In this document: positions 1-64,000 of the stretch, piece by piece
Numbering within the stretch: the stretch's first letter is position 1
Layout: each line of letters starts with the position of its first letter
Assembly (NCBI GenBank): GCA_028279685.1
Contig: JANQNG010000051.1
Coordinates: 9-64,008, forward strand
Direction: 5' to 3'
DNA from: Candidatus Nanoarchaeia archaeon
GTDB taxonomy: Archaea; Nanobdellota; Nanobdellia; Woesearchaeales; SKIA01
Length of the DNA stretch: 64,000 bases
The notes under the pieces: generated by a model
The model's input: the letters and a program-made list of their open reading frames with translations, nothing else
The model's database searches: none
What the model was told of the DNA's origin: nothing
Made by a program: the position numbers and the translations under genes

Positions 1-369
1 ATTCAAATTTACACGGAGTCGTTTTTCAAGATCGTGCTTAATCTCTGTACTGAATTTAAAATAATCTATCTGTACTTCTTTCAGTGCTTCAGTCCGCTCA
101 ACATTAATCTCCGCTACTGCTTCTTCTATCCCTTTGTAATCATCACGTATCTTTTGTTTGATTTGAGCTTCAATATTTTTTTTCTGAGGAATACTCTCAA
201 TAAACTCATCAAAACTCTTCCTGTCATTGATTTTCTGAATTCGCTGTTTATACTCTTGAAAAATCCCTTCATCATGAACAGCACCTGATAATTGCGCAAG
301 CCAGTCTTCCGCAGATAATCTATAGGTTACTGCTAATATATTTGTGAATATTTCATCTTTTGTTACCAT
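1..369 (-). CDS. hypothetical protein, N-terminal 123 codons only (gene runs off the window start); charged and helical, coiled-coil-like
   Basis: Open-ended, so absent from the supplied track. The ATG at 369-367 lies 2 nt after the TAA (374-372) of the 868-aa ORF. I translated minus frame 369->1 by hand and found no stop (MVTKDEIFTNILAVTYRLSAEDWLAQLSG...). Confidence 0.55.
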   Translation of the reverse strand, partial: MVTKDEIFTNILAVTYRLSAEDWLAQLSGAVHDEGIFQEYKQRIQKINDRKSFDEFIESIPQKKNIEAQIKQKIRDDYKGIEEAVAEINVERTEALKEVQIDYFKFSTEIKHDLEKRLRVNLN

Positions 370-371
370 GT

Positions 372-2978
372 TTATTCATCTTCAAACAATTCTTTAATGT
401 AGACATTTCCATTTCTATTCAAAGATCTATAACATTCCTGTTTAATATATTCATCTTCGAATCCCATTGATCGTAATGTATCAACAGCCAAATCTATCAT
501 CTTATATTTCTCCTGCATAATTTCATTGTGCTCAACTTCAATTTTTTTGACAAGTGCAGTGAGTGTATTATTTATTTCTTCTTTCATCTTATTTTGTTCA
601 GCTACTGCAGCATCGTATTTCTTTTTTGCAGCACCTCTGAGTTTTTCAAGAGGATTAGCAAGAATAAGATCACGCTCATGATATGAATTACATCCTCTTT
701 GCCACTCCACAGTAGCCCAGCCCCCTAAAGCATCTCTGCCTCCATCACCAAAATTCTGCTTTAATATTCCTCCTTCTTTAGGAATCTGATTATCACATCC
801 ATAAAATTCGGAATCTTTACGCAGCTTTACTTTAGCTCCAGCTCTCATTTCTCCTCTGAAGATTTCATCAAAGTGAAATGCCTTTTCAACAGGAGCTAAT
901 TTACATTCAATATTTACATTATAACCCTCAATATTAACCCAATGACAGTCTCCTCCACGAGAATGAGTGCCTTTGTATTTTGCAATGGTGTTTTTTTTAT
1001 AACCATTTTCTTTGTCTTTTTCAAGGAGCACAACTTTTTGTCCTTTCTTGAATTTCTTCTTCTGCCCTTCAATAATCCTATATCCTTTAAAAACATACTC
1101 TGACAAGTTTTCTTTAAAATTTACATACTCCTTCTCAGCCATTGTGGCATCTGGATATCGAATAATAAGTTTCATCTCATCCTTAACAGCCTGAAGAACT
1201 TTCCAAGCAAGATTAGCATAACTTACTTCATCAAATTCATTGATCTCCTCAAAGATTGTTCTCTCCTGCAAAGCATCTTCACTAATAATATCTCTATACT
1301 CTTTTACTCTATTATAAAAGAACCATGTTATAACTCCTTCAGGAATACCCATTGCCCTAAACGTATCAAGACTGGAAGTGATTAACTCTTTTCTCCATTG
1401 CTTTTGTTGTGCATATTCTCCTTCAGCCTCTTTAATAATACTTTCAAATTCTTTAAGCAATCCTCCTGTTATCTTTTCAATCTCTTCATTTTTCTTTTTC
1501 ACAGCCTCTTCATCAATCTCTTCAATGTTTACATCGATTTTTTCTATATCAGCATAATTTCTTGGAAGTCTGTCTCCAAATCCAGGAATATGATGAAATT
1601 CGATCTCATAGTGATTATTATCACGCCCTTTGCCAACAATATATCCCCAACTACCTTTTTTAGTGTGTTTATATTTTTCTCCATTAATAACTGTTGCTTT
1701 TCTTCGTCCCGCCTCAAGATTTTCAATATCGAACTCAAGCTCCTCAGCTAATACTATTTCTTCAGGATCTAGGTCAAAATCATATCCATCCAATTCAGAT
1801 CTGAATTCATCACCATCATAAAATCCTAATGTTCCGAGAGGAAGGCCATTAAGCAGAGTGCCATCAGCATATGCATTCCCTTTCAATGCTTTCACCGTAA
1901 TAGCAGATTTGTTCATCTCAGGAGCTTTTTTTGTCTTCTTATACATACTAATTTCAAAATGCAAAAGCTCTCTTTTGAACTTCTCATAATCTTCTTCATC
2001 GTATAAATCATCTAAGACATCACCTAAAAATAGATATAATCCTTTGCGCTCTCTAAGTTTCATTACAATATCTTTTGCAATATCTTCATAATCAAATGAC
2101 TTACTTTCCATCTCTTCAAATTGTTTCAAAATGTCTTGAGTATATCCAAAGCGAGATCGCAATACGCGATTGTATTGCTCTATAGCGTCTTCTATCTTCA
2201 TCTTCCTCAGTTTTTTCGTATGTTTCAATCCAAGGCCGATAATCACTCTTGTAGTTATATCCTCAAGACTTTGTTCAGGATCATTGATCATCTTTTGTAG
2301 ATTTGAAGATTCTTTTTTTGGGAGAAACTGTGCACTTTGTCCGATAAAGATCAATCGTGAAATCTCTTCTATTGTATTGACGAACTGTAAACGATGTTCA
2401 TATCCTTCAGTTAACGGTTTCAAAGCATGTGCAGCAATAAGTGATTCAGAAGAGAATCCTGTGAATAAAGGATTTTGGTATTCTTCGATAATCTCTTCTA
2501 CAACAGGAGTCTTTTTCTCTTCTTCAAGAACAAACTCTCCTGTTTCTATTGAAAATAATCGTTCAAGACTATCTGCAGCAGATCTGCTGAACGCAACAAC
2601 ATACTCATCAAAGGATACATTATGCCGTTCTTTCACAGAAATATGATGTTTAGCTATAGACTCTTTTGCAGCTAAAAAAGAGATGAATGTTTGCATTGAA
2701 GGAACATGCTCATTAGTGAGCATTGTTTTTGCAGATGCCATATTGCCATTTGCAAAATAAGAAGCAAGCATTCCAAAATAAGGCTGCTGTATCTCATGAT
2801 CAATTCTATTTTTTGAATCACTGCGTTCGAGTACAGAAGCTATTTTTTTGACAGGATCAAATGCTACAGGAGCCCATGCTATCTCTTCTTTGCCCCCAAA
2901 TTTTTGATTTTCAATACCTTCATCTAAAAGATCTGCTAAAAAATCATCTTCCTCAATAATCTCTTCTTGTTCTGTCAT
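372..2978 (-). CDS. large hypothetical protein (868 aa) with three SH3/MIB-HERC2-like beta modules and an internal module/coiled-coil/DT(F/L)R(A/S)MG duplication
   Basis: Long ORF whose ATG overlaps the stop of the E1 gene (ATGA at 2975-2978). The module at aa 711-773 (AGAKVKLRKDSEF...GGWATVEWQRGCNSYHERDLIL) fits the G-x-V...W-x-G...V-x-W-x-x-G...Y...DL pattern of MIB/HERC2-type domains. Weaker copies lie at aa ~425-480 and ~641-695. Confidence 0.8.
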   Translation of the reverse strand: MTEQEEIIEEDDFLADLLDEGIENQKFGGKEEIAWAPVAFDPVKKIASVLERSDSKNRIDHEIQQPYFGMLASYFANGNMASAKTMLTNEHVPSMQTFISFLAAKESIAKHHISVKERHNVSFDEYVVAFSRSAADSLERLFSIETGEFVLEEEKKTPVVEEIIEEYQNPLFTGFSSESLIAAHALKPLTEGYEHRLQFVNTIEEISRLIFIGQSAQFLPKKESSNLQKMINDPEQSLEDITTRVIIGLGLKHTKKLRKMKIEDAIEQYNRVLRSRFGYTQDILKQFEEMESKSFDYEDIAKDIVMKLRERKGLYLFLGDVLDDLYDEEDYEKFKRELLHFEISMYKKTKKAPEMNKSAITVKALKGNAYADGTLLNGLPLGTLGFYDGDEFRSELDGYDFDLDPEEIVLAEELEFDIENLEAGRRKATVINGEKYKHTKKGSWGYIVGKGRDNNHYEIEFHHIPGFGDRLPRNYADIEKIDVNIEEIDEEAVKKKNEEIEKITGGLLKEFESIIKEAEGEYAQQKQWRKELITSSLDTFRAMGIPEGVITWFFYNRVKEYRDIISEDALQERTIFEEINEFDEVSYANLAWKVLQAVKDEMKLIIRYPDATMAEKEYVNFKENLSEYVFKGYRIIEGQKKKFKKGQKVVLLEKDKENGYKKNTIAKYKGTHSRGGDCHWVNIEGYNVNIECKLAPVEKAFHFDEIFRGEMRAGAKVKLRKDSEFYGCDNQIPKEGGILKQNFGDGGRDALGGWATVEWQRGCNSYHERDLILANPLEKLRGAAKKKYDAAVAEQNKMKEEINNTLTALVKKIEVEHNEIMQEKYKMIDLAVDTLRSMGFEDEYIKQECYRSLNRNGNVYIKELFEDE

Positions 2979-4468
2979 GCTTCTTGAACCTCTTCTTGCA
3001 AAAGATGAGGATTTGCTTCAACAAATGCAGCAACATCTTCATCTGAAATTTCTAAATCAGGAATATTGTGATGATAACAATCACAGATATCAACTAAAGG
3101 AGAAGTACCGAATCGTTTTTGACCTGTTGATCTGTAGACTTGTTCTCCGTTGAATGGCTCCCCAAAAACATCTGGTCGAAGAACAGTATATGCATCAAGC
3201 ATCGCTGCAACTGCTCCAATAGCGTTGCTCATCACAACAGAAGGATCAGGATTTGCAGCGCAGCTCGCTCTTCTAATCATCTCTTCCTTTCTTCCCTCTT
3301 CATAGATATTGAACATGCAATCCATGCATTGCGTCTTTCCTTCTTGATGTATATCCCATCGTGCGCTATACGGCAATGCTCCTGCGCTTATGGAAGGAAT
3401 TCCTTTTTTGATAGCATATGCTGCATTAATTGCTCTTGTATAACTATTATCAACAAAATCAAACACCACGTCATATTTTATATCAGTATCAAATCCTGGC
3501 AAGATCAAAAGATTATACCCAGTTGATTTTGTTTTTCCTTTGCTCATTTTTTCTATTTTATCAGCAACATGTTCTGCTTTTAGTTTGTCAATACCATCAT
3601 ATGCTAGTATCTGCCTATTAACATTATGTGATTCAAACGTATCGTAATCATACATATCAAGCCTGCCAAATTTCATCAATGTTCCTGCCACGGCACCCCA
3701 GCAGCCTAAACCACCTCCTCCAAGCATAGCAGCAGAAAAATTTTTCAATCCCTTTTCACCAATGAGAGTAGTATTTTCATTCTGAGGAAATCCGAAGCGA
3801 TATCCCTCGCCAAGTTTATACCTCACAGGATCTTCAACTAATGGTTCGCCAAAGATTGCTTTTCTCACCTCTTCTGTAATTACTCCTGCCATAATAAGCG
3901 CCATTAATGCGCTCTGTTGATGTCCTTCAAACATAGGCATAAGAAATGCAGGATCCTGCACTCCATTGACGGTCATAAGTTTTGTATAGCCAGAACGTGA
4001 AGATGTGCTAAGCACGGGAATATCATTCTCTTTTCCATACTGGATCGCCCATCTCTTTGATGCTGCATCATTTGTTGCATCAATAATAACATCAGCACCT
4101 TCTAACGTCAATTGATCTATTCTTGATTCCAGATTAGTTGTATAGCCCTCTATAGTAACCTGCTTATTGATTTTCTGCATAAGCTGAGGATATTGTTCTG
4201 CTTTTGCCCCTTTAGGAACAGACATATCAAGAAACATCTCTCCTCTCTTCACATTACTGCCATCAATCAACACAATATTGCCAACACCTAATGATGTCAT
4301 ACATAACGCAGCATAGACTCCTTGATGATCAAGCCCAACAACAGCAACACGAGCCTGTTCTAATCGTGCTTGTCCATCATCTCCCCAAAGTAACTTCTGA
4401 CGAGCATATCGGTCTTCCTCAATCATCATACCATCTTTCTTTTTCATTGTATTTTCCTCAATGCTCAT
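2975..4468 (-). CDS. ubiquitin-activating E1-like enzyme (ThiF/MoeB/UBA superfamily) with tandem degenerate and intact adenylation domains
   Basis: N-terminal half: DRYARQKLLWG...VAVVGLDHQG...DGSNVKRGE is a ThiF-like fold lacking both the GxGxxG and NxxRQ motifs. C-terminal half is intact: LGGGGLGCWG, DYDTFESHNVNRQ, DFVDN, CMDC...CDC zinc pair, and Cys403 (RRASCAANP) between them. Confidence 0.85.
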   Translation of the reverse strand: MSIEENTMKKKDGMMIEEDRYARQKLLWGDDGQARLEQARVAVVGLDHQGVYAALCMTSLGVGNIVLIDGSNVKRGEMFLDMSVPKGAKAEQYPQLMQKINKQVTIEGYTTNLESRIDQLTLEGADVIIDATNDAASKRWAIQYGKENDIPVLSTSSRSGYTKLMTVNGVQDPAFLMPMFEGHQQSALMALIMAGVITEEVRKAIFGEPLVEDPVRYKLGEGYRFGFPQNENTTLIGEKGLKNFSAAMLGGGGLGCWGAVAGTLMKFGRLDMYDYDTFESHNVNRQILAYDGIDKLKAEHVADKIEKMSKGKTKSTGYNLLILPGFDTDIKYDVVFDFVDNSYTRAINAAYAIKKGIPSISAGALPYSARWDIHQEGKTQCMDCMFNIYEEGRKEEMIRRASCAANPDPSVVMSNAIGAVAAMLDAYTVLRPDVFGEPFNGEQVYRSTGQKRFGTSPLVDICDCYHHNIPDLEISDEDVAAFVEANPHLLQEEVQEA

Positions 4469-6398
4469 CTATGTCATTTCTATCGCTTGTCCCTGAAGAT
4501 CCTATTGGCGTATTATCCCTAATTCTCTTGTATGCCTCAATAACAATAGGGACGTAGTTCTCCAACAGTTTATTTCTTCCTTCTGTACTTGCTTGCGCAA
4601 AGCTATCCATGAACTGCCAGGTAAACTCATCAGCATCTCCAATATAGATCAATTCATGAATTGCATTAGATATAGCATCATCAAGTCTATATGCGCCTGG
4701 CATTTTATGCTTTTTGACAACAAATTCATTATCAGGAATCAAATCACCAACTCTCAATACCGAAGAGGAAACACCGAATAAGAGAGGATCTGTCCTTGGC
4801 CTAGCAGCATACCTATTGACATATGTTGACATCTTATCCAATAAAAACCACGCATAGGTTGAATATTTACATCCTACACTTCTTGCCTCAACAATATAAG
4901 CAGCCAAAGAATAGACAAACCGTTGAGCTATTTCCTCATATTCAAGTGAACTTTCTATCCTAATTTTCATCTCTTGATCATTAGGTAATCTCGTTGATGC
5001 CTTTGTTACTGATCCTCCTTCATTAAGCGCTTCCAATAATGAATTGTCTTCTTCAACAGGTGGTTCCGGCAAAACTAAACTATCCAGGCTTTCCTGTAAC
5101 GTTCTTGGATGCTGATGAATAGGGTAATTTCCGCTATAGATTCCTTCCTGATATATGTAATTTTCATCCTGCCAATTTCTTACTCCAGAAGGCACATTTG
5201 AAACATGAGTTCCATGCATTCCATCTCCTCTAAGAGCACCTGCCACTTTCGCAACAACTTTTTGTTTAGGAGGGAATTTAACACGTTCTTTGACAAGCGC
5301 AGCAACTTCTTCTTTTGTAGGAATATCTATTCCTTTATTCCTCACAATAAGATGCAATCCATTTTCATCATTAGTATCTACGGTAGCATAATTTACTTTT
5401 CCTGTGAGCTTGAATTTCTCCTCAATACCCATCTTAATGTACGGTCCGCCTTTTGCATTATTGAAAACAAAACTTACCGCCGTATGCACTAATCTGGGCT
5501 CGTATGTTCGCTCATCAATTTGCTCTAGCAATCTTGCCAAGAAGTCAGCCTTTTTGAATCCATTGCCATTTGGCTTCAATCCAAATTCATCAAGCAGATT
5601 AAAAAACATCTCATCGTCAGGATAGATGAATCTTTTAACAGCATCTGATAATGCATCACCCTTCAAGCAAAGCTGATCCTCACCATACTCTTTTCTAATT
5701 TTATCTTCAATTAAAGCATACGGTGATTCAATAATACGTCTCGATGTTTTAGCCATTTTATTCACGAGGCTCTTCAAAGACTCATCATCATCTATGCTAT
5801 GATAAAGAGAAGCTTCCTTGTTCCTGTTAGATCCAAAAGGATGAATATGGAACATTGCACCTAAGCGATATTCCGTTCCATTTTCTTTATTCAAAGCCCT
5901 ATTTTCTCTTGCTACTTGATCGTAATGCTCCGCAATTCGGATATCTCTTGAACTAACGGGAAGATCTTTAGGTATAATAAAATCTCTGAATGAAAAAGTA
6001 TCATCGTCCTTATTGATCAGAAAAAATCCTCCTACTTCAAGCGCTTTCTTTCCTTGCTTTTTTGTTTCAGAACCTATCTTATACCCTAATTGCAAACATC
6101 TATCAGCAATATAGATTGTTCTGGGAATAATATCAGTAATAGGCTCTATAGGTTCTGTTTCTTCCTCTTCATCAAGAAAAGTATTAAATAATTCATCAGC
6201 GTAATCTTCATGAATATCATCTAGATTTTCTCCCCTATTAGCAGGACCGTGAATTTGACAGGTTTCATCCAGGCATTCTTCTTCAGCAATAACTTTTGTA
6301 ACAGGAGTTTTTCTCTTTTTTCTTCTCTTCCGACCTGTTTTACTACTTTTTTTATTCGTTGTCATGATCATCACCTTCGAGCGTAATTTTTTTCTCAA
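4458..6398 (-). CDS. JAB/MPN+ (JAMM) metalloprotease-domain protein with basic N-terminal tail and ~430-aa C-terminal extension
   Basis: ALEVGGFFL (Glu121) followed by MFHIHPFGSNRNKEASLYHSIDD gives E...HxH...SxxD with a longer than canonical spacer. The stop overlaps the E1 start by 11 nt. The true start may be Met10 or Met12 (GGTGA upstream). Confidence 0.8.
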   Translation of the reverse strand: MRKKLRSKVMIMTTNKKSSKTGRKRRKKRKTPVTKVIAEEECLDETCQIHGPANRGENLDDIHEDYADELFNTFLDEEEETEPIEPITDIIPRTIYIADRCLQLGYKIGSETKKQGKKALEVGGFFLINKDDDTFSFRDFIIPKDLPVSSRDIRIAEHYDQVARENRALNKENGTEYRLGAMFHIHPFGSNRNKEASLYHSIDDDESLKSLVNKMAKTSRRIIESPYALIEDKIRKEYGEDQLCLKGDALSDAVKRFIYPDDEMFFNLLDEFGLKPNGNGFKKADFLARLLEQIDERTYEPRLVHTAVSFVFNNAKGGPYIKMGIEEKFKLTGKVNYATVDTNDENGLHLIVRNKGIDIPTKEEVAALVKERVKFPPKQKVVAKVAGALRGDGMHGTHVSNVPSGVRNWQDENYIYQEGIYSGNYPIHQHPRTLQESLDSLVLPEPPVEEDNSLLEALNEGGSVTKASTRLPNDQEMKIRIESSLEYEEIAQRFVYSLAAYIVEARSVGCKYSTYAWFLLDKMSTYVNRYAARPRTDPLLFGVSSSVLRVGDLIPDNEFVVKKHKMPGAYRLDDAISNAIHELIYIGDADEFTWQFMDSFAQASTEGRNKLLENYVPIVIEAYKRIRDNTPIGSSGTSDRNDIDEH

Positions 6399-7791
6399 TC
6401 ACCTCAACAACCATATATCTTTTTTCTATGGCCTGTTCTCTTGTCATTGATCCTTGCTTCAGAATATTATCAAGATGATCTCCAAAATATCGATATCCTG
6501 AATGTGAATCAAGGCTCGATTTATTCAGAGGCTGGAGAAATACATTTGCAGCATCACTGAGTTTTCGTATCATATCGCTTATCGTATTTCTATAATCGCG
6601 AGGATTTCTACTAAGATTGCACAGTGTTCTATATCCTCCTGAAGATCTGCCTTTTAAACAAGGATGAAATTCCCTCTTTTCAACAATAAGAGGATTACCT
6701 GTTGTGTATGGTTTTTTATCCCATCCAATTTTGATAGCGACGCGAGTTGCTTCATACGGCCAGAAAACATCATGATTTCTGCCATCTTGCGTAACAAATT
6801 TCGGCAGTCGTGAATAAACATAATAATCTCCATTTTTTAAGATAAACCCGCACTCTCCTAAATCGTACTCATCAAGTTTCGCAAGCTCATGCATCTGCAT
6901 CCCAGTAACTTCTTTTGTTTCAATCTGATCTTTAATCTGATCAAACGCATCCTGGCTTCTTTCAAGAGCATTAATACGCCATTTCTTTTTGCTTCGCTCG
7001 ATAAATTCATGTTCTATCTCTTTAAGAGAAGGTAATCTTTCTTTTGATAGAGATAATATCTTACCATCAATGTTGAATACAAATTGATCTTTTTTTGCAG
7101 CCTTATGTTTCTGCAATGCCAAAAAATTTCTGCCAACAATGTACAATGCAAAAACTTTTCCATCAACAACATATAATGGTTGATATGCAGTTATTTCTCC
7201 CAATAATGATTTTGGAACGCCATTAGTATGTACAAATTGAGGAACAATTGCACCAGTTTTTATTTCTCTTTTCTCTTTTTTGAGCACTGATTGTCTCATC
7301 CTTTCAGCAGGATCCTGCTTTTCTCCCATTTCCATATTGCCGAAATCAGCTGTAAGTTTCTCTCTAATTTCTTTCTTGGCTCTTTCAAGAGGCTGTTCAA
7401 CTTTTGTTTCTTCAAAAATTTCCTCTTGAAGCAACTCATCAGAGACGTATTTTTTACTTAGCAAATACGGTAAAAACTCTTCCATAATGTAATGTAATGC
7501 ATGTATTCTACTCTCTTCTTGCTTCAGTTCACTTTCCGCACGCAATTCTTTATCAATTGTATCTTTGACAAATTCTCTGGAATATGATTCTATACTTTTT
7601 CTCTGTAACTGCTCATCAAGCAATTCCCATTCTCGATAAGAAAGCGATGGCATTATAGGTAATTGTATCTCTCCTGCTTGTAAAAAATCAGAGGATTTGC
7701 CGGAATCAATTATACTAAACACTCTTCCTTCATAAAGAATAAAGGAAGATTCCCTTTCGGCAATCCTTTCTAAAAAACTCGTTATTTCCAT
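6352..7791 (-). CDS. hypothetical protein (479 aa) with candidate E2/UBC-like catalytic core in the C-terminal third
   Basis: aa ~320-425: YYVYSRLP...WPYEATRVAIKIGWDKKPY...REFHPCLKGRSSGGYRTLCNL...ISDMIRKLSDAANVFLQPLN. This resembles the UBC layout: beta sheet, HP(N) flap, Cys, then a helix ending in P-L-N. It sits between the 205-aa ORF and the JAB gene. The assignment is inference only. Confidence 0.45.
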   Translation of the reverse strand: MEITSFLERIAERESSFILYEGRVFSIIDSGKSSDFLQAGEIQLPIMPSLSYREWELLDEQLQRKSIESYSREFVKDTIDKELRAESELKQEESRIHALHYIMEEFLPYLLSKKYVSDELLQEEIFEETKVEQPLERAKKEIREKLTADFGNMEMGEKQDPAERMRQSVLKKEKREIKTGAIVPQFVHTNGVPKSLLGEITAYQPLYVVDGKVFALYIVGRNFLALQKHKAAKKDQFVFNIDGKILSLSKERLPSLKEIEHEFIERSKKKWRINALERSQDAFDQIKDQIETKEVTGMQMHELAKLDEYDLGECGFILKNGDYYVYSRLPKFVTQDGRNHDVFWPYEATRVAIKIGWDKKPYTTGNPLIVEKREFHPCLKGRSSGGYRTLCNLSRNPRDYRNTISDMIRKLSDAANVFLQPLNKSSLDSHSGYRYFGDHLDNILKQGSMTREQAIEKRYMVVEVIEKKITLEGDDHDNE

Positions 7792-7815
7792 TCTTGCATT
7801 ATCTTATTACTAATC

Positions 7816-8433
7816 TTAGCTTTGCAAAGCATATCCTGGCGTAATAATAGCAGATACAACAAGCTCGATACCAGCCATCATCTCAACAGGCTTATCCTTA
7901 TCCATAACACGTTTATCTTTTTCTCCTATTTCATCAATTGGCTTTGGAACCTTCTTTTTGCCTTCCTGAACAAAACCCATCTTAACAAAATAACTATTCA
8001 GCATCGAATCTCCTGTCACTCTCTGTCCATTAACACTAAGAGCATAACCTCTAAAGTTTCCTCCTCGCTTTGCTGCTAAATCTTTGACTTCTCCTGTTCC
8101 TAGCATTTCGTCTTTGATACGATCAATAGCTTCCTGCTGTTTCCTGTTAATATTTCTCTGATATTTTGCTCTGTCTTTTTCAGGAACTGCTTTACCGCTC
8201 AATTTCACTTCTTCGCCAATTGTATACTGTGCAATTTGCTCTGCAGTACCATATGCGAGAATCGCTCTGTCTTGCCCTCTTACCGAGTAGGTAACACGAT
8301 CACCCTCAATACATCCAGGGTAAACAGTTAATGCCATAGGCATATCTCCTATATCATCCAGCGTAAATGCCTTCTTTCTTATCTTCTTTTCACCATCTTT
8401 ATTTTCCGGTCTTTCGCCATCGTATTTTCCCAT
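7816..8433 (-). CDS. hypothetical protein (205 aa); possible Ubl/substrate candidate of the operon
   Basis: ORF preceded by a GGGGGAAAG SD-like motif. Internal ...DLAAKRGG|NFRG (aa 118-128) followed by a ThiS/MoaD-like YALSVNGQRVTGDSM stretch. There is no C-terminal GG. Confidence 0.6.
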   Translation of the reverse strand: MGKYDGERPENKDGEKKIRKKAFTLDDIGDMPMALTVYPGCIEGDRVTYSVRGQDRAILAYGTAEQIAQYTIGEEVKLSGKAVPEKDRAKYQRNINRKQQEAIDRIKDEMLGTGEVKDLAAKRGGNFRGYALSVNGQRVTGDSMLNSYFVKMGFVQEGKKKVPKPIDEIGEKDKRVMDKDKPVEMMAGIELVVSAIITPGYALQS

Positions 8434-8473
8434 TTTTCTTTCCCCCGATATCCTTTAGAATACCAAATCATCA

Positions 8474-8707
8474 TCAGGATGTCTTATCCTCCTTGCCTTC
8501 TACAAGATTATGTATATCCTGAAATTGACGATCATAATTTCTTGTCATAAGATTAATTATTTCTGTGGCATCGCAATCAAAAATAATCTCTCTCCAAAAT
8601 TCAGCATTAAGAAAGCTTCTTTTTAAACCCTCTTTCCGTGTGATGTGCAAATCTAGCTGATTCAACAAAAATGGATAATTATTACGGATTTCCTTCGTAT
8701 CGAACAT
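8474..8707 (-). CDS. hypothetical small protein (77 aa), first gene of the operon
   Basis: ORF only. It is co-directional, 40 nt upstream of the next gene and downstream of an AT-rich promoter-like region. No recognisable motif. Confidence 0.45.
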   Translation of the reverse strand: MFDTKEIRNNYPFLLNQLDLHITRKEGLKRSFLNAEFWREIIFDCDATEIINLMTRNYDRQFQDIHNLVEGKEDKTS

Positions 8708-8841
8708 CTTTCCATCCCGTCACTACGCTCTTTCCCTTGTTAAGAGGATATAAAAATAATTTATAAGCCTTTCGATTTCACACCACTCCAGAATGGTAAA
8801 TAAAGCAAAAAGCTTAAATAATTTTCAAAAATTGCAACCCC

Positions 8842-10209
8842 ATGGATACGTTAGCAACAATAATCAGATCAATCAATGGAAATACTCCAGATCCTGAAGA
8901 GGTAACTCTTGAAGAACTCCCCATAGATTATAAAGAATTTTGTGATCAACTCATAGAATCTACTGCAAAAACATTAGATCTTTCTTTAAAAAGAAATAAA
9001 TTTCTCCATACAAGCAACGATGATGCATTAATTCCAAATGCCGCAAAATATATCAAATCAGCCATTATTAATATGCAGAAGAATTCATTAATTCCAGAAC
9101 TAAAAATTGGGGAAAAAGTAAGGCCAGTTCAACTTCTAGGGTTTGATGTTGAAAATCCTGATAAAGAAACGTATTATTATGGAGGAGACACTGATGATAT
9201 TCCTTTAGGCATAGAAGCTTTTGTAGCAGAAATTCCTACGAAAGAAAGAATAAAAGTGATCATAAAAAATGGAAAGCAATCTAAGATATGGCAATTACAC
9301 CCTAATGAAATAGAAACAACAAGCGAGAATATTTACTCTGCCTTGATGGAAAGTAATCGTATTGAAACATCACTTAGTGAAGATGTGAAGAAATTATTCC
9401 CTGGATTTATTCACAGAGCCAAAATTCTTGTTGATAGTAGTTATGCTCTCTCAAAATCATTTGTTCCTTTAGATATTGAGATGCCAAAAGCACTCGCACC
9501 CTTCTCCATTTACACTAGTTCTCTTGAACAACAACTTATTGAAAAATATGGAAGGCCAGATATCAGCAAACTTAAATTACGATGCAAGATAGATGAAGCA
9601 GAAGAAAAAAATTGCAATACCGCTGTTCCAGGATTCAAATATAGAAGAGATTACCAGCATCTCGCAAAAGCATTCAAAGGACTCAAGACTCCTTGCTCAA
9701 TGCACGTTCACTCTCTTGATGAGTTAAAGATGCATATTTCAATTGTTTACCAGATTGCATTCAATCATTATGTCCTCGGTAAATCTACAGCAATGCAAGG
9801 AAGATTTCCCAATAATTGCTGTGGAGAGTCAGGAGGAAATATGTTTAATTCATTATTGAATTTTGGATATGTCAATACCTTTAAAATGAGCAGCAATAAT
9901 GATCATTGTTATGTATCACTTCCTTTTGTCCTTGATGGAGTTGGAGGTTGTGTTGTTTGCGACCCTACTTCCAATCAGATGTGGCATAAATTAAAGATTG
10001 CTCCTAGAAATGCAGTTTTTATTATGTTAGGACCAGATTTTGAATACAAAACACATTGGCATGGTGGTGTTGATCTTATTCCAGGATCTTGCAATTATAT
10101 CTCAATAGAGAATAATCATGCTTCAACAAAGAATGGAGAAATAAGAAAATCATTGGAAAACGCTTACAATAATCCTGTCAGATTATTCAATCGAAATGAT
10201 ATTCTCTGA
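8842..10209 (+). CDS. hypothetical protein with C-terminal papain/transglutaminase-fold Cys-His-Asp core
   Basis: NNCCGESGGNMFNSLLNFGY...NNDHCYVSLPF...GGCVVCDPTSNQ (Cys326/327, His355, Asp374). This has the order and spacing typical of transglutaminase-like cysteine peptidase cores. Divergently transcribed from the E1/JAB operon. Confidence 0.55.
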   Translation: MDTLATIIRSINGNTPDPEEVTLEELPIDYKEFCDQLIESTAKTLDLSLKRNKFLHTSNDDALIPNAAKYIKSAIINMQKNSLIPELKIGEKVRPVQLLGFDVENPDKETYYYGGDTDDIPLGIEAFVAEIPTKERIKVIIKNGKQSKIWQLHPNEIETTSENIYSALMESNRIETSLSEDVKKLFPGFIHRAKILVDSSYALSKSFVPLDIEMPKALAPFSIYTSSLEQQLIEKYGRPDISKLKLRCKIDEAEEKNCNTAVPGFKYRRDYQHLAKAFKGLKTPCSMHVHSLDELKMHISIVYQIAFNHYVLGKSTAMQGRFPNNCCGESGGNMFNSLLNFGYVNTFKMSSNNDHCYVSLPFVLDGVGGCVVCDPTSNQMWHKLKIAPRNAVFIMLGPDFEYKTHWHGGVDLIPGSCNYISIENNHASTKNGEIRKSLENAYNNPVRLFNRNDIL

Positions 10210-10255
10210 GCAATTTAGTATTTCTTTTGTAAAAATAAAAGAAAAAAAAGAATAA

Positions 10256-10486
10256 TTATCTTCTACCACAACCACAAGATTTAACTCCGCATTGACCGCC
10301 GCATGTTCCACCGCAGCTACTTCCAGCTCCACACGCTCCTGGTCCACACGTCGGTGCAGAAGCTTCCTGAATAACAGGATTTTCCTCTACTGGTTCTGCC
10401 TGCTCCTGAAATGAAGTATAGGCAAATACTGTACCTGCTATAATCACAACAGCAAACACAACCACCATAATAACTTTCCATTGCAT
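10256..10486 (-). CDS. small membrane-anchored Cys/Gly-rich protein (76 aa)
   Basis: N-terminal TM helix (VIMVVVFAVVIIAGTVFAY), then CGPGACGAGSSCGGTCGGQCGVKSCGCGRR. Strong AAGGAGG SD upstream of the ATG. Confidence 0.6.
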   Translation of the reverse strand: MQWKVIMVVVFAVVIIAGTVFAYTSFQEQAEPVEENPVIQEASAPTCGPGACGAGSSCGGTCGGQCGVKSCGCGRR

Positions 10487-10643
10487 ATTATCATCCTCCT
10501 TTCACCCGGATGTACAAACACAAGCGTTTGTGCCATCTCGAATTGTTTCTAACATTTGTTAAAAGGTAGAAAGATATAATTTTTAGCCATGAAACTGACA
10601 ACCTCTAATCGTTTACATCGTTAAAATTTAGGTAGTAGATCGT

Positions 10644-11156
10644 TTATAGCTTGATTTTGAGATATACTCTATTGGTCTTTCCTTTTTTCTCTTTTTTCAC
10701 AAGATTCTTCTTCTCAAGTCCTGCTAATACAATGCTTAATTTAGATTTATGAAGGTCTGTTCTTAATCTTAGAGTTTGTTGAGAGATTCCATCTTGCTCC
10801 TTAACAGCCCTTATTACTTTCTTCTCATCATCATTAAGCCCTTTAAGCAACATAGAAAACTTCTCTTCCTTAGTCTGATGTTTCTTCTGCTTTTTAAGCG
10901 TAGAAACAATTTCTTTCTGTGATTTTTCAAAGAAAATCAAGTATACTCCTAAAGCAGCAATAATAGCTAAAATAATAACAGATATGATGGTAAGCCAAGG
11001 TGTTTCTTGATCATGAGGACAAAAAGATTCTTCGCCGTCAGTACAACTACAACTAGCATCAGTAGTGTCTGCAATTTGTTGATGAAAAAGAAAAACAAAT
11101 ACTGCTAGAAGAACACAGGCAACAATCAAAATAACCCCTAACTTCTTATTATCCAT
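10644..11156 (-). CDS. membrane-associated winged-helix transcriptional regulator
   Basis: Two TM segments flank a CSCTDGEESFCPHDQE loop. The C-terminal wHTH-like region is DDEKKVIRAVKEQDGISQQTLRLRTDLHKSKLSIVLAGLEKKNLV. Confidence 0.5.
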   Translation of the reverse strand: MDNKKLGVILIVACVLLAVFVFLFHQQIADTTDASCSCTDGEESFCPHDQETPWLTIISVIILAIIAALGVYLIFFEKSQKEIVSTLKKQKKHQTKEEKFSMLLKGLNDDEKKVIRAVKEQDGISQQTLRLRTDLHKSKLSIVLAGLEKKNLVKKEKKGKTNRVYLKIKL

Positions 11157-11181
11157 ATCACCATGACCATCTATCTCTTTA

Positions 11182-12150
11182 TTAAGTTAATGAATCAATT
11201 TGGCCGTTAACTATTCTTCTTAATTCTATTCCTCTTTTGAAAATACCTTCATCGAAATCTCCAGAATTCAAAAATGATGCTTTTACACATGCTTTATTTC
11301 CTGAACATTCAGATATTGCTTCAAAAATAATCTTTCCAGCTTCATAGGGTAATTGATGTGAAGCAGCATGTTCCATTCCTTCAGGAAAAGAATAATATAC
11401 TCCTTCAACTAGTTCTCTCATCACAGGCATTTGTACTGCGTATTGACCATACACAGGAACAGGATAGTTAATTTCTTCTAAACGTGCTAATCCATTTCCC
11501 ATAAAGAAGCTCAAATCTGCTGCAAAAATTGCATCAACACCACTTTCTTTAATCTTTAATACAGGTGTGTAAAGACTATCTCCAATTTCTTGCATAGGAA
11601 TTTCAATAATTTCGCCATCATAAGTTTTTCTGAAACTTTTAGCAAGTGTTTGCGAAAAAGCATTTTGATAATGTACTAATGCAATCTTATCATATTTTTG
11701 CATAGCATTCGCAATGAACATTGCTTCATCTTCTAAGCTATATTGAATTTGAAACATATGCTCTCCACTTATTTCATAGAGTTTATTTGTTGCAGCATAA
11801 GGAATAACCGTTACTACTTTGTCTTTCTTCACCAAAGGAGCAATGGCTTCTTGAGGCGAACCACATGCAGGCCCAATAATAAAATCTACTTTGTCAATCT
11901 CTACAAGTTTATGATACGCAGCTATTGTTTTTGCAGGATCACAAGCAGAATCTTCAAAAATAATATTAAACCCATATGTATTTGCTTCTTCTATTCCTTG
12001 TTTAAATCTTTCACCAAAATCAGCAAAAGGACCACTCAAAGGACCTAAAAATCCTACTTTGATTTCTTCTTCTACAACATTTCCAGTAATAGTACACGAA
12101 GTACATAACAGAATTGCCACAATAGTTATTGCCATAATTATTTTTTTCAT
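11182..12150 (-). CDS. ABC transporter substrate-binding protein, type-1 periplasmic binding fold (LivJ/LivK-like)
   Basis: GFLGPLSGPFADFGERFKQGIEEA..., IIGPACGSPQEA. Signal peptide with a Cys-containing cleavage region. Start moved to Met14 (ATG 12150, GGTGA upstream). Confidence 0.7.
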   Translation of the reverse strand: MKKIIMAITIVAILLCTSCTITGNVVEEEIKVGFLGPLSGPFADFGERFKQGIEEANTYGFNIIFEDSACDPAKTIAAYHKLVEIDKVDFIIGPACGSPQEAIAPLVKKDKVVTVIPYAATNKLYEISGEHMFQIQYSLEDEAMFIANAMQKYDKIALVHYQNAFSQTLAKSFRKTYDGEIIEIPMQEIGDSLYTPVLKIKESGVDAIFAADLSFFMGNGLARLEEINYPVPVYGQYAVQMPVMRELVEGVYYSFPEGMEHAASHQLPYEAGKIIFEAISECSGNKACVKASFLNSGDFDEGIFKRGIELRRIVNGQIDSLT

Positions 12151-12262
12151 CAATATCACCTTCTTTACTATTAAGTAGTACTTTATCATATTTATATTGA
12201 AATGGTCTAAATTCTATCGATATTCAATAAATTTATAAATAATTAATACATATCGCTAATAA

Positions 12263-13309
12263 ATGGCAAAAAAACTAGACAAAAAGGATTTACAAATAAT
12301 GGATATTTTAGCAAGAAATTGCAGGGTTTCTCATACCACTATTGGCAAGGCCATTAAACTATCTAAAGATAGCGTAAGAAACAGAATCAAGAGATTAGAA
12401 GATGAAAAATTTATCACTAACTATGTTACTTTCATCGATATACGAAAATTTGGTTTAGAAAAATATCATATCCACATACGTTTTAATAACACTACAAAAA
12501 ACAAAGATGAAATAATTGCATCATTATGTGATCATCCTTCCGTTAGTTTCGTAAATTCTTTTATTGGAGCTTTTGATATTCAGCTCATTGTTGACACTCA
12601 CGATATATATTCATTTGAACAAGTTAAAGAGGAACTTTTTTCTCTTATGAAAAGTAGTGTTCAAGATTATAGAATATTTTCATGGATTTATGATTTTAAA
12701 TTTGTACATTTAATTCCTGAAACAACATTGCACACTTCTTTTGAAAGAAAATTAGACACCTCTTTTTCAGCATTAACCAAAGATGAATTTGGCACAGGAA
12801 GAACTTTCAAACATGAAGAAATAGATAATCTCGACGTTGAAATAATAGATATTCTTTGTGGTAATCCAAAAAGTACTTTACAAGAAATAGCTTCTCAATT
12901 ACAATCAAATAGAGAAACGATAAAACAAAGAATAACTAATTTAGTGAAAAAAGAAATCATTGTTCATTTTGGAGCAAATCCAGACTTTGATAAATTTGAT
13001 TACTCCATGTATATGCTTCTTTTTAGAACCACTGAAACAGGAGTGAAAGAAGATGTTATTCAAGCAATAAAATCAATGGATAATGTGTTTTATGCAGCCA
13101 AAGTATCGGGAGATTTTAGCATGATTGTCTACATCACCACAAAATCTCCTACAGAAACTAAGCAGGCAGTAGAAAAGCTCAATCAACTCTTTGGAAAAGA
13201 TCTTCTCAGTTCAGACATTTTAGTTGTAGATAAATTCATCAAATATAGGCAATTTCCAGAACATATAAAAGAAATATTACTTTTTGAGGCAAATAAAATC
13301 AAAAAGTAA
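12263..13309 (+). CDS. Lrp/AsnC-family transcriptional regulator, tandem (two HTH + RAM-like units in one chain)
   Basis: LDKKDLQIMDILARNCRVSHTTIGKAIKLSKDSVRNRIKRLEDEKFI, repeated as LDVEIIDILCGNPKSTLQEIASQLQSNRETIKQRITNLVKKEII. Confidence 0.8.
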   Translation: MAKKLDKKDLQIMDILARNCRVSHTTIGKAIKLSKDSVRNRIKRLEDEKFITNYVTFIDIRKFGLEKYHIHIRFNNTTKNKDEIIASLCDHPSVSFVNSFIGAFDIQLIVDTHDIYSFEQVKEELFSLMKSSVQDYRIFSWIYDFKFVHLIPETTLHTSFERKLDTSFSALTKDEFGTGRTFKHEEIDNLDVEIIDILCGNPKSTLQEIASQLQSNRETIKQRITNLVKKEIIVHFGANPDFDKFDYSMYMLLFRTTETGVKEDVIQAIKSMDNVFYAAKVSGDFSMIVYITTKSPTETKQAVEKLNQLFGKDLLSSDILVVDKFIKYRQFPEHIKEILLFEANKIKK

Positions 13310-13357
13310 TAATCAAAAATCTTTTAGGATTTTTGTTTTATTAAAGAAATAAAAAAA

Positions 13358-13984
13358 TTAGCTGTCAAATAAATTGCCAGCATCTGGAGCTACATCTGTT
13401 CCTTCGTCAGCTTCGAACATTTCTGCTTTTTCAAAGCCAAACATATTCGCATACATATTGCTTGGGAACATTCTAACTTTCTTATTCATTGCCTTAACTG
13501 CTTTATTGTAGTTATCTCTTTCTACTTTAATTCTATTTTCAGTTCCTGCGAGCTCATCTTGCAATGACAAGAAACTTTCTGAAGCTTTCAAATTAGGGTA
13601 CTTTTCTACTACGATATTAAGTCCACTAAGCACACTACCCATTGTTTTTGAAGCAGCTTGCATTTGTTCAGGTGTTGTTGCACCAGCAATTGCTTGCTTT
13701 GCTTGTGTAGCTTGACTTCGTAGAGCAGTAATTTGTGTTAATGTTTCTTGTTCGTAATCTCTGTATTCTTGTACTGTGTCAACTAGGTTTGGAATTAAAT
13801 CTGCTCTCCTTTGATAGGCAGTTTGCACATTGCTCCACTTCTCGTTGACAGTTTCATCTGCAGAAACTAATCCATTATAGTTTCCCCACATCAACAACAA
13901 AAATAACACCACCAAAGCACCAATAGCGATTAAAACTATCCATGCAGGATGTAATTTTTTTCCAACAACTTTAGCTTTTTTCAT
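13358..13984 (-). CDS. lemA: LemA family protein
   Basis: N-terminal TM plus NGLVSADETVNEKWSNVQTAYQRRADLIPNLVDTV, a characteristic LemA signature. Confidence 0.9.
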   Translation of the reverse strand: MKKAKVVGKKLHPAWIVLIAIGALVVLFLLLMWGNYNGLVSADETVNEKWSNVQTAYQRRADLIPNLVDTVQEYRDYEQETLTQITALRSQATQAKQAIAGATTPEQMQAASKTMGSVLSGLNIVVEKYPNLKASESFLSLQDELAGTENRIKVERDNYNKAVKAMNKKVRMFPSNMYANMFGFEKAEMFEADEGTDVAPDAGNLFDS

Positions 13985-14220
13985 CTTTTCACCTTTTTTG
14001 ATTTTGATTTTTTCTTGACTTTCTTAGCCTTTTTAGCTTTTGTGAATTTCTTTTTTGCTAGTGCATTAAGCTTCTGTAGCTCCCCATCATCAAGCCACAT
14101 ACCACCACATACTTCACATACGTCGATTAGAACGTTTTCCTTTTTTAATTTTCTCATATAACCATGTCCTCGAGGACACTTCAACAATTTTTCTCCATGT
14201 ACTTTTTTTGACCAAAACAT
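13981..14220 (-). CDS. zinc-ribbon protein (TFIIB-type zf, COG3809-like) with Lys-rich tail
   Basis: CPRGHG...CEVCGGMWLDDGELQKL. Overlaps the lemA start by 4 nt. Confidence 0.6.
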   Translation of the reverse strand: MFWSKKVHGEKLLKCPRGHGYMRKLKKENVLIDVCEVCGGMWLDDGELQKLNALAKKKFTKAKKAKKVKKKSKSKKVKR

Positions 14221-14225
14221 TCAGA

Positions 14226-15041
14226 TCACCTTTTGATAGTTTTTTTGATAATTTTCTGGCAATATTCTTTTCTTTTCAATAAGTCGCTTTCCCACAGTCT
14301 AATCACAACATATCCTTCTTTAATAAGTTTTTTATTTGCTATTTTGTCCCTTTTTATGTTTTTTATCTGAGCCTCTGTCTTAGGTTTTTCATAAATAGAA
14401 GGATTTGCATGCCAATAATCCCCATCCGCGAACAAGACAAAATTAGGCTTCACAAAAGCATCTGCTTGGCAAATATTACCTATCGGTTTATGTCTTTTAT
14501 AAGAAATATTTAGATTTTCCAAAATATCATAAAGAATTACCTCAATACTCGTTAATTTTTTAGGAAATATTTGTTTAAGTCTTGCTTTTCTTATTGCTTG
14601 AATTGTTTCTTCTGAATAAACTCCTTTTTTCCCAATATTCCAAGGCATCATTCCTTTCTTAAACTGAGTTTTTCTTACTTTTTTCTTCACTTCAGGATTT
14701 GCCATGGCTTTTTTTGTACTTTTAGAAACTTTTTTCTTGTATTCTTCACTTAACTCCATTCCTTTATTCCATGCTTTAACTAAACCTTTTGTTCCTGTAT
14801 TCCATGGCTTTGTTCCTTTCTTAAATTCTGTGTTGGGAGATCGTCTTTTTCCAACATGCCAACTTCCTAAAGAATAAGAAGGGATATTGAATTTCTTTTT
14901 GTAATAATATAATGTTTCATAAGGTATCCCTGTTTCCTTGCTAATTTGTACAAAAGATTTTCTTTTTTCTCTATATTCGCAGACTAAAAACTCTTTTGTT
15001 ATATTCCATTTATTTGATTGATTTTTACTTTTTTTATTCAT
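14226..15041 (-). CDS. Vsr/DUF559-fold endonuclease fused to NUMOD3-like DNA-binding repeats and an N-terminal HTH (homing-endonuclease-like)
   Basis: C-terminus: VLFADGDYWHANP...IKRDKIANKKLIKEGYVVIRLWESDL (Vsr-like D-G-x-x-W-H ... R-D ... W-E). Repeats: GTKPWNTGTKG / AWNKGMELSEEYKKKVS / GMMPWNIGKKGVYSEETIQAIRKA. Start set at Met36 (ATG 15041, GGAGA upstream). Confidence 0.65.
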   Translation of the reverse strand: MNKKSKNQSNKWNITKEFLVCEYREKRKSFVQISKETGIPYETLYYYKKKFNIPSYSLGSWHVGKRRSPNTEFKKGTKPWNTGTKGLVKAWNKGMELSEEYKKKVSKSTKKAMANPEVKKKVRKTQFKKGMMPWNIGKKGVYSEETIQAIRKARLKQIFPKKLTSIEVILYDILENLNISYKRHKPIGNICQADAFVKPNFVLFADGDYWHANPSIYEKPKTEAQIKNIKRDKIANKKLIKEGYVVIRLWESDLLKRKEYCQKIIKKTIKR

Positions 15042-15191
15042 ATCATATCTCCTATGAAGCTTTGTAAATAACTTTCTCAATATGAGAAAATTATAATTTG
15101 AAAGCTGAATATTTTTCGAGTAAGCTGAATAGAAAAAGTTTACCAATCAATATAAACATAACTTAAGCAAATGTCTAGTGAATATAAGAAT

Positions 15192-15935
15192 TTACCACCC
15201 AGATCCTGCGCCCCCACCACCAAATCCTCCTCCGCCGAAGCCACCAAAGCCTCCGCCAGAGAATCCTCCTGAACCTCCTCTTCCACCGAAGAGCATGCCT
15301 GCCATCATAGCAGTCATAAATAAATCATCATCATTTCTTTTTTCTCCTTTTTTCATTTGCTTTTTTCTTCTAAAAGAAGAACTCATCATAATTATTAAAA
15401 GAACAATCCAAAAAATCATATTAGTTGGAATGCCACTTGATTTTTCTTCAACAGGATAATATTCTGAATCTATATTTTCAGTTAAAACAGCATTCACGGA
15501 TAATACTGCTTCATAAATTCCTTTACCATATTCTTCGTTTCTAAAATTTTCAACTAAATATGTTCTTCCTATACGTCCAATCTTTGCATCATTAAGATAA
15601 GGCTCTAATCCTCGACCAACATGAAATCTATACTGACGTTCATCAATTGCAATCAGTAATAACAAACCATTATCTTTCTCTGCATCTCCTATCTTTCCAT
15701 CTGCTAGCTCCTGAGCATAATTGAAAATATCCTTTCCTTCTAAAGACTGCACGGTTACAACAGCAAATTGCGCAACATTCCCTTTGTACAATCCATCTAG
15801 AATAGCGTAAATATTGGCCTTGTATTCAGCATTAATCACGCCAGCATTATCATTGACTAAATCAGTAACTTCGTCAGCTAACACAGAAGTCAATAGAAGA
15901 ATCATCAATATCCCCAATATCCATAAAAACCTCAT
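15192..15935 (-). CDS. TPM-domain (DUF477) protein with TM segment and Gly-rich C-terminal tail
   Basis: Signal peptide, then DNAGVINAEY..., QFAVVTVQSLEG, DNGLLLLIAIDERQYRFHVGRGLE, and a GGFGGGGFGGGG tail. Confidence 0.85.
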   Translation of the reverse strand: MRFLWILGILMILLLTSVLADEVTDLVNDNAGVINAEYKANIYAILDGLYKGNVAQFAVVTVQSLEGKDIFNYAQELADGKIGDAEKDNGLLLLIAIDERQYRFHVGRGLEPYLNDAKIGRIGRTYLVENFRNEEYGKGIYEAVLSVNAVLTENIDSEYYPVEEKSSGIPTNMIFWIVLLIIMMSSSFRRKKQMKKGEKRNDDDLFMTAMMAGMLFGGRGGSGGFSGGGFGGFGGGGFGGGGAGSGW

Positions 15936-16109
15936 AATTTGTCCAATATATGATTATTTATATAGTTTTAGGAGGAATATATCACTACAACAAACCTTGC
16001 AGTCTTCACAAAGTATATTAATAAGCTAATACTTGTTGAACAGATGAACAATATTGAGGTGAACCGAACGCTTGCGTTCGTCCAACCGAATGAAAGGAGG
16101 TTGATAAAC

Positions 16110-18203
16110 ATGGATTTGAAAAAACTCATCATTATGCTTATTCTGGGCGCTTTAGTACTTGCTGGCTGTACTACTACACCAACAACACCAACAGTTCCTG
16201 GAGAAGGGACGTACCAAGAAGGAGTCTCATTTGATCCTGATATGAAGATAAAAGCATCTTCTTTTGCTTCTGAGGAAGAATACCTTGCCTTTGTGAAGAA
16301 GAACTCTGGAGGAAGCAACTATTATGGAAGCGGAATGTTAGGAAGAGCAATGGGTGTGGAAGATATGGCTGTTGCAATGGAAACCTCTGAATCAGCACCT
16401 ACTATGGATAAAGGCTATGATCTAGATTACTCAGAAACCAACAACCAAGTTGCTACAGTAGATGAAGCAGATATTATCAAGACTGACGGCAACTACATCT
16501 ACACTGTATCTAAGAAAACATTATACATCATCAAAGCATACCCTGGTGAAGATGCAGAGATTGTCTCAACAATAAAATTTGATAGCAATCCTGAAAGTAT
16601 CTTTATCAATGGAGATCATCTTGCTGTGTTTGGCAATGTTCAGGATTACGATTCAATTAAAGAGCTTGATTTCAGGCCAAATAATGGGTTGACCTATTTC
16701 AATATCTATGATATGTCAGATAGAGAACATCCTGAATTAACAAAGGAATACAAATTTGAAGGTCGTTATTTCCAGGCCAGAATGACTAATGACTGGATTT
16801 ATTTCATCACGAGAACAAGTCCCTATACAAGACCTGTATATCCTACGCCAATTATTATGGAAGACGGTGTTGTAAGAAGTATGCCTGTCGATAGAATGTT
16901 CTTTTATCCGATACCTTACAATTATGCAGAATTTGCAAATATCCATGCAATTAATCTAGCAGATCCTTCAGAAGATATTAATTCTATCAGTGTTGCTGTT
17001 GAAGGAAGTCAAAATATGTATATGTCTGAAGAAAATATCTACATAACATATACTGAAATGATTAATGAATGGGAGATACAAAAAGAAATAATGATGGAAT
17101 TAATGGAACCTTATTTGATTTCATCAGATAAAGAGCTTATTGAGAAAATTAAGAAGACCGATAATGATGTGCTATCTCAAAGAGAAAAGGAGAATAAGAT
17201 TATGCAAATTTATGAGTCTTACGGAGCTTATCTATCGAGAGAAGAACAAGATGAACTAGAGGAAAAAATCGAGAAAATGCTATCAAATAAACTCGAAGCA
17301 TACGAATATCTTGAATGGACTATCATCCATAAAATTACTGTTGATAATGGTGATATTTCCATTAATGCTGACGGCAAAGTACCTGGTCATGTGATCAACC
17401 AATTCTCTATGGATGAATTCGATAATGTATTTAGAATTGCAACTACCATTAGTGCACGATGGTCAAGATTCAATAAAGATCGAACTGAATCAACGAATAA
17501 CATCTATACTTTAGACAAAGACCTTAACGCATTAGATGAATTGACAGGATTAGCAGAAGGTGAAAGAATCTATTCGACAAGATTTATAGGAGATAAACTC
17601 TACATGGTTACTTTTAGACAAGTTGATCCATTCTTTGTGATTGATTTGAGCAATCCAAACAATATCAAAGAGTTAGGTGAATTAAAAATTCCTGGGTTCA
17701 GTCGATATTTACATCCTTACGACGAGAATACCATAATAGGTATTGGTCGTGATGCAACCGAGCAAGGTCGTACAAGAGGACTGAAGATTTCGTTGTTTGA
17801 TGTTTCCGATGTAAGCAATCCTAAAGAAGTTGCTAAGTTTATAACCGATGAGCGTTATGCGCAAAGCACGGCAGAATATGAGCATAAAGCATTCTTATTC
17901 AATAAGGAAAAAGAACTTTTAGTCATACCTGCTTACAGCTATGATTACGAAGATGATGATGGATACAACGGTGCTTTTGTCTTCAAAATAACCAAAGATG
18001 ATATTGAACTTCGAGGACTCATCGATCATAGCAAAGGTATGACTGAAAGATGGTATAGAGCAGGAGTAGAAAGAAGTTTATTCATTGAAGATATGCTTTA
18101 CACCAAGTCAACAAATCTACTAAGAATTAATTCCTTGGAAGATCTGCATGGTGTCAAAGATATAGAACTGGAAAACTCTGATTCAGAGATTCCAGTGTAT
18201 TGA
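16110..18203 (+). CDS. secreted beta-propeller domain lipoprotein (Beta_propel/COG4880 family)
   Basis: Lipobox LVLAGC. VATVDEADIIKTDGNYIY and STRFIGDKLYMVTFRQVDPFFVIDLSNPNNIKELGELKIPGFSRYLHPYDENTIIGIGRD are family hallmarks. Start set at ATG 16110, with AGGAGG 8 nt upstream. Confidence 0.85.
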   Translation: MDLKKLIIMLILGALVLAGCTTTPTTPTVPGEGTYQEGVSFDPDMKIKASSFASEEEYLAFVKKNSGGSNYYGSGMLGRAMGVEDMAVAMETSESAPTMDKGYDLDYSETNNQVATVDEADIIKTDGNYIYTVSKKTLYIIKAYPGEDAEIVSTIKFDSNPESIFINGDHLAVFGNVQDYDSIKELDFRPNNGLTYFNIYDMSDREHPELTKEYKFEGRYFQARMTNDWIYFITRTSPYTRPVYPTPIIMEDGVVRSMPVDRMFFYPIPYNYAEFANIHAINLADPSEDINSISVAVEGSQNMYMSEENIYITYTEMINEWEIQKEIMMELMEPYLISSDKELIEKIKKTDNDVLSQREKENKIMQIYESYGAYLSREEQDELEEKIEKMLSNKLEAYEYLEWTIIHKITVDNGDISINADGKVPGHVINQFSMDEFDNVFRIATTISARWSRFNKDRTESTNNIYTLDKDLNALDELTGLAEGERIYSTRFIGDKLYMVTFRQVDPFFVIDLSNPNNIKELGELKIPGFSRYLHPYDENTIIGIGRDATEQGRTRGLKISLFDVSDVSNPKEVAKFITDERYAQSTAEYEHKAFLFNKEKELLVIPAYSYDYEDDDGYNGAFVFKITKDDIELRGLIDHSKGMTERWYRAGVERSLFIEDMLYTKSTNLLRINSLEDLHGVKDIELENSDSEIPVY

Positions 18204-18208
18204 TTTTT

Positions 18209-19000
18209 TTATTTTTTTACAATTAAAACATCAGCCGCATTCTTCAAATATGCATCAACTTTCTCATAGTCAAGCTCATTATTGTTATCTCTTAATCCTC
18301 CTTCTGCGTCAATAAAGAAGTCAGCATCATATCCTTCTTTAATCATTTTTAATTTATCACCAACATTATTTCCATCAAATCCTCCTGCGACACCCATCAA
18401 AGCATTTGGCAAAGCTTCAGAAAGTATGTTCATCATCATTATTCCTTCTTCAAGATCAAAAGGAATTCCCCTACCCATAGAAGGATCAAATAAACAATAA
18501 TCTACAAGAGCATCATATTCCTGTACTTTCTCACTAATCTCATTGAGTGTAAATCCTTCAGTTGCCCAGCCAGAAATTTGAAGCACAATTTCCATATTCC
18601 TGAATTTGTTTTTTATTTTCTCAACTTCATTTATTTTGGGCCAAGGAAGATTTAACTGCACCGCTTTACACACATCATAGAGATTATTAAGCATAAATAC
18701 CTGTTCTATTTCATCAGCAAGCATATTAAAATTTTTAGTATAATAATGAATCATAGGAATAGCCTCGTCAGAAACTGCTGAAACAATTTTTGCAAGATCA
18801 TTCATGCAAGGTCCTCTTTTTCCAACTTTTGCGTAATCTTCTAATTTCCGAGGAGAAGATGGAAAGCCATACATTCCTGTTACATTTTCGTTATATTCAT
18901 ATTTTCTATATGATGAAGAAATAGCAAACACATCTTGCAATGTCTTCACTCCTGTAATACCAACATAAGGTTTCATAAAGCGTGAAATTAGAGAACACAT
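18209..19000 (-). CDS. TIM-barrel protein, phosphoribosylanthranilate isomerase (TrpF)-like
   Basis: YVGITGVKTLQDV, AVQLNLPW, CLFDPSMGRGIPFD, GVAGGFDGNNV and FFIDAEGGLRD follow the order of PRAI motifs. No other trp genes are nearby. Confidence 0.45.
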   Translation of the reverse strand: MCSLISRFMKPYVGITGVKTLQDVFAISSSYRKYEYNENVTGMYGFPSSPRKLEDYAKVGKRGPCMNDLAKIVSAVSDEAIPMIHYYTKNFNMLADEIEQVFMLNNLYDVCKAVQLNLPWPKINEVEKIKNKFRNMEIVLQISGWATEGFTLNEISEKVQEYDALVDYCLFDPSMGRGIPFDLEEGIMMMNILSEALPNALMGVAGGFDGNNVGDKLKMIKEGYDADFFIDAEGGLRDNNNELDYEKVDAYLKNAADVLIVKK

Positions 19001-19042
19001 ATAAATTTTCTTGTCCGGAAAATATTCACTGAGTAAATATAT

Positions 19043-19237
19043 TCAAGCAATCAAATGTAACATGCCAGAATCTCCACAGTAGAAATACAGTTTGTTAATA
19101 TGTTTGATATATCTTTTCAATCTATGTAGTTGTTTCTTTGCTTTTACAATCCTATGGGAACACTTGACTTCATAGAGATCAACCTTGCCATCTTTTACGC
19201 CGCAAAGATCAGCTTCAACGTACGTCTTCTTCGTCAT
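19043..19237 (-). CDS. small PD-(D/E)xK-like nuclease remnant or short ORF
   Basis: DLCGVKDGKVDLYEVKCS resembles the D...ExK core of Hjc-like nucleases. The frame stays open upstream to 19330 (CVCTKHDDYVKELKHKVSHRYD...) without an ATG, GTG or TTG. Confidence 0.3.
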   Translation of the reverse strand: MTKKTYVEADLCGVKDGKVDLYEVKCSHRIVKAKKQLHRLKRYIKHINKLYFYCGDSGMLHLIA

Positions 19238-19438
19238 AGGAATACGAACATTCGTAGATATAGCATCATATCGATGAGAAACCTTATGTTTCAGCTCTTT
19301 GACGTAGTCATCATGCTTCGTGCAAACACACCCCTATATAACGCCTATATACTTAACAATCAAAGTCTTATTTAAATTTTTCGGTATTGCCGAAAAAGTC
19401 AGCATAAGCTTTTTAAGATCTTCCTTCCCGCTGTATCT

Positions 19439-20095
19439 ATGGAAAACCTTGCAGAAAAAGCCTTTAGAGAACTCTTTCCAAACAGACAGCTCAAGAGAAT
19501 CATCAATATCAAATACTCAGGTCATTTCAAAGACTTTAATGCCAATGTCTCTTACGATAGTGAAAGTATGCAATTCTCTCTTTCTAAAGCATGGAAAGAG
19601 ATTAGCGAGGATATCCAAATAGGATTAGTTCAGCATTTGTTGCTAAAAATCTACAAGTCAAAGAAGAATACCATCAATCTTGACTTGTATGATAAATTCA
19701 TGAAAAACATCACTAAATATGCAAAAGTAACAGAGCAAGATGAACTTTTGAGCCATTATTTCGATGAGCTCAATGATCAATACTTCAACGGTATGATGAA
19801 CAAACCCAATCTGATTTGGGGAACTGATTCCACTGCAAAACTTGGTTGCTATACGTATGGCACAGATAGTATTATGATCTCTACTGTATTAAAGGAAGAA
19901 CCAGATCTTTTGAAATTTGTTCTTTATCACGAAATGCTTCACAAAAAGCACACCTTCACCACGAAAAACAACAAATCATACTATCATACAAAAGCTTTCA
20001 AAGATGATGAAAAAAAATTCTATTTGAAGAATGCCGAACAGCAACTAGAGCGATTCCTTAAAAGAAAAAGATGGAAAAAACTATTATCGTTTTGA
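19439..20095 (+). CDS. SprT/DUF45-like zinc metallopeptidase (HExxH)
   Basis: FVLYHEMLHKKH...YHTKAFKDDEKKF. HExxH followed by an H-x-x-x-F motif, as in SprT/YgjP-type proteins. Confidence 0.5.
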   Translation: MENLAEKAFRELFPNRQLKRIINIKYSGHFKDFNANVSYDSESMQFSLSKAWKEISEDIQIGLVQHLLLKIYKSKKNTINLDLYDKFMKNITKYAKVTEQDELLSHYFDELNDQYFNGMMNKPNLIWGTDSTAKLGCYTYGTDSIMISTVLKEEPDLLKFVLYHEMLHKKHTFTTKNNKSYYHTKAFKDDEKKFYLKNAEQQLERFLKRKRWKKLLSF

Positions 20096-20100
20096 TAAAT

Positions 20101-20197
20101 TCGCTGCCTCGCTTCGTATTAGAGGAGTAATCAAACGAAGAAATCCGATTCGCCACAATCCTATATGAAAATTAAGTACTTTGCTGGGAGGCAGCGA
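20101..20197. repeat. structured intergenic element, copy A (10-bp closing stem, conserved internal blocks, T6 tract downstream)
   Basis: TCGCTGCCTC (20101-20110) pairs with GAGGCAGCGA (20188-20197). The blocks GCTTCGTATT, AAGAAATC, ATTCGCCACAATCC and AAGTACTTTGC recur with the same spacing at 27529-27615. Confidence 0.6.
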
Positions 20198-20203
20198 TTT
20201 TTT

Positions 20204-20542
20204 CTAATGCTTAGGAAGAAAATGCCTTTTCTTTCCTTTAACTTTACGTTTCTTTTTGCTCTTCTTAACCACCTTATGCAATGCTCTCTTGCGAGCAAGA
20301 TCCGCTTCATGAAGTAATTTTTCTCGCTCCTTTTTGTGACGCGGCATATGCACTGCTAAATCATCTTCAATAGGCTCTTTCGTCATGCTTATTAAAGCAG
20401 AAATCAGCATAATCACAAATACAATACAGAATGTAACACCCCATGTGACATTCTTGTCCATCACCCAGATGAGACTTATTATTATTCCGAGAATACTCGA
20501 TAACATAAATCCTGAAGATAAATGCACGGCCTTGAATGCCAT
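20204..20542 (-). CDS. small membrane protein with basic C-terminal tail
   Basis: Two predicted TM helices, then a KKSKKKRKVKGKKRH tail. No recognisable family. Confidence 0.5.
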   Translation of the reverse strand: MAFKAVHLSSGFMLSSILGIIISLIWVMDKNVTWGVTFCIVFVIMLISALISMTKEPIEDDLAVHMPRHKKEREKLLHEADLARKRALHKVVKKSKKKRKVKGKKRHFLPKH

Positions 20543-20557
20543 GTTCTCATCACCCCT

Positions 20558-21487
20558 TTAACAATCTTTAATATTACCGCCTTTGCTGACATCACAGCTA
20601 AAAATTGGTGTTTCTGCTATCTTCGTTACTCCATCATATAGTATGACTCTGATCTTTTTATTCTCATTGAAATCTTTGAAATTGTTCTGATGCGTAGTCT
20701 TAATTACAATATTAGGTTGTGTGACTGAATTTGCAGGAACTAACGCAACGGTGTAACCTTGGCGAGGAATGGTCTCAAAATTCTCTCCATAATCAGATTC
20801 ATCCCAAATGAATAGTTGAGCATCCATATCTGTATATTGCAATCCAAGACCATTATTGATTCTAAGATAAATCTTTTCTAAGTGCACCATATCATCGTCA
20901 GCAACAATGCCTGTGTTTGTCGTATCTCCTTCTGCAAAATACTCATAAAGTACTCTTTGTACATTTGCGGTAAAGACTCCTGGAGTAGGTGCATTTGGAT
21001 CTGTGGTTTGGCATTCACCATCGACATAATATTGACCATTCACATTCGTACAGACCCCTCCACAATCAATATTTGTCTCATCCTGATTCACAATACCATC
21101 ATTACACGTCTCCTCTGGTGCATCAGGTTCTGGTTCGGGCTCAGGGTCTAAATGGCATTCTCCACTCCACCAATATCCTCCATTAACAGAAGTACATGCT
21201 CCTCCACAATCTATATTCGTTTCATCTTGATTCTTGATGCCATCACTGCACGTTGCTTCAGGAGTTGCTACTGGATCAGACGCTTCTCCACCATCATCAA
21301 CAGGATCAAGCAGTTCTCTCTCGTTTGCATTAATAGAATCACCAAGCAATTGTGTTCCTAGACTACATTCTCCTTTGAAAAAATAAGCATGAACAAGCAA
21401 TCCTATGAGAATAACAATAATACCAATATAGGCAGCACGCTCAAATGCCCTCTTGCTAATCGTTATCTGAATCTCTTCCATTAGCAT
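20558..21487 (-). CDS. membrane-anchored extracellular protein with two C-x-DG-x-x-NQDETNIDCGG-x-C repeats
   Basis: TM anchor, then ATCSDGIKNQDETNIDCGGACTSVNGGYWWSGEC and ETCNDGIVNQDETNIDCGGVCTNVNGQYYVDGEC, separated by a PEPEPEP linker. Confidence 0.7.
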   Translation of the reverse strand: MLMEEIQITISKRAFERAAYIGIIVILIGLLVHAYFFKGECSLGTQLLGDSINANERELLDPVDDGGEASDPVATPEATCSDGIKNQDETNIDCGGACTSVNGGYWWSGECHLDPEPEPEPDAPEETCNDGIVNQDETNIDCGGVCTNVNGQYYVDGECQTTDPNAPTPGVFTANVQRVLYEYFAEGDTTNTGIVADDDMVHLEKIYLRINNGLGLQYTDMDAQLFIWDESDYGENFETIPRQGYTVALVPANSVTQPNIVIKTTHQNNFKDFNENKKIRVILYDGVTKIAETPIFSCDVSKGGNIKDC

Positions 21488-21633
21488 TATTGACTCTGCC
21501 GACCTTTTTAAATGTTACTGAAAATTGCATGAATCCAAACACCCTATTTTAAGCACAGTTTCCAGTTCAAAATTTGCCAAAGATCACTATATTTACCACC
21601 TATCTATAACCAAGCAGATGTTATTACAAATAA

Positions 21634-22761
21634 TTACAACTCTTGTAACGCCCGTATCAGCTGTTTTGTCGTTTTTTCCCACTTAAACTGCTTCACCACA
21701 GTCTCTCTTGCAGCTTTGCCTACTTTAGTCATAATTTCACGATGATTCATCAAGAATTTAAGCTTGCTATAAAGCGCATAACTATCTTGTTTCCTAATAA
21801 GAAATCCATTTTTACCCTCAGTAATATAGTCTTTGATATACCCCACTGAAGTAGCAATCACAGGAAGGCCGCAACTCATCGCTTCAAGTACCGAAAGACA
21901 GGTCGTCTCTGTCAAAGAAGTATGGCAATAGACGTCCATTGCTTGTAGCCAAGGCACTACTTCATCTTGCCTTCCTGCTACAAGAACATTTCTCTGACGA
22001 TGCATAATATCTTTCAATGTTTTCAATCCCTCTCCAACAATAAGCAATACTGCTGTGGGAAACTCATTTCGAATCCTGGCAAAAGCCCTGAGCAGGGTCT
22101 TGAGATCTTTCTCATGAGATAGTCTTCCATGATATCCTATGACAAAATTTTCAGAACCAATCCCTGCTTTTTTCTTTGCTTTTCTTTTTGCAGAAGAAGG
22201 CCTGAATGTTTTTGCATCGACACCAAGCTGCACAACTTTATTCATAGTATAGATGTGATTCCATTCAAAAATATCAATAACTCCTTGCGATGGAGAAAGC
22301 AATAAATCTACTTTTCTATAATTTCTCTTCGCAAATATTTTTGCGATGCTCCCTATAAGCACTTTCAAAAAACTATTATTCAATGCTCTGGGTAAAAGTT
22401 CCCATTCAATACTGTTGATGAATGCAGCTGTTTTCTTATTGAATTTTCTCCCATATGTTAGTGCATGATATCCTATAACACCTAATGACTGAACCCAAAC
22501 AATATCTGCTTCTGCAACAGCTTCTTTAATTGTCTTCTTGTCCAGCTTGGGAAGAACATAATCTCCTATTATTTTTTTTGAGAGAGGTATTCGCCACATC
22601 TTGAAAGGTTTTTTTACCAGCTTACCATAATTAGGACAAAGCACCATAACATCGAAATACTTTCTTAATGAAGGTATGACTTGTGTAAGAAATCGTGTAA
22701 TACCATCTCTTCTTGGTTCGAAATTGTCTGTTGCAATGAGGAGTTTTTTCATCTTACCCAT
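21634..22761 (-). CDS. glycosyltransferase family 4 (GT-B fold)
   Basis: GYHGRLSHEKD..., SLTETTCLSVLEAMSCGLPVIAT, EGKNGFL, i.e. the E-x7-E type GT4 C-terminal domain. Confidence 0.85.
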   Translation of the reverse strand: MGKMKKLLIATDNFEPRRDGITRFLTQVIPSLRKYFDVMVLCPNYGKLVKKPFKMWRIPLSKKIIGDYVLPKLDKKTIKEAVAEADIVWVQSLGVIGYHALTYGRKFNKKTAAFINSIEWELLPRALNNSFLKVLIGSIAKIFAKRNYRKVDLLLSPSQGVIDIFEWNHIYTMNKVVQLGVDAKTFRPSSAKRKAKKKAGIGSENFVIGYHGRLSHEKDLKTLLRAFARIRNEFPTAVLLIVGEGLKTLKDIMHRQRNVLVAGRQDEVVPWLQAMDVYCHTSLTETTCLSVLEAMSCGLPVIATSVGYIKDYITEGKNGFLIRKQDSYALYSKLKFLMNHREIMTKVGKAARETVVKQFKWEKTTKQLIRALQEL

Positions 22762-23395
22762 ACCTCAAAAATGTTTCGACATATTTTGTTTTATATTTAA
22801 TTCCTTCAAAAACTGCCTTGAAAAAAATAAAAGGATACAACATATAAATTACGAGCTTTTGCGATTCATACACGTCGAGTGCCTTGATTTTCTTAACGAA
22901 CATTGAAGAGATATCAATAATCAATTTAGGGTTCTGTCTTTTGCCAAAATAGAAAGGATTCCAGACTTTAAACATATAGATTGCTTTTGTATAGTTTGCT
23001 TTTTTAATTGCTTTTAGAATAAATTTTCCGACAGCATCATGATTGAAGAAAACATCACCCGGATAATGAGTAAAAATTTGATGCGGTTTTATTTTTTTTA
23101 TGATCGCAACTACTTTACTGAAAACTTCTTTCTTATTCAAATCATCTTTGAGACTAAGGTCTCTCAGCCCAAGAAAGATCGTCTCATGCACACCAAGTAT
23201 CTGGCCTGCCTTTTTTGTCTCTTTCTCTCTTTCTTTTATTGTATGCTCTTTCTTCAGCCAGAAAGGAAAGTTTTCTCCGCTTGAAAAAATAACTACCGTC
23301 ACTTTTTTCTTTTCCTGAGCATATTTTGCTAATGTGCCTCCTACACCAATAATCTCATCATCAGGATGCGCACAAAACACAAGTATTCTTTCCAT
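22754..23395 (-). CDS. PIG-L/LmbE family deacetylase
   Basis: ILVFCAHPDDEIIGVGGTLAKY signature. Overlaps the GT4 gene start by 8 nt. Confidence 0.85.
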   Translation of the reverse strand: MERILVFCAHPDDEIIGVGGTLAKYAQEKKKVTVVIFSSGENFPFWLKKEHTIKEREKETKKAGQILGVHETIFLGLRDLSLKDDLNKKEVFSKVVAIIKKIKPHQIFTHYPGDVFFNHDAVGKFILKAIKKANYTKAIYMFKVWNPFYFGKRQNPKLIIDISSMFVKKIKALDVYESQKLVIYMLYPFIFFKAVFEGIKYKTKYVETFLRYG

Positions 23396-23492
23396 ACTTT
23401 AATGGCATTATTGCTCTTTATTAAGTTTACGAGAATAAACAATCACAATATTTAAAAAAACAAGTTTTTTCTATGGTGAAGGAGGTAGCATT

Positions 23493-23804
23493 ATGGTTGA
23501 GCATTTGACAGCAGATACATTTGATGAAAAAACAAAGAAAGGCAAGGTTGTCATTGATTTCTACGCTGAATGGTGTGGCCCTTGCATGCAGTTCAAGCCA
23601 ATTTTCGAGAAAATTGCAGAAGAAATGAAAGATATCCACTTTTTCAAAGTTAACGTCGATGAAGAATCAGAAATAGCAGGAAAATTCGGCGTTATGAGCA
23701 TTCCAACCATTATCTTTCTCAACGATGGAGAGGAGAAGCATAAATCAATGGGTGCTTTGAGTGAATCCTCGTTCAAAAAGGCAGTCAAGGATACTTTTCA
23801 ATGA
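23493..23804 (+). CDS. trxA: thioredoxin
   Basis: DFYAEWCGPCMQFKP (WCGPC active site), ~103 aa, VMSIPTIIF. Confidence 0.95.
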   Translation: MVEHLTADTFDEKTKKGKVVIDFYAEWCGPCMQFKPIFEKIAEEMKDIHFFKVNVDEESEIAGKFGVMSIPTIIFLNDGEEKHKSMGALSESSFKKAVKDTFQ

Positions 23805-24565
23805 TTGTTCACAATATCAATCCAGATATCATTACTGTTGGAGGTTTGCATATCCGATGGTATGGACTAGTATATGCACTTGGATTTCTTGCTATATTTT
23901 TTTTTCTCAAATGGTATCATAAAAAGCACAAAATACAACATCTTACTAGTGAACGTATTGACACATTACTTATCTATCTTATTATCGGCACTATTCTTGG
24001 AGGAAGATTATTGCTTTTCCTTTTCTATCATCCTTCTATTTGGTGGACAGATCCTCTTCAAATTCTGAAAATTTGGGAGGGAGGAATGTCTTTCCATGGA
24101 GCACTCATAGGATTAGTGATAGCTATTATACTCTTTTGTAAAAGATACAAAATTGATTTTTATCGCATTACTGATCTTATCGTGATCCCTGGAGCATTAT
24201 TCTTGTTTTTTGGCAGAATAGCAAATTTTGTGAATGGCGAACTTTGGGGCATCCCCTCTAATGTTCCTTGGTGTGTCCAATTCCAAGGTATCGAAGGATG
24301 TAGACACCCTTCACAACTCTATGAAGCACTAAAGAATCTTACGATATTCTTTATTCTTTTATGGATAAAAAATATCAAGAAACTCAGGAAAGGAGTCCTC
24401 ACTTGGTCTTTCATCGGACTCTATGGTCTGCTTCGATTCCTCGTGAATTTCTGGCGAGATGATCCTGTTTTATTGCTTGGTATTAGTACAGGCCAATGGC
24501 TCAGTTTGCTTATGTTCTTTGCTGCAACAGGATGGTTCATAAAGAATAACATTAAAAAGAAATAA
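23801..24565 (+). CDS. lgt: prolipoprotein (phosphatidylglycerol) diacylglyceryl transferase
   Basis: IRWYGLVYALGF, WEGGMSFHGALIG, GRIANFVNGELWG and RHPSQLYEAL are collinear with bacterial Lgt signatures. ATGA overlap with trxA. Confidence 0.93.
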   Translation: MIVHNINPDIITVGGLHIRWYGLVYALGFLAIFFFLKWYHKKHKIQHLTSERIDTLLIYLIIGTILGGRLLLFLFYHPSIWWTDPLQILKIWEGGMSFHGALIGLVIAIILFCKRYKIDFYRITDLIVIPGALFLFFGRIANFVNGELWGIPSNVPWCVQFQGIEGCRHPSQLYEALKNLTIFFILLWIKNIKKLRKGVLTWSFIGLYGLLRFLVNFWRDDPVLLLGISTGQWLSLLMFFAATGWFIKNNIKKK

Positions 24566-24582
24566 ACGTTCTGTTTCTGTAT

Positions 24583-24703
24583 GCTCCCGTCGTTCAGCTT
24601 GGATGCAATTTTGCAGAGCACATAGGACACAGGATTGCGGATCCTGAGACCCGGGTTCAAATGCAACAGTCAATGACGTTGCTTGAAAGTCCCGGCGGGA
24701 GCG
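24583..24703 (+). tRNA. tRNA-Arg(GCG) with two putative non-canonical introns (D-loop ~24605-24623; T-loop 24663-24690)
   Basis: Acceptor GCTCCCG/CGGGAGC. D stem GTTC/GGAC. Anticodon arm CAGGA-TTGCGGA-TCCTG. T stem CCGGG/CCCGG with TTCAAAT loop. Discriminator G, no encoded CCA, T-rich tract downstream. The D and T loops are 19 and 28 nt too long unless spliced. Confidence 0.8.
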
Positions 24704-24891
24704 TTATTTTCCAGATTATTCAAGCTTGTCTTGAATAGACCTGTACAAGCTCTGCTTGTACATACAAAGCCACTATATGACTTTGGCATCTTGCTTCTAA
24801 TATTCGAAATATAAGGTAGAGCGCTTTTTCACCTTCTTTTTTAAAGAGCACAAACAAAATTTATATAGTAGCTTTTCTAGAATTACATATT

Positions 24892-25272
24892 ATGGGGGGT
24901 ACATTCATCAATAGGAATGTAGATGCAACTATCTGTCGACGCTGTGGAAGACCAGGTGATGCGAAAGCTTTTGCACTTGATCCTATTTTCAAGCAAGTAG
25001 TCTGTCCTCAATGTGTAAAAGAAAGAAAGAAACCAGGGTCTACTCTGACAGCTGAAAAACCTACTGATTGGGATTATGAAGACGAAGTTCTTGAGAAAAC
25101 ACACAAACTAAAACAACAGCAAAAGCCTAAAGAGACCATCAGATATGTAAGAATTAATGATGAGAAGATTAAAATCATCTGTCCGAAATGTGAATTTCCC
25201 TTTGTTTACAACACTGTCAGAGATTCTCCTCGGTTCTGCCCCTTCTGCGCAAGAAGAGCAAAGCCAAGCTGA
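24892..25272 (+). CDS. double zinc-ribbon protein
   Basis: CRRCGRPG...CPQCVKE and CPKCEFPF...CPFCARR, two CxxC pairs each. Confidence 0.55.
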   Translation: MGGTFINRNVDATICRRCGRPGDAKAFALDPIFKQVVCPQCVKERKKPGSTLTAEKPTDWDYEDEVLEKTHKLKQQQKPKETIRYVRINDEKIKIICPKCEFPFVYNTVRDSPRFCPFCARRAKPS

Positions 25273-25312
25273 ATGTCACTTTAAATCCACAAATTTTATA
25301 AACCATTAACCA

Positions 25313-25705
25313 TTGTTAATTATCATGAATAATGACACATTACTCCAACCTCAAGAGGTAGAAGTTTGGTATGCTTTGCCCGCTATCAGAAGAGAACTCT
25401 CTTTCTTTCTAAAACAAGAAGGACTTGAGCAGAAGAAAATCGCTAACATCATGGGTTTAACGGAAGCTGCTGTTTCCCAATATATCAATAAAAAAAGAGG
25501 AAAAGATATTACATTCGAGGATCATCTCAAAAAAGAAATACACACATCAGCAAAAGCTATTGTGAAAAACAACGATGTGTTTCTCGAGGAAACCCAACGA
25601 ATTCTTCAACTTCTTCGAAATGATGGCACCATCTGCAAGCTGCATGAAGCGCATGGCTACAGTAGCGCTCATTGTAGAATATGCAAAGGCAAAAAAAGAT
25701 CATGA
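25313..25705 (+). CDS. HTH transcriptional regulator with C-terminal Cys/His cluster (COG2522-like)
   Basis: LEQKKIANIMGLTEAAVSQYINKKRG (HTH) and CKLHEAHGYSSAHCRIC. Confidence 0.45.
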   Translation: MLIIMNNDTLLQPQEVEVWYALPAIRRELSFFLKQEGLEQKKIANIMGLTEAAVSQYINKKRGKDITFEDHLKKEIHTSAKAIVKNNDVFLEETQRILQLLRNDGTICKLHEAHGYSSAHCRICKGKKRS

Positions 25706-26293
25706 AGGTTTACCAGGAACATCATGATGATGAATACATCTTGGCTCATAGAGTTCTTTATCTCCAACAAGAATAATTGGCGAATCATATGGTGCAGGCT
25801 TACCATCAATTAAACGCTGTGTTCTCCTAGCTGTACCTCCGCAAACAGCACACACCGCATTCATCTTAGTAACATAATCAGCATGTCTCATAAAATAATC
25901 CATCTGAGGAAAAGGTTCTCCTCTGTAATCAGTATCAAGCCCTGCAATAATAATATTCTTCTTAAGCAGTAATAAGCCAGACACAGCAGAGCAAAGCCCA
26001 GGTATAGGAAAATGTGCTTCATCAAAAGCAACAACTAAATCTTTATCAGTTATATGACTTAAGAACCCTTCAGCATCCTTCACTTTGATCGCCTCAATTT
26101 CAAACCCTAATCTTGATGCAACATTCTCATCACGTTCATTAATCAACGGCTGGAATACTTTATAAGGAATATCAGTATAGTTCAGTTTCTCAACTCTTTG
26201 AATAAGTGCTGTCGTTTTCCCAGAAAACATAGACCCAGGATACACCTCCATACAACCTGGCCTGTAGAATTCATTGTGTAATTTATTATTCAC
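25700..26293 (-). CDS. tdk: thymidine kinase
   Basis: GSMFSGKTTALI P-loop, AFDEAHF, and zinc ribbon CAVCGG...EPRCIHHH. Confidence 0.9.
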   Translation of the reverse strand: MNNKLHNEFYRPGCMEVYPGSMFSGKTTALIQRVEKLNYTDIPYKVFQPLINERDENVASRLGFEIEAIKVKDAEGFLSHITDKDLVVAFDEAHFPIPGLCSAVSGLLLLKKNIIIAGLDTDYRGEPFPQMDYFMRHADYVTKMNAVCAVCGGTARRTQRLIDGKPAPYDSPIILVGDKELYEPRCIHHHDVPGKPS

Positions 26294-26361
26294 TTTTGCT
26301 CACTCTCCTCAAGAAAATGAATACATTCTATCCCCAAAACATTCACTACGAAAACCCCCCA

Positions 26362-26919
26362 TTATTTCAATGATAAATCATACAATATACTTTCAATCTT
26401 CTTCAAGTTCCACTTGATGGCATCAGATTTCTTTCTTAATTCCCCATTCCTAAAATCAAATTCCATCATTTGTGCAAGAATAGTGTCAATAAGGTCTCTA
26501 ATTTTCTGGATGTCTTCTTTCTTCTTATCTATAGCAAGAAAAACACATCGCCTTCCAAGCTCTCCTGTAAAATCACTTAAAGCTCCTAGATAAATTTCAG
26601 AAAACAGTTTTCTTGGTTTCTTCCAGATATTCTTATCCATCACATAATGATAGAAAAGCATTGCTTCAGCGTACTCTTCAAGCGCTGCAGAGAGAGCGCC
26701 AATTTGGCGGAATTTTGGCCGTTTATCAAGCACTTCTATTAACTCAGATGCAAGTTTCACAAGATCATCAACAGCATTTTTTTTGACTTCACCACGATGC
26801 ACTGCGTAAATCAATTTCTTAGAAGAAGTATTTAACTCTCTTGCTTTTTTGATGAATTGTTCTCTTTTTTCTTCGAACACAACAAATTCTTTTCGTATTG
26901 ATGACAGATCTACTCTCAT
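26362..26919 (-). CDS. translin-family protein
   Basis: ALEEYAEAMLFYHYV and YLGALSDFTGELGRR match the translin helical-bundle signature. Start set at Met25 (ATG 26919), downstream of a TATA-like tract. Confidence 0.55.
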   Translation of the reverse strand: MRVDLSSIRKEFVVFEEKREQFIKKARELNTSSKKLIYAVHRGEVKKNAVDDLVKLASELIEVLDKRPKFRQIGALSAALEEYAEAMLFYHYVMDKNIWKKPRKLFSEIYLGALSDFTGELGRRCVFLAIDKKKEDIQKIRDLIDTILAQMMEFDFRNGELRKKSDAIKWNLKKIESILYDLSLK

Positions 26920-26994
26920 GCTATTCGAAAAAAGAAGGTTTATATAAAGATATTTATTCAACGATTTATTATTTAATACGTGCAAATACAAGAA

Positions 26995-27435
26995 CTAGAT
27001 CATTGCCCATTCTGGCAGCAATGCTTTTGCTACGAGGAATCCATAGATATATGGTCCTGCAGCAATAACAGCACCTACGAGAGCAGCATGGAAAAATGTT
27101 TCTCCGATTGATTTACCTCCTGCTCCACCTCTAATAATAGCAGCAGCAGCTTTGATTTTAACTGCAGCAACCAAACCTAGCACTACCCTGATAAGAATAT
27201 CCCAAATACCTCCTGATGGTATAGAGCTTGAAAGACCAAATTGTGCAATTGCAAAAGGAATATTAAAGCTAATAAAGCTGAAGATCATACAGACTGGCAC
27301 TGCGTGCAACCCATGAGAAAGCCACCCCATGCCTCTTTCATCTTTATGAACAAGAAAGAGTTCATACAATCCTGCGATGACTCCTATAACTAACGGAGGA
27401 ATAATCAAGAACTCCGCTCCTGCTGCAGCAACCAT
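26995..27435 (-). CDS. multi-pass membrane protein, unknown family
   Basis: Four hydrophobic, Gly/Ala-rich segments. ORF only. Confidence 0.5.
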   Translation of the reverse strand: MVAAAGAEFLIIPPLVIGVIAGLYELFLVHKDERGMGWLSHGLHAVPVCMIFSFISFNIPFAIAQFGLSSSIPSGGIWDILIRVVLGLVAAVKIKAAAAIIRGGAGGKSIGETFFHAALVGAVIAAGPYIYGFLVAKALLPEWAMI

Positions 27436-27528
27436 ACTCTTACTTTGCTATTTATTATTTATAAAGTTTGCGTTGGAAATAATACATCGCATTTTGGTGA
27501 TGTCTCTAATTACATCACCAGCAATATC

Positions 27529-27615
27529 TACTGCGCTACGTATTTGAATTAAATAAGATAAGAAATCTAATTCGCTACAATCCAACAAGATAATCAAGTA
27601 CTTCGCAATGCAGTA
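27529..27615. repeat. structured intergenic element, copy B (homologous to 20101-20197)
   Basis: TACTGC...GCAGTA closing stem. The blocks GCTACGTATT, AAGAAATC, ATTCGCTACAATCC and AAGTACTTCGC are spaced as in copy A. Preceded by an 8-bp hairpin GGTGATGT/ACATCACC (27496-27519). Confidence 0.6.
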
Positions 27616-27637
27616 TTACCACTAATACAATAGAAAT

Positions 27638-28441
27638 TCAGAAATTCCACGCACCAGTCTCAGTCACTTCTGCAACAATTTCATTAGCATCACCTTCATG
27701 AAGAAGTTCAATATCAATGTCACCAAAGTGTTGCTCTTGGTGCAAATCAATTCTCTGTTGGTTCGTTAGATGAAGTAATGGAATGAACGTAAATATCTTA
27801 TCTTCTTTTGAAGCATCCTCAGGAAGCAATTGATTGAAGCGAAGCATATCCTCGTTATTTTTATAATGTAACTGTATTTTATTGTAGATGTTCCTAATAG
27901 TCACTGAGATATCTCTCTTCTTCTCAGGAATCTTAACTTTCACCTCAGCAACTTGAAATCGATCACGTCGGGCACTCACTTCAATTGCTTTTTCTAAAGC
28001 ATTAATCAAATCATAAATGCTTACTTTTCTTTTTCTAGGCTGAGGTGTTCTCGGAATCAATTTCGGTTTCACTTTCACCTGATCAGAAAAGTCTCCAAGC
28101 TCATCAAAAGGTTCTTCAAAAAATTCTTCAAGTTCTTCCTCAGAAGTGTTAAGTAAATTATCAAATGCAAAGATGTCTTGTTCAAGTAATCGATCACTTT
28201 TAAGTTTAAGCAGAATTGCACAAGCCAGTACTACTTTTCCCGAAATTCTGAAATCCATTCCTTGCAATTTTTTCAGCATATCAACAAATTTATTTGAGAG
28301 CTGCACAAGATCAATATCCCATTCGTTCATCTCTTCACTTTTAACGAGATCAAGCAATAAGCTCTGCCACGTTATCTCATCTCCTTGAAAGAGAATGTCG
28401 AAAATCTGGTCATTGGGGTGTGCTGCTACAGAAGCCATCAT
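27638..28441 (-). CDS. scpA: segregation and condensation protein A (kleisin)
   Basis: WDIDLVQLSNKFVDMLKKLQGMDFRISGKVVLACAILLKLKS plus a C-terminal winged-helix-like region. Confidence 0.8.
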   Translation of the reverse strand: MMASVAAHPNDQIFDILFQGDEITWQSLLLDLVKSEEMNEWDIDLVQLSNKFVDMLKKLQGMDFRISGKVVLACAILLKLKSDRLLEQDIFAFDNLLNTSEEELEEFFEEPFDELGDFSDQVKVKPKLIPRTPQPRKRKVSIYDLINALEKAIEVSARRDRFQVAEVKVKIPEKKRDISVTIRNIYNKIQLHYKNNEDMLRFNQLLPEDASKEDKIFTFIPLLHLTNQQRIDLHQEQHFGDIDIELLHEGDANEIVAEVTETGAWNF

Positions 28442-28606
28442 AAACGCCTTTTTTTAGTATACTAAAAAGTATATCAGTATATCTTATAGACGAGGAGTGA
28501 TTTATAAAGTTTATTATTCTGAAATCCCTAGTTGGGAATATATTATTTAGCTATGCCTAGATTTGACCATAATAACCTTTTTATACGTTATATCCTTGAT
28601 GCAGAC

Positions 28607-29131
28607 ATGAATCAAAATATTGAAGTGCTCAAAGGAGAACAGTGTCCTTTATGTCATAAGAACACATTGACTCTGACAGAATACGCTACTGAAGTTCCTC
28701 ATTTCGGTATAGTTCATGTCTTCGGTATGGATTGTGAAAACAAGGAATGCAATTATCACCTCCAAGACATAGAGCCTGAAACAGCGGGAAAAGCAACCAA
28801 ATATACAATTGAAATTAGTTCAGAAGAAGATATGAAAATCAGAGTTGTCAAATCATCAAAAGCTGTTGTGAAAATCCCTCATGTCACTACTATCGAACCA
28901 GGACCTGCATCTTCAGGGTACATCACTAATATTGAAGGAATCCTCAATAGAGTGAAAGTGCAGATTGAAAAAGCAAGAGACACGGAAGAGGATAATGCTA
29001 TCAAGAAAAAGGCCAAAGCATTGCTCAAGAAACTTCAAAAAGTGATGTGGGGACAGGATAAACTTAAAATCATCATTGAAGATCCAACAGGGAATTCTGC
29101 TATTGTTGCTGAGAAAGTGGAGAAAAAATAA
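28607..29131 (+). CDS. ZPR1-type zinc-finger protein
   Basis: CPLCHKNTLTL...VPHFGIVHVFGMDCENKECNY followed by a beta-rich A-domain-like region. Start set at ATG 28607. Confidence 0.65.
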   Translation: MNQNIEVLKGEQCPLCHKNTLTLTEYATEVPHFGIVHVFGMDCENKECNYHLQDIEPETAGKATKYTIEISSEEDMKIRVVKSSKAVVKIPHVTTIEPGPASSGYITNIEGILNRVKVQIEKARDTEEDNAIKKKAKALLKKLQKVMWGQDKLKIIIEDPTGNSAIVAEKVEKK

Positions 29132-29208
29132 ACTTACTCCAGTGTTAACTATTGGAGAATAGAAACTTTTATAAAATACCCGCAGCATACTTGTAATAGG
29201 GGGGTTAC

Positions 29209-29721
29209 ATGGCACATCCAAATCATCAAAATTTTCTATACGAAAAAGTCAAAACTTTGAAAAATATTGTGACCAATGAACGTGATCTGGCAACACTCGT
29301 TTCTTATGTGATTATTGATGCTCTTATTGATCATGATAAAACAGATAAAGAAAGAGAATCAAAAAGAAAACGACATACCGCAGAAGTGAGATATATATAC
29401 AAAGGATTAGATGATGTAATCGATACTGTGTCTGATGAAACATCTTGGAATACTGTTTGGCAGGAATGTAGAAAACGAGTCAACACAGTTGTTGAAGATT
29501 ATTTCAACAATAAACCTGTGCAATTCATTTCCGACAGCACATTAAAAGATATACTTTCACATCTCAAGAAAAAAACAAATTATGAAGAAAGCGTGATCAA
29601 TAAAGGACTTTATCTTCTTCACAATCTCAACACATCAGTCCATTATAGAGGAAGCGAACAAAAAGCATGGGACCACGACTATATCCTGCTTACTAAGTCA
29701 TTCCTCGAATCACAAACATAA
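29209..29721 (+). CDS. hypothetical protein
   Basis: ORF only. Lies 11 nt upstream of the PhoH-like gene. Confidence 0.5.
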   Translation: MAHPNHQNFLYEKVKTLKNIVTNERDLATLVSYVIIDALIDHDKTDKERESKRKRHTAEVRYIYKGLDDVIDTVSDETSWNTVWQECRKRVNTVVEDYFNNKPVQFISDSTLKDILSHLKKKTNYEESVINKGLYLLHNLNTSVHYRGSEQKAWDHDYILLTKSFLESQT

Positions 29722-29732
29722 GAGGAAGTACT

Positions 29733-31391
29733 ATGGACGGCAAATATCACGAAGTATTCATTCCATTCGACGATGTGCTCGAGAAAGGAGGTTCTCTCTT
29801 TCTCCAAGAATTAAGCCATAAAAAATACACTAACGAAGGAGAAGCGGAAAAGAAAAATCTCGTTATTCTCCCCATATCTTTTGTGGAAAAGATGGAGAGA
29901 GAACGGATTGATCAACCTGCATATGATGATATTTTACGATCTATAGATGCTATCATAGGACACCAAGAACAACCTCGTGAAAAAGTCAATATCTATGAAG
30001 TCAACACTGGTCTTGATCTGGCAATTCTCGATCATTGGAAACCCCGAAATAACCAAGAATCACTCGAAGACAAGAAATTCTATGAGATTCCGCAAAAAGA
30101 ATTCAAAATTTATAGATTGGAACGATTCATTCTCGATATCTTTGGAAAACAAATGGAACAAGATCATCCAACCATTCTCACTGGAAACTCTTTTTACAGA
30201 ATAAAACACAGAGGATCAAGAATAGAAAATCCTTCATTTCTTATGATAGATGCAAGTATTGTAGACAAAGGGCTTATTAAAGGAACTGACGAACTACTTC
30301 AACTACTGATAAAAACCAAAAAAAATAACGATAGTTTCTCATTAGAAAAAGCTAAAGAATTCTTTGACCATCATTTATATCTTAATCAGATAATTTATTT
30401 CACACCTCAAGACAAACCACATAAATTGTATGCGAAAGTCACTGGTGATTTATCATGGGATGATCAAAGACAAAAACTCAAAAAAGTTAAAAACAAAAGA
30501 CTCGAATTGATTTTGCCAACATTTGATCTGAAAAACCTATATAGACCTCTTCATACCAATAAACTTAGAGTGGGAGATCATATTATGCCATCATTCTTAG
30601 GCATCACCCCCAGAGATGATGAGCAGTATCTTGCAATGCAATGCGGCATAGCAAACCCTGATGTATCTATGCTATTCATCCCAGGAGGACAAGGTTCTGG
30701 AAAGACCATCCTCGCTATGACACTTATTGATCAGGTTTTGTGGTATAACTCAGAATATCGAAACAAAAGATTATGTCTACCTCCAAATACAAAAACAGAG
30801 AAAGGAGGAGTGTATAATAAACTCATTTTCTTCAAACCTACAGATATTATTGGTGGCAAACATAGAGATCTCGGGTTTCTCCCAGGAGATTTATTCGAAA
30901 AATTAGCATTTCATTTAGATAGCTATAGAGATGCATTTAAGCAAACATCTCTTGATGAAAAAATAGAGTTCGAGGACCTTTTCAAACATCCAAAAAGAAA
31001 AAACCAATTTTTTGAGAAAAGAGATGTTTCTGAAAAGATATTTGAACATTGCAACCTGAATCCTCATTCAGAACTTGTAGAACTCGTTTATTCAGCTTAT
31101 GTACGAGGACGAACATTTGAAAATACTATCATCGTTATTGATGAAGCCCAAAACTATACTCCTTATGAGATAAAAACTGTCGTCGAACGAGCTGGAAAGA
31201 ACTGTAAAATTGTTATCATAGGAGATCCTATGCAAAAAGATAATCCTAATCTTTCCATGGAATACAACGGTTTCACCTTTGCCATCAGTCATTTTCTGCC
31301 AAAAGATTACTCTATGCTCATTAAACTAGGGACAAATTACAGACATAGCATGTCTGAAGATGCAAAAGAAATGATTGCATTCTCATCATAA
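29733..31391 (+). CDS. PhoH-like ATPase with N-terminal extension (PIN/NYN-PhoH, COG1875-like)
   Basis: Walker A PGGQGSGKT, and IIVIDEAQNYTPYEIKTVVERAGKNCKIVIIGDPMQKD (the PhoH DEAQN...GD-x-x-Q-x-D). Confidence 0.8.
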   Translation: MDGKYHEVFIPFDDVLEKGGSLFLQELSHKKYTNEGEAEKKNLVILPISFVEKMERERIDQPAYDDILRSIDAIIGHQEQPREKVNIYEVNTGLDLAILDHWKPRNNQESLEDKKFYEIPQKEFKIYRLERFILDIFGKQMEQDHPTILTGNSFYRIKHRGSRIENPSFLMIDASIVDKGLIKGTDELLQLLIKTKKNNDSFSLEKAKEFFDHHLYLNQIIYFTPQDKPHKLYAKVTGDLSWDDQRQKLKKVKNKRLELILPTFDLKNLYRPLHTNKLRVGDHIMPSFLGITPRDDEQYLAMQCGIANPDVSMLFIPGGQGSGKTILAMTLIDQVLWYNSEYRNKRLCLPPNTKTEKGGVYNKLIFFKPTDIIGGKHRDLGFLPGDLFEKLAFHLDSYRDAFKQTSLDEKIEFEDLFKHPKRKNQFFEKRDVSEKIFEHCNLNPHSELVELVYSAYVRGRTFENTIIVIDEAQNYTPYEIKTVVERAGKNCKIVIIGDPMQKDNPNLSMEYNGFTFAISHFLPKDYSMLIKLGTNYRHSMSEDAKEMIAFSS

Positions 31392-32321
31392 CCAGTTCAT
31401 CTTCTTAAAAATAGCAATCATAATAACAGAAAGTATGATGAAAAATCCTATGAAGAACCAAAAGCTTATCTGATCATTACCTCCAGGAAGAGGAATATTC
31501 ATACCATAAAAACCAGTAATCATTGTTAGTGTCATCATAATAGTTGCTACCACCGTCAATGTCTGCATCACCTGGTTCATCTTTGATGAGGAAATAGAAA
31601 GTCGTTCATTCACCGTTGTAGCAATCTGATCATTACAGTTCGTCAAAATATCATTAATTCTCGCGACATGATCATGGACATCTCTAAAATAAAGATTCAA
31701 CTCATTTCTGATAAAATTATCCGATGGCTTTGTAAGACGGGAGACAACATCCAAAGTAGGATTTATTGTTTTCTTTAGATCAATCACTTTTCTCTTTTCT
31801 TTGAACATCTTGTTGATATTCTGTTCAGTAGGATTCCTATAGATGGAAACATCTATTTTTCCAATAGTATCATAAAGACGCTCTACCAATGGAAAGTAAA
31901 GATCAATCTCATGATCGAGGATTGCATGAAGAATGTAATCAACTCCTTTCTGTACTAATGAAGAGAGTTTATCTCCGTTAATCTTAAGACTATTGATCGT
32001 TTCCACTTCATATTTGTGTATGGTGATCAGCATACGATCCCCTATAATAAAAAAAATCACATCATCACTATGATGATAACGATGTTCTTCACAGACTTTA
32101 TGCACAATTAACGTATAATGTCCAAACTCCTCATATTTGATGCGAGTCTCTTTGCTTTTAATATCTTCAACCGTTAAGGGATGTAATTTTGCCAATGCCG
32201 TTATTCTATGAATATCCTCATCACTTGGTTCTTTACAATCTATCCAAAGCGTCTCACTCGTATGGAGTTCTTCAGGGAGAAGCCGTACCAGTGAGTCTCT
32301 ATAGACAAATCCCTCAATCAT
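31386..32321 (-). CDS. corA: magnesium/cobalt transporter CorA
   Basis: YGMNIPLPG (GMN motif) between two C-terminal TM helices, plus a CorA-like cytoplasmic domain. Confidence 0.9.
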   Translation of the reverse strand: MIEGFVYRDSLVRLLPEELHTSETLWIDCKEPSDEDIHRITALAKLHPLTVEDIKSKETRIKYEEFGHYTLIVHKVCEEHRYHHSDDVIFFIIGDRMLITIHKYEVETINSLKINGDKLSSLVQKGVDYILHAILDHEIDLYFPLVERLYDTIGKIDVSIYRNPTEQNINKMFKEKRKVIDLKKTINPTLDVVSRLTKPSDNFIRNELNLYFRDVHDHVARINDILTNCNDQIATTVNERLSISSSKMNQVMQTLTVVATIMMTLTMITGFYGMNIPLPGGNDQISFWFFIGFFIILSVIMIAIFKKMNWL

Positions 32322-32369
32322 AAAGCACCTCTTTTGAATAATTAAAGAAAAGGATTTATTTAAAAGTAT

Positions 32370-33053
32370 CTATTGAATGATCCCTAATAAATCATAGCTC
32401 AACCTATCAGCAACCTGCATCGCGTGTTCTCCATCGATAACATTAAGAACGACACAATCACCCTGGAGCTGAATGTAATCAATCGATGATGGCTTAAAAT
32501 ACACAACAAGATTATCTTGGGTTGCATCTTCGCAAGTAAATGGATCATCATAAATTCCTCCTGAAGTATTGATATTCAATACACCATAGCGATCACCGAG
32601 CATTCTTGAAATATCAGTTGCTGCAAGAACATATTGCGCTGGTAGATCTTTCTCTACAAGAACTTTTGCCGTACCTGATTTGTTGTGGTAAATGAGTCGC
32701 TCTCTGACATTGTCATCAAGTACAATGTGCTCAACATCCAGAGGACTATTCCTAAATGGGATCACATATGCTTGGTTATTAATGTATACTTTCCCAAACC
32801 AGCACAGAGTATCTTTGGTGTAAGGACATTTTCCTTTCACGAATTCGAATCCATTATAGGTAAGCCTATCATCAATCCCTCTAAAGGTATCTATAATTTT
32901 CCCTGAGAATAAGATACCAATAACAACAACACATATCCCTGCGATAATAATAATTGAGGCAAAGATTGATCTTTTCTCTTTTTGCTTATGCTCTTCAGAA
33001 TCTTCAGTAATCTCTTCCTGTTCTTCTTTTTTTGCTAATTTCTTATTAGTCAT
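32370..33053 (-). CDS. membrane-anchored hypothetical protein
   Basis: N-terminal TM anchor. The C-terminus (GDCVVLNVIDGEHAMQVADRLSYDLLGII) resembles that of the upstream neighbour. Confidence 0.5.
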   Translation of the reverse strand: MTNKKLAKKEEQEEITEDSEEHKQKEKRSIFASIIIIAGICVVVIGILFSGKIIDTFRGIDDRLTYNGFEFVKGKCPYTKDTLCWFGKVYINNQAYVIPFRNSPLDVEHIVLDDNVRERLIYHNKSGTAKVLVEKDLPAQYVLAATDISRMLGDRYGVLNINTSGGIYDDPFTCEDATQDNLVVYFKPSSIDYIQLQGDCVVLNVIDGEHAMQVADRLSYDLLGIIQ

Positions 33054-33633
33054 TGATTACACCATAAAGCCGATAGAGTAACGTATCTCTCAAATAGAAA
33101 TAATCATTTCCAGATCCTTTCATCAAAATACAATAGCCATCTATAGCAATTTCTGTTTCATTGCTACGGACAAATTTGATAATAGGTGTTTGAGGAGATG
33201 CCTGACTACAGTCATGTATCGGTAAAGTATACTTTGTAGTATTTTTTGTAACTGCACTTTGTGTATGTTTTGGAAATGATGTTGTGAAATCAAACCTTAT
33301 GACATCAATGCTTTCAGCATCAGGATCCTCTGGATCAAATAAAAGCACTACAAACTGTGCATTGTTAATGATAATGTTAGTGGAAGAGAGATAGGGTATG
33401 CTCAATATATCTTGAGGAAGCGTATAGAAACTCAAACTCATGTCATTGATACGTGTTTCCCATAATCCTGCTTGATTAAATGAAAACTTATATTTTTCGT
33501 ATTTTACTATGTTTGGATTACTCTGATCGTAACCAAGGAATCCTGCAATACTCGTAACCATCAGAAAGATAATCACTGCTGTGATCACCAGTTGAACTTT
33601 TTTTTGCCTCTTCATTTCTGCTTTTGAAACCAT
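33046..33633 (-). CDS. membrane-anchored hypothetical protein (distant tandem paralog of 32370-33053)
   Basis: N-terminal TM anchor. C-terminus DGYCILMKGSGNDYFYLRDTLLYRLYGVI. 8-nt overlap with the downstream gene. Confidence 0.5.
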   Translation of the reverse strand: MVSKAEMKRQKKVQLVITAVIIFLMVTSIAGFLGYDQSNPNIVKYEKYKFSFNQAGLWETRINDMSLSFYTLPQDILSIPYLSSTNIIINNAQFVVLLFDPEDPDAESIDVIRFDFTTSFPKHTQSAVTKNTTKYTLPIHDCSQASPQTPIIKFVRSNETEIAIDGYCILMKGSGNDYFYLRDTLLYRLYGVIND

Positions 33634-33748
33634 TACGCAAGCTAATCTTGAAGGTTTAATAAAACTTGTGCTCCTTGAAATCCAAAAGATTTAAATAGAA
33701 CAGCATACACAGAACGTATAGAATTATGACTGTCCAGTAGGTGTCTAA

Positions 33749-34720
33749 ATGGGTACTTGGGATTTGAAAAAGAAACAAGAACAACTTGATGATGTAGGAA
33801 GGTTAGCGAAAACATTGCGTTCTGCAGGATTTGCTATGTCTGAATCTGAAGCAAAGCGCATGGCAGAAAATATGATTGCCACAGAGAAGCGTATTACGAA
33901 AGAATATGCAGAACAACATAGCTCAACAGAAGTGCCTAAGAAAGAGGCTGCAGAAGAGCAACCCATAAAGAGAGATCCTCTTGATATCCGAATAGACGCT
34001 GAAACTGAGTATGCTGAAGAGCATACTGCTTCAGGAGTAAATAGTGTTGTTGAAGAAGAAAGCACAGCAACAATGATAGATATTCCAACACCACAAACAG
34101 AAGGCCTCGAAATTGCAAAAGAAGTTGAAGAACCAAAAACAGAAGGAGATATAAAACCTCTTGTGCTTGATCAAGATGAATCTTTTGAAGAACCTGCTGA
34201 TGAAGAAATTACTCTTGATGATGTTGATAAAGGAGAAAGTGTCCCTGATCTTGCAATGGAAGAATTCACGAAAGTTGAGAATGAAGAAATAGAACCTGTT
34301 GCAGAGGATCCTGCAGTCGAAGAGCTTACTAAAGAAGATTCATTGGAAGCACCAGAAACATCTAATGATATTCCTCCTGAACTAAAAGAAGCGGCAATGG
34401 AAGCGCCTCCTGAAGATGATTTTCTAGGAAGCGATGCAACACTTAGTGAGCTGATGGCTGAAGAAGAAAGCAAAGCACCTGCAGAAGAAACACATGCTAT
34501 CACGGAAGAACTCTCCGAGCCAATACCAGAGACTCCTGAAGAAGATATTGCTATGGATATTGAAGAACCTTCTGCTGATGACTTACTTGCAGAGGAATTC
34601 AAAGATGCACCCGAAAAAACAACCGAAGTGACTGATATGCCCAAAACAGGAGATATCGATACCTCTGAAGAGGAAAAGATCGACATCACTGATATGTTTA
34701 ACTTCAAAAAGAAGGGATAA
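33749..34720 (+). CDS. highly acidic, low-complexity (Glu/Asp/Pro-rich) protein
   Basis: Short ordered N-terminus, then ~250 aa of E/D/P/T-rich sequence. The antisense Ser-rich ORFs are a mirror artefact. Confidence 0.6.
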   Translation: MGTWDLKKKQEQLDDVGRLAKTLRSAGFAMSESEAKRMAENMIATEKRITKEYAEQHSSTEVPKKEAAEEQPIKRDPLDIRIDAETEYAEEHTASGVNSVVEEESTATMIDIPTPQTEGLEIAKEVEEPKTEGDIKPLVLDQDESFEEPADEEITLDDVDKGESVPDLAMEEFTKVENEEIEPVAEDPAVEELTKEDSLEAPETSNDIPPELKEAAMEAPPEDDFLGSDATLSELMAEEESKAPAEETHAITEELSEPIPETPEEDIAMDIEEPSADDLLAEEFKDAPEKTTEVTDMPKTGDIDTSEEEKIDITDMFNFKKKG

Positions 34721-34768
34721 TTACTATTAAGTAGAAACATTTATATACGGGTTATTCTTTTCCACCGT

Positions 34769-35812
34769 ATGGGAATCGGCCTAAAAACTATCGCTACAGC
34801 AGGAGTATTATTCGGATTCTTTTCTTGCTACAAATTTGTTGATAATATAGCTACAGCATTGAACATTGACAAGAAAATTGGTAAAGTTGTAGAACTCGCA
34901 GGCGCAACAACAACTATTGGTGCAGTTGAAAATGACATGATGTCAATGGAAAGTCTTTTAAGAGAAGCCGTAGATAACGCCAAAGAACGAAAAGGAGAGA
35001 ATAGTGCTATCTGGTATAAAAGCGATGTCTTTGAGATTGACAGACTCATCGAAGTCTTAGAAGTCGCCAAACAGCACGCATATGAAGTCGGTATTCTTGA
35101 TCACGCATACACTGATGGTTATTTGGCCGATGATGCACCAGAATGGATCCGCATCACCTATGACAACTGTGTTCCTGCTGAAGATATTCCTCTTAACTAT
35201 CACAGGTTATTCTCAAGTGAATTAGGTGCAATCACAACTGTTGTGTATGAAACATTGAACGACGCTGTTTCAGGAGATGCCCAACCTAGTGACGACAGAG
35301 GAACAACAAATATGGCACTCGTCAGCATTATGGAAAGAGCTGCAGATAAAGCCTGGTGGAATCCTATCGATACAGACTATATTCCTATGTGTAATGCATG
35401 GGGCAATACGTATTTCGCACTAATATACTCAAACATGGGTAAACTTGACAAGGCTATTGAACTACTTGAGGATTCAAAAAATATTCTAGACCAATACCCT
35501 GACGATACGGACCTTGCCATTGTTTGTAATGGCATAAAAACATTGACTATCGGTGATTTGAAAAAATCTGTTGGCAGCGGCATTTATGAATTTAAGAAAC
35601 TTAATGAAATGCCAGATGACAAAAAGTATACTCAAGGATGGTGGGGACAGATACAAAAGAAATCTGAATCTCTAGGAGCAAGTGATGTCTTCATAGGAGA
35701 TCTGATCAATGGTCACGAAGGAAGATATGAAACCTCGTCAATACTTTGGTTGCTTTCAGCTCTTGCCTCATTCGGTTTAGCTTTTGGCGTCTCAAGAAAC
35801 TATTATTTCTAA
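34769..35812 (+). CDS. hypothetical membrane protein (N- and C-terminal TM segments)
   Basis: ORF with hydrophobic termini. No recognisable motif. Confidence 0.55.
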   Translation: MGIGLKTIATAGVLFGFFSCYKFVDNIATALNIDKKIGKVVELAGATTTIGAVENDMMSMESLLREAVDNAKERKGENSAIWYKSDVFEIDRLIEVLEVAKQHAYEVGILDHAYTDGYLADDAPEWIRITYDNCVPAEDIPLNYHRLFSSELGAITTVVYETLNDAVSGDAQPSDDRGTTNMALVSIMERAADKAWWNPIDTDYIPMCNAWGNTYFALIYSNMGKLDKAIELLEDSKNILDQYPDDTDLAIVCNGIKTLTIGDLKKSVGSGIYEFKKLNEMPDDKKYTQGWWGQIQKKSESLGASDVFIGDLINGHEGRYETSSILWLLSALASFGLAFGVSRNYYF

Positions 35813-35853
35813 GCAACATATACATTTTTAAATCATGCATCTCTTTAGTTCCT

Positions 35854-36432
35854 ATGACTTTCGACACAGATAAGAAGAAAGTTTTAGCCAAACTCTACAA
35901 ACCAGATAAATCTAAAAAAGGAGATGTCGATATACAAATTGATTATCTTATTGATGCTATCAACGAAGACAAAGATCTCTATACAACATCTAGCTGCGCT
36001 GGAAGAATTGTGCTGCTAAAAGATCCTGAGTCTGGAAAGAAACATGAAGCAGAATGGCCATTTTCGAGCCATGATGAAATTACCTATGAACAACTTATTC
36101 CAGCACTCAATGCTCTTCCAGAAGAAACGTTATGGTTCAGAATGGAAGCTGTGATCCTCCATGTTTGTGCAAGAACAATAGAAGCTGCACAATCTTTTCT
36201 TGATAAAGCAAGAAGTGTCGGTCTTAAACGTGCAGGTATCTTTGCTACTCAGAACAAAATTATGCTCGAGGTTGTGGCTGTAGAAAGAATTGACACACCT
36301 ATTGCAGAAAATGGAAATTTACTCATAGATACATCATATCTAAAAGTTCTTGCACATTATGCAAACAATAAATTAAGAGAAACAAGAAAAAGAGCCAAAC
36401 GGCTTCATGCATTGCTTATAAGAGATGTTTAA
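35854..36432 (+). CDS. taw3: tRNA wybutosine-synthesizing protein 3 homolog (TYW3/Taw3 methyltransferase)
   Basis: KGDVDIQIDYLIDAIN, TTSSCAGRIVLL, AVILHVCARTIEAAQSFLDKARSVGLKRAGI. Start set at ATG 35854 so it does not overlap the previous gene. Confidence 0.8.
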   Translation: MTFDTDKKKVLAKLYKPDKSKKGDVDIQIDYLIDAINEDKDLYTTSSCAGRIVLLKDPESGKKHEAEWPFSSHDEITYEQLIPALNALPEETLWFRMEAVILHVCARTIEAAQSFLDKARSVGLKRAGIFATQNKIMLEVVAVERIDTPIAENGNLLIDTSYLKVLAHYANNKLRETRKRAKRLHALLIRDV

Positions 36433-36898
36433 TAGCAAGATAAATAATAGCAGCGATAAGAATAACAATCACAACAATCATCAACACAATGCTTGTTATC
36501 TGACCTGCATAATAATTCGTCTTTGCCTCTTTTCCATAGACAACCTGACTATACGGCTTGTAATCAAACGTTTCCTGTTGAGGTTGCTCTTCAAAGAGTT
36601 GATCACCATTATCAGAAAAACTGACTTCTGGAACGGGATAGTCTCCCACAGGATTAACAATCACAGCCATATCACCATATACTCCTATCTGCTCTGCAGG
36701 ATACTGAGGCTGTTGTATATCGTAATAAGGATAGTCCATCTCAAATCCAAGATTTGCATAGTATGCTTCCATTGCCTGTTGGTTTCTCCAAGCTAGGCTT
36801 AGTTCTCCAGGACCCGCAGGTCTTGATGCACTTACTAATGAAGCAATCAAAAGAATGCCGAGTAAAATCAACATAAGTTTTCTCATAATAACCACCAT
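36416..36898 (-). CDS. secreted protein with C-terminal TM anchor, unknown function
   Basis: Signal peptide plus a C-terminal hydrophobic helix. ORF only. Confidence 0.5.
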   Translation of the reverse strand: MVVIMRKLMLILLGILLIASLVSASRPAGPGELSLAWRNQQAMEAYYANLGFEMDYPYYDIQQPQYPAEQIGVYGDMAVIVNPVGDYPVPEVSFSDNGDQLFEEQPQQETFDYKPYSQVVYGKEAKTNYYAGQITSIVLMIVVIVILIAAIIYLAIKHLL

Positions 36899-36979
36899 AA
36901 GTTGTTACTTTTGAGTAAATATACTCTATATATAAATATTATGATAATACAAAATATATATTGTAGAATACTTTATTCA

Positions 36980-38188
36980 TTATTTACCCATATTCCTACC
37001 ACAAATTGGACAGAAAGCAAAATGAAGTAAGACTCTGCTGAACTCTCTCTGAAGATTGGGACGCCTATATCTGGCAAAATAACCTGACCAGTTCAAGACT
37101 GTTTCAGAAAGGTATGAATGCATGATTTGCGTCAATGCATGAAGATTATGTGTTCTCGGATGCCTAAGCAAAAACTTCTTTATCATCCCTTTCTTATCCA
37201 TCTCAAGACGTATCATCATTGTCCCTTCCAAAAGCTCCACAAAAGAGATCGCAGAACCTTGAATAGTCTTTAATTGAAACGTGTTCTTTTTCTCAACAGA
37301 AAGAAGTGCAGCCATCTGCTTTCCACTCTCAGTCCATTGCAGCAATTCAATAGCCATACACGATATCCCTGAAAATATATTATGTTCTTTCTCTTTCATA
37401 TATTTGAGGAAAAATTTCTCTGCGCCACTATCAAGAATCTTTGCATTGTTGAATATTCTTGCTCTTGCTCCTGAGAGAATTCCTTTCTTTGTTGGATATC
37501 GTTCAATTGCTTGCTGTTTTAATGTCAATTGATGTCCAAGCAACACATATTCCTCTATCCGTTTTACACTAAGCAATTCATTCTTGAAATCAAATTTTGT
37601 TCCTTCAATATCAACAAAGTATTTTGCTGTTTTTTCAACAGCAACGAGTAATTCGTTAAAAAGCGTTCTCAATTTTTCAATATCTTCATCAGTAATCTCA
37701 AGATGAACGCCATGTATCAAAAACAGTGGATACGAAGAATGTCCTCCAAGAAGAGAGAGTATCTCATTACAACGCTCAATAATAAAAAATGCTTGCTGAA
37801 CCTCTTTTCTATACTTTTTCAAGTAATTTTTCGGCGTTATTTTGTTGAAGAACGGGGCAGCAGAGAAGTAAAGATATCTTGTACAGTTTCTAATATGTTC
37901 CGCTGCAAGCAATAACTTCCTTATGCGATGTTGATTCTCACTGATCTCTGTCTTGCAAATTTTCTCAACACCATCTAAGCAACAAAGCACATAGCTGAAA
38001 GATTCATGACTGCATATTCTACTGATCATATTAAGCATTTCATTATAATGTACTCCTTCCATTGCAAAGTGTGTATCTTCAGTCTGAACAATGGCAAGCT
38101 TCTGTATATTTCCTTTTACAACATCAAGATCAAGTATGTGTTGCCTTCCTATTCGTATTTTTTTTTTCAGTGACGTTTTCTCAACCAT
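36980..38188 (-). CDS. [NiFe]-hydrogenase large-subunit-like protein (group 3b alpha-like) with degenerate N-terminal metal-binding motif
   Basis: IRIGRQHILDLDV (in place of tRvEGH) and RICSHESFSY (where RxCGxCxxxH is expected). C-terminal FCPICGRNMGK retains CxxC but lacks DP and the terminal His/Arg. Last gene of a beta-gamma-delta-alpha ordered operon. Confidence 0.6.
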   Translation of the reverse strand: MVEKTSLKKKIRIGRQHILDLDVVKGNIQKLAIVQTEDTHFAMEGVHYNEMLNMISRICSHESFSYVLCCLDGVEKICKTEISENQHRIRKLLLAAEHIRNCTRYLYFSAAPFFNKITPKNYLKKYRKEVQQAFFIIERCNEILSLLGGHSSYPLFLIHGVHLEITDEDIEKLRTLFNELLVAVEKTAKYFVDIEGTKFDFKNELLSVKRIEEYVLLGHQLTLKQQAIERYPTKKGILSGARARIFNNAKILDSGAEKFFLKYMKEKEHNIFSGISCMAIELLQWTESGKQMAALLSVEKKNTFQLKTIQGSAISFVELLEGTMMIRLEMDKKGMIKKFLLRHPRTHNLHALTQIMHSYLSETVLNWSGYFARYRRPNLQREFSRVLLHFAFCPICGRNMGK

Positions 38189-38840
38189 TATTCAACACCG
38201 CAAAAGTCTTAAGCGCCTCCTCTATCGCTGTTATATCTTCTTTTTCCGTGAGACACTGCGTAAACGCTTTTAGATTCATTCCTTTTACTGGTCCTCTACA
38301 TCCCGTACAGACTATTCCTTTAGCAGGACAGAGCGCTTCACAACCTCCTAATGTTGCAGAACCAATGCAAGGCAAACCTTTCATGAGCAAACAATCATAT
38401 TCACGCAAGGTACATTGATAACAGACAGGCTTCTTATAGATCAAAGGCGTTTTTCCTTTCTTCAGACAAGCAATAACATCAAGTATTTCTTCTCCCAAAA
38501 CAGGATGTCCTGGAAGCGCAACAGAAACAGGAACAGAAACTGAAATAGCTTGACTTTTGTTCTTCTGTTGTTTTGGAGGAACAAATCCGAAACAAGCTTC
38601 ACTTCCCAGTGCAACAATATGTTTCGCTTTTCCAACATACTTTTTGAGAATTCTCTTCTGATCTTCACACATCAACGCTCCTTCGACAAAAGCAACATCA
38701 ACTTCTTTAGGTTCTTCCTGTATCATTGGGAAAACCTCTAATGAACACATCGCGTCAAGTTTCTTAAACATCTCACTGTTGTAAAATAATGCAGTAGTAG
38801 AACAGCCATCAGATTCCAGTAGAAAGAAACCGACTTTCAT
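38181..38840 (-). CDS. [NiFe]-hydrogenase small-subunit-like protein (group 3b delta-like)
   Basis: C-terminal CYQC...C...PCIGSATLGGCEALCP...CTGCRGP is typical of group-3 small subunits. The proximal-cluster positions read ESDGCS, GSEACFG and PGHP. Confidence 0.65.
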   Translation of the reverse strand: MKVGFFLLESDGCSTTALFYNSEMFKKLDAMCSLEVFPMIQEEPKEVDVAFVEGALMCEDQKRILKKYVGKAKHIVALGSEACFGFVPPKQQKNKSQAISVSVPVSVALPGHPVLGEEILDVIACLKKGKTPLIYKKPVCYQCTLREYDCLLMKGLPCIGSATLGGCEALCPAKGIVCTGCRGPVKGMNLKAFTQCLTEKEDITAIEEALKTFAVLNNG

Positions 38841-39610
38841 AACATCAACCTCTCATATTCGGTATAGGGAATAACTGGCCCATCAACACAAAGATACGTA
38901 TCTTTGATAAGACATTGACCTGAACGCTTGTTATGCCAAGATAATTTACTGTTAACTAACATTTGTATCATCTTCTTGTCATATTTCTTCTCAAGAAGAA
39001 ACTCTATGATCTGTTTTGTTGTTTTCTCTCCTGCAAGCACTGCAATTGTAGACGATGCAGGTATACTAACTTTTCTCAAAAGTGTTATTATGCTTCCTAA
39101 ATGACCATACCATTGCTTGCCCGTCTCCAATGATGTTGTGAATACATTATGTTTCTGTGACCATCGTTTAATATCTTTGACGAAGAACATATTTGCAGGT
39201 TTATTGAATCCTGTGTAAATAATAATGTCGTTGATCTTTTGTTTCTTACTTTCCAAGTATTGAACTAGTGCTCTGGCAATCGGCAACCCTGTTCTATTCA
39301 ATATAATAACTGCGTGCTTTTCCTCAAATTTCTTCACATCAAGTCCTCTGCCAAAAGGCTTATAGATGAATATTTTGCTCCGTTCTTTATACTTAGTAAG
39401 TTCCTTTCCTATTTTACTATCTGTGTTAACAAGAAATTGAAGCATTTTTTTATCATAAGAGCAAATAGGAAATGATGCAACACCAAGAAACGGAACATAT
39501 ACAGGAATATATTGTCCTGGTAAATATGAAAATCTCCCCCTCACTTCCAAAAGAATATTCTTTTTGCTGACCTGTTCTCTTTTCGATATTCTGTATTCTT
39601 TCGGTATCAT
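38837..39610 (-). CDS. oxidoreductase FAD/NAD(P)-binding-fold subunit (HydG/PyrK-like gamma subunit), cofactor motifs degenerate
   Basis: LPGQYIPVYVP, IYKPFGRG, VIILNRTGLPIA, and C-terminal GQCLIKDTYLCVDGPV with only 2 Cys where a 4-Cys 2Fe-2S motif is usual. Confidence 0.55.
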   Translation of the reverse strand: MIPKEYRISKREQVSKKNILLEVRGRFSYLPGQYIPVYVPFLGVASFPICSYDKKMLQFLVNTDSKIGKELTKYKERSKIFIYKPFGRGLDVKKFEEKHAVIILNRTGLPIARALVQYLESKKQKINDIIIYTGFNKPANMFFVKDIKRWSQKHNVFTTSLETGKQWYGHLGSIITLLRKVSIPASSTIAVLAGEKTTKQIIEFLLEKKYDKKMIQMLVNSKLSWHNKRSGQCLIKDTYLCVDGPVIPYTEYERLML

Positions 39611-40557
39611 GATAAACCCTCTTTTTTCAACGATCTTTTCCCTGGTTTCTTCTCAAGATTATTAAGTATCTCTACAAAATCAATATGTGTAGGACATCCT
39701 GTGATACATCGACCGCATCCAACACATAAGGTATGTCCAAAGTTTTTTTTTGAGTATTCTAGTTGAAAAAATATTCTTTGTTTCAGACGTTCTGTCCTTT
39801 CTTTAGGAAAATCGCTGAAATCCACATATTGGTCTGAATCCCATTTTCTAATCTGATTACTCGAGTGAAGATCATAGGCTATTTTTTCTTCATGGATAAA
39901 CTCCATTGATACAGGACATAAAAGATTACACCGACCACAACTCAGGCAGCGCTCATCAGCTGTCTTCTCCCATATAGGATCATCGAAATGATTCATGATG
40001 TTTTTATTTTTTAGATGTCTTGGTGAATTGATTTTTGGTATTTCCATATGGATTTCCTTGTATCTGCTGATAAGTTTTTTCCCTTTATCACTTTTACAAT
40101 CAATATAATACGTGTCATGTAGTTCAAGAATGTATAAATCGTAATAGGGTTTCAAATCCATACTTGAACAAAAACTATAATCATGGCAACCTGTGCAATG
40201 AACACCAATAAGAATAGTATTATTTCTTCTTTGTGTATATCCTTCTTCATCAGCAAAGATTTCATCGAAATGTTTTATGGCATTGAGATCACATAGTCTT
40301 AATCCATAGATAATACGTTCTTTTTTCTCACTAGGTCCGGCGAGTTTTCCCTCACTATAAGTAAACATGACTTCTTCTTTAGGAAGAAAGAATTGTTTTG
40401 CATGAAAATATGGTTGTTCTTTAAGATAGATTTGCTTCATATCTGTAATATGCTTAAATCGAACAACATCTTCTTTGACTGGAGCTATGAATTCATATTT
40501 CTGAATAAGTCTGTAAAGAAACCTTTTGAAATCGTCTTTTTTGATCTCAACACCCAT
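39607..40557 (-). CDS. 4Fe-4S dicluster subunit (HydB-like beta subunit)
   Basis: CLSCGRCNLLCP and CVGCGRCITGCP, two complete CxxCxxCxxxCP motifs. 4-nt overlaps link all four genes. Confidence 0.7.
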   Translation of the reverse strand: MGVEIKKDDFKRFLYRLIQKYEFIAPVKEDVVRFKHITDMKQIYLKEQPYFHAKQFFLPKEEVMFTYSEGKLAGPSEKKERIIYGLRLCDLNAIKHFDEIFADEEGYTQRRNNTILIGVHCTGCHDYSFCSSMDLKPYYDLYILELHDTYYIDCKSDKGKKLISRYKEIHMEIPKINSPRHLKNKNIMNHFDDPIWEKTADERCLSCGRCNLLCPVSMEFIHEEKIAYDLHSSNQIRKWDSDQYVDFSDFPKERTERLKQRIFFQLEYSKKNFGHTLCVGCGRCITGCPTHIDFVEILNNLEKKPGKRSLKKEGLS

Positions 40558-40649
40558 GCCGGCTGGAAGAAGTTGGTGTTTAAATAATAGATTATTCCTC
40601 TCTGATTATTTTATAAACATTTAAATATCTTTTTCTTTTCCTCACTTAA

Positions 40650-41453
40650 ATGGAGATACAGTTTAATGAGGAATATCTTCAGCAGTTCAGAAGCTTGTTG
40701 TTTCCTATAATAGGGAAAGAGCTGATAACAGGGTACAATATCTATAGAATTGTTGATAAAAGCAAAAAAAGACCCTCTTTTCAACTTAGCTACTTTCATT
40801 CTGATTTATCTGAAAAAGATGAGCACAGAACTGCATTAGTAGAGAAGCTTTCAGATTATGGAGTTATTCATCTGACTGAAAAAGTGGAAGAAAACATAAT
40901 ATGCAGAAATGCATCATATATCACAAAAAATCTATGGGATGATCCTCTTAGAACAAGATACTTTGATACCTCTGGAAATAAAATACTTGAAGAGACATTA
41001 CTTGATTTTGAAGGGATAATCATTGCAGAATCTCTGCAGTATGATATGAATATAGGAGTTGAGAGTGAAAAAGATCTTGCATTACTCATAAAAATAGTAA
41101 ATAAGCATTTATACAAATACATAAGAAACGTCCAAGGAAACTACGTACTTAAGAAAGGAGAAAAAGCATTAAATCCTGATGGAATACCTGGTGCATGGGA
41201 TATACCTTTGATCTCCTTAAGAACAGATAAACGCAAAATCATAGAAGGTTTTTCTGAAATTTCAGAAATAATTATTGAAATGCAAGGAAACGAAGAAATT
41301 ATGGCTTCTTTATTTATTGACAGAAAAACAAAACAATTTTTGAATGAATTAAAATCAAAATCACAAGAATTTTCAAAAATACCTATCTTAGCAAATTCTC
41401 TTTTTGTAGATAAATACATTAATGCAGATTTCAAGCAATTTCTGGAAGAATAA
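40650..41453 (+). CDS. hypothetical protein
   Basis: ORF only. Confidence 0.5.
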   Translation: MEIQFNEEYLQQFRSLLFPIIGKELITGYNIYRIVDKSKKRPSFQLSYFHSDLSEKDEHRTALVEKLSDYGVIHLTEKVEENIICRNASYITKNLWDDPLRTRYFDTSGNKILEETLLDFEGIIIAESLQYDMNIGVESEKDLALLIKIVNKHLYKYIRNVQGNYVLKKGEKALNPDGIPGAWDIPLISLRTDKRKIIEGFSEISEIIIEMQGNEEIMASLFIDRKTKQFLNELKSKSQEFSKIPILANSLFVDKYINADFKQFLEE

Positions 41454-41476
41454 GAAACAAGAACCAAAATATGTGA

Positions 41477-41854
41477 TTATGCATCATACACTATTTGTCC
41501 ATTCACTTCAACCCAGTCTTTTTTAGAAAGCCTTTCTTTTTTTCTTTGAAACCAAGAAAGATCAAAATAGTGATTACTCAAATGAATTGGAAGAGTTCTG
41601 CTTGATTTTTGTTTTGCCAATAAATCGTCAATCTCTCTTTTTGTATATATACCATATCCTTCTGCTTGTCCATGAGGAAGAGGATGTCCCCAAAGCCCTA
41701 TAACACAAGACTCTCCTAAAGAATCTTCTGCCTTCTTTAACTTTTCTTCTACTTCAATAATATATTCCATGTCCTTGCTCATCCTTAAATTTTGCTTGAT
41801 ATCAATTTTTCTTCTGTTGAGGAAGAGACTGTATGCATCAAAATCACTAACCAT
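41477..41854 (-). CDS. conserved hypothetical protein, paralog of 54579-54971
   Basis: Shares KIDIxQNLRMS, EEKLxxAE, LGExCVIxxWGxPLPHGxxEGYGI, YFDxxWF and NGQIVY with the second copy. Confidence 0.65.
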   Translation of the reverse strand: MVSDFDAYSLFLNRRKIDIKQNLRMSKDMEYIIEVEEKLKKAEDSLGESCVIGLWGHPLPHGQAEGYGIYTKREIDDLLAKQKSSRTLPIHLSNHYFDLSWFQRKKERLSKKDWVEVNGQIVYDA

Positions 41855-41920
41855 GCCTTATTGAGACAAGTACAAGAATATATATTTTGTGAATCTTGAG
41901 AGTTTTATTTATAAAAGAAA

Positions 41921-42190
41921 GAGGGCACGCCCCTGGATGGACACAAACAACCCATTTCGGCTTACCCTAGGCTTTCCTCCCCTCCGCTACCCAAGATACA
42001 CAGCTATTCTCACTTAGAGCTGCTTCATTCCTGACCTGACTCGGTTCGTAAGAACCACCGTCATCAAGGACAGAGGATCGACAGTCCCCCTAGGACCAAA
42101 CTGAGCAGCAATGCCGCTCCAGGAGCTTCGACCATACCATAAGGCCCGTTTGTACTAACAGGGAAGGGCCAACTCCCCAGCCTAGCCCAT
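41921..42190 (-). ncRNA. signal recognition particle RNA (archaeal 7S/SRP RNA)
   Basis: ORF-free, GC-enriched block. The minus strand reads GGGCTAGGCTGGGGAGTTGGCCC... (Alu-domain 5' end) and ...GAGTCAGGTCAGGAATGAAGCAGCTCTAAG (helix-8 GGUCAGG...GAAGCAGC motif). TATA-like CTTTAAAA lies ~25 nt upstream and a T-rich tract downstream. Confidence 0.85.
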
Positions 42191-42211
42191 ACATAGTAAA
42201 TCAGAAGTTGC

Positions 42212-42219
42212 TTTTAAAG
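42212..42219 (-). promoter_or_regulatory. TATA-box-like element upstream of SRP RNA
   Basis: Minus-strand CTTTAAAA, centred ~26 nt upstream of the GGGCTAGG 5' end. Confidence 0.5.
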
Positions 42220-42231
42220 GTTGTTAAACGC

Positions 42232-42999
42232 TTATTGTTGATCTTTCAAAGACCTTATTTCATCAACAATATCTGGAAATAAAGAACCAGATCGATCTAT
42301 TTTATTAACTGTTCTTGTTCTTCCTTGATAATTCAATGTTAAACTTTCATTGTAATTACCAAATACCACGTAACCCTTATGTTCATACTCATAGAAATTC
42401 TCTTCAATTAATCTTTCAGCGTAAGATTTAACTTGTTCTGGAGCAATAGTTATTTCCTTTTGAATATGCTCAATACTTTTCATCTCTATAGCATCGAAAT
42501 CAATCTCAATAAAGTCTACTTTTCCGTTTTCGTATAATCTAATTTTTTTCTTGCCGTAAAGTACAGCTTCAACAAAATACTCCAACACTATGCTTTCCTC
42601 TTTCAAAGGTATTCCAAATTCAGGGTCAGATTCTACACCAAAACGTTCACACCAGCCAGGATACCCTGTATCAAACAATGATTGTACACCAAAATTCTCA
42701 TGGTAATCAGGATAGAGTTGGCTGAATCTCTCTTCAATCACATCTCTTAATTCATTATCAGTAAGATTCAGTTGAATTATTCTCTCAAGAAGAATCGATT
42801 CAGGATAATCTACGCCTAATGATTTGTAAACAGCAGCATAATCTAACTCACCAGATTCTGTTGTAACTTTTTCTCGTTTTCGAGGATCATATTTTAATAA
42901 TAATAACCTTTCATTAAGCTTGCCAGCATCTACCTTTTTCTTAAAGAAAGCTTTTATTCTTTTGCTGGCATTTGATTCGACAAAGTTTTCCACTGACAT
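42232..42999 (-). CDS. hypothetical protein
   Basis: ORF only, acidic. No recognisable motif. Confidence 0.5.
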   Translation of the reverse strand: MSVENFVESNASKRIKAFFKKKVDAGKLNERLLLLKYDPRKREKVTTESGELDYAAVYKSLGVDYPESILLERIIQLNLTDNELRDVIEERFSQLYPDYHENFGVQSLFDTGYPGWCERFGVESDPEFGIPLKEESIVLEYFVEAVLYGKKKIRLYENGKVDFIEIDFDAIEMKSIEHIQKEITIAPEQVKSYAERLIEENFYEYEHKGYVVFGNYNESLTLNYQGRTRTVNKIDRSGSLFPDIVDEIRSLKDQQ

Positions 43000-43259
43000 T
43001 TTTTCATCTCGACATAGATAGTATTTCCCAGATATTTATAAATTTACTTAATTTTACTACTTTTTAATCCTCATAAATTGAGAGACAGTTCAGAAAAATC
43101 ACCCTGCCTTTCTTACTGGTGTGCCTCTTAAAAACATACTCTGAGACCATTTATCACCATGATTAGAAGAATAGTTTAAATAATTGTATTTAGTCAGACA
43201 AAACTAACAAATAACTAATCGCAGTTGAAAAGAGAAAACTAAAGTAGATATGTTAGTAA

Positions 43260-44282
43260 CTAATTTAATTTATCTATCAGACCATCTGTATAACTTGCCC
43301 GCAATGGAATCTCTTTTTCTTGATAAAGCAATACCCTTCCTTTATCTTTTGGTGTTATCTTCCCAATTTCTTTTGCCACAATACCAGCATCACGATAATC
43401 TCGTAGCAAATCATCAAGGTTATTTGCATCAATACTAATCAACAATGCTCCTGAACCAAATATCCCTAAAGGATCATCTCCAGTAACAGCACATATTCTT
43501 TGAGTCTCTTCTCTGATTGGAATTTTATTGTAATCTATGTAAACACCATTTCCGGAAGCTATTGCTAATTCTTCAATTCCTTTTCTCACACCACCTTCAG
43601 TAGGATCATGTAATGCATTTGGCGAATGATTCCAAGCAATATAGGCAGCTTTCGCAACACAAATCCCAGGATCATAAAGAAATTGTTTTGCTCTTTCTAT
43701 TGTTTCTTCATAAATCTTTCCTTTCAATAACTTATACATATTTGCAGCTAAAATCGCAGTTCCTTCTATCCCCGCACCCCCTGTCAAAACTAATGAATCT
43801 CCTGCTTTTGCTCCTGCTGTAGTTATTATTTTTTCTTTACTAACCTCTCCTAGCATAGTAAGAACAATTCCTGGATTTTTAACCATAGAAGTTACTTCAG
43901 TATGCCCAGTAACTATGGAAATACCATGCGGTTGGATTGCATCATGTAATTGTTTAAAGAATTTATCAACATCATCTAAAGTCGATCCTTCTGGAAAAAA
44001 TACACTTGAAGAAGCCCATTTAGGAATTGCTCCTCTTGTCACAATATCATTTACATTAACAGCAACAGCAAAATATGGAGCATTTGATATATTTACCATA
44101 ATAGGATCTACACAAACAGCCAAACAATTGTTTTTTCTTGAAGTCAAATCAATAACTGCCGCATCCTCTCCAAGCTTCGGACCAAGTATTATTCTTTCAC
44201 TTTCACTATTTGTATACTTCTCTAAAATAATAGACAACTCATTATCCGGTAATTTTCCCAACTTTAATTTTTTTGAATGCAT
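43260..44282 (-). CDS. AIR synthase-related protein (PurM/ThiL/HypE/SelD superfamily)
   Basis: GEDAAVIDL, AVNVNDIVTRGAIP, IVTGHTEV, LVLTGGAGIEGTAILA and HDPTEGGV follow the PurM-like N and C domain order. Start set at Met12 (ATG 44282). Confidence 0.7.
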   Translation of the reverse strand: MHSKKLKLGKLPDNELSIILEKYTNSESERIILGPKLGEDAAVIDLTSRKNNCLAVCVDPIMVNISNAPYFAVAVNVNDIVTRGAIPKWASSSVFFPEGSTLDDVDKFFKQLHDAIQPHGISIVTGHTEVTSMVKNPGIVLTMLGEVSKEKIITTAGAKAGDSLVLTGGAGIEGTAILAANMYKLLKGKIYEETIERAKQFLYDPGICVAKAAYIAWNHSPNALHDPTEGGVRKGIEELAIASGNGVYIDYNKIPIREETQRICAVTGDDPLGIFGSGALLISIDANNLDDLLRDYRDAGIVAKEIGKITPKDKGRVLLYQEKEIPLRASYTDGLIDKLN

Positions 44283-44387
44283 CGTACCTTCGCAAAGAAA
44301 TAAAATACTCAACAATTAATTAAAATAATCATTAATTTATAGAACTTTTTGGTAAAATTTATATATTATTTACCTTATTATTCTGTT

Positions 44388-45347
44388 ATGAACCTAAAGA
44401 AGAGAGATAAAGATATTTTAAAAATCCTCAATAAAAATTGTCGTGAACTAGATTCTACTATTGCTAGAACGTTGAAAATAAGCAAACAAGCAGTAAGTTA
44501 CAGAATCAAAAAAATGCAGGAGAATAGACTAATAAAAAAATTTTATACAGAATTCAATATCAGTAAACTAGGAAATAATTCTTATTATATTTTTCTAGAA
44601 TTAGAAAGAATAACAAACAAGATAGAGAATGAAATAATTAAAAAGCTAATAAATGAAGAAAACATTGGCTGGATTATTAATAGCGTTGGAAAAATAAATA
44701 TCATTCTTTTAGTTTATGCTAAAACACTCAGCACATTTGAAGAGTTATACTCAAGAATTAAGAACATTTGTTCAGAACATCTAAAAGAAGCAACCTTTTC
44801 GATTTTAACTAATTCCCAAAAACTAAGTTATAGATTCTTAGAAACAGATCTTGAAGGTGTTCAAACAGAACAACTCCGACCAATACTATTAGATGATGAA
44901 GATATTAAGTTGATGAGGTTCTTGGCACAAAATGCAAGAGAAAAAATAACAACAATTTCTAATCAGACTGGATTATCTATAGATATTGTTAGATATAGAT
45001 TAAAAAAACTCAAAGAAAACAAAGTTATTAATGGATTCAGGATGAAATTGGATGTTTCTAAACTAGAAATTCAATGGTATCTTTTATTACTTAAGTTACA
45101 AACAATTGATGAAAAAACGAAAAAAAGATTCCTTAATTATATACTACAACAAAAAGAAATATATTATTTAACATCAACAGTCGGAAACTATGATTTGATT
45201 GTTGATTTACATGTAACAAAGTCTACAGACGTTAGGAATTTAATATTTAGATTACGAGACAAATTCCCAGAAGTTATCAAAAACTTTGAAACGCTACTAA
45301 TCTTCAAAGAATATAAACTTAGTTATCTCCCATCACTTCCTAATTAA
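44388..45347 (+). CDS. Lrp/AsnC-family transcriptional regulator, tandem (second such gene in the window)
   Basis: KRDKDILKILNKNCRELDSTIARTLKISKQAVSYRIKKMQENRLI and DDEDIKLMRFLAQNAREKITTISNQTGLSIDIVRYRLKKLKENKVI. Start set at ATG 44388, ~25 nt after the TTTATATATT box. Confidence 0.8.
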   Translation: MNLKKRDKDILKILNKNCRELDSTIARTLKISKQAVSYRIKKMQENRLIKKFYTEFNISKLGNNSYYIFLELERITNKIENEIIKKLINEENIGWIINSVGKINIILLVYAKTLSTFEELYSRIKNICSEHLKEATFSILTNSQKLSYRFLETDLEGVQTEQLRPILLDDEDIKLMRFLAQNAREKITTISNQTGLSIDIVRYRLKKLKENKVINGFRMKLDVSKLEIQWYLLLLKLQTIDEKTKKRFLNYILQQKEIYYLTSTVGNYDLIVDLHVTKSTDVRNLIFRLRDKFPEVIKNFETLLIFKEYKLSYLPSLPN

Positions 45348-45383
45348 ATATATTGCTTTCTCAAAAAACTCCCTACAATATAA

Positions 45384-46802
45384 TTAACTATACTCCCCTC
45401 TCAAGACCTTCTGTATTACTTCGTTCTTTATTGCTGCAGGCTCCGTTCTTACATTTACTGCAAATCCTATTAACGTTAATGGATTGATATTTTTTGCGTT
45501 ACTAAAAACATTCAGCGCATCACGAAGAGGCACTATTAACGTTACATCAGCATCATCATAAGATCCATCTTCAAGAAGAGCTATTTTTCCATCACTATCA
45601 ACTAAAACTCTTAATCTCAATTCACGATCATCATCTTCAACGACAAGATTTGCCCTAGGAAAATCCTTCATTATTCTAGTAAAAAAATCATTGCTGTTAA
45701 TGAAATACACCACCATCTCTTCATCAATGCCAAACTCTTCACCAATATTAGTCTTCACTATCTCATCTTCTAATTCTTCAATAATCTCTGGTGTTCTTTC
45801 TTTTACTTCTTCTTTCTCTTCTTCAATTATTTCTGGCGTCGGAATCTCATACTCCTGAGCACATTGCACACTATGTAAAATAGTATCTTTTATCTCTCTA
45901 TCCTCTTCAGTAACATATTCATCCACGCAAAGAACCTGAGTTATATAACTCTGGTAATTGCAATAGAGCACTTTAGTATTTGCTGTCATAGCATTCTCTC
46001 CATATGAAAACTGATACTCAATAGTATATGCATCAATTGATGAATCCAACATCGTATGGTTTTCTTTTTCTTCAATCGACGTCGTTAACCAATGAAATAT
46101 ATCTTCAGGCAAAGCATTATGTTTATCAACGATGACTGAACAAACACCTTTCGTTCTTCCCAATACTCTTTGTTCATTGCCATCATTGATTTCTTCCCAA
46201 TCAGGATAGCTTACAGAAAAATCATCTTCTTGATACTCTTTAAACTCCATTTCTTCTTCTTGACAACTCACTGAAGAATAAATTGTATCGCTTAGTTTCT
46301 GCATGACTTTATCAACTTCTTCTACGCATGTAATAGTAACGGTTGTTGATTCATCGTTACAAACAAAAATTCGATTATCTGAAATCAAAGTGACGTTTTG
46401 AAAATTCAACGAAAATTTTGCCTGCAAATTATCTTCATCTGAAATAATGATTTCTCCTGACTGTTTTTCTATTGATTCAAGAAACATTCCAAACCATTGC
46501 TTGGCAGGAATTCCTTCTGTATTAACCGCCACCGTACAATATCCTTTGCTTACCGTTAATTCTACATCACCTTTAGTAGTGTCTGGCCATTGAGGATAGA
46601 GTACTGAGAATCCATTTTCAGTATACTGCGTATAGTTTATTTCTTCGCTTATGAGTTTATCTAACGGATTTTGCGCTTTCTCTTGGCTTTGCAGCTTTTC
46701 CTGAGGAATTTCACAACCAACCATCAAGATCACTAGAATAATCATCACCAACATACTATATTTTGCTAGTTCAATACTCTCCAACATAATTATGTCACAC
46801 AT
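45384..46802 (-). CDS. putative lipoprotein with duplicated unknown domain
   Basis: Signal peptide ending in the lipobox-like LMVGC. Two similar units: YTENGFSVLYPQWPD... and YQEDDFSVSYPDWEE.... Confidence 0.6.
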   Translation of the reverse strand: MCDIIMLESIELAKYSMLVMIILVILMVGCEIPQEKLQSQEKAQNPLDKLISEEINYTQYTENGFSVLYPQWPDTTKGDVELTVSKGYCTVAVNTEGIPAKQWFGMFLESIEKQSGEIIISDEDNLQAKFSLNFQNVTLISDNRIFVCNDESTTVTITCVEEVDKVMQKLSDTIYSSVSCQEEEMEFKEYQEDDFSVSYPDWEEINDGNEQRVLGRTKGVCSVIVDKHNALPEDIFHWLTTSIEEKENHTMLDSSIDAYTIEYQFSYGENAMTANTKVLYCNYQSYITQVLCVDEYVTEEDREIKDTILHSVQCAQEYEIPTPEIIEEEKEEVKERTPEIIEELEDEIVKTNIGEEFGIDEEMVVYFINSNDFFTRIMKDFPRANLVVEDDDRELRLRVLVDSDGKIALLEDGSYDDADVTLIVPLRDALNVFSNAKNINPLTLIGFAVNVRTEPAAIKNEVIQKVLRGEYS

Positions 46803-46819
46803 AATGATCTTAATAAAAC

Positions 46820-47071
46820 TTACTTTTTATCAGAATTCTTGCTATGTTCTAATGCAACAGCATTGGCTTCTTCAACCATTTTATCGATGTGTTCATCTTC
46901 CATGCCATGAACCTTACAGCCTTCCTCTATAGTTTCCCAAGCAGCAACATGACAGCCAATACAATGCAATCCATGATTCATCAACACCATAGCTACTTGA
47001 GGATATTGTTCAATAGTTTCTCCTATAGTCATTTCTTTTGTAATTAATGGTTGTTCAGCCATGCAGAACAT
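46820..47071 (-). CDS. DUF1858-type redox disulfide protein (hybrid-cluster-protein-associated family)
   Basis: MTIGETIEQYPQVAMVLMNHGLHCIGCHVAAWETIEEGCKVHG. Confidence 0.7.
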   Translation of the reverse strand: MFCMAEQPLITKEMTIGETIEQYPQVAMVLMNHGLHCIGCHVAAWETIEEGCKVHGMEDEHIDKMVEEANAVALEHSKNSDKK

Positions 47072-47098
47072 AACAATGGTTAATTTATAAATTTTTGC

Positions 47099-47773
47099 TT
47101 AACAAGCACTAACATCTATCTCCATTCTCCAAGCATTTCCTTCGCCCGATATTTTTTTATCTATTACGTTTAATGGTTTTTTGAATAATGGACAGTTTAA
47201 TACAAATGACTCAAACTCTCCTCCCTCTCCTGCAGGACTAATACCATATTGTTTTTCCATTTTTTTCATATCTTCAATAAATTGCTTGTTTATTGTTCTT
47301 CCAAGCCAAGAATCATCTAACGGATATGCAGCAATTCCAATAACAATAACTTCAAAGTTATGCTTCAATAACAATTCAAGAAGTTCAATGCTATCCATTT
47401 GCCATAATGGATTAATACACTTAATCCCCAAATCATCGCAAATCTTCTGAATACGCGATGCTTGATAGACACTTTGCACAGCACCTGTGGTAATAGCTTC
47501 AATATTATATTTTTCTTTAGCATTTTTCAATGCAGCAACAAGATCAACAAGCTCTTTCTCTTTCTCTCCTTTTGTAGCACATGTTAAAAGAGGCAATCCC
47601 ATTACTTCAGCCTGTTTCTCAGTCTTTGCTATTGAGGGCGTATGAAACATATAGCTATCAGGATTCTCAGATATCATAGAAATACAGCAGACTAGCTCAT
47701 GACCATCCTGTTTTGCCAAGAAAGCAGCTAATGTGCTGTCTTTTCCTCCAGAAAATAACACTCCAATTCTCAT
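47099..47773 (-). CDS. dph6: diphthine-ammonia ligase (Dph6-like, MJ0570 family PP-loop ATPase)
   Basis: MRIGVLFSGGKDSTLA PP-loop, ...GEGGEFESFVLNCPLF. Start set at ATG 47773. Confidence 0.8.
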   Translation of the reverse strand: MRIGVLFSGGKDSTLAAFLAKQDGHELVCCISMISENPDSYMFHTPSIAKTEKQAEVMGLPLLTCATKGEKEKELVDLVAALKNAKEKYNIEAITTGAVQSVYQASRIQKICDDLGIKCINPLWQMDSIELLELLLKHNFEVIVIGIAAYPLDDSWLGRTINKQFIEDMKKMEKQYGISPAGEGGEFESFVLNCPLFKKPLNVIDKKISGEGNAWRMEIDVSAC

Positions 47774-47893
47774 ACGTTTGTGAATTGATTTACTCTTTAA
47801 TAGTTTTTTGTTGCTTCTTGCAAATCCATAACATTTATATACTAGTTCTTTCACTATTTTTCATAATTACGAAAAATACGGAATTTACCGAAA

Positions 47894-48400
47894 ATGTCAA
47901 AAATACAAGAAATTGATAACAAGATGATTGAATTCACTATGCAAAAATTCCATCATTATGGCCTAGATAGGCTGCAATCGCAAATTTACGCAGTATTGCT
48001 AGTTGAACCAGAACCTGTTTCATTAGAATATTTAGCAAAACGCACAGACTATTCCTTAGCATCAGTAAGTAAAGCAGTCAAATTCCTTAGCAGATTCAAT
48101 CTTATAACAAAAACAAGAAAGCCAGGAACAAAAAAAATCTACGTCTCAGGCCAGAAAAACATGCTCGAGATGGTCGAAAAAAAGATGATACTGAGCCTAG
48201 AAATAGAAGTAACACCCACAAAAAGAATTGTTCCTGAATTAATAGATGAATACAAGCAAGCTATGAAAACAGCATCGAAGACTGATAAAGAATCTGCAAA
48301 AAAGAAAGTCAAGATTATGGAAGAATATCTAAAAAACATGCTATTATTAGAACGATTACAAATAAAAGGATTAGAAATGATAAGAAAAGAATTAATATAA
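47894..48400 (+). CDS. winged-helix transcriptional regulator (GbsR/MarR-like)
   Basis: LDRLQSQIYAVLLVEPEPVSLEYLAKRTDYSLASVSKAVKFLSRFNLITKTRKPGTKKIY. Immediately upstream of the ABC operon. Confidence 0.55.
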   Translation: MSKIQEIDNKMIEFTMQKFHHYGLDRLQSQIYAVLLVEPEPVSLEYLAKRTDYSLASVSKAVKFLSRFNLITKTRKPGTKKIYVSGQKNMLEMVEKKMILSLEIEVTPTKRIVPELIDEYKQAMKTASKTDKESAKKKVKIMEEYLKNMLLLERLQIKGLEMIRKELI

Positions 48401-48413
48401 TGAGGTATAAACA

Positions 48414-49157
48414 ATGAAAAAATCCAAAAAGAAAATCAAGAAGATCATCAAGAAAGCTTCTAAAAAGAAATCAGAAACTATTATTGAGTTGAAAAATGTC
48501 TGGAAGATCTATCAAATGGGAGATTCTGAAGTTGCTGCTTCAAGCGGACTCAACCTCGCCGTAAAAAACGGTGAATTCATCGCAATCCAAGGACCTTCAG
48601 GATCAGGAAAATCCACTGCGGTTAACATGATCGGTTGTCTAGATGTTCCAACAAAAGGAGAAATTTTTCTTGACGGCTACAACATATCAAGTCTGGAAGA
48701 ATCTGATCTTGCACAAATACGAGGAAAGAAGATAGGATTTATTTTTCAAAAGTTCAACCTCATTCCTACCTTAACAGCATTAGAAAATGTCATGCTGCCT
48801 ATGACCTTCCAAGGTATGGCTGAAGAAGAGCGAAGACAACGTGCTCAGGAACTTCTTGAGCTTGTTGAGCTTGGAGAGAGATCAGATCATAAACCTTCTG
48901 AGCTATCAGGAGGCCAACAGCAGAGAGTTGCTATCGCACGATCATTGGCCAACGACCCCGAGGTTCTTTTAGCAGATGAACCCACAGGAAATCTTGATTC
49001 AAAAACAGGAAAGAAAGTAATGGACTTCCTAAAAAAACTAACCACAGAACAGAACAAAACTGTTGTAATGGTAACTCATGACGATCATCTTGCGCGATAC
49101 GCAAATCGTATCGCAATACTCAAAGATGGAAAGATAGAAAAACAAATAAGAAGGTGA
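48414..49157 (+). CDS. ABC transporter ATP-binding protein (MacB/LolD-type)
   Basis: GPSGSGKST, LSGGQQQRVAIARSL, LLADEPTGNLD. Confidence 0.92.
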   Translation: MKKSKKKIKKIIKKASKKKSETIIELKNVWKIYQMGDSEVAASSGLNLAVKNGEFIAIQGPSGSGKSTAVNMIGCLDVPTKGEIFLDGYNISSLEESDLAQIRGKKIGFIFQKFNLIPTLTALENVMLPMTFQGMAEEERRQRAQELLELVELGERSDHKPSELSGGQQQRVAIARSLANDPEVLLADEPTGNLDSKTGKKVMDFLKKLTTEQNKTVVMVTHDDHLARYANRIAILKDGKIEKQIRR

Positions 49158-50425
49158 AAAAAATGAAGAAGTTATTGTATGTGCTACTCATGTTGTTTGT
49201 TGTGCCCTTTGTTCTTGGCGCAAATAACCCGTATCTCGGTTCTGCGATTGCAGGTAGTAATCTTGATGTCTACTTGATAAGCCAAGATCCAAATCCTGTC
49301 GAGCCTGGCGATTATGTAGAACTCAGATTCCGTGCAGAGAATTTTGGATCAATGAAAATGGAAGATGTCAGTTTTGAGATCATACCTGAATATCCTTTTT
49401 CACTTGATGAATCAGAATCTGCTGTGAAAAATGTTGGACAAATTGATCCAAGACAGAAAGACGAAGACGCTGTCATCTTACTCTGGAAATTAAGAGTGGA
49501 CGAAAACGCTGTTGAAGGCACAAACGAAATTGAACTGAAATACTTCGTTCAGGGAGAAGAAAAAGTCAAACTTGATGAGTTTGAGGTAGAAGTTAAAGGA
49601 TTCCAGAGCATATTAGCTGTAGAATCCATCAATGTACTTCCTGAAAATAAAGTACCAGGACAACCTGCAACAACAATTATTACATTGAAAAATGTAGCTG
49701 ATTCTGTAATTAAGAATATCAAAGTAAAGCTAGATATCGATGACACTGATTTTGCTGTTGTGGGTTCATCAGCAGAAAAGATTATAAGAAGCATCAACTC
49801 TCAAGAAACAGAACAAGTGAGCTTCGATATTATCTCTGCTGCTGCCACGGAATCAAAAACACACAGTATTCCTTTAGAGATTGAGTATATGGACGAAGAT
49901 GGAACTGCTTTTTCTATCTCATCGAGCTTTGGTATCAAAATCTATGATCCCCCAAGCTACATTCTGACCTTGGATGAATCAACAGTAAAAACCCCTGGAA
50001 GTAATGGCAATATTGTGGTGAGTATCTCAAATATTGGACAGTCAGATATCAATTTCTTGACGGTTGAATTGCTCGAGAGTGACCAATATGAGATCCTTTC
50101 GCCAACAAGCGTTATGTATTTAGGAAATCTAGAAAGCGATGATTTTGAGACTGCTGACTATACTATCCACGTAAAAGGCGAATCAGTTGGAGATATTCCT
50201 CTGAAACTCAAACTTAACTATAAGGATAGCTATAATAAAATCTTCAGCGAAGAGCAAGAAGTGACATTGCATGTTTATCCTAAACAAGAGGCAATGGCTT
50301 ATGGTCTTGTACCAAAACCAAATTTCACCACCACTATTATCTTTGTGTTAATTATTGGTGCAATTGTGTTTTACTTCGTGCGAAGAAATATTAAAAGAAA
50401 GAAAGCGCTGCAAAAAAAGCGCTGA
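49154..50425 (+). CDS. secreted Ig-like/CARDB-like repeat protein with C-terminal TM anchor (COG1361-like)
   Basis: Signal peptide, repeated beta-rich ~100-aa units, C-terminal TM plus a basic tail. ATGA overlap with the ATPase gene. Confidence 0.45.
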   Translation: MKKMKKLLYVLLMLFVVPFVLGANNPYLGSAIAGSNLDVYLISQDPNPVEPGDYVELRFRAENFGSMKMEDVSFEIIPEYPFSLDESESAVKNVGQIDPRQKDEDAVILLWKLRVDENAVEGTNEIELKYFVQGEEKVKLDEFEVEVKGFQSILAVESINVLPENKVPGQPATTIITLKNVADSVIKNIKVKLDIDDTDFAVVGSSAEKIIRSINSQETEQVSFDIISAAATESKTHSIPLEIEYMDEDGTAFSISSSFGIKIYDPPSYILTLDESTVKTPGSNGNIVVSISNIGQSDINFLTVELLESDQYEILSPTSVMYLGNLESDDFETADYTIHVKGESVGDIPLKLKLNYKDSYNKIFSEEQEVTLHVYPKQEAMAYGLVPKPNFTTTIIFVLIIGAIVFYFVRRNIKRKKALQKKR

Positions 50426-50456
50426 TTTTTTTCTTTTTATTATATGAGGTAGTACC

Positions 50457-51671
50457 ATGTTGAAAGACGATATCAGTTTTGTCTGGAAGAATTTTAAATC
50501 CAGAAAACTACGTAGTTACTTGACTATGCTAGGTATCGTCATAGGCGTTGCTGCCATTGTTGCATTAATTGGATTAGGAGACGGATTAAGGGCTGGTATT
50601 ACTGCACAATTTAATCTTCTCGGACCTAACACTATTACTATTTCTGGAACATCAGGACAAGCGAACGGGCCTCCTGGTGCTGGAGTGGTTACTCCTTTAC
50701 GAGATAAATATATTGATCGCATTTCTGCAATGAATGGTGTTGAATGGGTTGTTGGAAGAAATATCAAAACAGCTAGAATTATGTACAATGATCAATTGCA
50801 GATAAAATATTTAGGAACTTATCCAGATGGAGAATTTAGGAAAGATTTTTACGAAGCACTTAATCTTGATGTAGAAAAAGGCCGTATGCTCCAGGACGGA
50901 GATGTTGGTAAAGTTGTTTTAGGATCAAATTATCTCGACAAAGAGAAATTTGGCAAAGAGATACGAGTTGGATCAAACATCCTTGTTAACGATAAAAAAT
51001 TTCAAGTTGTTGGATTCTTAAAAAAGAAAGGAAGTTTTATCACTGATGATACCATCGGTATGAATCCTGATGACTTGAGAGATATGTATGATTTAGATGA
51101 CGAATTAGAAGCTATTGTTGTCAATGCCAAAGAAGGTTATAATTTAAATACCCTTGAAGCAGCAATCGAAAGATATCTTCGAAAAGAACGAGACGTCAAA
51201 GAAGGAGAAGAAGACTTTAGTGTCGAAACAGCTGCAGCCAGACTAGAAAGCATGGAAAGCACACTATTAGCAGTGCAGATATTCGTGTATATTGTTGCAG
51301 GCATTTCATTATTAGTTGGAGGTATAGGCATAGGCAATAGCATGTATACCTCTGTTATCGAAAGAACAAAACAAATAGGCATCATGAAAGCAATAGGCGC
51401 AAGAAACAGCCAAATATTTAAACTTTTTTTCATAGAGTCAGGCATGCTCGGTCTTATAGGAGGAGGAATAGGCGCATTTATAGGCTTCCTTATGGCATTA
51501 GCAGCAACATCAATCATGAATAACTTCCTTGGACTTGAGGTGAGTTCTGGCTTGACTATTGCACATATTCTTGGCGCGTTGCTATTTTCGTTCAGTATAG
51601 GAGTCATATCCGGCTTTGCACCCGCTTATCTCGCAGCAAAGCTCCATCCTGTGGAGGCAATGAGGGACTAA
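50457..51671 (+). CDS. ABC transporter permease (MacB_PCD + FtsX domains)
   Basis: N-terminal TM, a periplasmic domain, and three C-terminal FtsX-type TMs (GIMKAIGARNSQIF...). Confidence 0.85.
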   Translation: MLKDDISFVWKNFKSRKLRSYLTMLGIVIGVAAIVALIGLGDGLRAGITAQFNLLGPNTITISGTSGQANGPPGAGVVTPLRDKYIDRISAMNGVEWVVGRNIKTARIMYNDQLQIKYLGTYPDGEFRKDFYEALNLDVEKGRMLQDGDVGKVVLGSNYLDKEKFGKEIRVGSNILVNDKKFQVVGFLKKKGSFITDDTIGMNPDDLRDMYDLDDELEAIVVNAKEGYNLNTLEAAIERYLRKERDVKEGEEDFSVETAAARLESMESTLLAVQIFVYIVAGISLLVGGIGIGNSMYTSVIERTKQIGIMKAIGARNSQIFKLFFIESGMLGLIGGGIGAFIGFLMALAATSIMNNFLGLEVSSGLTIAHILGALLFSFSIGVISGFAPAYLAAKLHPVEAMRD

Positions 51672-51672
51672 C

Positions 51673-52881
51673 ATGATCAAAGATTATCTAAAATATGCGT
51701 GGAACAATATTATGCAGAGAAAAGTACGAACATTTCTCAACATATTATCTATTCTCATAGGTATTGCTGCAGTATTCGCATTAGTAAGTTTCTCCGAAGG
51801 TCTTGAATGGTATGTACAGGATAATTTTGAAAAATTAGGCGGAGACAAAGTCATCGTCTTTCAAAAAGGAGGAATTGGCGAAGACAATAACGTTATGATC
51901 AGTGATCAGGATTTCAACTTCTTAAAAAAACAAAACGATATCATTGAAGCTACCGGATTCAAATTCAAAAGCGCAGAAATAACATTCAAAAAGGAAAGAG
52001 AGATACCTTGGATTATTGGCCTTGAAACTGCTCCGGAAGATGTCAGAATGCTCGAGGACATGTCTGGCATTGAGATTATGGAAGGCAGAGCACTCAAAGA
52101 AGGAGACAAACTTAATGTCGTCTTAGGTTATAGATACACAAAATCAAATGATATTTTCAAGAAAAGAATAAAACTAAACGACAATATCGAAATAGGAAAT
52201 ATTTCCTTAGACGTTATAGGGTTTTACGATAAAGTCGGTAATCCTGACGATGACAGAAATGTCTATGTGTCCATGGACGGCTATGAATCGCTCTTCCCTG
52301 ACGACGAAAGCTACACGCAGCTTATTGGTCAAGTAGCTCCTAGAGTTGATCCTGGTGCATTTGCAGAGAAGTTTGAAGAGAAATTCAGAAAATTCAGAAA
52401 CCAAAAAGAAGGTCAAGAAGATTTCACCGTTGATTCAGTAGAAGATCTAATGGAAACATTCAACAATATATTAGGTATATTGCAAGGAGTATTGATGGGC
52501 ATAGTACTTATTTCTGTCTTGGTCGCCACCGTAAATATTATGAACACTATGTTCACCGCTGTGCTCGAACGTACACAAGAAATAGGTGTTATGAAAGCTA
52601 TAGGAGCAGAAAACAACACCATTATGCTAGTCTTTTTGATTGAATCATCTATTATAGGTTTTATGGGTAGTGCTGCTGGAGTACTTATTGGATGGATGCT
52701 TGCAAGCATGGGAGGAAGTGTTCTTGTAGCGCTGAATTATGATATGCTTAAACCTATATTCCCCTTCTGGCTAATAGCTTCTTGTTTGATAGCAGGAACA
52801 CTAGTGGGAACTGTTGCAGGATTAATGCCTGCACGCAGAGCTAGTTTGTTAAAACCTGTAGATAGTCTCAGATATGAATAA
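51673..52881 (+). CDS. ABC transporter permease (MacB_PCD + FtsX domains), paralog of the preceding gene
   Basis: Same architecture as the preceding gene (GVMKAIGAENNTIM...). Confidence 0.85.
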   Translation: MIKDYLKYAWNNIMQRKVRTFLNILSILIGIAAVFALVSFSEGLEWYVQDNFEKLGGDKVIVFQKGGIGEDNNVMISDQDFNFLKKQNDIIEATGFKFKSAEITFKKEREIPWIIGLETAPEDVRMLEDMSGIEIMEGRALKEGDKLNVVLGYRYTKSNDIFKKRIKLNDNIEIGNISLDVIGFYDKVGNPDDDRNVYVSMDGYESLFPDDESYTQLIGQVAPRVDPGAFAEKFEEKFRKFRNQKEGQEDFTVDSVEDLMETFNNILGILQGVLMGIVLISVLVATVNIMNTMFTAVLERTQEIGVMKAIGAENNTIMLVFLIESSIIGFMGSAAGVLIGWMLASMGGSVLVALNYDMLKPIFPFWLIASCLIAGTLVGTVAGLMPARRASLLKPVDSLRYE

Positions 52882-52883
52882 TT

Positions 52884-53423
52884 TCAAATCGTCATACGAA
52901 CATAAAGTTGTTTATCAGAAACTCTATATGATTGTTCATTCTCAATTGTTCTGCGAATACTCTCTTTAATTTCTCTCTTCGATTCCTCTCTACCTTTAGA
53001 AGTATTCATCATTCCCGCAGTAATCTCAGCCCTCAAATCAATCTCTTCCAGACGGTGTTTAGTCATCTTTTTCCCAGCACTGAACAACATTTCGTATTTT
53101 TCATATTCTTTAGAAGCTAATTCATAAGATCTAGCACATTTGAACGCTCCGTGATGCAGAGACATCACATCATTACCAAATTCTTTTCCCATTTCAATAG
53201 CATCCTCAAAACTCGTTTTACTCGCATAGACTACATTATCAACCCATACAAGATAATACTCATTACACATATTATGATTACCTAACTCTAAAGAAACAGT
53301 ATCTAACTTTTCATTTGTTTTCTTCAATCTTTGTTCTAGAGATTCTTTTGCTTTCCCTTCGGAATCACCCATACCAAAAACATATGCAACATTATTAGAC
53401 ATCTTAATAATTTTCAAAATCAA
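52884..53423 (-). CDS. hypothetical protein
   Basis: ORF only. Confidence 0.45.
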   Translation of the reverse strand: MILKIIKMSNNVAYVFGMGDSEGKAKESLEQRLKKTNEKLDTVSLELGNHNMCNEYYLVWVDNVVYASKTSFEDAIEMGKEFGNDVMSLHHGAFKCARSYELASKEYEKYEMLFSAGKKMTKHRLEEIDLRAEITAGMMNTSKGREESKREIKESIRRTIENEQSYRVSDKQLYVRMTI

Positions 53424-53494
53424 TCTCTTATAAAACTTTGCATGTTTTTTTATAAATTAATAAAGCATTTAAATAAGAAATATATCAAGAACAA

Positions 53495-54589
53495 ATGACA
53501 CTTGGTATTATTGGAGCAGGACCTGCTGGAAGTTTTTTAGGAGCAAAAATAGGTTGGGATAAAAGTATTATTTTTGATGGTAAACCAAAAATAGGCTCAC
53601 CTATACAATGTACAGGGATTATCACAGATTCAATCTACAGAGTTATTGATGAGATTCCTGATAATGTTATTGTGAATCATATTGATACTTTTAGAATCTT
53701 TGCTCCCGATGGAAAAAGTATTGATGTTGATTTAGATAAAGAAAACATCATTTTACATAGAGGAAAATTTGATCAGCATATTGCAAAACTAGCAAAAGAT
53801 AATGGAACACCCATTAAACTTAATCATCAATTGAAAGGTTGGAAAAAGAAAAATAACAAATACAGATTGTTGTTTACTAACGGAAAACATCATGATGTTG
53901 ATTATCTTGTGGGTGCTGACGGCCCCCATAGTATTGTTGCAAAAAAAGCTAATATGTATGGAGAACGAGAAATACTTCCAGGCATACAAGCAAGAGTACG
54001 AATAAAAAAACAAAGCCAGAAATTCGATAAGAATGTTACTCAGATTCTCTTCGGTTTAGGTGAGTTTTCTTGGATTGTTCCTGAATCATCGACTATCGCA
54101 AGAATCGGCATCATTGGAAAAAATACCAAACATTTCAATCTGAAGAAAGCATTTGATAATTTAGCTGAACCCTACAAACACCTTGAGTATCAGTCGGGGC
54201 AAATTCCTATGTACAATCCAAAACAGAAATTACAGCAAGACAATATTGCATTAATTGGTGATGCTGCCACACAAGTCAAAGCAACGACGTATGGAGGTAT
54301 TACTTACGGGATGCTTTCTGCTACCTACCTTGGAGATCAATGGGAAGGATATGAGAAGAAATTCAATTCAAAATTAGGCAAAGATCTTTGGATATCTCTG
54401 AAAATGCGAGAAGTGTTGAATAAATTCTCTGAAAAAGAATGTGATGAACTCCTAGAGATTTTTAGAAAAGAAGGCAACAAAGAAATCCTCGAGAAAATGG
54501 ACAGGAACTTTCCCTCTAAATTCATTCTAAAATTGCTGATGAAAGAAACAAAACTTTGGAAGTATGGGTTTAAGCTATTCAGGAAATAG
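53495..54589 (+). CDS. geranylgeranyl reductase family FAD-dependent oxidoreductase
   Basis: IIGAGPAGSFLG dinucleotide fold, LVGADGPHSIVAK, LIGDAATQVKATTYGGITYGM. Confidence 0.8.
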   Translation: MTLGIIGAGPAGSFLGAKIGWDKSIIFDGKPKIGSPIQCTGIITDSIYRVIDEIPDNVIVNHIDTFRIFAPDGKSIDVDLDKENIILHRGKFDQHIAKLAKDNGTPIKLNHQLKGWKKKNNKYRLLFTNGKHHDVDYLVGADGPHSIVAKKANMYGEREILPGIQARVRIKKQSQKFDKNVTQILFGLGEFSWIVPESSTIARIGIIGKNTKHFNLKKAFDNLAEPYKHLEYQSGQIPMYNPKQKLQQDNIALIGDAATQVKATTYGGITYGMLSATYLGDQWEGYEKKFNSKLGKDLWISLKMREVLNKFSEKECDELLEIFRKEGNKEILEKMDRNFPSKFILKLLMKETKLWKYGFKLFRK

Positions 54590-54971
54590 AATACTCTGCA
54601 TCGTTTTTGTATACGATTTGCCCATTCCAAATCTCTGGTTTTTCTCGTAGTCTCTTTCTCTTTTGCTTAAACCATTCTTTGTCAAAATAATTAGGATTCA
54701 AGAATATAGTAGCCCCTTTATGTTCTCTTTGAAAAGTAAGTATCTTATCTGCCTCTTGTCTTGTATGAATGCCATATCCTTCTATTTTTCCGTGAGGCAA
54801 AGGATATCCCCAAGCACATATAACACATTCTTCTCCTAATTCCTTTTCAGCTTGCAACAACTTTTCTTCTATAGACATAACATAGGGCGCATCTCTCGAC
54901 ATTCGTAAATTTTGAGATATATCTATCTTATTTCTCTCGGTATAAATCTCATATATATTCATTTTTTCCAT
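54579..54971 (-). CDS. conserved hypothetical protein, paralog of 41477-41854
   Basis: See 41477-41854. By-eye identity between the two copies is roughly 45-50%. Confidence 0.65.
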   Translation of the reverse strand: MEKMNIYEIYTERNKIDISQNLRMSRDAPYVMSIEEKLLQAEKELGEECVICAWGYPLPHGKIEGYGIHTRQEADKILTFQREHKGATIFLNPNYFDKEWFKQKRKRLREKPEIWNGQIVYKNDAEYSIS

Positions 54972-55047
54972 ACTAAAAGCAGAGTTAAAGAAGTATATAA
55001 TTATTGTGAATTCAGAATATTCTATTTAAATAGAACATGGATTTAAA

Positions 55048-56181
55048 CTATTCAAATGAAGTATTATGTTCTGTAACTGAAAATGGTTCATCAAGCTTTG
55101 CCATATGCGCTGCTATTTCAAGAACATAGTTCTTCGTTTCCTTGAAAGGTATGCTCTCAATAGTTCCATCCCATATGTCATCATTTATCCATTCAGTGAC
55201 ATTACCATAGCCCGCATTATAGAGCGCATCTTGTAGCCTTATGTCATTGATTATTTCTGGCTTATCAGGGTATTTTTTTTGAAATGACTTTATCCCCCAA
55301 TTCATAGCATAGGTTCCCCAAGCAATATTAGATCGAGGGTGATAAGGGTTCTTAATTCCCCAGGATTTTGGATTGATCTGCATCAATCCTTTGCATCCTT
55401 TTCTTGATGTAACACCAGGTCTTCCTTCAGATTCTGTCTCAATTTTTGCTATAATCCATTTCTGAGAAAGATCATGCTTCTTGCTAAAATAATCAATATG
55501 CATTTTGTATTTGGATACCCATGGAAAATGCTGCGTTGCATGATTATAATCATAATTTTCTATGTACGTATAATTCTGCAGATTGCAATCAAAATCCTCA
55601 ACAGCATTAAGATATTTCTCCCAAGCAGGAATAATCTTAATAGGTTCCTCTTGTATATTTTTTTCAATTCCTCGAACATCTTTTGGTTTTATGAAATTAG
55701 CACCAACTTGTGTTACGGTAACTCCTAAAAGTATAGAAAGTGCAATAGAAGCATATTTCACTGTCTTCGGAATAGTTTTCTTCGCTTTTTCTATTCCAAA
55801 AGACACATCGTCACACATATCAGAAAGTTCCATAAAATCAGACCATGTTTTGATAACACTTTTATCTTCATGGTTATTATCAGCATACCATTGCCAACAA
55901 AGATCATTCATTCTAGAAAGAAATTTTTTCTCTTCTGGAGTCATTCTTAATTTTTCTATTGTTCTATTAATCTTTTGGAAACCATTAAACTCATTTCCGT
56001 TAATGCCACAATATAAATCAATGAACCTACTTATCTTACGTATACTTAACCCATCTAAACTCTCTATGCCTAGTGCTCTCGCAGCATAGGCCACTCTTTT
56101 TCTCTTTTTTGCTGATTGAACACCTACTACCATCCTCTCCAGGACCAATTTCCCCTTTATAAAGCTTACTATTTTTACCAC
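55048..56181 (-). CDS. lytic transglycosylase (SLT/GH23 domain) protein with TM segment
   Basis: IAKIETESEGRPG...GLMQINPKSWG...DALYNAGYGNV, i.e. the E-S, GLMQ and (A)YNAG SLT motifs. Confidence 0.75.
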   Translation of the reverse strand: MVKIVSFIKGKLVLERMVVGVQSAKKRKRVAYAARALGIESLDGLSIRKISRFIDLYCGINGNEFNGFQKINRTIEKLRMTPEEKKFLSRMNDLCWQWYADNNHEDKSVIKTWSDFMELSDMCDDVSFGIEKAKKTIPKTVKYASIALSILLGVTVTQVGANFIKPKDVRGIEKNIQEEPIKIIPAWEKYLNAVEDFDCNLQNYTYIENYDYNHATQHFPWVSKYKMHIDYFSKKHDLSQKWIIAKIETESEGRPGVTSRKGCKGLMQINPKSWGIKNPYHPRSNIAWGTYAMNWGIKSFQKKYPDKPEIINDIRLQDALYNAGYGNVTEWINDDIWDGTIESIPFKETKNYVLEIAAHMAKLDEPFSVTEHNTSFE

Positions 56182-56239
56182 TACTTAATAGTGTTGAGTT
56201 AAGCAATGTTTTTTAAAGAATCAGAGGCTCTCCTAACTA

Positions 56240-56509
56240 ATGACGTATAATCAGGAGCTCGAAAAAGCCATAGTTGAGATCAAAGAGAGCAGAGCAAAAA
56301 GAGCCTGTATTCAGCTACCAGATGGGATGAAACCTCTAGCAAAAGAGATAGTCGATGCTCTTAAAACACAAACTAATGCTGAGATCATTATATGGTTAGG
56401 CAGCAATTTCGGAGCATGTGATATTCCACTAAGTCTGGAATCATTAGGAATTGATCTTTTACTCTCTTGGGGCCATAGCTCTTTTCGAAAGAAGGAGGGA
56501 TGGTCATGA
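56240..56509 (+). CDS. dph2: 2-(3-amino-3-carboxypropyl)histidine synthase Dph2, N-terminal fragment (split gene)
   Basis: RACIQLPDGMKPLAKEIVDAL...GSNFGACDIPL...GIDLLLSWGHS corresponds to Dph2 domain 1. Confidence 0.7.
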   Translation: MTYNQELEKAIVEIKESRAKRACIQLPDGMKPLAKEIVDALKTQTNAEIIIWLGSNFGACDIPLSLESLGIDLLLSWGHSSFRKKEGWS

Positions 56510-57243
56510 AAATAAGATTCTTGGAAGCACCTTATGATGGTGAAGTAAAACTTTGCAAAGACACATTAGATTATCTTAAAGAAAACAATATCAAAACAAT
56601 AGGACTGTATGCATCCATACAATTTGCAAAACAACTTAACGCAGTAAAAGAACAACTTAAAAATTTCAACGTAATCACCTCACAACCTGACAGAACAACT
56701 GAACAGCATCAATTACTAGGATGTGACTGCTTCAACGGAAATCTGAACTTGAAAGAAAACGTTGATTGCTTCCTCTATATTGGAGATGGAAAATTCCAAC
56801 CATTAGCATTAGTATATGGGCAAAAAGATGCAAAAGAATTCATTCCTGTTGTCTGTAATGATCCTATAACTAATTCTATGACTCTACTCTATATTAATCA
56901 TGTTCAGAAAATTATGAAGGCATATAAAGCGAGTCTTATGAAATTCTTGACAGCAAAAACTATAGGCATTATTGTTTCTGTGAAGCAAGGACAACAGCAA
57001 TACAAAGCAAGTAAAGCAATAGAAGCCATATATCCTGACAAGCAGTTCTATTATTTTGTTGATGATGATATTTCATTCGGTCAATTAGAGAATTTTCCAT
57101 TCGTTGAAACCTGGGTGAATACTGCCTGCCCAAGAATAGGATTCGATGATCAGCAGCAGTTTTCAAAAGGAGTGATTAATTTGAGTGATGCACTGCAAGC
57201 AAATGATCTTCTTAGCAAAGCATCTCTTATGAATACCCTATAA
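56506..57243 (+). CDS. dph2: Dph2, C-terminal fragment (split gene)
   Basis: LLGCDCF and NTACPRIGFDD motifs. ATG 56506 overlaps the TGA of the first ORF (ATGA) with AGGAGG 7 nt upstream. The track start at 56500 is also possible. Confidence 0.7.
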   Translation: MKIRFLEAPYDGEVKLCKDTLDYLKENNIKTIGLYASIQFAKQLNAVKEQLKNFNVITSQPDRTTEQHQLLGCDCFNGNLNLKENVDCFLYIGDGKFQPLALVYGQKDAKEFIPVVCNDPITNSMTLLYINHVQKIMKAYKASLMKFLTAKTIGIIVSVKQGQQQYKASKAIEAIYPDKQFYYFVDDDISFGQLENFPFVETWVNTACPRIGFDDQQQFSKGVINLSDALQANDLLSKASLMNTL

Positions 57244-57283
57244 TTTTCATAACAATTTTATATAAGCTCATCCTGAATTACCT

Positions 57284-57670
57284 ATGCACCTCACAGCAAT
57301 TAAGATATTATCACTCATAGGTTTCTTATTATCTTTCTACGCACTTTATATTGAGCATAAGCTCAAAACAACAAAACATTACAAGCCGTTGTGCGATTTT
57401 AATCCATTGTTTTCCTGTGCTGCAATCTACAGGAGCAAATACGGTTCCTTTTTCGGATTCCCAAATTCCTCTTTTGCTATGATCTACTATTTCCTTATTT
57501 TTACTATGGCAACAATGAATTCTTCATTACTTCCTCTATTAATTATAGCAGGAACAATAGCAACAATGTATCTTGCTTATCTCTTATTCGTGAAACTCAA
57601 GAAGATCTGCCTTATCTGTACTTCCTGTTACATCATCAACGTTATCATTCTCATTCTTGTCATAATCTAA
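57284..57670 (+). CDS. vitamin K epoxide reductase (VKOR) family protein
   Basis: Four TM helices. LCDFNPLFSCAAIYRSKYGSFFGFPNS loop cysteines and CLIC in the last TM. Confidence 0.7.
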   Translation: MHLTAIKILSLIGFLLSFYALYIEHKLKTTKHYKPLCDFNPLFSCAAIYRSKYGSFFGFPNSSFAMIYYFLIFTMATMNSSLLPLLIIAGTIATMYLAYLLFVKLKKICLICTSCYIINVIILILVII

Positions 57671-57702
57671 ATGTTTATAAAATAGCGATATCTTAATCAT
57701 CT

Positions 57703-58215
57703 ATGACTGAAGTAGAAGCAAAAATTCTGGAAGTGGATAAAGAAAAACTTATTGAACAACTCAAATTATTAGGAGCTAAAGAAGTATTTGACGGCGAGAT
57801 TGATGCTCATTACTACGATACTCCTGATAGAATATTGAAAAAAGAGAAGAAAACATTACGTCTGCGAAAAGAAGGAGACCAAGCAGTACTCACCTCAAAA
57901 AAATCAATCAACAGAGACAAAGCAAAAATAGAAGAAGAATATGAGATTGAAATGAATGACTTCGAAGAAACAGAAAAAATACTGAACAATATAGGATTTG
58001 TAGAATTCGCACAGCAACCAAAACACAGAACCTCTTTGCATCTTGGAAATATCTGTTTTGAATTCGATACACTTCCAGGAATACCTACTTTTCTAGAGAT
58101 TGAAGCACCTACTATCGAAGATATCGAACAGTATACAAAGAAACTTGGCTTCAAGAAAGAAGATCTTAAACCCTGGACAGGAAAAGATGTATTGAAACAT
58201 TATAAGAAAGCATAA
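57703..58215 (+). CDS. CYTH domain protein (class IV adenylate cyclase CyaB / triphosphatase-like)
   Basis: MTEVEAKILEV (ExExK), LRLRKEG and FLEIEA are typical CYTH strands. Confidence 0.8.
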   Translation: MTEVEAKILEVDKEKLIEQLKLLGAKEVFDGEIDAHYYDTPDRILKKEKKTLRLRKEGDQAVLTSKKSINRDKAKIEEEYEIEMNDFEETEKILNNIGFVEFAQQPKHRTSLHLGNICFEFDTLPGIPTFLEIEAPTIEDIEQYTKKLGFKKEDLKPWTGKDVLKHYKKA

Positions 58216-58289
58216 GATTTTCATCAAAATATCAACAAGTAGATTCTTCAGGTTCAGGCAAACATCCCAAGGGGTTCGCAACATAGATC

Positions 58290-58697
58290 TTATCTTTCAT
58301 CCCAAACATATGCAATTAAGAAGCATTCTTTCAGATTACATTCAAGAATGGATATAGATTGTTTTCTAAATATTTTTCCTATTGAAAATTGAGATATACT
58401 TTCAAGAAGTGCAATATTTTGTTCAATTATATCTTTGATAATTTTTGAATGTTTTCTCTTGAAATTAAGTTTTAATTTGTAAAATTCTTCATTTTTTATT
58501 TTGTAGGTTGTGTCAGCCTTAAAAAGGCCACCAGTATGCATTATTTTATCTAATAATTGTACATTTTCTTTTTTTAGTTCAAGCACATGAATAATTTTAT
58601 TATCTGTTTCAATTGATACTTCTTTATCTGCAAGACTCAAAGAAAGTTCAAGCTCCTTGCTATTTGTTGTATAAATCTCTGTTTTGTTTTCACCCAT
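58290..58697 (-). CDS. hypothetical protein
   Basis: ORF only. Divergent from the RHH gene. Confidence 0.45.
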   Translation of the reverse strand: MGENKTEIYTTNSKELELSLSLADKEVSIETDNKIIHVLELKKENVQLLDKIMHTGGLFKADTTYKIKNEEFYKLKLNFKRKHSKIIKDIIEQNIALLESISQFSIGKIFRKQSISILECNLKECFLIAYVWDER

Positions 58698-58710
58698 ATT
58701 ACTTTTCTCT

Positions 58711-58766
58711 TTGCTGTATATATGGCTTTCATTTATAATATATAAATGTTTTGCTGTATATATGGC
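58711..58766. promoter_or_regulatory. exact 16-bp direct repeat TTGCTGTATATATGGC (58711-58726 and 58751-58766) in a divergent promoter region
   Basis: Seen directly. The copies are 40 bp apart and each contains a TATATA tract. The second overlaps the ATG of the RHH ORF. Confidence 0.6.
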
Positions 58767-58902
58767 AAAACCTGTTAGGCAGATAACCTTTAGAGTTCCA
58801 AAGAAAATGTGGGAAGATTTTACAATTAAAACTGTAAAAGAAGGAATGAATAAAACAAAGGCCTTGATAAGCCTTATTGAAAAATATCTTAAAAATAAAT
58901 AA
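58762..58902 (+). CDS. ribbon-helix-helix (CopG/Arc-like) DNA-binding protein
   Basis: MAKPVRQITFRVPKKMWEDFTIKTVKEGMNKTKALISLIEKYL, a beta-strand/helix/helix pattern. Start set at ATG 58762. Confidence 0.55.
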   Translation: MAKPVRQITFRVPKKMWEDFTIKTVKEGMNKTKALISLIEKYLKNK

Positions 58903-58977
58903 TTTTCTGATTTTTCGAGAAACCTTCAGTTCAACTAGGATTTAGTTTAGGAGCATTCCCTTTAAAATTTTATCACT

Positions 58978-59922
58978 CTATAATGAGTCAATATTCTGCT
59001 TGACGGAATTAACCAATGCATTAGCATCAGCTAGACAAGAAGACAATTTCCCAGGAACCTCATCAATCATATCGGCTTTACTCATATACACAATAATCTC
59101 TTTATCATATTCTCTTATTTTCTCTAATAACTTTTCTTGTTTCTTAAGATCATCAATAGGATCAAACACAAACACAATAAGATCAGACAAATACTTCATC
59201 GCTAAATACGCCTGTTTCTCAATCATGTTCATTTTTTCTGGACGATTTAATGTTCCTGGAGTATCAATTACTTGCACTTTCTGATGCTTATGTTCAAAGT
59301 AACCAATGTTCAATATTTTTGTAGTGAATGCATATGCCTTAATTTCTGGTTTTGCTGTTGTGATCTTTGACAATAATGTTGATTTACCTGCATTAGGAAA
59401 TCCGGCGATACAAATAGTGAACAATCCTGTTTTCACCGCAGGATATTTTCTCATTATTTTACGCGCTTTCTCAAGGAATACCAACTGCTTGTCGAGTTTT
59501 TTCATAATAGAATTTATTCTGCCAACAAATGATCTTCGCAATGTGCTGATCTTCGAAACCTCTTGTTCTCTTTGAATCTTTTTCCGAACATCACCATGCA
59601 ATTCAGTAATCTTCTTAGCACTCCAATCCACCATAGAAAGATATTGCTTAATGACATCCTTATCAATCGTTTCCTCCATCAATCTCTTATAGAAGATCGG
59701 CATTGAATCATAGCTTGGAAAACAAGTCACGATATTGAGCAACGCATGTCTGAGATACTCCATAATTTTTTTCATCCTGCTCTTTTCTATCTCTTTGCTC
59801 TTTGTCAGCCTATCTCTGAAAGACTTAGCCCTAATTAAACTTGCAGCCTTATCGCCTTTCCCCACAGCAGCCTCAAGATACTTTGTATATCTCTCCACCA
59901 CAGCCAGATTCTGGAAATTCAT
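58978..59922 (-). CDS. NOG1-family GTP-binding protein
   Basis: GFPNAGKSTLL (G1), VIDTPG (G3), SKAD (G4), with a NOG1-type helical N-terminal domain. Confidence 0.75.
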   Translation of the reverse strand: MNFQNLAVVERYTKYLEAAVGKGDKAASLIRAKSFRDRLTKSKEIEKSRMKKIMEYLRHALLNIVTCFPSYDSMPIFYKRLMEETIDKDVIKQYLSMVDWSAKKITELHGDVRKKIQREQEVSKISTLRRSFVGRINSIMKKLDKQLVFLEKARKIMRKYPAVKTGLFTICIAGFPNAGKSTLLSKITTAKPEIKAYAFTTKILNIGYFEHKHQKVQVIDTPGTLNRPEKMNMIEKQAYLAMKYLSDLIVFVFDPIDDLKKQEKLLEKIREYDKEIIVYMSKADMIDEVPGKLSSCLADANALVNSVKQNIDSL

Positions 59923-59972
59923 AGAAAGATAAATAGATGTTTATTTAAAAAAATATTTAAAGGGAATGTTTC

Positions 59973-60884
59973 TTGAATAAGAATATGGTATTAGAACATC
60001 TCTTTCCAGAGAAATGGCTTGAACGCAAATCAGGCTATGGATTTCTGCTTGGAGCAGGCTATTCCATCGTTGCCATCCTTATTGCACGCATTCTTTTCCC
60101 CTCCGATCCTGCATTAGTTGCTGTTGCATTCACCGCAATCCTTATTCTTCCCGAACTCTACAAAATGATGTCCATTGAGGAACGAGTTGAAGATAAAGAA
60201 AAAAGATTCACCTGGGGGAAACTTTTCAAAGATAACTGGCATCTTTTCAGAACCTATTTGGCAATTGCAGGAGGTATTTTCATAGTCTATGCTGTTGCCG
60301 CAGTTATTCTGCCAAGTATGAGCGTCAATCACCTCTTTGAACAACAAATCGCTATGAGATATGACGCAGGAAGTGCTGTGGCAGGCAGAGCTTTCAGCAG
60401 CGCAGGGGAAGCATTGGCTATGAGTGGCAAATTGTTCTGGGACATACTACTCAATAACTGGTGGGTTATGCTTGCCTGTTTTATTATCAGCCTCCTCACA
60501 GGAGATGGTGCTATCTTCTTAATCACATGGAATGCCTCAGTATGGGGCACTATCTTCGGCGTCACTGCAAGAAACGCTGCAGTCTTTACCAATGCAAATC
60601 CTATCTTTTATCTTTTACTCGTATTAGTGATTGTATTACCACACGCCATCATTGAAATTTCATCCTATATTATAGCCTCTATTAGTGGAGGAGTCATCAG
60701 CAAAGATGTACTGCTTGAAAAATTTGAAAGTTCTCGCTTCAATATAGTCTTTACCTATAATGTCCGCCTATTTCTTATAGCAATAGCAGTTCTTATCTTA
60801 GGCGCATTAGTTGAGACACTTGTACTGGACAATGTCACCATCTATCATAGAATCATCGAACAGAGCTATCTTGCTATCAGATGA
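59973..60884 (+). CDS. SpoIIM/DUF95-like integral membrane protein
   Basis: Multi-TM protein with LPHAIIEISSYIIA, which resembles the pHGxxE motif of the family. Confidence 0.45.
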   Translation: MNKNMVLEHLFPEKWLERKSGYGFLLGAGYSIVAILIARILFPSDPALVAVAFTAILILPELYKMMSIEERVEDKEKRFTWGKLFKDNWHLFRTYLAIAGGIFIVYAVAAVILPSMSVNHLFEQQIAMRYDAGSAVAGRAFSSAGEALAMSGKLFWDILLNNWWVMLACFIISLLTGDGAIFLITWNASVWGTIFGVTARNAAVFTNANPIFYLLLVLVIVLPHAIIEISSYIIASISGGVISKDVLLEKFESSRFNIVFTYNVRLFLIAIAVLILGALVETLVLDNVTIYHRIIEQSYLAIR

Positions 60885-60888
60885 CAAA

Positions 60889-61416
60889 ATGGATTACACA
60901 TCATTGCTTAAACTAGCACGGAATACTATCGAATCTTCTATTCACGATGTAGATATTAATGAAGATATTCTAGATGACTGCAAACAATTCAATAAAAAGC
61001 AAGGAGTATTTGTGACGCTGCACAAACATGGAGAACTTCGAGGTTGCATCGGCTTTCCTTATCCTCATCTTGAACTCTATAAAGCAGTGATTGAGGCAGC
61101 ACGATCTGCAGCATTTAATGATCCTCGTTTTTCTGCTGTCAAAGAAGACGAACTCAATAATATTGACATAGAAATATCAGTGTTGACAGAACCAGAAACA
61201 ATCAACCCAGATCCTAGCAATGTGCGTATTGGCACTGACGGATTAATTATAAAGAAAGGATTTAATTCAGGATTATTACTTCCTCAAGTGTTTACTGAAT
61301 ATAATGCATCACCAGAAGAAGCACTTCAGATGACTTGCCAAAAAGCAGGACTCTCCAAGGATGCATGGAAAGATGCAGAACTTCAAAGATTCCAGGCGAT
61401 CATTATCAGAGAATAA
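60889..61416 (+). CDS. AMMECR1 domain protein
   Basis: GVFVTLHKHGELRGCIGFPYP, DPRF and LLPQV signatures. Start set at ATG 60889, just after the previous stop. Confidence 0.85.
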   Translation: MDYTSLLKLARNTIESSIHDVDINEDILDDCKQFNKKQGVFVTLHKHGELRGCIGFPYPHLELYKAVIEAARSAAFNDPRFSAVKEDELNNIDIEISVLTEPETINPDPSNVRIGTDGLIIKKGFNSGLLLPQVFTEYNASPEEALQMTCQKAGLSKDAWKDAELQRFQAIIIRE

Positions 61417-62130
61417 TCATTTCCCAAATCTTCTCTCTCTATCAGAATAATCTTGTACGCAAGTAAGCAAATCCTCTTTTTCGAGTTCAGGCCATAACTT
61501 GTCTAAGAACACTAATTCAGCATAGCCTGATTGCCACATCAAAAAATTTGAAAGTCTTCTTTCGCCGCCTGTTCGAATAATCAAGTCAGGCATTGAAGAA
61601 TTGTAAACATTCTTATCAAATACTTCTTCATTAATGTCATCAACATTCAACGTTCCTTTCTTTATTGCTTCACCAATTTTCTTTGTTGCATCAATAACTT
61701 CTTCACGACCACCATACGCTAGCGCCATATTCACAATTAATTTCTTATTATGCTTTGTCCTTTCCATTACTTCATCAAGAATATCCTGCAACTCTTGATC
61801 AAATAAATTAATTCTTCCAATAATATTAATACGAACGCCTTTCTTATCAAGATTTCCGTTATCATCTTTTTTTATTAACCTTCTGGCTTCTTCTTTAAAT
61901 AAATTAACAATATAATCAAATTCTTTTTTTGGCCGATTAAAATTTTGAATAGAAAATGTATAAAATGTCGCTTCTTTAATTCCAAGTTCAAGGCACCATT
62001 CAACGACATTTTGAAATATTTTAGCACCCCATTCATGGCCCTTCCAAGGTTTTGCCATTAAACGTTTAGCAAACCTTCTATTACCATCCATAATAATACC
62101 TATATGCTTAGGAACTTTCTCGACATGCAT
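61417..62130 (-). CDS. uppS: cis-prenyltransferase (undecaprenyl diphosphate synthase family)
   Basis: HIGIIMDGNRRFA, FSIQNFNRP, IRTGGERRLSNFLMWQSGYAEL. Confidence 0.9.
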   Translation of the reverse strand: MHVEKVPKHIGIIMDGNRRFAKRLMAKPWKGHEWGAKIFQNVVEWCLELGIKEATFYTFSIQNFNRPKKEFDYIVNLFKEEARRLIKKDDNGNLDKKGVRINIIGRINLFDQELQDILDEVMERTKHNKKLIVNMALAYGGREEVIDATKKIGEAIKKGTLNVDDINEEVFDKNVYNSSMPDLIIRTGGERRLSNFLMWQSGYAELVFLDKLWPELEKEDLLTCVQDYSDRERRFGK

Positions 62131-62168
62131 GACTGGTGAGACCCCTTTTATTTTATAAATATTGTGCC

Positions 62169-63485
62169 TTACTTCCTAGTTACTTCCTCAGTAAGCTGCT
62201 TTATTGAATACTTCTTCTCCTCTCCTGTCTTCATGTTCTTAAGCGTATATTTACCCTCTTTGAGCTCATTCTCCCCAATAATCAACACATAAGGAATGCC
62301 ATATGCATTGGCGAAATCAAGGCATTTTGAAATGTTCTTCCCAGCAAGATCCATATCTACATTAATTCCTTTCTCTCTAAGCTGCTCTCCTATCTTTACA
62401 CAATCATTGAGTGTTTGGATAGGAATAATATATACATCAACAACACTCTTCTTCATCTGTTTCTTCTTGATTTTTATCGCTTCAGTTATTACCTCAAGAC
62501 CAAAAGCAAGACCTGTGGTAGGATATTCTTGTTTGCTTCCAAGAAAATCACTGACCAACCTATCGTAGCGCCCTCCAGCTGCAGTGCTTGAAGTAATTTC
62601 AGGAATATCTTTATAGAATACCTCATAGACAGGCCCCGTATAATAAGCAAGCCCTCTTGCTAAGGATGGATTAAACTCTATGCAAGTTATACCAACTGCT
62701 GAAGTAAGTTCAAGTATTTTTCCTACTTCTTCAACACCTTCCTTTCCGGCTTCAGTATTGACAATAGAAGCGATCATATTAAGTTTTTCCCCGTTGTTTC
62801 CAGAAACATTCAAAGCATTGATAAGTTTTGTTGCTTGTTCATCATCAATTCCTTTTTCTGAGAGTTCTTTCTTTACGTCGTCAACACCAAATTTCTTCAA
62901 TTTGTCAATAGAAAGCATAGCACCCATTCTTTTATCTTCTGGAATTCCTGCAAAATCCATTATTCCATCAAGAATTTTTCTGTTGCTCAATTCTATTACA
63001 ATATTGAATTCTAACTGCTTAAAAACATCATTCACAATCATAAGAATTTCTGCATCAGCAATAGCACTTTTAATTCCTGTGACATCAACATCACACTGCC
63101 AAAACTCTCTATATCTTCCTAGTTTTATAGGCCCATCTCTGAAAACTCTTCCGATTTCATATCGCTTGAAGGGCATCTTCATTCTAGTGTTCATGCCAAT
63201 AAATCTTGCAAACGGCTGTGTGAGATCATTTCTTAATCCTATCCTACGATTTCCTTGATCTGTAAGACTAAATGTCTCTTTCAGTATTTCAGCTCCTCCA
63301 CCATATTTTAATTCAAACAGCTCAAACCTTTCCAGTATTGGAGTCTCTAAAGGATTGTAGCCATATTTTTCAAATGTAGTCCTAAGTACATCTATAATAT
63401 TGTTCCTCAGGATCTTCTCCTCAGGAGGAAAATCACGAGTTCCTCTCGCATTCATCAATTGTATTTTTTCTGTCATGATAGTCAC
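62169..63485 (-). CDS. hisS: histidine-tRNA ligase
   Basis: ARGTRDFPPEE, FRDGPIKLGRYREFWQCD (motif 2), GGRYD and a C-terminal anticodon-binding domain. Confidence 0.93.
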   Translation of the reverse strand: MTIMTEKIQLMNARGTRDFPPEEKILRNNIIDVLRTTFEKYGYNPLETPILERFELFELKYGGGAEILKETFSLTDQGNRRIGLRNDLTQPFARFIGMNTRMKMPFKRYEIGRVFRDGPIKLGRYREFWQCDVDVTGIKSAIADAEILMIVNDVFKQLEFNIVIELSNRKILDGIMDFAGIPEDKRMGAMLSIDKLKKFGVDDVKKELSEKGIDDEQATKLINALNVSGNNGEKLNMIASIVNTEAGKEGVEEVGKILELTSAVGITCIEFNPSLARGLAYYTGPVYEVFYKDIPEITSSTAAGGRYDRLVSDFLGSKQEYPTTGLAFGLEVITEAIKIKKKQMKKSVVDVYIIPIQTLNDCVKIGEQLREKGINVDMDLAGKNISKCLDFANAYGIPYVLIIGENELKEGKYTLKNMKTGEEKKYSIKQLTEEVTRK

Positions 63486-63825
63486 CTTTTTTCCACGATT
63501 TATATATTTTCTTAAAAATAATAAAAAAAAAATTAATTTGGCATACTCCAGTATACCTCCTCTAGTCCACTGCCGTTATAGCATAGCTCTGCAGAGTAGC
63601 CAAGCTCAACTTTGTCAACTACCTCTTGGAGATTTTTTCCTACATCTCCTTCATAGAGCCATGCTATCTCAAGCATAAGACCTAAGTCAACCATTAATTC
63701 ATAGCAGTCGACAATGAACTCCCTGCGTAGCTCTCTCTAATGCAGAGGGCCTTTTCATTTCGTTTGTTTCCATTTTTGTTTTCCTCCGCGCTTTGAGCCC
63801 GCATGGCTTGAACATGAATTTAAAT

Positions 63826-63968
63826 TATTCAGCGTCGACTCACCTCTTGCTTCATTATTCTCAGAGCGCATTAGCGCCTTGTGAGTTTGACCTCGTGCCG
63901 CTCGAAGATACAGCAACGAGCTAGCAGAGAAATAGAAAGAGGCTCGTAATACTGACGCTGAATATTAT
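63826..63968. other. GC-enriched, ORF-free structured region closed by a 10-11 bp long-range stem; unidentified candidate ncRNA
   Basis: ATTCAGCGTC (~63830) pairs with GACGCTGAAT (~63955). Nested stems are ACTCAC/GTGAGT, GCGC-ATTA-GCGC and GCTCG/CGAGC. A palindromic ATTTAAAT box lies just upstream. Confidence 0.4.
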
Positions 63969-64000
63969 ATAGCCAATGAGAAGGGCGGATACCGGGAGTC

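Follow-up and report, generated by a model that had tools for sequence, protein, structure and literature searches.

A candidate ubiquitin-like activation and transfer operon with a BilABCD-like layout in a DPANN archaeon

The locus described here lies within a 64,000-nucleotide stretch of DNA (referred to below as the window) from contig JANQNG010000051.1 of a Candidatus Nanoarchaeia archaeon. The assignment of the host to a DPANN-type archaeon is borne out by an archaeal SRP RNA and by the restriction of homologues to Woesearchaeota/Nanoarchaeota MAGs. A chain of minus-strand ORFs had been described at this locus in a sequence-only reading, and all of them (A to G) were located, together with a divergently transcribed neighbour (H):

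A, 8474-8707, minus strand: 77-aa ORF, relic of the N-terminal part of a SufS-like desulfurase
B, 7816-8433, minus strand: 205 aa, candidate ubiquitin-like or sulfur-carrier precursor
C, 6352-7791, minus strand: 479 aa, member of an unannotated family, candidate "E2-like" thioester carrier
D, 4458-6365, minus strand: JAMM/MPN+ metalloprotease, 635 aa from ATG 6365
E, 2975-4468, minus strand: 497-aa single-chain E1-like adenylating enzyme
F, 372-2978, minus strand: 868-aa accessory protein
G, 1-369, minus strand: first 123 codons of a gene starting at ATG 367-369 and cut by the contig end
H, 8842-10209, plus strand: 455 aa, divergently transcribed

The junctions were recovered as first described (4-nt overlap at 2975-2978, 11-nt overlap at 4458-4468 and 2-nt gap at 370-371), with the exception of that between C and D. 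The 47-nt overlap reported there exists if D is begun at the most upstream TTG (646 aa, 4458-6398), but alignment of orthologues and a Shine-Dalgarno-like GGTGA 6 nt upstream place the start at ATG 6365, so that the real overlap is 14 nt.

For each of the ORFs A through G, other genomes carry an orthologue at the same place in the order, and the chain is therefore not a chance arrangement. The operon order was retained in 10 close loci and in most of 6 distant loci. In the close set, comprising ten distinct related Woesearchaeota/Nanoarchaeota loci, all ten show the order SufS-like desulfurase, X (a protein of about 650 aa), B, C, D, E, F and B12/radical-SAM genes as far as the contigs extend. 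The distant loci all keep a small-protein/C/E1 core, without desulfurase or radical-SAM genes; a D-like gene lies between C and E1 in five of the six, while in L014 the E1 gene directly follows C, and the accessory genes differ (protein kinase, AAA ATPase or helicase). Two peptide patterns matched at least seven of 185,579 species genomes. Around the operon lie ordinary housekeeping genes, in the window as in most of the loci. One locus is adjoined by an integrase-like fragment and another by nucleotidyltransferase pairs.

The view of E as an E1-type enzyme with tandem ThiF domains was upheld by Pfam, by PDB searches and by motifs. Pfam ThiF (PF00899) matched in two stretches (2.4e-44), and in PDB searches the N-terminal half matched MoeB, NAE1 and SAE1 and the C-terminal half SAE2, TcdA and MccB, with ThiF, Uba1 and PaaA among the other matches. 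The best NCBIfam families were ThiF/MoeB, below the curated cut-offs, and the PADLOC and NCBIfam searches also returned partial, weak matches to a Cap2-type E1-E2 model (7e-12) and to 6A-MBL cap2_3 (1e-9). Motif conservation was read by eye against E. coli ThiF in an alignment of 12 orthologues. The N-terminal ThiF domain is degenerate and of the inactive type (RYARQ at residues 20-24, loop GLDHQG at 45-50), with RYxRQ invariant, and the C-terminal domain is of the active type, bearing GGGGLG at 250-255 and DYDTFESHNVNRQ at 274-286 (DYD..N..RQ). These last two motifs and two Zn-type cysteine pairs, CMDC (381-384) and CDC (462-464), are conserved in the 12 orthologues. The crossover-loop residue Cys403 is likewise invariant and corresponds to C184 of E. 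coli ThiF; only 18 residues separate it from CMDC, compared with 10 between the equivalent CxxC and C184. It is a candidate catalytic cysteine, as in ThiF/MoeB-like and non-canonical E1s. The two ThiF domains and a tail of about 60 aa use all 497 aa, with no inserted CYS domain and no UFD, and Pfam detected no rhodanese domain. E has the tandem of inactive and active adenylation domains found in canonical and Bil-type E1s. No Moa or Thi partner genes occur in the window or in the 16 related loci.

The JAMM motifs noted earlier in D proved to be invariant in 20 homologues and to sit in an MPN fold. In the numbering of the 646-aa form, the zinc site E...HxH...SxxD comprises E121, H184xH186 and S201xxD204, and the MPN domain (about residues 85-230) precedes a beta-rich domain, after which the protein ends in a helical domain. 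The MPN region was modelled by AF2 with a pLDDT of about 90, and nearly all of the top 50 Foldseek matches in the PDB were MPN proteins (BRCC36, Rpn11, CSN5/6, Rpn8 and Cap3; probability up to 1.0, E 1e-3). Pfam gave no match for D itself. Among the distant loci, the Prok-JAB profile of Pfam is matched by the D homologue of L013 (0.0019; BLASTP 1.7e-22 to D) and, above the cut-off of 25, by the protein at the D position in L012 (1.4e-6, 28.6 bits); the JAMM motif is also present in the JAB-position proteins of L016, L019 and L020.

It had been stated that the operon contains no recognisable ubiquitin-like protein (Ubl). This is probably wrong, given that B, which lies immediately upstream of C in every locus holding that position, combines an invariant C-terminal Gly and a variable tail with a ThiS-like pattern. 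Gly200 (codon 7834-7836) is followed by the 5-aa tail YALQS; it is invariant in 13 aligned sequences, and the same Gly-plus-tail ending is seen in L019 and L020. Across 15 loci the protein ends in PG, GG, QG, YG or AG and then a tail of 2-27 aa. The tails are mutually unrelated in sequence, their Cys, Ser and Thr content is not conserved either, and the shortest (YY, LCY and LYD; 2-3 residues) belong to members without a radical-SAM gene. The ThiS/MoaD-like pattern takes the form GY..(V)NG..V ... (E/D)(L/I)xV(S/A)xxxxG(G), also seen as xVNGxxV ... ELVVSAIIxPG. No Pfam or PDB-profile match was obtained for B, and hhalign against E. coli ThiS and MoaD gave a probability below 1%, pairing GAALAINQQIV of ThiS with GYALSVNGQRV of B. 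None of these searches recovered in B the beta-grasp fold of ubiquitin-like and ThiS/MoaD proteins, whose last strand usually ends in Gly-Gly, and this counts against the reading of B as a tag. Judged by its ending, pattern and position, B is likely a Ubl precursor.

The HP...C motif that had drawn attention to C is near-invariant (H376, P377 and C391), while the UBC-like core proposed around it was confirmed by no profile or fold search. C has 17 close homologues, and its family forms about 196 clusters (50% identity) in a set of 1.84 billion proteins; across 62 divergent members (14-50% identity) the conservation of each of the three residues is 90% or more. In the AF2 model (pLDDT 78.7 overall, about 90 in the C-terminal domain) the C-terminal domain, residues ~298-462, consists of a helix, a beta-meander, the H376-P377...C391 loop and 3-4 helices. 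This order parallels that of UBC proteins, and the model is compatible with a very remote kinship. A UBC/E2 fold is nevertheless unsupported by Pfam, PDB profiles, hhalign, Foldseek and PADLOC. Pfam UQ_con and Prok-E2 matched none of the 62 family members, and neither the PDB profiles nor PADLOC gave a match to C. The PDB contains hundreds of E2 chains; the best Foldseek match there had an E of 0.5, and the top 50 included no E2. In hhalign comparisons with four E2s only the HPx..C columns paired (probability 0.7%). The HP-to-Cys spacing is 14-15 compared with 10 in E2s, and Cys or Phe takes the place of Asn at the third position. C is a candidate thioester carrier ("E2-like"), although H376, P377 and C391 could alternatively bind metal. 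A weak resemblance to unnamed phage proteins was also noted for the model.

Of the two extra large proteins once counted in the operon, F stands, and the other, G, is the start of a radical-SAM enzyme. F comprises a conserved N-terminal domain of about 290 aa and two repeat units, each made up of a beta-rich segment, a coiled coil and the motif DT(F/L)R(A/S)MG. Its orthologues (822-1243 aa) follow E in all 10 close loci reaching there, and the N-terminal domain occurs as a separate gene of 245-296 aa after E1 in the distant loci L016, L019 and L020. The SH3/MIB-HERC2 modules attributed to F found no Pfam confirmation, with weak SH3_15/SH3_12 hints in two orthologues; F itself has no Pfam, NCBIfam or PADLOC match, while its residues 711-860 match phrog_11307 (1.3e-6). 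G had been taken for a coiled-coil protein but is actually the N-terminus of a radical-SAM enzyme family of ~750-810 aa. BLASTP aligned it with the N-termini of proteins encoded at L001 17157-19475 (772 aa, 3e-17), L004 18566-20836 (756 aa) and L011 17797-20097, all three of which carry Pfam Radical_SAM in the C-terminal half. NCBIfam places the G homologues in class-B (B12-type) radical-SAM families, and the class-B family matches include the peptide- or protein-modifying ApyD and MCR glutamine C-methyltransferase. The papain/transglutaminase residues proposed for H do exist (Cys326/327, His355 and Asp374), but the fold has no profile or PDB match. The C-terminal half of H matched nothing in Pfam, NCBIfam, PHROG or the PDB, and no close relative of H was found in JGI metagenomes. 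Its N-terminal ~180 aa form a "YYGG" docking-type module common to the radical-SAM and F proteins of the cluster; hmmsearch with a profile of the module gave 2e-71 for H, 1e-64 to 1e-80 for the radical-SAM proteins and 1e-7 to 1e-26 for F orthologues.

At the other end of the operon, A matches residues ~1-130 of Aminotran_5 proteins of 499-529 aa (BLASTP; L003, L004, L007, L008, L009, L010 and L011) and has a weak Pfam Aminotran_5 match at profile positions 53-88. To judge from these alignments, A is what remains of the SufS-like cysteine desulfurase with which the operon opens in relatives, the catalytic part having gone. The full-length gene (NCBIfam sufS, 7e-100) and X, which carries an invariant CPxGGC...GGC cluster, are present in all other close loci reaching there (nine to ten; L006 does not reach), and a tblastn search of the 64-kb window turned up no other trace of either. 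One to three B12/radical-SAM genes lie near B-F in the eight close loci beyond the window that reach that position.

Taken together, B-C-D-E-F are probably, at slightly better than even confidence, a cassette for activation and transfer of a ubiquitin-like protein, of a new archaeal (DPANN) type and with a BilABCD-like build. From the E1 architecture, the JAMM fold and motif, the gene order, the Gly and tail of B and the HP...C of C, all of which the analysis showed, a series of chemical steps can be proposed, as can the nature of the targets. B would be synthesised as a precursor, and D would cut off its variable tail to expose Gly200. E would adenylate this Gly in its C-terminal ThiF domain, with the degenerate N-terminal domain providing the RYxRQ arginine finger, and would load B onto Cys403 of the crossover loop. 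B would then be handed to Cys391 of C, which would stand in for an E2, be it a genuine UBC homologue or not; F might serve, via its beta-rich modules, as scaffold or target selector, and D may also reverse the linkage. In the Woesearchaeota clade the cassette is extended by the SufS-like desulfurase, X and B12/radical-SAM enzymes, which share the docking-type module with F and H. In the window the radical-SAM gene is still attached, and the desulfurase and X have been lost.

The closest parallel in layout is the antiviral, "bacterial ISG15-like" BilABCD operon (Type I/II), in which the order is Ubl-E2-DUB-E1 and BilD combines an inactive and an active adenylation domain (IAD + AAD) (PMC10557695). 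The likeness noted earlier holds at the level of order, since small Gly-ended protein, Cys protein (C), JAMM protease and E1 match BilA-B-C-D (PMC10557695), and it extends to the tandem inactive and active adenylation domains in one chain, to a protease predicted to pre-process the Ubl by trimming its C-terminal tail and to the lack of a recognisable dedicated E3 domain. The sequence homology to all four Bil proteins that would define membership was not found in the PADLOC and NCBIfam searches; B, C and D have no detectable homology to Bil proteins or PADLOC models. Further differences are that E has no helical CYS insertion and only the crossover-loop Cys, like ThiF C184; that C, at 479 aa, has no demonstrable UBC fold and B is as long as 205 aa; that a fifth conserved gene (F) is present in an archaeal host; that in this clade SufS-like, X and radical-SAM genes are associated with the operon; and that CapH/CapP regulators are absent.

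Archaeal and eukaryotic sulfur-linked systems offer a second comparison. SAMP/UbaA/HvJAMM1 and Urm1/Uba4 likewise pair, between them, a C-terminal-Gly archaeal Ubl, a ThiF-type E1 and a JAMM protease with a tie to cysteine-desulfurase-derived sulfur, and these dual sulfur-carrier/modifier systems need no canonical E2 (PMC4443979, PMC4048286). UbaA and Uba4 are, however, single-domain homodimeric E1s (Uba4 with a rhodanese), whereas E is a two-domain chain without one; SAMP genes are scattered whereas a five-gene operon is present here; and these systems have neither equivalents of C or F nor radical-SAM linkage. In the CysO-MoeZ-CysM-Mec+ and QbsE-QbsC-QbsD pathways a Ubl carries a thiocarboxylate and a JAMM enzyme matures or recycles it. 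They share with the present system an operon that unites Ubl, E1 and JAMM with a PLP enzyme, and a JAMM that cuts at the Ubl C-terminal Gly and so takes off extra residues. They differ in being bacterial, in having Ubls of ~90 aa with Gly-Gly and an E1 that carries a rhodanese, and in lacking C-like, F-like or radical-SAM genes.

The Caldiarchaeum/Asgard-type Ub-E1-E2-RING-Rpn11 operons are also archaeal, with a Ubl, an E1, a protein in the E2 position and a JAMM, but their ubiquitin, UBC E2 and RING E3 are recognisable by sequence (PMC5654768, PMC3082918). Here only the E1 and, via structure, the JAMM are recognisable, and there is no RING. To Type II CBASS the links are the weak Cap2-type matches of E and the presence of Cap3 among the structural matches of D; Cap2, however, is an E1-E2 fusion that conjugates a CD-NTase (PMC11601596). 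The Bub pathway illustrates that strongly diverged E1/E2/Ubl sets with unusual chemistry exist, although it uses oxyester intermediates and a serine protease (PMC11601596). Neither CBASS Cap2/Cap3 nor Bub has a C-like or F-like protein or such a separate two-ThiF E1.

The main rival explanation, a somewhat unlikely one in our assessment, is a sulfur-carrier pathway in which B serves as a carrier of the ThiS/MoaD type: E would adenylate its processed C-terminal Gly, a thiocarboxylate would be formed there, and no protein would be tagged. The SufS-like desulfurase would supply the sulfur, with X and perhaps Cys391 of C as relays; the B12/radical-SAM enzymes would use it, or act alongside, in building a sulfur-containing cofactor, nucleoside or metabolite, and D would merely mature or recycle B, as Mec+ does with CysO and QbsD with QbsE. 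The evidence in its favour largely counts against the cassette as well: B-F are accompanied by the SufS-like gene, X and B12/radical-SAM genes in all close loci reaching there, and such flanking genes are the usual company of sulfur-carrier E1/Ubl pairs; E is closest to the ThiF/MoeB families and has no CYS domain or UFD; C is unlinked to UBC/E2 despite a C-terminal domain modelled at a pLDDT of ~90; and the local pattern in B is ThiS-like. It also counts against the cassette that it shows no recognisable E3 domain, whether RING, HECT or another. However, the desulfurase of the window is reduced to a 77-aa relic and X is absent while B-F and the radical-SAM gene are intact with their key residues, and distant members keep the small-protein/C/JAB/E1 set with no desulfurase or radical-SAM gene, so that sulfur transfer is not intrinsic to the core. 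Conjugating E1s such as BilD, Uba1 and NAE1/UBA3 are asymmetric, with an inactive and then an active ThiF domain, whereas sulfur-carrier E1s are single-domain homodimers. The pseudo-heterodimeric E, which also carries no rhodanese, is unlike the latter, and its asymmetric layout therefore counts for a conjugation cassette, as does the invariant Gly and non-conserved tail of B, which is the arrangement in protease-matured Ubl precursors. Moa/Thi partners are absent nearby, and the desulfurase and X might just as well provide Fe-S clusters to the radical-SAM enzymes alone.

Two further proposals concern what becomes of the B tail and what the tagging is for. In carrier-bound or RiPP-like biosynthesis, the substrate would be the tail, or else a residue that the E1-like enzyme attaches to Gly200; the radical-SAM enzymes would modify it and D would then cut it off, with the body of B providing a leader or scaffold and C and F serving in recognition as subunits. 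Many RiPP precursors do combine a conserved body with a hypervariable C-terminal tail, as B does; ThiF-like MccB and PaaA, both among the PDB matches of E, act on peptide C-termini; and the class-B matches include the peptide- and protein-modifying enzymes named above. Yet the tails have no conserved feature and shrink to 2-3 residues in members without a radical-SAM gene, a leader of ~200 aa would be unusual, and a two-domain E1 with a strictly invariant Gly suits Ubl chemistry better; we consider this proposal very improbable. An antiviral or conflict system in the strict Bil sense, tagging proteins of an invading virus or of a host/symbiont partner with the variable accessories (radical-SAM, kinase, AAA ATPase, helicase and H) as effectors or sensors, is a sub-case of the cassette that concerns role, not chemistry, and its likelihood is not to be added to that of the other readings; we hold it as tentative, possible without being probable. 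The operon is sporadic and rare, its core is constant while accessories are swapped, integrase-like and nucleotidyltransferase genes adjoin some loci, the F C-terminus matches phage protein families and the C model is weakly phage-like, and E weakly matches Cap2-type and 6A-MBL defence models. On the other side, B, C, D and F match no PADLOC model, the surroundings are mostly housekeeping genes and CapH/CapP-type regulators are missing.

Complete Ubl, E2, DUB and E1 operons are known in bacteria (Bil, Bub and CBASS) and in a few eukaryote-like archaeal lineages, and no description of a comparable operon in DPANN archaea was found in the literature searched. The operon is best read as an undescribed variant of the ubiquitin-like tagging order whose chemistry is still a proposal. 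With this cassette the known systems would gain an archaeal branch whose E1 alone can be recognised from sequence: the protease takes a fold search to identify, the tag would be a 200-aa protein with a single invariant Gly, and the E2 position would be held by a family of some 196 clusters with no annotation. The fixed link of the clade to a cysteine desulfurase and class-B radical-SAM enzymes would place it at the boundary between sulfur-carrier chemistry and protein tagging, a transition thought to have produced ubiquitin signalling. Being small, modular and expressible, the system would allow conjugation and thiocarboxylate formation to be told apart directly in vitro. A bolder version, which we think unlikely, is that DPANN archaea tag proteins through a carrier ("E2") family unrelated to UBC, with B12/radical-SAM enzymes and other effectors docking to the tag or its targets via the shared module of ~190 aa. 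If true, Ubl conjugation would be tied to radical-SAM protein chemistry for the first time, and such docked tagging may be of use in conflict of an episymbiont with its host or its viruses. Beyond H and the radical-SAM and F proteins, the "YYGG" module occurs in accessory proteins of L016 and L019 as well as in the C proteins of L014 and L015.

Seven minus-strand ORFs (A to G) lie in a chain at the coordinates proposed by the sequence-only reading, with an eighth, H, transcribed divergently, and the 4-nt overlap, 11-nt overlap and 2-nt gap reported within the chain are all exact. The 47-nt overlap between C and D results from choosing the most upstream TTG. Because the alignment of 20 D homologues begins at Met12, and a GGTGA site stands 6 nt ahead of the ATG at 6365, D most probably occupies 4458-6365, which leaves an overlap of 14 nt with C.

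8474-8707, minus strand: A, 77 aa
7816-8433, minus strand: B, 205 aa, candidate Ubl
6352-7791, minus strand: C, 479 aa, protein in the E2 position
4458-6398 as first called (most upstream TTG), minus strand: D, 646 aa, predicted JAMM protease
2975-4468, minus strand: E, 497 aa, two-domain E1-like protein
372-2978, minus strand: F, 868 aa, accessory protein
1-369, minus strand: G, ATG at 367-369, open frame leaving the window
8842-10209, plus strand: H, 455 aa, divergent

The window is archaeal: an archaeal SRP RNA lies at 41919-42192 (minus strand) and is the sole Rfam match; no tRNA gene was found by ARAGORN in the 64 kb. The named homologues all come from Woesearchaeota, Nanoarchaeota or unclassified 'archaeon' MAGs, and two loci are labelled 'uncultured Methanosarcinales'. 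When all eight proteins were compared with Pfam, NCBIfam, PADLOC and PHROGs, a real match was obtained for E only, the C-terminus of F reaching PHROGs without known function. Single-sequence and profile searches of PDB sequences returned no match for B, C, D or H.

E matched Pfam ThiF in two stretches (2.4e-44) and the Cap2-type E1-E2 models of PADLOC at about 1e-11. Searches of the PDB paired its residues ~13-175 with MoeB, ThiF, NAE1/APPBP1, SAE1 and Uba4, and residues ~232-400 with SAE2/UBA2, TcdA, MccB, PaaA and the active domain of Uba1. Motifs were read against E. coli ThiF in an alignment of 12 orthologues. In the N-terminal half the arginine motif RYxRQ is retained, but the nucleotide loop is degenerate (GLDHQG, GSDFTA and similar) and N..RQ is missing. 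GGGGLG, DYD..N..RQ, D.VDN..TR and a Zn-type C-x2-[CH] ... C-x-C site are found in the C-terminal half. Cys403 ('RRASC'), at the crossover-loop position of ThiF Cys184, is invariant, and E has no inserted CYS domain, UFD or rhodanese domain. Judged from these motifs, the inactive-plus-active layout is that of the conjugating E1s, including BilD, and not that of the homodimeric sulfur-carrier E1s. An inactive and an active domain are likewise arranged together in BilD (PMC10557695). Grouping of E with ordinary MoeB/ThiF enzymes beside Moa/Thi genes was rejected on the neighbouring genes, the orthologue alignment and the two-domain layout.

D itself gave no profile match, and all members of the D and C alignments, searched against Pfam and PADLOC, returned nothing consistent. 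The JAMM enzyme proposed earlier is upheld by its zinc-site residues and by its model. E121, H184, H186, S201 and D204 are kept without exception in the 20 D homologues, and nearly all Foldseek matches of the AlphaFold2 model (pLDDT about 90 across residues 85-230) in the PDB were MPN proteins, namely BRCC36, Rpn11, CSN5, CSN6, Rpn8 and Cap3 (probability up to 1.0, best E 1e-3). Proteins in the same position of distant loci match Pfam Prok-JAB, at 1.4e-6 (above the cut-off) in L012 and at 0.0019 in L013, the latter protein being homologous to D (BLASTP 1.7e-22). D is accordingly a JAMM/MPN+ metalloprotease with about 400 more residues.

B lies directly upstream of C in every locus holding that position. 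Its Gly200 is invariant and ends the sequence 'GGVELVVSAIIxPG', after which 5-27 unrelated tail residues follow in the B alignment. Proteins of 112-155 aa in the B position of six distant loci have the same Gly-plus-tail ending ('...IIVAAKQTQG-YY', '...IVVASEEQYG-LCY', '...VSAVQQGG-LYD', '...ILSSEEGG-VQTGYE', '...IAATDVGAG-DLEKLL' and '...IVASEQTGG-LERSL'), and 'GY.(V)NG..V' is common to them and B. Such an ending is the signature of ThiS/MoaD/ubiquitin-type precursors and makes B a candidate Ubl, where none had been recognised before. The B family aligned with E. coli MoaD and ThiS at a probability below 1% (hhalign), which is not significant, and a profile search of the PDB gave no significant match for B. 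The 77-aa ORF A was also considered as the Ubl and rejected, being a desulfurase gene fragment.

C has 17 close homologues at 39-52% identity, and an exhaustive profile search extended the family to 196 clusters at 50% identity, mostly of 430-560 aa; the deep alignment A3, used as a homologue query, returned almost only the close set. Among 62 divergent members G315 alone is invariant, with P108, P330, H376, P377 and C391 conserved in at least 90%, and conservation of C378, in the local 'HPC', is limited to the close clade. The claimed HP...C stands as a conserved feature. In the C model (mean pLDDT 78.7, about 90 over residues 300-465) a helix is followed by a 6-7-stranded meander, a long HP...C loop and three or four helices, an order that corresponds to that of UBC proteins plus additional strands. 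Pfam gave no match for any of the 62 members, and C matched neither PADLOC nor, by profile, PDB sequences. When the model was compared with the PDB by Foldseek, the lowest E was 0.5 and the top 50 included no E2; BFVD likewise yielded no E2 and only weak matches to unnamed phage proteins. Aligned with four human E2s (hhalign), the family pairs HPF..IC with HPN..IC alone, at a non-significant probability of 0.7%. Because none of these tests links C to E2s, the UBC-like core attributed to the 479-aa protein was not retained and C was kept out of the UBC family; it is treated as a conserved Cys protein in the E2 position, with a carrier role as its candidate identity. The weak phage matches of the model, among predicted viral structures (E about 4e-3, probability 0.95), are close to C in size (A0A516KZW4, A0A516LAI7 and A0A1B0WLX5), so the C fold may also occur in viral proteins.

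Ten distinct close loci were obtained by look-ups and by scanning 185,579 species genomes. The check for conserved gene order was positive in all ten: within contig reach, a SufS-like cysteine desulfurase is followed by a protein here called X, then B, C, D, E, F and one to three radical-SAM genes. The desulfurase (~500 aa) matches NCBIfam sufS at 7e-100. X (~650 aa, range 520-740 aa; L004 7350-9293 and orthologues) has no family match and an invariant C-terminal M..CPxGGC-x8-10-GGC; it may act with the SufS-like enzyme as the acceptor of persulfide or Fe-S. Two types of radical-SAM gene occur, singly or together: one of ~450 aa that is B12-binding and one of 750-810 aa, whose catalytic domain likewise matches class-B families. 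Alone among the 11 close loci, itself counted, the window has lost the desulfurase and X: A aligns to desulfurase residues ~1-130, while neither the remainder of that gene nor any part of X is present in the 64 kb. G, described earlier as a coiled-coil protein, is the N-terminus of a 750-810 aa radical-SAM protein (3e-17). MBL-fold genes near three loci were considered as part of the system and judged conserved housekeeping synteny (RNase Z-like, beside tRNA-processing genes).

F has no family match. Its N-terminal ~290 residues correspond to a stand-alone gene of 245-296 aa after E1 in distant loci, and its C-terminal part (residues 711-860, window 399-848) matches phage families without known function (phrog_11307 at 1.3e-6, phrog_18715 at 1.4e-4); for the SH3-type modules it was said to contain, only weak hints were obtained, in orthologues alone. 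A module of ~190 aa, recognisable by 'GD..EV..GFD.D.P..YYYGG..D.PLG..GE....W..HP.E..TG.N.Y', recurs in the N-terminal half of H, in the radical-SAM proteins of the long type, in the majority of F orthologues, in accessory proteins of L016 and L019 and at the N-terminus of some distant C proteins.

8884-9423, plus strand: ~190-aa module in H (residues 15-194)
Related loci L001 17157-19475, L004 18566-20836 and L003 15187-18765: module carriers
Related loci L016 18157-19365, L019 16935-17756 and L014 3671-5290: module carriers

Against Pfam the module gave only weak SH3_15/SH3_12 hints; it looks like a common docking domain. H is assigned to the system because its N-terminal half carries this module. 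No relative of H was found in the metagenome scan. The Cys, His and Asp residues previously noted in H are present in its C-terminal half; the papain/transglutaminase fold attached to them is supported by no search.

Distant C-family members were examined in six further loci. Where the contig allows, the order is a small Gly-tailed protein, C, a D-like protein, a two-domain ThiF protein and an F-N-like or long F-like protein, with the exception of L014, in which E1 directly follows C. In four of the five distant loci that carry a D-like protein, Pfam or an HxH...SxxD motif links that protein to JAB. None of the six has a desulfurase or radical-SAM gene. As the core order is kept without these genes, the evolutionary unit is B-C-D-E(-F), and the desulfurase, X and radical-SAM set is an addition specific to the window's clade. 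Distant-locus accessories comprise a protein kinase (L012), an AAA ATPase (L016), an AAA ATPase with a helicase (L019) and a 914-948 aa protein (L013, L020). Two NTP_transf_2 nucleotidyltransferase gene pairs lie upstream of one distant locus (L014 134-2581), and a faint integrase-like fragment (Phage_int_SAM_4; L021 111-539, minus strand) adjoins one close locus; both are possible signs of a mobile or defence-island context.

The best-supported reading of the cassette, to which we give somewhat better than even chances, is a Ubl activation and transfer system, every step of which we infer. D would trim B to Gly200, which the active ThiF domain of E would adenylate with the help of the inactive domain's arginine motif. 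B would be taken onto Cys403 of E as a thioester and received by Cys391 of C, F and the shared module would steer B to targets or recruit enzymes to it, and D would reverse the linkage. The main rival, which we consider unlikely, would make B a sulfur carrier: B would be converted to a thiocarboxylate with sulfur from the SufS-like enzyme and be used with the radical-SAM enzymes. The strict clade-level linkage to desulfurase and radical-SAM genes and the simple, ThiF/MoeB-like E are in keeping with it; however, the E1 has two domains, the desulfurase and X are lost from the window's otherwise intact operon, these genes and the radical-SAM genes are missing from distant family members, and the desulfurase and X could just as well be a dedicated source of Fe-S for the radical-SAM enzymes.

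A RiPP-like or scaffold system, which is very improbable, would account for the variable tails of B but not for tails of only two or three residues where a locus has no tailoring enzymes. A possible role in defence or conflict, which is a matter of biology and not of chemistry, is suggested by sporadic distribution and swapped accessories, although no defence model matches.

Read as Ubl activation and transfer, the cassette works most like the Bil-type operons, to which it runs closely parallel in the order of its genes, the layout of its E1 and the predicted trimming of the Ubl by a JAMM enzyme (PMC10557695). It is nevertheless not a member of that family, because three of its four proteins lack sequence homology to Bil proteins, E has no CYS domain and the E2 position is held by an unrelated or unrecognisably remote family. 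SAMP/UbaA and Urm1/Uba4 differ in having single-domain E1s and no operon. The E1s of CysO/Mec+ and QbsE/QbsD bear rhodanese domains, and we know of no C or F equivalent in these systems. The Caldiarchaeum-type operon differs in that its ubiquitin, UBC and RING proteins are recognisable (PMC5654768). No description of the cassette was found in the literature searched. It represents a real, conserved, unannotated system on the boundary between sulfur-carrier and tagging chemistry, in which B as Ubl and C as carrier are candidate identities.

Two minor features of the window were also observed. The region 47138-47800 (minus strand) encodes a 39%-identity relative of the diphthamide-synthase-like C-terminal part of a 680-aa Asn_synthase/Diphthami_syn_2 fusion, which in L001 lies just upstream of the operon. 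A 76-aa protein at 10256-10486 (minus strand) has a membrane or signal segment at its N-terminus and a tail rich in Cys and Gly (CGPGACGAGSSCGGTCGGQCGVKSCGCG); it adjoins a membrane protein of 170 aa whose C-terminal region is winged-helix-like.

Follow-up and report, generated by a model that had tools for sequence, protein, structure and literature searches.

The window (the whole stretch of 64,000 nucleotides that was analyzed) contains a gene for a 497-aa E1-like protein with two ThiF-type domains in one chain. Its assignment as a single-chain, pseudo-dimeric and asymmetric E1-type adenylyltransferase with one active site is supported because every test that we ran agrees with it. The computations reveal homology between the two domains, asymmetric conservation, a predicted Uba1-like packing and a conserved operon. 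The assignment is nevertheless a computational prediction throughout, and the formation of a thioester has not been shown. Apart from eukaryotes, only one bacterial defense system is known to join a dead and a live copy of this domain in one chain. In DPANN archaea, the one-chain E1 sits in a conserved, uncharacterized operon that resembles a protein-tagging or sulfur-carrier pathway.

Domain architecture and asymmetric conservation of the E1-like protein

The reading frame described in the initial annotation is intact and, as that annotation had left unstated, lies on the minus strand (Table 1). All of the motifs listed there are present in the protein: RYARQ (20–24), GLDHQG (45–50), GGGGLG (250–255), NVNRQ (282–286), DFVDN (337–341), CMDC (381–384), C403 and CDC (462–464). 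Evidence from the reading frame, Pfam, PADLOC and the PDB places their presence far beyond chance. The protein matches the ThiF family (PF00899, E=2.4e-44) over two separate stretches, and the PADLOC E1 models match it at both amino acids ~20–156 and ~240–320. PDB sequences also match both halves, and the best NCBIfam matches are ThiF and MoeB. Furthermore, hhalign detects homology between the two halves, both of the ThiF type (Prob 98.6%, E=8.6e-16).

Table 1. Coordinates in the window of the E1-like gene, its predicted sites and its operon partners.
Feature	Position	Strand	Basis
205-aa protein, candidate Ubl or sulfur carrier, likely E1 substrate	7816..8433	minus	invariant Gly and tail; operon position
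479-aa protein, candidate E2-like acceptor	6352..7791	minus	HP[CFY]-x(6-12)-[IL]C signature with Cys391; C-terminal domain aa ~296–470
646-aa protein, JAMM/MPN+ metalloprotease motif, candidate tail-processing or deconjugating peptidase	4458..6398	minus	motif residues
E1-like protein, 497 aa	2975..4468	minus	two ThiF-type domains in one chain and short C-terminal tail
N-terminal degenerate (inactive-type) adenylation domain, aa 16–228	3785..4423	minus	PDB profile matches; NxxRQ not conserved; Asn133 invariant
Arg23 of RYxRQ, MoeB Arg14 equivalent	4400..4402	minus	aligned to MoeB R14
Asn133, in place of the Mg-binding Asp of active ThiF/MoeB domains	4070..4072	minus	invariant in alignment
C-terminal active adenylation domain, aa 237–465	3074..3760	minus	PDB profile matches and invariant residues
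GGGGLG nucleotide-binding loop, aa 250–255	3704..3721	minus	motif in sequence and alignment
NVNRQ motif, aa 282–286	3611..3625	minus	N282, R285, Q286 invariant
Asp340 of DFVDN, Mg-binding Asp	3449..3451	minus	invariant
C381-x-x-C384, first half of predicted Cys4 zinc site	3317..3328	minus	C381 at least 90% conserved
Cys403, candidate catalytic (thioester or persulfide) Cys, end of short crossover helix-loop	3260..3262	minus	invariant (33/33)
C462-x-C464, second half of predicted zinc site	3077..3085	minus	both at least 90% conserved
C-terminal tail, aa 466–497, conserved LEISxxDVxxF helix, not a UFD, function unknown	2978..3073	minus	conserved in alignment
868-aa protein, function unknown	372..2978	minus	start overlaps E1 stop by 4 nt

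The AlphaFold2 model (pLDDT 89.2, pTM 0.90) confidently predicts the packing between the two domains, with the caveat that AlphaFold was trained on E1 structures. The best 50 PDB matches of the model in Foldseek are all full-length, single-chain eukaryotic Uba1, UBA6 or UBA7 proteins (E~1e-18), aligned with query-normalized TM scores of 0.60–0.66 over ~570–650 columns. The match spans both halves because a single superposed half could not reach such scores.

The profile of the C-terminal half retrieves SAE2/UBA2 (E=1.6e-24, the best sequence match), TcdA, MoeB and the Uba1 AAD from the PDB. Invariant residues in this half are G250, D271, D274, D276, N282, R285, Q286, K297 and D340, and only here is the full adenylation set (G250xGxxG, N282, R285, Q286, K297 and D340) invariant. 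The predicted zinc site tolerates some variation: two homologues have His instead of C384, and the CxxC motif is missing from the three most distant relatives. Cys403 directly precedes a PSVVMSN motif that aligns to the re-entry region of UBA2, and residues 404–406 beside it form a low-confidence loop in the model (pLDDT below 50). These features are consistent with the crossover-loop cysteine proposed in the initial annotation, in a catalytic role that is only predicted. Motif comparison with MoeB tentatively puts Cys403 at the position of MoeB Cys187 and ThiF Cys184. The C-terminal tail forms a helix in the model at residues 476–485.

The N-terminal half is also recognizably an adenylation domain, with a profile that matches ThiF, Uba4 and MoeB in the PDB (E~1e-18). 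Asn133 aligns with MoeB D130 and with D340 of the C-terminal half when the halves are compared with hhalign. Judging from the alignments, this invariant Asn133 and the family-wide loss of the N, R and Q of NxxRQ are the reliable marks of a presumably inactive domain, and they support the proposal of an asymmetric E1 with one active site. The glycine loop is not such a mark because many homologues keep GxGxxG there, in the form of GLGPQG; the replacement by GLDHQG, noted in the initial annotation, is real but particular to this sequence. The N-terminal half had also been thought to lack the "NxxRQ arginine finger region". NxxRQ is indeed lost, but the arginine that acts in trans (MoeB Arg14) sits in the RYxRQ helix, which is retained. 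Conservation of R23 and Q24 in this helix reaches at least 90% and extends to the distant relatives in archaea and bacteria, and the C-terminal half has no counterpart of amino acids 1–31 in the hhalign comparison. Arg23 is probably a trans arginine finger for the active site in the C-terminal half, a contact inferred by homology only. Neither the alignment nor the half-versus-half comparison revealed a zinc site in the N-terminal half or a cysteine at the equivalent of the crossover loop.

A conserved operon with candidate carrier, acceptor and peptidase genes

We identified about 30 homologues of the one-chain E1, all in Woesearchaeota or Nanoarchaeota. The operon order (205-aa, 479-aa, JAMM, E1 and 868-aa proteins) is kept in 14 DPANN genomes, with genes that overlap or nearly abut. 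Tandem E1 proteins and HP...C proteins are also present at more distant bacterial loci, and the order with Gly-terminated, JAMM and HP...C proteins is strictly conserved across the archaeal and bacterial versions.

The 205-aa gene is the first of the core operon in 13 loci. The conserved body of its product ends in ...VSAIIxPG(200), with A195 and G200 invariant, and is followed by a variable tail of 2–27 amino acids. The body shows a ThiS-like '...VNG...' pattern, and the protein has no detectable sequence similarity to any known Ubl. In distant systems, small upstream proteins end in GG plus 8 amino acids or G plus 2. In the 479-aa protein C391 is invariant, and across 72 diverse family members H376, P377 and C391 each show at least 90% conservation. 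Its C-terminal domain is modeled by AlphaFold2 with high confidence, and no E2 match was found by Pfam, PDB profile, Foldseek or hhalign, so an E2 fold is not confirmed. The JAMM motif of the 646-aa protein (E121...H184-x-H186...S201-x-x-D204) is invariant at all residues in 13 orthologues. The protein itself has no Pfam or PDB sequence match; partner proteins in the distant systems share the motif and have a weak Pfam match to Prok-JAB. The 868-aa gene is found after the E1 in every case and has paralogues, with one to four copies of the family per locus; its product matched no known family.

In about 9–10 of the 13 loci with upstream sequence, the first gene of the operon encodes a cysteine desulfurase of the SufS family (NCBIfam TIGR01979, E=6.5e-103), and B12/radical SAM and radical SAM-fusion paralogues come after the operon. 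The B12-binding radical SAM enzymes are weakly similar to RiPP and methyltransferase families. Because most loci start with the desulfurase and include radical SAM enzymes, the linkage points towards sulfur chemistry rather than, or besides, protein tagging. In the 64 kb of the window, SufS is reduced to a 77-aa remnant and no further desulfurase gene occurs, and SufS is likewise absent from two other loci (L010 and L016).

Proposed mechanism and competing explanations

The best explanation overall, which we consider probable, is a pseudo-dimeric, one-site E1 that activates a carrier protein, most likely forms a thioester at Cys403 and may pass the acyl group on to the 479-aa protein. The JAMM-motif protein would remove the variable tail of the 205-aa protein, which is encoded first in the operon and inferred to be the likely substrate, to expose Gly200 (the processing is inferred). 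The C-terminal ThiF domain would bind ATP-Mg and the C-terminal glycine of the carrier, and the N-terminal domain, its catalysis lost, would replace the second subunit of MoeB/ThiF homodimers and probably provide R23 in trans, a task that in eukaryotic E1s falls to the inactive domain or the regulatory subunit. The adenylated acyl group would most likely be attacked by Cys403 on the short, flexible crossover loop, an inferred thioester from which it may move to Cys391 of the 479-aa protein and then to targets, also by inference. The activated protein may be either conjugated or thiocarboxylated.

Sulfur-carrier activation without tagging is a possible, if doubtful, alternative. Gly200 would be adenylated and a Cys403 persulfide, loaded by the SufS-type desulfurase, would convert the carrier to a thiocarboxylate that donates sulfur to biosynthesis or modification, possibly with the radical SAM paralogues, while the JAMM protein only trims the tail. 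This explanation also covers a dual role in sulfur transfer and tagging, as for Urm1/Uba4 and SAMP/UbaA; QbsD/QbsE and Mec+/CysO are precedents for the sulfur-carrier role. The desulfurase and radical SAM linkage, the ThiS-like pattern of the carrier, the ThiF and MoeB matches in NCBIfam and the presumed equivalence of Cys403 to ThiF Cys184 and MoeB Cys187 are all in its favor. However, the five-gene core is intact in the window even though SufS is missing there, as it is from L010 and L016, there is no rhodanese domain, known sulfur-carrier E1s are all symmetric homodimers, and the HP...C protein with its invariant cysteine has no obvious part in a plain sulfur relay.

The other explanations fare worse. 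The C-terminal half also matches MccB (E~6e-20) and PaaA, which together with the B12-binding radical SAM enzymes would suit a peptide or natural-product (RiPP-type) pathway in which the E1-like enzyme acts like MccB or PaaA and the C-terminus of a precursor is adenylated for amide formation, cyclization or N-P chemistry before radical SAM tailoring. Yet both scores are below those of UBA2, TcdA and MoeB, the conserved 200-aa body with a variable tail and no conserved core is the reverse of a leader/core precursor, and an invariant terminal Gly with a JAMM partner is the pattern of a Ubl or carrier; we regard this pathway as very unlikely. Even less credible is an enzyme like TcdA/CsdL, a dehydratase or adenylyltransferase for nucleic acids or small molecules, that works with the CsdA/SufS-type desulfurase, has no protein substrate and is unrelated to its neighbors. 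E. coli TcdA is encoded beside CsdA-CsdE, a SufS/CsdA-type gene is linked at these loci, and searches of the PDB and NCBIfam with the C-terminal half place TcdA near the top, but it scores no better than UBA2 or MoeB. The zinc site and invariant crossover cysteine are features of Ubl-activating relatives, and the strictly conserved gene order also speaks against this reading. Finally, the N-terminal half could bind nucleotide or a second carrier, giving two functional sites, or the protein could also homodimerize. G45, G50 and D69 are conserved there, the residue that corresponds to K297 is basic, and many homologues keep a true GxGxxG. Such activity is improbable given the D-to-N change at the Mg site, the loss of NxxRQ, the missing zinc site and crossover cysteine and the lack of an RYxRQ helix in the C-terminal half to complete the site.

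Relationship to known E1 systems

Other prokaryotic E1 modules, such as Cap2 (CBASS E2-E1 fusion) and BubCD (peptidase-E1 fusion), also reside in operons with JAB-type peptidases. The PADLOC E1-E2 models match the ThiF parts of the archaeal protein, and BubCD is among its PDB matches. Unlike the archaeal E1, which carries no E2 or peptidase fusion, both are homodimeric with a single adenylation domain, and BubCD lacks a catalytic cysteine. The non-canonical and prokaryotic E1-like enzymes MoeB, ThiF, Uba4/MOCS3, UbaA (archaeal), UBA5 and ATG7 share with the one-chain E1 the adenylation domain, the zinc site, a reactive cysteine on the crossover loop instead of a domain of its own, and a possible link to sulfur mobilization. 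They are, however, symmetric one-domain homodimers with two sites, whereas the one-chain E1 is asymmetric, a pseudo-dimer joined covalently that has a single site and lacks a rhodanese domain.

BilD, the E1 of the antiviral, ubiquitination-like bacterial system BilABCD, provides a precedent for an IAD+AAD protein and is encoded with an E2 and a JAMM peptidase that pre-processes a Ubl with a C-terminal extension (10.1101/2023.09.26.559546). We counted this prokaryotic precedent for the domain layout and for JAMM pre-processing in favor of the proposed mechanism (10.1101/2023.09.26.559546). The Bil-type likeness suggested in the initial annotation extends to this layout but not to close kinship: the sequence resembles BilD only marginally, and in the AAD alone (hhalign Prob 25.7%), and we rejected the archaeal protein as a BilD orthologue. 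BilD has a ~80-aa alpha-helical CYS domain inserted in its crossover loop, whereas the archaeal E1 has only a ~17-residue helix from CxxC to Cys403. Furthermore, the archaeal partners come from different families and, at 479, 646 and 868 aa, are of far greater size. The archaeal operon belongs to a DPANN host, has its genes in another order and is linked to SufS and radical SAM genes; CapH/CapP-type regulators were not identified.

Eukaryotic Uba1, UBA6, UBA7, NAE1-UBA3 and SAE1-UBA2 likewise have an IAD/AAD core that is pseudo-symmetric and contains one ATP site, and UBA2 has a similar Cys4 zinc site split over the crossover and re-entry regions. The Foldseek matches agree with the Uba1-type, inactive-then-active fusion inferred initially, but the likeness ends at the IAD/AAD core. 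Common descent is not shown because the N-terminal profile matches ThiF, MoeB or Uba4 at least as closely as it does eukaryotic IADs, and, on the profiles available, a shared ancestry of the two fusions remains unproven. The archaeal protein is half the size of canonical eukaryotic E1s, lacks their FCCH, four-helix bundle, SCCH/Cys domain and UFD, and carries its candidate catalytic cysteine on the crossover loop. With no Cys domain, no UFD and no orthology to BilD, it is therefore a hybrid: its pseudo-dimeric IAD-AAD core is that of canonical E1s, and its catalytic loop, with the cysteine in the crossover, is of the kind found in non-canonical and prokaryotic E1s.

Domain organization of the tandem E1

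The E1 gene is an uninterrupted open reading frame on the minus strand; a plus-strand reading of the same coordinates was ruled out because that frame is full of stop codons. The initial annotation described the product as a single-chain pseudo-dimer with a degenerate adenylation domain, an intact one and a crossover-loop cysteine (Cys403), and a codon-by-codon check located all of the motifs that it quoted at the residues assigned to them. The Pfam ThiF model (PF00899) matched the protein in two separate stretches (E = 2.4e-44). PADLOC E1 models and PDB sequences independently matched residues ~13–170 and ~232–400, and both halves matched ThiF, MoeB and Uba1 in the PDB. Furthermore, hhalign aligned the profile of the N-terminal half with that of the C-terminal half over 198 columns (Prob 98.6%, E = 8.6e-16). 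Together, these matches identify the E1 as a true tandem of two ThiF-type domains. An argument for internal duplication from the 'YR...RFG' endings common to both halves was discarded because MoeB and ThiF carry the same C-terminal hairpin.

Conservation was assessed in a 33-sequence alignment. A database search returned ~30 full-length homologues (482–517 aa, 53–66% identity) and three distant ones (26–30%), and all of the homologues with names came from Woesearchaeota or Nanoarchaeota metagenome bins. The C-half has invariant or near-invariant G250-x-G252-x-x-G255, D271, D274, D276, N282, R285, Q286, K297, D340 and C403, and it meets the membership criterion of GxGxxG, NxxRQ, a conserved lysine and a Mg-binding aspartate (DxxDN). 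The predicted zinc cysteines of this half (C381/C384 and C462/C464) are near-invariant, with C384 replaced by histidine in two sequences, and the zinc site is missing from the three distant relatives. The N-half retains G45, G50 and D69 and is basic at the position that corresponds to K297, has none of the conserved N, R and Q of NxxRQ, and carries an invariant Thr132-Asn133 at the position of Thr-Asp130 in MoeB and Val-Asp340 in the C-half. Loss of NxxRQ, one of two signs from which the N-half had been called inactive, is thus borne out. The other, replacement of the glycine loop, does not hold up, since GLGPQG occurs in the N-half of many homologues and the loop cannot tell the two domains apart.

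The N-half also keeps an RYxRQ helix at its N-terminus, within a segment (residues 1–31) that has no counterpart in the C-half. R23 of this helix aligns with MoeB Arg14, and its conservation stays at 90% or more with distant archaeal relatives and one bacterial relative included. In the MoeB-MoaD complex, such an arginine reportedly reaches the ATP site of the partner subunit. In the structures of the asymmetric E1s NAE1-UBA3 and SAE1-UBA2, the inactive domain supplies the arginine in trans. As far as an alignment can tell, the conservation pattern of the E1 is what a trans-arginine mechanism predicts; the R23 contact itself is inferred from homology alone.

The AlphaFold2 model computed from the 33-sequence alignment had a mean pLDDT of 89.2 and a pTM of 0.90. 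When this model was searched against the PDB with Foldseek, every one of the best 50 among the matches listed was a eukaryotic Uba1, UBA6 or UBA7 in a single chain (E ~1e-18 to 1e-16, 570–750 columns, TM 0.58–0.66 normalised to the 497-residue query). One superposed half (~230 residues) could not reach such TM values, which argues that both halves sit like the inactive and active adenylation domains (IAD and AAD) of canonical E1s. The N-half, then, is not predicted to form an unrelated Rossmann fold, the outcome that would have refuted the pseudo-dimer, and in the model it packs in an E1-like manner. The canonical-E1 criterion of a pseudo-dimer with one ATP site is met by prediction only, and the AlphaFold training data included E1 structures. 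With asymmetric conservation and a predicted Uba1-like packing, the proposal of an asymmetric E1 with a single active site is supported at the computational level.

Other canonical features are lacking. Between C384 and C403 there is only one helix (385–401) and a loop, hence no Cys domain, and the criterion of a catalytic cysteine in a separate mobile SCCH domain inserted in the crossover loop is not met. Past the second zinc motif, the 32 residues that follow C464 hold a single conserved helix (LEISxxDVxxF) and leave no UFD. C403 lies 19 residues past C384 and immediately before a re-entry motif, PSVVMSN, that aligns with the re-entry segment of UBA2; the residues right after it (404–406) form the sole internal stretch of the model with pLDDT <50. 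From a motif comparison with MoeB, we take C403 to occupy the position of MoeB Cys187 and ThiF Cys184. By position, though without demonstrated reactivity, it satisfies the criterion for homodimeric sulfur-carrier E1s of a reactive cysteine in the crossover loop after the first CxxC. The accompanying criterion, a single adenylation domain working as a symmetric homodimer, is not met by a chain with two domains, one of them degenerate. The E1 mixes the canonical and non-canonical definitions.

The operon and its partner proteins

Around the E1, the genomes of 14 DPANN species and a number of metagenome contigs share one gene order: in most of them a SufS-type desulfurase (~500 aa) and an unknown ~650-aa protein, then the 205-aa, 479-aa and 646-aa proteins, the E1, one to four paralogues of the 868-aa protein, and B12/radical SAM genes. 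All five core genes are complete in the window and lie close together (overlaps of 4–47 nt and one 24-nt gap). The desulfurase and ~650-aa genes that open the operon in most other genomes are absent from the window and from two other loci (L010 and L016). A 77-aa ORF in the window matches residues ~80–120 of SufS-type cysteine desulfurases and, from this match, looks like a decayed remnant; no other desulfurase was found in the 64 kb. In another locus (L012), the desulfurase and ~650-aa genes are each divided into two ORFs (92 + 408 aa and 121 + 522 aa), which suggests frameshifts, decay or assembly errors. The divided genes and the remnant suggest that both genes are dispensable. The ~650-aa protein has no family matches; in L001 and its orthologues (alignment A11) it has an invariant C-terminal cysteine cluster (CPTGGC...C...), which could accept sulfur or bind a metal.

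Features in the window and in homologous loci
Feature	Source	Position (nt)	Strand	Length or residues
Edge-cut ORF	window	4-363	-	
868-aa protein	window	372-2978	-	868 aa
E1	window	2975-4468	-	497 aa
646-aa JAMM-motif protein	window	4458-6398	-	646 aa
479-aa protein	window	6352-7791	-	479 aa
HP...C signature of 479-aa protein	window	6619-6666	-	aa 376-391
205-aa protein	window	7816-8433	-	205 aa
Desulfurase-like ORF	window	8474-8707	-	77 aa
Divergent protein	window	8842-10209	+	455 aa
Cys/Gly-rich peptide	window	10256-10486	-	76 aa
Winged-helix membrane protein	window	10644-11156		
~650-aa protein	L001	4308-6269		
Small protein upstream of E1	L004, archaeal	8140-8544		
Radical SAM fusion paralogue	L009	15311-17581		
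Divided desulfurase and ~650-aa genes	L012	upstream of 6175		
Small protein upstream of E1	L019, archaeal	628-1059		
Bacterial locus	L020	9163-12500		
Bacterial locus	L022	10253-17033		

The 868-aa family is poorly conserved and unannotated; in other loci, paralogues of it have a radical SAM domain at the C-terminus. Immediately downstream of the 868-aa gene lies an ORF cut by the window edge, and it matches one such radical SAM fusion, in locus L009, over the N-terminal aa 10–129; the operon probably continues past the window edge with a gene of this type. The 455-aa protein, whose gene is oriented divergently from the operon, lacks a radical SAM domain; its ~150-aa N-terminal domain recurs in the 868-aa family and in the radical SAM fusion paralogues (750–840 aa) of other loci. 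Within the 868-aa protein, three segments (aa ~440–800) resemble small SH3-like or MIB/HERC2-like beta-barrel repeats (e.g., GAKVKLRKDSEFYG...GGWATVEWQRGCNSYHERDL), a resemblance that no profile match supports beyond a weak SH3_12 match from one orthologue. The window also encodes a 76-aa peptide, predicted to be membrane-anchored or secreted, whose C-terminus is rich in Cys and Gly (CGPGACGAGSSCGGTCGGQCGVKSCGCGRR) and whose gene adjoins that of a membrane protein with a winged-helix (DUF7343/MarR-like) domain.

The 646-aa family has the JAMM motif, E121-x-G-G, H184-x-H186-P and H200-S201-x-x-D204, invariant in 13 orthologues. Profile searches with this protein were negative and the assignment, putative as it is, is kept on the motif only. 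Shorter partner proteins in the distant archaeal and the bacterial systems have HSH-x(7-8)-SxxD and weak Prok-JAB matches.

The conserved body of the 205-aa family ends in ...GGVELVVSAIIxPG, with A195 and G200 invariant, and is followed by 2–27 unconserved residues. Small proteins upstream of distant archaeal tandem E1s end similarly, in ...EVSAVQQGG plus eight residues (LYNLLRYS) in L019 and in ...FVNG plus two (EK) in L004. These endings, which are the clearest hint to the identity of the 205-aa protein, fit with it the pattern of a precursor of a ubiquitin-like (Ubl) protein or sulfur carrier, a putative assignment whose fold is unconfirmed. The family had no similarity to ThiS, MoaD, Ub, Urm1, SAMP1 or BilA by hhalign, and a PDB profile search and a search of its homologues for annotations were both negative, as was phmmer of the GG-terminated L019 protein against the PDB.

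The 479-aa protein carries an invariant cysteine, C391, within the family consensus HPCLxxRxxxGGFxxICNL. An exhaustive HMM search of 1.84 billion representatives found only 102 relatives of its C-terminal domain, nearly all of 420–550 aa with the domain at the C-terminus, and none was a typical short E2. Over 72 diverse members, H376, P377 and C391 are at least 90% conserved (consensus HPFL-x9-IC; signature HP[CFY]-x(6-12)-[IL]C). Close DPANN family members have H-P-C in the signature, which we take to be the motif that holds the catalytic cysteine in the E2-like enzymes Atg3 and Atg10. Across the wider family the HPC cysteine gives way to Phe or Tyr, and of the two cysteines only Cys391, further downstream, is conserved. 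A zinc site at H376/C378/C391/H430 was considered and rejected, for C391 is constant whereas L010, L016 and the wider family show variation at H376 and C378.

In the AlphaFold2 model of the 479-aa protein (pLDDT 79.8, mostly 83–94 in the C-terminal domain), a helix leads into a beta-meander, which is followed by the HPC loop, then Cys391 and then a long helix. The UBC fold has the same order of elements. Hhalign against E2s was collinear through beta2–beta4, HPN, Cys and alpha2, but with Prob <1%; the E2 alignment comprised four E2 sequences and BilB from its paper, and the comparison was rerun with an 82-member alignment of the domain. Foldseek of the full-length model against the PDB gave no E2 match, Pfam matched neither the protein of the window nor 13 orthologues and 72 diverse relatives, and NCBIfam and PDB profile searches with the family found no match. 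As no approach gave a significant E2 match, we regard the 479-aa protein as an E2-like candidate and not as an E2.

We also identified five bacterial loci with tandem E1s, in Acidobacteriota and Syntrophobacteraceae, one of which (L024) was matched by its C-terminal domain only. These E1s are shorter (417–425 aa), and their N-half, with GDDDLL and DLTRY, has degenerated further while retaining R-x-x-RQ. They adjoin a JAMM-motif protein and a ~410-aa protein with the HP...C signature, and nearby genes encode a ClpX-like AAA+ ATPase, an Amidoligase_2 enzyme and an MBL-TPR protein. The bacterial loci appear to be an uncharacterised cousin of the archaeal system. The presence of tandem E1, JAMM and HP...C proteins in archaeal and bacterial loci makes this triad a conserved module across both domains.

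Sulfur transfer versus conjugation

The best-supported reading of the operon is a scheme of three steps, in which the JAMM protein would trim the tail of the 205-aa protein, Gly200 would then be adenylated at the single site of the E1 (C-half plus R23 from the N-half), and Cys403 on its flexible loop would attack the adenylate. The fate of the activated carrier could differ. The frequent SufS gene in the loci and the radical SAM enzymes suggest formation of a carrier thiocarboxylate and sulfur transfer, and the QbsCDE and CysO/Mec+ systems use an E1-like enzyme, a JAMM protein and a tail-trimmed carrier to this end. Alternatively, the carrier would be relayed to Cys391 of the 479-aa protein and attached to targets, a route that would, by analogy, parallel BilABCD. 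Both roles may also coexist, as they do in SAMP/UbaA and Urm1/Uba4. The core persists in the window without SufS and with the invariant Cys391 retained, which leads us to lean, weakly, to conjugation or a dual role.

We propose, as a possibility for which our confidence stays somewhat short of even, an undescribed Ubl-type transfer system of DPANN archaea and, in diverged form, a few bacteria. It would combine a minimal covalent IAD-AAD E1 without Cys domain or UFD, a new E2-like HP...C family, a giant JAMM protein and a carrier with a cleavable tail, coupled to SufS and radical SAM enzymes in most genomes. Were this the case, single-chain E1s with an asymmetric core would have arisen, or would survive, beyond eukaryotes and the Bil systems, and this E1 could be an intermediate, or the canonical E1 core could have been reinvented in it independently. 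The operon exposes three uncharacterised protein families and, in organisms whose genomes are very reduced, may connect the activation of Ubls with sulfur mobilisation and with radical SAM chemistry.

Relation to known E1 systems

In PDB searches, the C-half profile matched SAE2/UBA2 best (E = 1.6e-24), closely followed by TcdA, MoeB, Uba4, ThiF, the Uba1 AAD, MccB and UBA3. The N-half profile matched ThiF, Uba4 and MoeB best (~1e-18) and NAE1 (1e-14) and SAE1 (5e-11) lower. A specific relationship of the N-half to eukaryotic IADs is thus unsupported, and there is no sign of descent from a eukaryote-type IAD. Membership in Cap2/CBASS was rejected, as the PADLOC E1-E2 models match nothing beyond the ThiF parts and the neighbouring genes have no PADLOC matches.

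The one described prokaryotic E1 with IAD and AAD is BilD, which has a ~80-aa helical CYS domain (10.1101/2023.09.26.559546). Against the E. aridi BilD sequence given in that paper, the E1 family profile reached an hhalign Prob of only 25.7%, in the AAD region alone; with no CYS domain in the archaeal protein, BilD orthology was rejected. The Bil operon has the order bilA-bilB-bilC-bilD (Ubl, E2, JAB DUB and E1), usually with capH/capP. The archaeal partners differ from it in families, sizes and order, and their E2 and Ubl folds are unconfirmed, yet the Gly-terminated, HP...C and JAMM-motif proteins are analogous candidates.

Reviews define canonical E1s by IAD/AAD, FCCH/SCCH and UFD, and non-canonical E1s as symmetric homodimers with the cysteine embedded in the adenylation domain or crossover loop. 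In textbooks and recent reviews, canonical E1s are asymmetric and eukaryotic, and non-canonical and prokaryotic E1s are symmetric homodimers, with BilD as the single prokaryotic exception. No description of an archaeal or DPANN tandem E1 came up in our searches of the literature. By the definitions of the canonical and BilD families, which rest on their Cys domain and UFD, the E1 belongs to neither. It is a minimal, asymmetric and covalently fused E1 from archaea, and the other genes of its operon belong to uncharacterised families. In this protein, domain duplication and the loss of one of the active sites are separable from the gain of a Cys domain and UFD, and its size (~500 aa) makes it a tractable model for why E1s became asymmetric. 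Set beside the known systems, the archaeal E1 joins an asymmetric covalent core to a primitive catalytic loop.

Follow-up and report, generated by a model that had tools for sequence, protein, structure and literature searches.

A rare DPANN-archaeal protein with two tandem barrel-and-helix units, encoded beside a fused two-domain E1-like enzyme, as a possible non-enzymatic adaptor

What does an unannotated 868-aa protein do when it is encoded between a fused two-domain E1-like enzyme and a radical SAM protein? This question is raised by one end of a 64,000-nt stretch of a nanoarchaeal contig (JANQNG010000051.1; hereafter the window). The open reading frame is a real gene, the start of which overlaps the stop of the E1 gene by 4 nt, while its stop lies 2 nt ahead of the radical SAM start (Table 1). 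Its family is rare, with 38 representatives among 1.84 billion proteins (17 of them at E<1e-30), all unannotated and derived from Nanoarchaeota/Woesearchaeota MAGs. Across 401 genomes of the order, about 10 full-length copies were found and the distribution was sporadic (20/401 genomes). A word-indexed homologue search with either the single protein or the alignment as query recovered the query alone, and a pattern scan of metagenomes gave no match. Longer variants of 1034-1232 aa exist within the family, in which no Pfam catalytic domain hinting at a function was detected.

Table 1. Features of the 868-aa protein gene and of its neighbourhood in the window; domain boundaries within the protein are predicted.
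Feature	Position (nt)	Strand	Residues	Evidence or remark
Putative adaptor gene (P0001)	372..2978	-	1-868	Family of 38 representatives; AF2 pLDDT 86.6
N-terminal all-helical domain	2169..2978	-	1-270	AF2 model, alignment
Repeat unit 1	1263..2168	-	~271-572	Profile comparison; unit-2 HMM match, E 9e-24
Barrel A1, SH3-like	1737..1946	-	345-414	AF2 model, alignment; A1 vs A2 hhalign, E 4.4e-9
Barrel B1	1524..1700	-	427-485	AF2 model, alignment; GSWGY...IEFHH variant
Lys/Glu-rich long helix 1	1347..1511	-	490-542	AF2 model; ends LDTFRAMGIPE (residues 537-547)
Repeat unit 2	375..1262	-	~573-868	Unit-1 HMM match, E 3.6e-15; elements ordered as in unit 1
Barrel A2	882..1082	-	633-699	AF2 model; A1/A2 hhalign
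Barrel B2	660..833	-	716-773	AF2 model; B1 vs B2 hhalign, E 1.8e-5
Long helix 2 (55 residues) and two short C-terminal helices	384..632	-	783-837 and 842-865	AF2 model; long helix ends VDTLRSMGFEDE
Fused two-domain ThiF/E1-like enzyme, 497 aa, directly upstream	2975..4468	-		Pfam ThiF, 2.4e-44 in two stretches; NCBIfam
Radical SAM protein (~770 aa), N-terminal 123 aa, cut by contig end	1..369	-		C-terminal half on contig C72 of the same assembly
Single unit in the 455-aa protein (ORF 8842-10209)	8878..9444	+		tblastn, alignment, HMM

Modelling with AF2 on a 38-sequence MSA (mean pLDDT 86.6, pTM 0.68) predicted four five-stranded modules and two long helices; the single-sequence model reached a pLDDT of 34, and the MSA alone led to a usable model. 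The protein can thereby be divided into a helical head and two tandem units of about 295 residues. In each unit, an alpha/beta lead-in precedes two predicted SH3-like barrels, and a long helix with a helix-Gly-helix cap completes the array. The head, for which no relative was found elsewhere in the genome, begins with acidic residues; its helix at ~28-52 is strongly conserved (motif F-D-P-V-x-x-I-A-x-x-L-E), E31 being invariant and A47 kept in 17 of the 18 homologues. In unit 1, the lead-in (Y..A..I..L...G..F...Y..FK) is followed by barrel A1 (family motif ITVKAL.G..Y.DGT....LPLGTLG), barrel B1, the long helix and the helix-Gly-helix. At the B1 position, the module of orthologues is of a YYYGG type with matches to Pfam SH3_15, above the cut-off in one case; barrel B2 shows the family motif G..V.IR.DS.Y..Q...G.......V.F..G....YR..DLE. 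Three beta modules had already been proposed in the first-pass annotation at nt 1539-1706, 894-1058 and 660-848, and the model places them close by (1524-1700, 882-1082 and 660-833); barrel A1 had been missed.

An internal duplication marked by DT(F/L)R(A/S)MG had likewise been suggested, and the repeat proved to be larger than described. The motif occurs as DTFRAMG (residues 538-544) and as DTLRSMG (833-839), each time closing a long helix. Self-BLAST of the whole protein detected no repeat, which emerged only from BLAST of separate segments and from profile comparison: the two segments matched each other in BLASTP with E 2e-4, and hhalign of the family profiles for residues 355-600 and 630-868 resulted in a probability of 99.5% (E 1.4e-22, 191 columns). 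The unit-2 HMM matched unit 1 over the whole unit, the reverse comparison was also positive (E-values in Table 1), and the repeat extends upstream to about residue 271. Judged from these comparisons of sequences and profiles, the duplication is far beyond chance.

An assignment of the modules to SH3-like barrels is suggested by the model, in which each shows five strands at high pLDDT. The top Foldseek matches in the PDB were tandem small-barrel readers, namely HERC2 CPH-INBD, BAHCC1, the 53BP1 tandem Tudor, the KIN17 SH3-like tandem and Spindlin, all at E 0.04 or worse (~0.04-0.1) with low TM-scores and thus below significance with the full-length query. The best of them, PDB 9l8y, reached a non-significant E of 0.044 and represents the CPH+INBD pair of barrels of HERC2, not the MIB/HERC2 domain. 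Pfam searches left the 868-aa protein of the window, scanned whole and as four isolated modules, without a family match; elsewhere in the family, weak matches to KOW, PsaE, DUF1918, DUF4314 and MSSS were seen. One module did exceed its threshold as the sole such match in the family: the B1-position module of orthologue P0012 matched PF18346 (SH3_15, the Mind bomb SH3 repeat) over profile positions 1-67 of 67 with 27.6 bits and E 3.6e-6, the gathering score being 24 bits. Sub-threshold matches to PF18346 were seen in P0020 (E 2.2e-3), P0019, P0005 and one radical SAM N-terminal module, and the single match among 61 related genomes was a paralogue of the 868-aa protein. The homology of barrel B1 in the window to these modules is based on alignment position. 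The last module (barrel B2) had been said to fit the MIB/HERC2 pattern, a claim that comes down to a generic SH3-like resemblance: PF06701 did not match the window protein, and its best score in the family, in one orthologue, was far under the cut-off (E 0.047 as isolated module, 0.25 as whole protein).

Searches against other resources added little. A PDB sequence search with the 868-aa protein returned nothing useful, the PDB profile search returned designed helical repeats alone plus weak L24 and PsaE matches, and a viral fold library returned uncharacterised multi-barrel phage proteins alone. At the C-terminus, the model shows the end of the long helix, a turn and two short helices; the likeness of this MG(F/I) cap to UBA or HhH is a lead only. 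A UBA domain (PF00627) was rejected for this segment, as it scored 15.6 bits (E 0.015) against the required 22.4 bits and covered the helix-1/loop part only; further sub-threshold scores were obtained for WIYLD (0.028), the HHR23A UBA (0.26-0.46) and the topoisomerase V HhH (0.004).

Is the protein an enzyme? Across 18 homologues, neither Cys nor His nor any other residue of catalytic type was conserved, and the conserved columns consist of Gly and hydrophobic residues. Since no Cys or His is conserved, a RING-, HECT- or E2-type catalyst is excluded. Neither a conserved Zn-binding Cys/His set nor a catalytic Cys of the RING/U-box, HECT or RBR kind was present, Pfam and PDB gave no matches to these classes, and no family member contained a ZZ, RING or HECT Pfam domain or a Zn-ligand pattern. 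From its sequence, the 868-aa protein thus looks non-enzymatic, though the absence of invariant polar residues may be compatible with an unusual catalytic site.

The gene neighbourhood connects the protein to an E1-like enzyme. A tandem-ThiF gene lies directly upstream at 8/8 loci; the N half of the enzyme is closest to APPBP1/SAE1 and its C half to UBA2/TcdA/MccB, with a further resemblance to PaaA. Upstream, the gene order is a small protein (~205 aa), a Cys-bearing 479-aa protein, an HxH..S..D-bearing 646-aa protein and the E1. Towards its end, the small protein carries an ...ITPG that is invariant, behind which the tail varies. No profile supported E2, JAB or Ubl identities for these neighbours, and profile searches of PDB sequences with the small, E2-like and JAMM-like proteins revealed nothing, so that their E2-, JAMM- and Ubl-like features are conserved motifs in alignments only. 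The identities, and with them the pathway that the adaptor would organise, are thus putative. PADLOC found 0 families for the 868-aa protein, and weak E1-E2 (Cap2) matches alone for the E1. This genome has two further such four-gene cassettes with different downstream genes.

On the downstream side, a radical SAM gene directly follows at 6/8 loci; in the genome analysed here, its C-terminal half was located on another contig of the same assembly (C72:4-1251). Because a downstream radical SAM gene is lacking at the L017 locus and the one in G048 encodes a different, B12 type without the unit, a strict pairing of hub and enzyme is not universal. Full operons in relatives have a cysteine desulfurase of the SufS family (E 7e-100) as their first gene and finish with one to three class-B-like radical SAM enzymes. 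The window holds a SufS remnant at 8474-8707, the operon SufS having been lost in this genome.

A single copy of the unit also forms the N-terminal region of the operon radical SAM enzymes and that of a divergently transcribed 455-aa protein. A profile of these radical SAM N-regions and the 455-aa protein matched the family of the 868-aa protein in hhalign with a probability of 97% (E 3e-11 to 6e-11, 176-235 columns). The radical SAM N-regions matched the 455-aa ORF in tblastn with E 2e-12, the unit-1 HMM recovered the 455-aa protein genome-wide with E 2e-4, and the BIG profile matched a 766-aa ORF directly downstream of a homologue in G295. Two adjacent unit-bearing radical SAM paralogues were found in both L016 and G018. 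A search of the small, E2-like, JAMM-like and ~650-aa (X1) proteins, and of two further proteins encoded downstream, revealed neither the unit nor any other shared module; a short downstream ORF fragment in G010 showed no likeness to the radical SAM N-terminus. A relationship of the 455-aa protein to the ~650-aa upstream protein of relatives was considered and rejected. At the sequence level, the ~295-residue unit can be described as an undescribed family recognisable by profile in both the 868-aa protein and the radical SAM N-region. The radical SAM gene, the SufS gene in relatives and the sharing of the unit with those enzymes open sulfur-carrier and RiPP-like readings beside the ubiquitin-like one.

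Based on the duplication, the likely SH3-like barrels, the non-enzymatic look and the linkage to the E1 gene, a scaffold or recognition role is the best reading, and we propose with about even confidence that the 868-aa protein is a catalytically inert adaptor or hub of a rare DPANN-archaeal operon around the fused two-domain E1-like enzyme. Since the unit is also fused to radical SAM enzymes and the 455-aa protein, it may be a docking or recognition element of the pathway, of which the 868-aa protein would be the enzyme-free, bivalent form. Co-produced with the E1 through the overlapping stop and start, the adaptor would use its barrels and long helices to keep a partner beside the E1. This partner could be a ligand common to the pathway, for which the conserved small protein of ~205 aa or a protein carrying it is the most plausible candidate, or else the unit-bearing enzymes themselves. 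We infer this binding partner, the E1 contact and the operon product, which may stem from conjugation of a Ubl, from sulfur-carrier chemistry or from a RiPP-like modification of proteins; the adaptor probably keeps together the parts of an uncharacterised modification pathway centred on the E1. A more specific proposal, which we advance with considerable doubt, is that the unit is an undescribed recognition element steering radical SAM enzymes and a thiol-peptidase-like protein to an E1/Ubl-activated or -tagged protein, the double unit of 868 aa bringing these enzymes and the E1 together as an E3-like matchmaker.

Two other roles for the barrels compete with this reading. In eukaryotic E3 ligases, targets are bound and presented by the REP domains of Mind bomb and by the CPH-INBD pair of HERC2, and the barrels of the 868-aa protein might similarly bind targets, possibly viral or cell-surface ones, and present them to E2~Ubl as a substrate receptor of a true ubiquitin-like cascade. 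The SH3_15 matches in orthologue modules, the sporadic distribution, the additional cassettes, whose differing downstream genes are what exchangeable specificity modules would lead one to expect, and an upstream gene order mirroring the Bil order Ubl-E2-JAB-E1 (PMC11601596) are consistent with such a receptor. However, neither profile nor PDB supports the E2-, JAMM- and Ubl-like identities, RING, HECT and RBR features and a conserved Cys are lacking, no defence system was matched by PADLOC, relatives add SufS, and the presence of the unit on radical SAM enzymes is unexpected for a plain substrate receptor, so that we consider this role unlikely. Of the substrate-recognition or E3-like scaffold proposed in the first-pass annotation, the scaffold or recognition part is retained, in line with the non-enzymatic look, the barrels and the constant E1 synteny, while the absence of RING/HECT/RBR features speaks against the E3-like part. 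A similarly doubtful role is that of a recognition-element carrier in a sulfur-carrier or RiPP-like pathway, in which the unit would bind the ~205-aa protein as substrate or sulfur carrier in an RRE-like manner; the small protein, cut behind its conserved C-terminal Pro-Gly, would be a substrate for adenylation by the E1 and for radical SAM modification, with the 868-aa protein chaperoning it between the enzymes. MccB- and PaaA-type pathways employ E1-like enzymes to adenylate peptide C-termini, and in CysO/QbsE-type pathways, sulfur carriers are trimmed by JAMM enzymes. The likeness of the E1 C half to MccB and PaaA, the conserved ...ITPG with its tail, the SufS and radical SAM genes at the two ends of relatives' operons and the SufS remnant in the window all point in this direction. 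Against it, no RRE/PqqD-like or ThiS/MoaD profile matched anywhere in the operon, known recognition elements are far smaller than the unit and do not resemble it, the operon SufS was lost in this genome, and SufS may just feed Fe-S clusters to the radical SAM enzymes.

Two further explanations are less likely still. The double unit could be a decoy that competes for the partner of the enzymes and keeps the pathway off until a signal arrives, or the protein could be a cytoskeletal-type coiled coil without a direct chemical role. Its two units might mimic a dimer of single-unit enzymes, for which the adjacent unit-bearing paralogues are suggestive, and long helices go together with an absence of catalytic residues in it; the conserved helical head and the translational coupling with the E1, however, favour a positive assembly role, and we regard either possibility as highly improbable. 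That the 868-aa protein is an unrecognised enzyme, e.g., a ligase with non-Cys chemistry like the Bub oxyester pathways, seems hardly credible. Bub E1 and E2 act without a catalytic Cys (PMC11601596), and some polar residues are fairly conserved (E31 in 18/18, E205, Y297 and E407 in 15/18 each, D770 in 14/18), but they are scattered across separate domains, no enzyme family or fold was matched, and a duplicated arrangement of barrels and helices is what binding modules typically show.

The adaptor reading bears on several questions. To our knowledge, described prokaryotic ubiquitin-like operons (Bil, Bub, CBASS Cap2/3, SAMP) have no dedicated specificity or scaffold factors, and a non-enzymatic protein translationally coupled to a eukaryote-style fused E1 touches on the origin of E3-like matchmaking. 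The adaptor would offer a concrete handle on the assembly and targets of the pathway, i.e., on which partner the barrels bind, and the unit is a new one for annotating DPANN "hypothetical" proteins. If the matchmaker proposal were true, an archaeal pathway would couple ubiquitin-type C-terminal activation to radical SAM chemistry, for which there is no described counterpart; if the operon were instead sulfur-carrier- or RiPP-like, the 868-aa protein would nonetheless represent a novel kind of carrier for a recognition element.

The operon can be compared with several known systems. The bacterial ubiquitination-like BilABCD and Bub (6E/DUF6527) operons resemble it in their upstream order and their sporadic, accessory distribution, but contain no large SH3-barrel adaptor, radical SAM genes or SufS (PMC10557695, PMC11601596). 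The sulfur-carrier systems CysO-MoeZ-Mec+ and QbsE-QbsC-QbsD and the archaeal SAMP-UbaA-HvJAMM1 system share with it an E1-like enzyme and a JAMM protein (a candidate in our case), a small protein with Gly plus tail and, in relatives, a cysteine desulfurase; they lack such an adaptor and radical SAM partners, and their E1 is homodimeric instead of a fused two-domain chain. Among barrel proteins, HERC2 CPH-INBD (9l8y; PMC12318192), 53BP1, BAHCC1, KIN17 and Spindlin are ligand readers with paired five-stranded barrels, to which the likeness is at fold level only. Mind bomb 1 REP (tandem PF18346) likewise uses tandem small SH3-like barrels for binding and not for catalysis, while the putative adaptor is archaeal, lacks ZZ, ankyrin and RING, and carries its predicted barrels inside a ~295-residue unit with long helices. 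The RRE (PqqD-like), a winged helix of ~90 residues, has no sequence or fold relation to the barrels and helices of this much longer unit, yet it follows the same logic, being a module that occurs both fused to enzymes and stand-alone within one cluster.

The gene for the 868-aa protein lies in a tight minus-strand operon encoding, in order, a 205-aa, a 479-aa and a 646-aa protein, a 497-aa ThiF-type protein (E1), the 868-aa protein itself, and an ORF at the contig end. Its start and the ThiF stop have 4 nt in common, while 2 nt separate its own stop from the start of the next ORF. Searches of Pfam, PADLOC, and PDB sequences with the 868-aa protein resulted in no match, and 1.84 billion representatives, searched exhaustively with HMMER, revealed 38 relatives (17 at E<1e-30), the named ones being annotated as 'hypothetical protein' of Nanoarchaeota or Woesearchaeota MAGs. 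Among 401 genomes from the same order, 20 matched the family profile, about ten with a full-length match, and the gene is single-copy in the source genome (1.9 Mb). The family is thus real, but rare and patchy. One related genome carried two tandem paralogues of 910 and 904 aa (G018:C14, 2426-7899), one with a GSWGY and the other with a YYYGG (SH3_15-like) variant of barrel B1, followed by two radical SAM genes bearing the repeat unit described below. Elsewhere in the window, an archaeal SRP RNA was detected at 41919-42192 on the minus strand (Rfam RF01857, 122.5 bits), which identifies the source as an archaeon; the Nanoarchaeota and Woesearchaeota names of family members assign it to DPANN.

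Genes of the operon and predicted modules of the 868-aa protein
Feature	Position	Strand	Remark
205-aa protein gene	7816-8433	-	ORF, same operon as adaptor gene
479-aa protein gene	6352-7791	-	ORF, same operon as adaptor gene
646-aa protein gene	4458-6398	-	ORF, same operon as adaptor gene
497-aa ThiF-type protein gene	2975-4468	-	ORF, same operon as adaptor gene
868-aa protein (putative adaptor) gene	372-2978	-	ORF
ORF running off contig end	1-369	-	Downstream of adaptor gene, last in operon
Module A1	residues 345-414		Five-stranded, unit 1, AlphaFold2 model; absent from first-pass annotation
Module B1	residues 427-485		Five-stranded, unit 1, AlphaFold2 model
Long helix, unit 1	residues 490-542		AlphaFold2 model
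Module A2	residues 633-699		Five-stranded, unit 2, AlphaFold2 model
Module B2	residues 716-773		Five-stranded, unit 2, AlphaFold2 model
Long helix, unit 2	residues 783-837		AlphaFold2 model

The first-pass annotation had described three small beta modules and two DT(F/L)R(A/S)MG motifs, all of which were found in place, and had proposed an internal duplication, which was borne out by profile comparison. The two motif-bearing regions matched each other at E 2e-4 in a segment BLAST, hhalign aligned residues 355-600 with 630-868 over 191 columns (probability 99.5%, E 1.4e-22), a profile of residues 540-640 matched residues ~271-351 at E 1e-8, and HMMs of the whole units matched reciprocally (9e-24 and 3.6e-15). 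Therefore, these alignments divide the protein into a head (1-270) and two units of ~295 residues (271-572 and 573-868). AlphaFold2 reached a pLDDT of only 34 from the single sequence and gave a confident model (mean pLDDT 86.6, pTM 0.68) from the 38-sequence alignment. In this model, the head is all-helical, and each unit opens with a short alpha/beta lead-in and carries two five-stranded modules and a long helix, with short capping helices behind the Gly that is conserved in DT.R.MG; the three modules noticed earlier are B1, A2, and B2. Based on the E-values between barrels (A1 against A2, 4e-9; B1 against B2, 2e-5; A against B, 6e-5 to 4e-4), all four are probably related.

The radical SAM proteins and a divergently transcribed 455-aa protein (8842-10209, plus strand; residues ~13-200) each carry a single copy of the unit near their N-terminus. 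The C-terminal ~200 residues of the 455-aa protein matched no family. The radical SAM N-regions matched the 455-aa ORF at E 2e-12 (tblastn), with both regions aligning, and their joint profile matched the 868-aa family at 97% probability (E 3e-11 to 6e-11, 176-235 columns), with secondary matches to each lead-in plus A-barrel (5e-6 and 2e-5). In a genome-wide search, the unit-1 HMM picked up the 455-aa ORF at E 2e-4. In the related genome G295, the family profile matched a 766-aa ORF immediately downstream of the adaptor homologue; the remaining operon proteins revealed no unit. Thus, the unit is portable and occurs in fusion with different enzymes of the operon, and the 868-aa protein consists of two enzyme-free copies joined to a conserved helical head. 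Locus L016 and genome G018 each have two neighbouring radical SAM paralogues with the unit, and the source genome has two single-unit proteins (the 455-aa protein and a radical SAM enzyme); these observations fit, but do not prove, a pairing or bivalent unit.

The first-pass annotation had also suggested a MIB/HERC2-like, E3-like scaffold. Foldseek resulted in no significant PDB match for the full model, and the top matches were all paired small barrels, namely HERC2 (9l8y, E 0.044), the tandem Tudor domains of BAHCC1 and 53BP1, the SH3-like tandem of KIN17, and Spindlin; matches in a viral fold library were uncharacterised multi-barrel phage proteins. Entry 9l8y was rejected as a MIB/HERC2 domain match, since it covers HERC2 residues 2540-2700, i.e., the CPH domain and INBD barrel (PMC12318192). 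With PF06701 (MIB_HERC2) itself reaching at best E 0.047, for one module of an orthologue, membership in that family was not upheld. Whole proteins of the adaptor family gave just weak SH3-fold matches in Pfam. Scanned in isolation, orthologue modules at the B1 position, which are of the 'YYYGG ... W.(C/L)HP(D/E)EL' variant, matched the Mind bomb SH3 repeat family SH3_15 (PF18346), over the full profile in the family member P0012 (27.6 bits, cut-off 24; E 3.6e-6) and more weakly in P0020 (E 2.2e-3) and others (0.06-0.12). Because the sole PF18346 match among 61 related genomes is a paralogue of the 868-aa protein, this signal is specific to the family. The protein's own isolated modules stayed below every Pfam threshold; its barrels are assigned to a predicted SH3-like fold via model and orthologues, with no significant match of their own. 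The helix-Gly-helix cap gave sub-threshold matches to UBA (E 0.015), WIYLD, HHR23A UBA, and topoisomerase V HhH, so that a UBA/HhH likeness is a lead only.

An alignment of 18 full-length homologues revealed no conserved Cys or His column, which excludes RING-, HECT-, RBR-, and E2-type chemistry. Conservation was highest at Gly and hydrophobic residues and in a short helix near the N-terminus, where E31 is invariant and A47 is kept in 17/18, a pattern that fits a binding protein. Since scaffolding or recognition agrees with these results while MIB/HERC2 membership and any catalytic E3 role do not, the earlier proposal is partly supported. The best-supported reading, to which we would give about an even chance, is a non-catalytic adaptor or hub: made together with the E1, it would bind a ligand common to the pathway (the small protein or the target of that protein being the most plausible candidates) or else the enzymes that carry the unit, and keep its partners close to the E1.

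A two-stretch ThiF protein was encoded directly upstream of the adaptor gene in all eight loci examined, its N half being closest to regulatory E1 subunits (APPBP1, SAE1) and its C half to UBA2, TcdA, and MccB. In the 646-aa family, E(V/T)GG...FH(I/V)HP-x-...-HS-x-x-D was conserved in four orthologues, though its E...HxHx9Sx2D motif differs from the HxHx7Sx2D of canonical JAMM. The 479-aa family conserved an H-P-C...C segment. The 205-aa protein contains an internal KRGG, already remarked on, whose Gly-Gly is not kept in the orthologue from genome G010. At the C-terminal end of its family, a Pro-Gly (P199-G200 in ...VVSAIITPG) is invariant and only a short tail of variable sequence comes after it, plausibly a candidate trimming and activation site. 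Pfam, PADLOC, and PDB profiles gave no support for the 646-, 479-, and 205-aa proteins as JAB, E2, and Ubl, respectively. Two more cassettes of the source genome have the same four-gene order (contig C35, 76557-82041, plus strand; contig C79, 64497-69105, minus strand), i.e., a small protein, proteins of ~450-500 and ~450-610 aa, and a tandem-ThiF E1 at 27-29% identity; their downstream genes differ from those of the window operon, and they lack the adaptor unit.

Directly downstream of the adaptor gene, six of eight loci harbored a radical SAM gene. The ORF at the contig end encodes the N-terminal 123 aa of such a protein (31-34% identity), and its C-terminal half (~410 aa, 52% identity to an orthologue) lies on contig C72 (4-1251), so that the contig break splits the gene and ~230 residues including the unit are missing from the assembly. 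In relatives, the first genes of complete operons encode a cysteine desulfurase of the SufS family (E 7e-100) and an unknown protein of ~650 aa, and between one and three radical SAM genes of class-B-like type are present. Upstream of the window operon, a 77-aa ORF (8474-8707, minus strand) is a remnant of the SufS N-terminal part (tblastn E 9e-5; weak Pfam Aminotran_5 match); both SufS and the ~650-aa gene have apparently been lost from the operon in the source genome. Candidate chemistries for the operon are Bil-like Ubl conjugation, a sulfur-carrier pathway, and RiPP-like protein modification. A sulfur-carrier pathway would involve SufS, the E1, the candidate JAMM, and the Gly-tailed small protein, and RiPP-like modification would involve E1 adenylation and class-B radical SAM chemistry.
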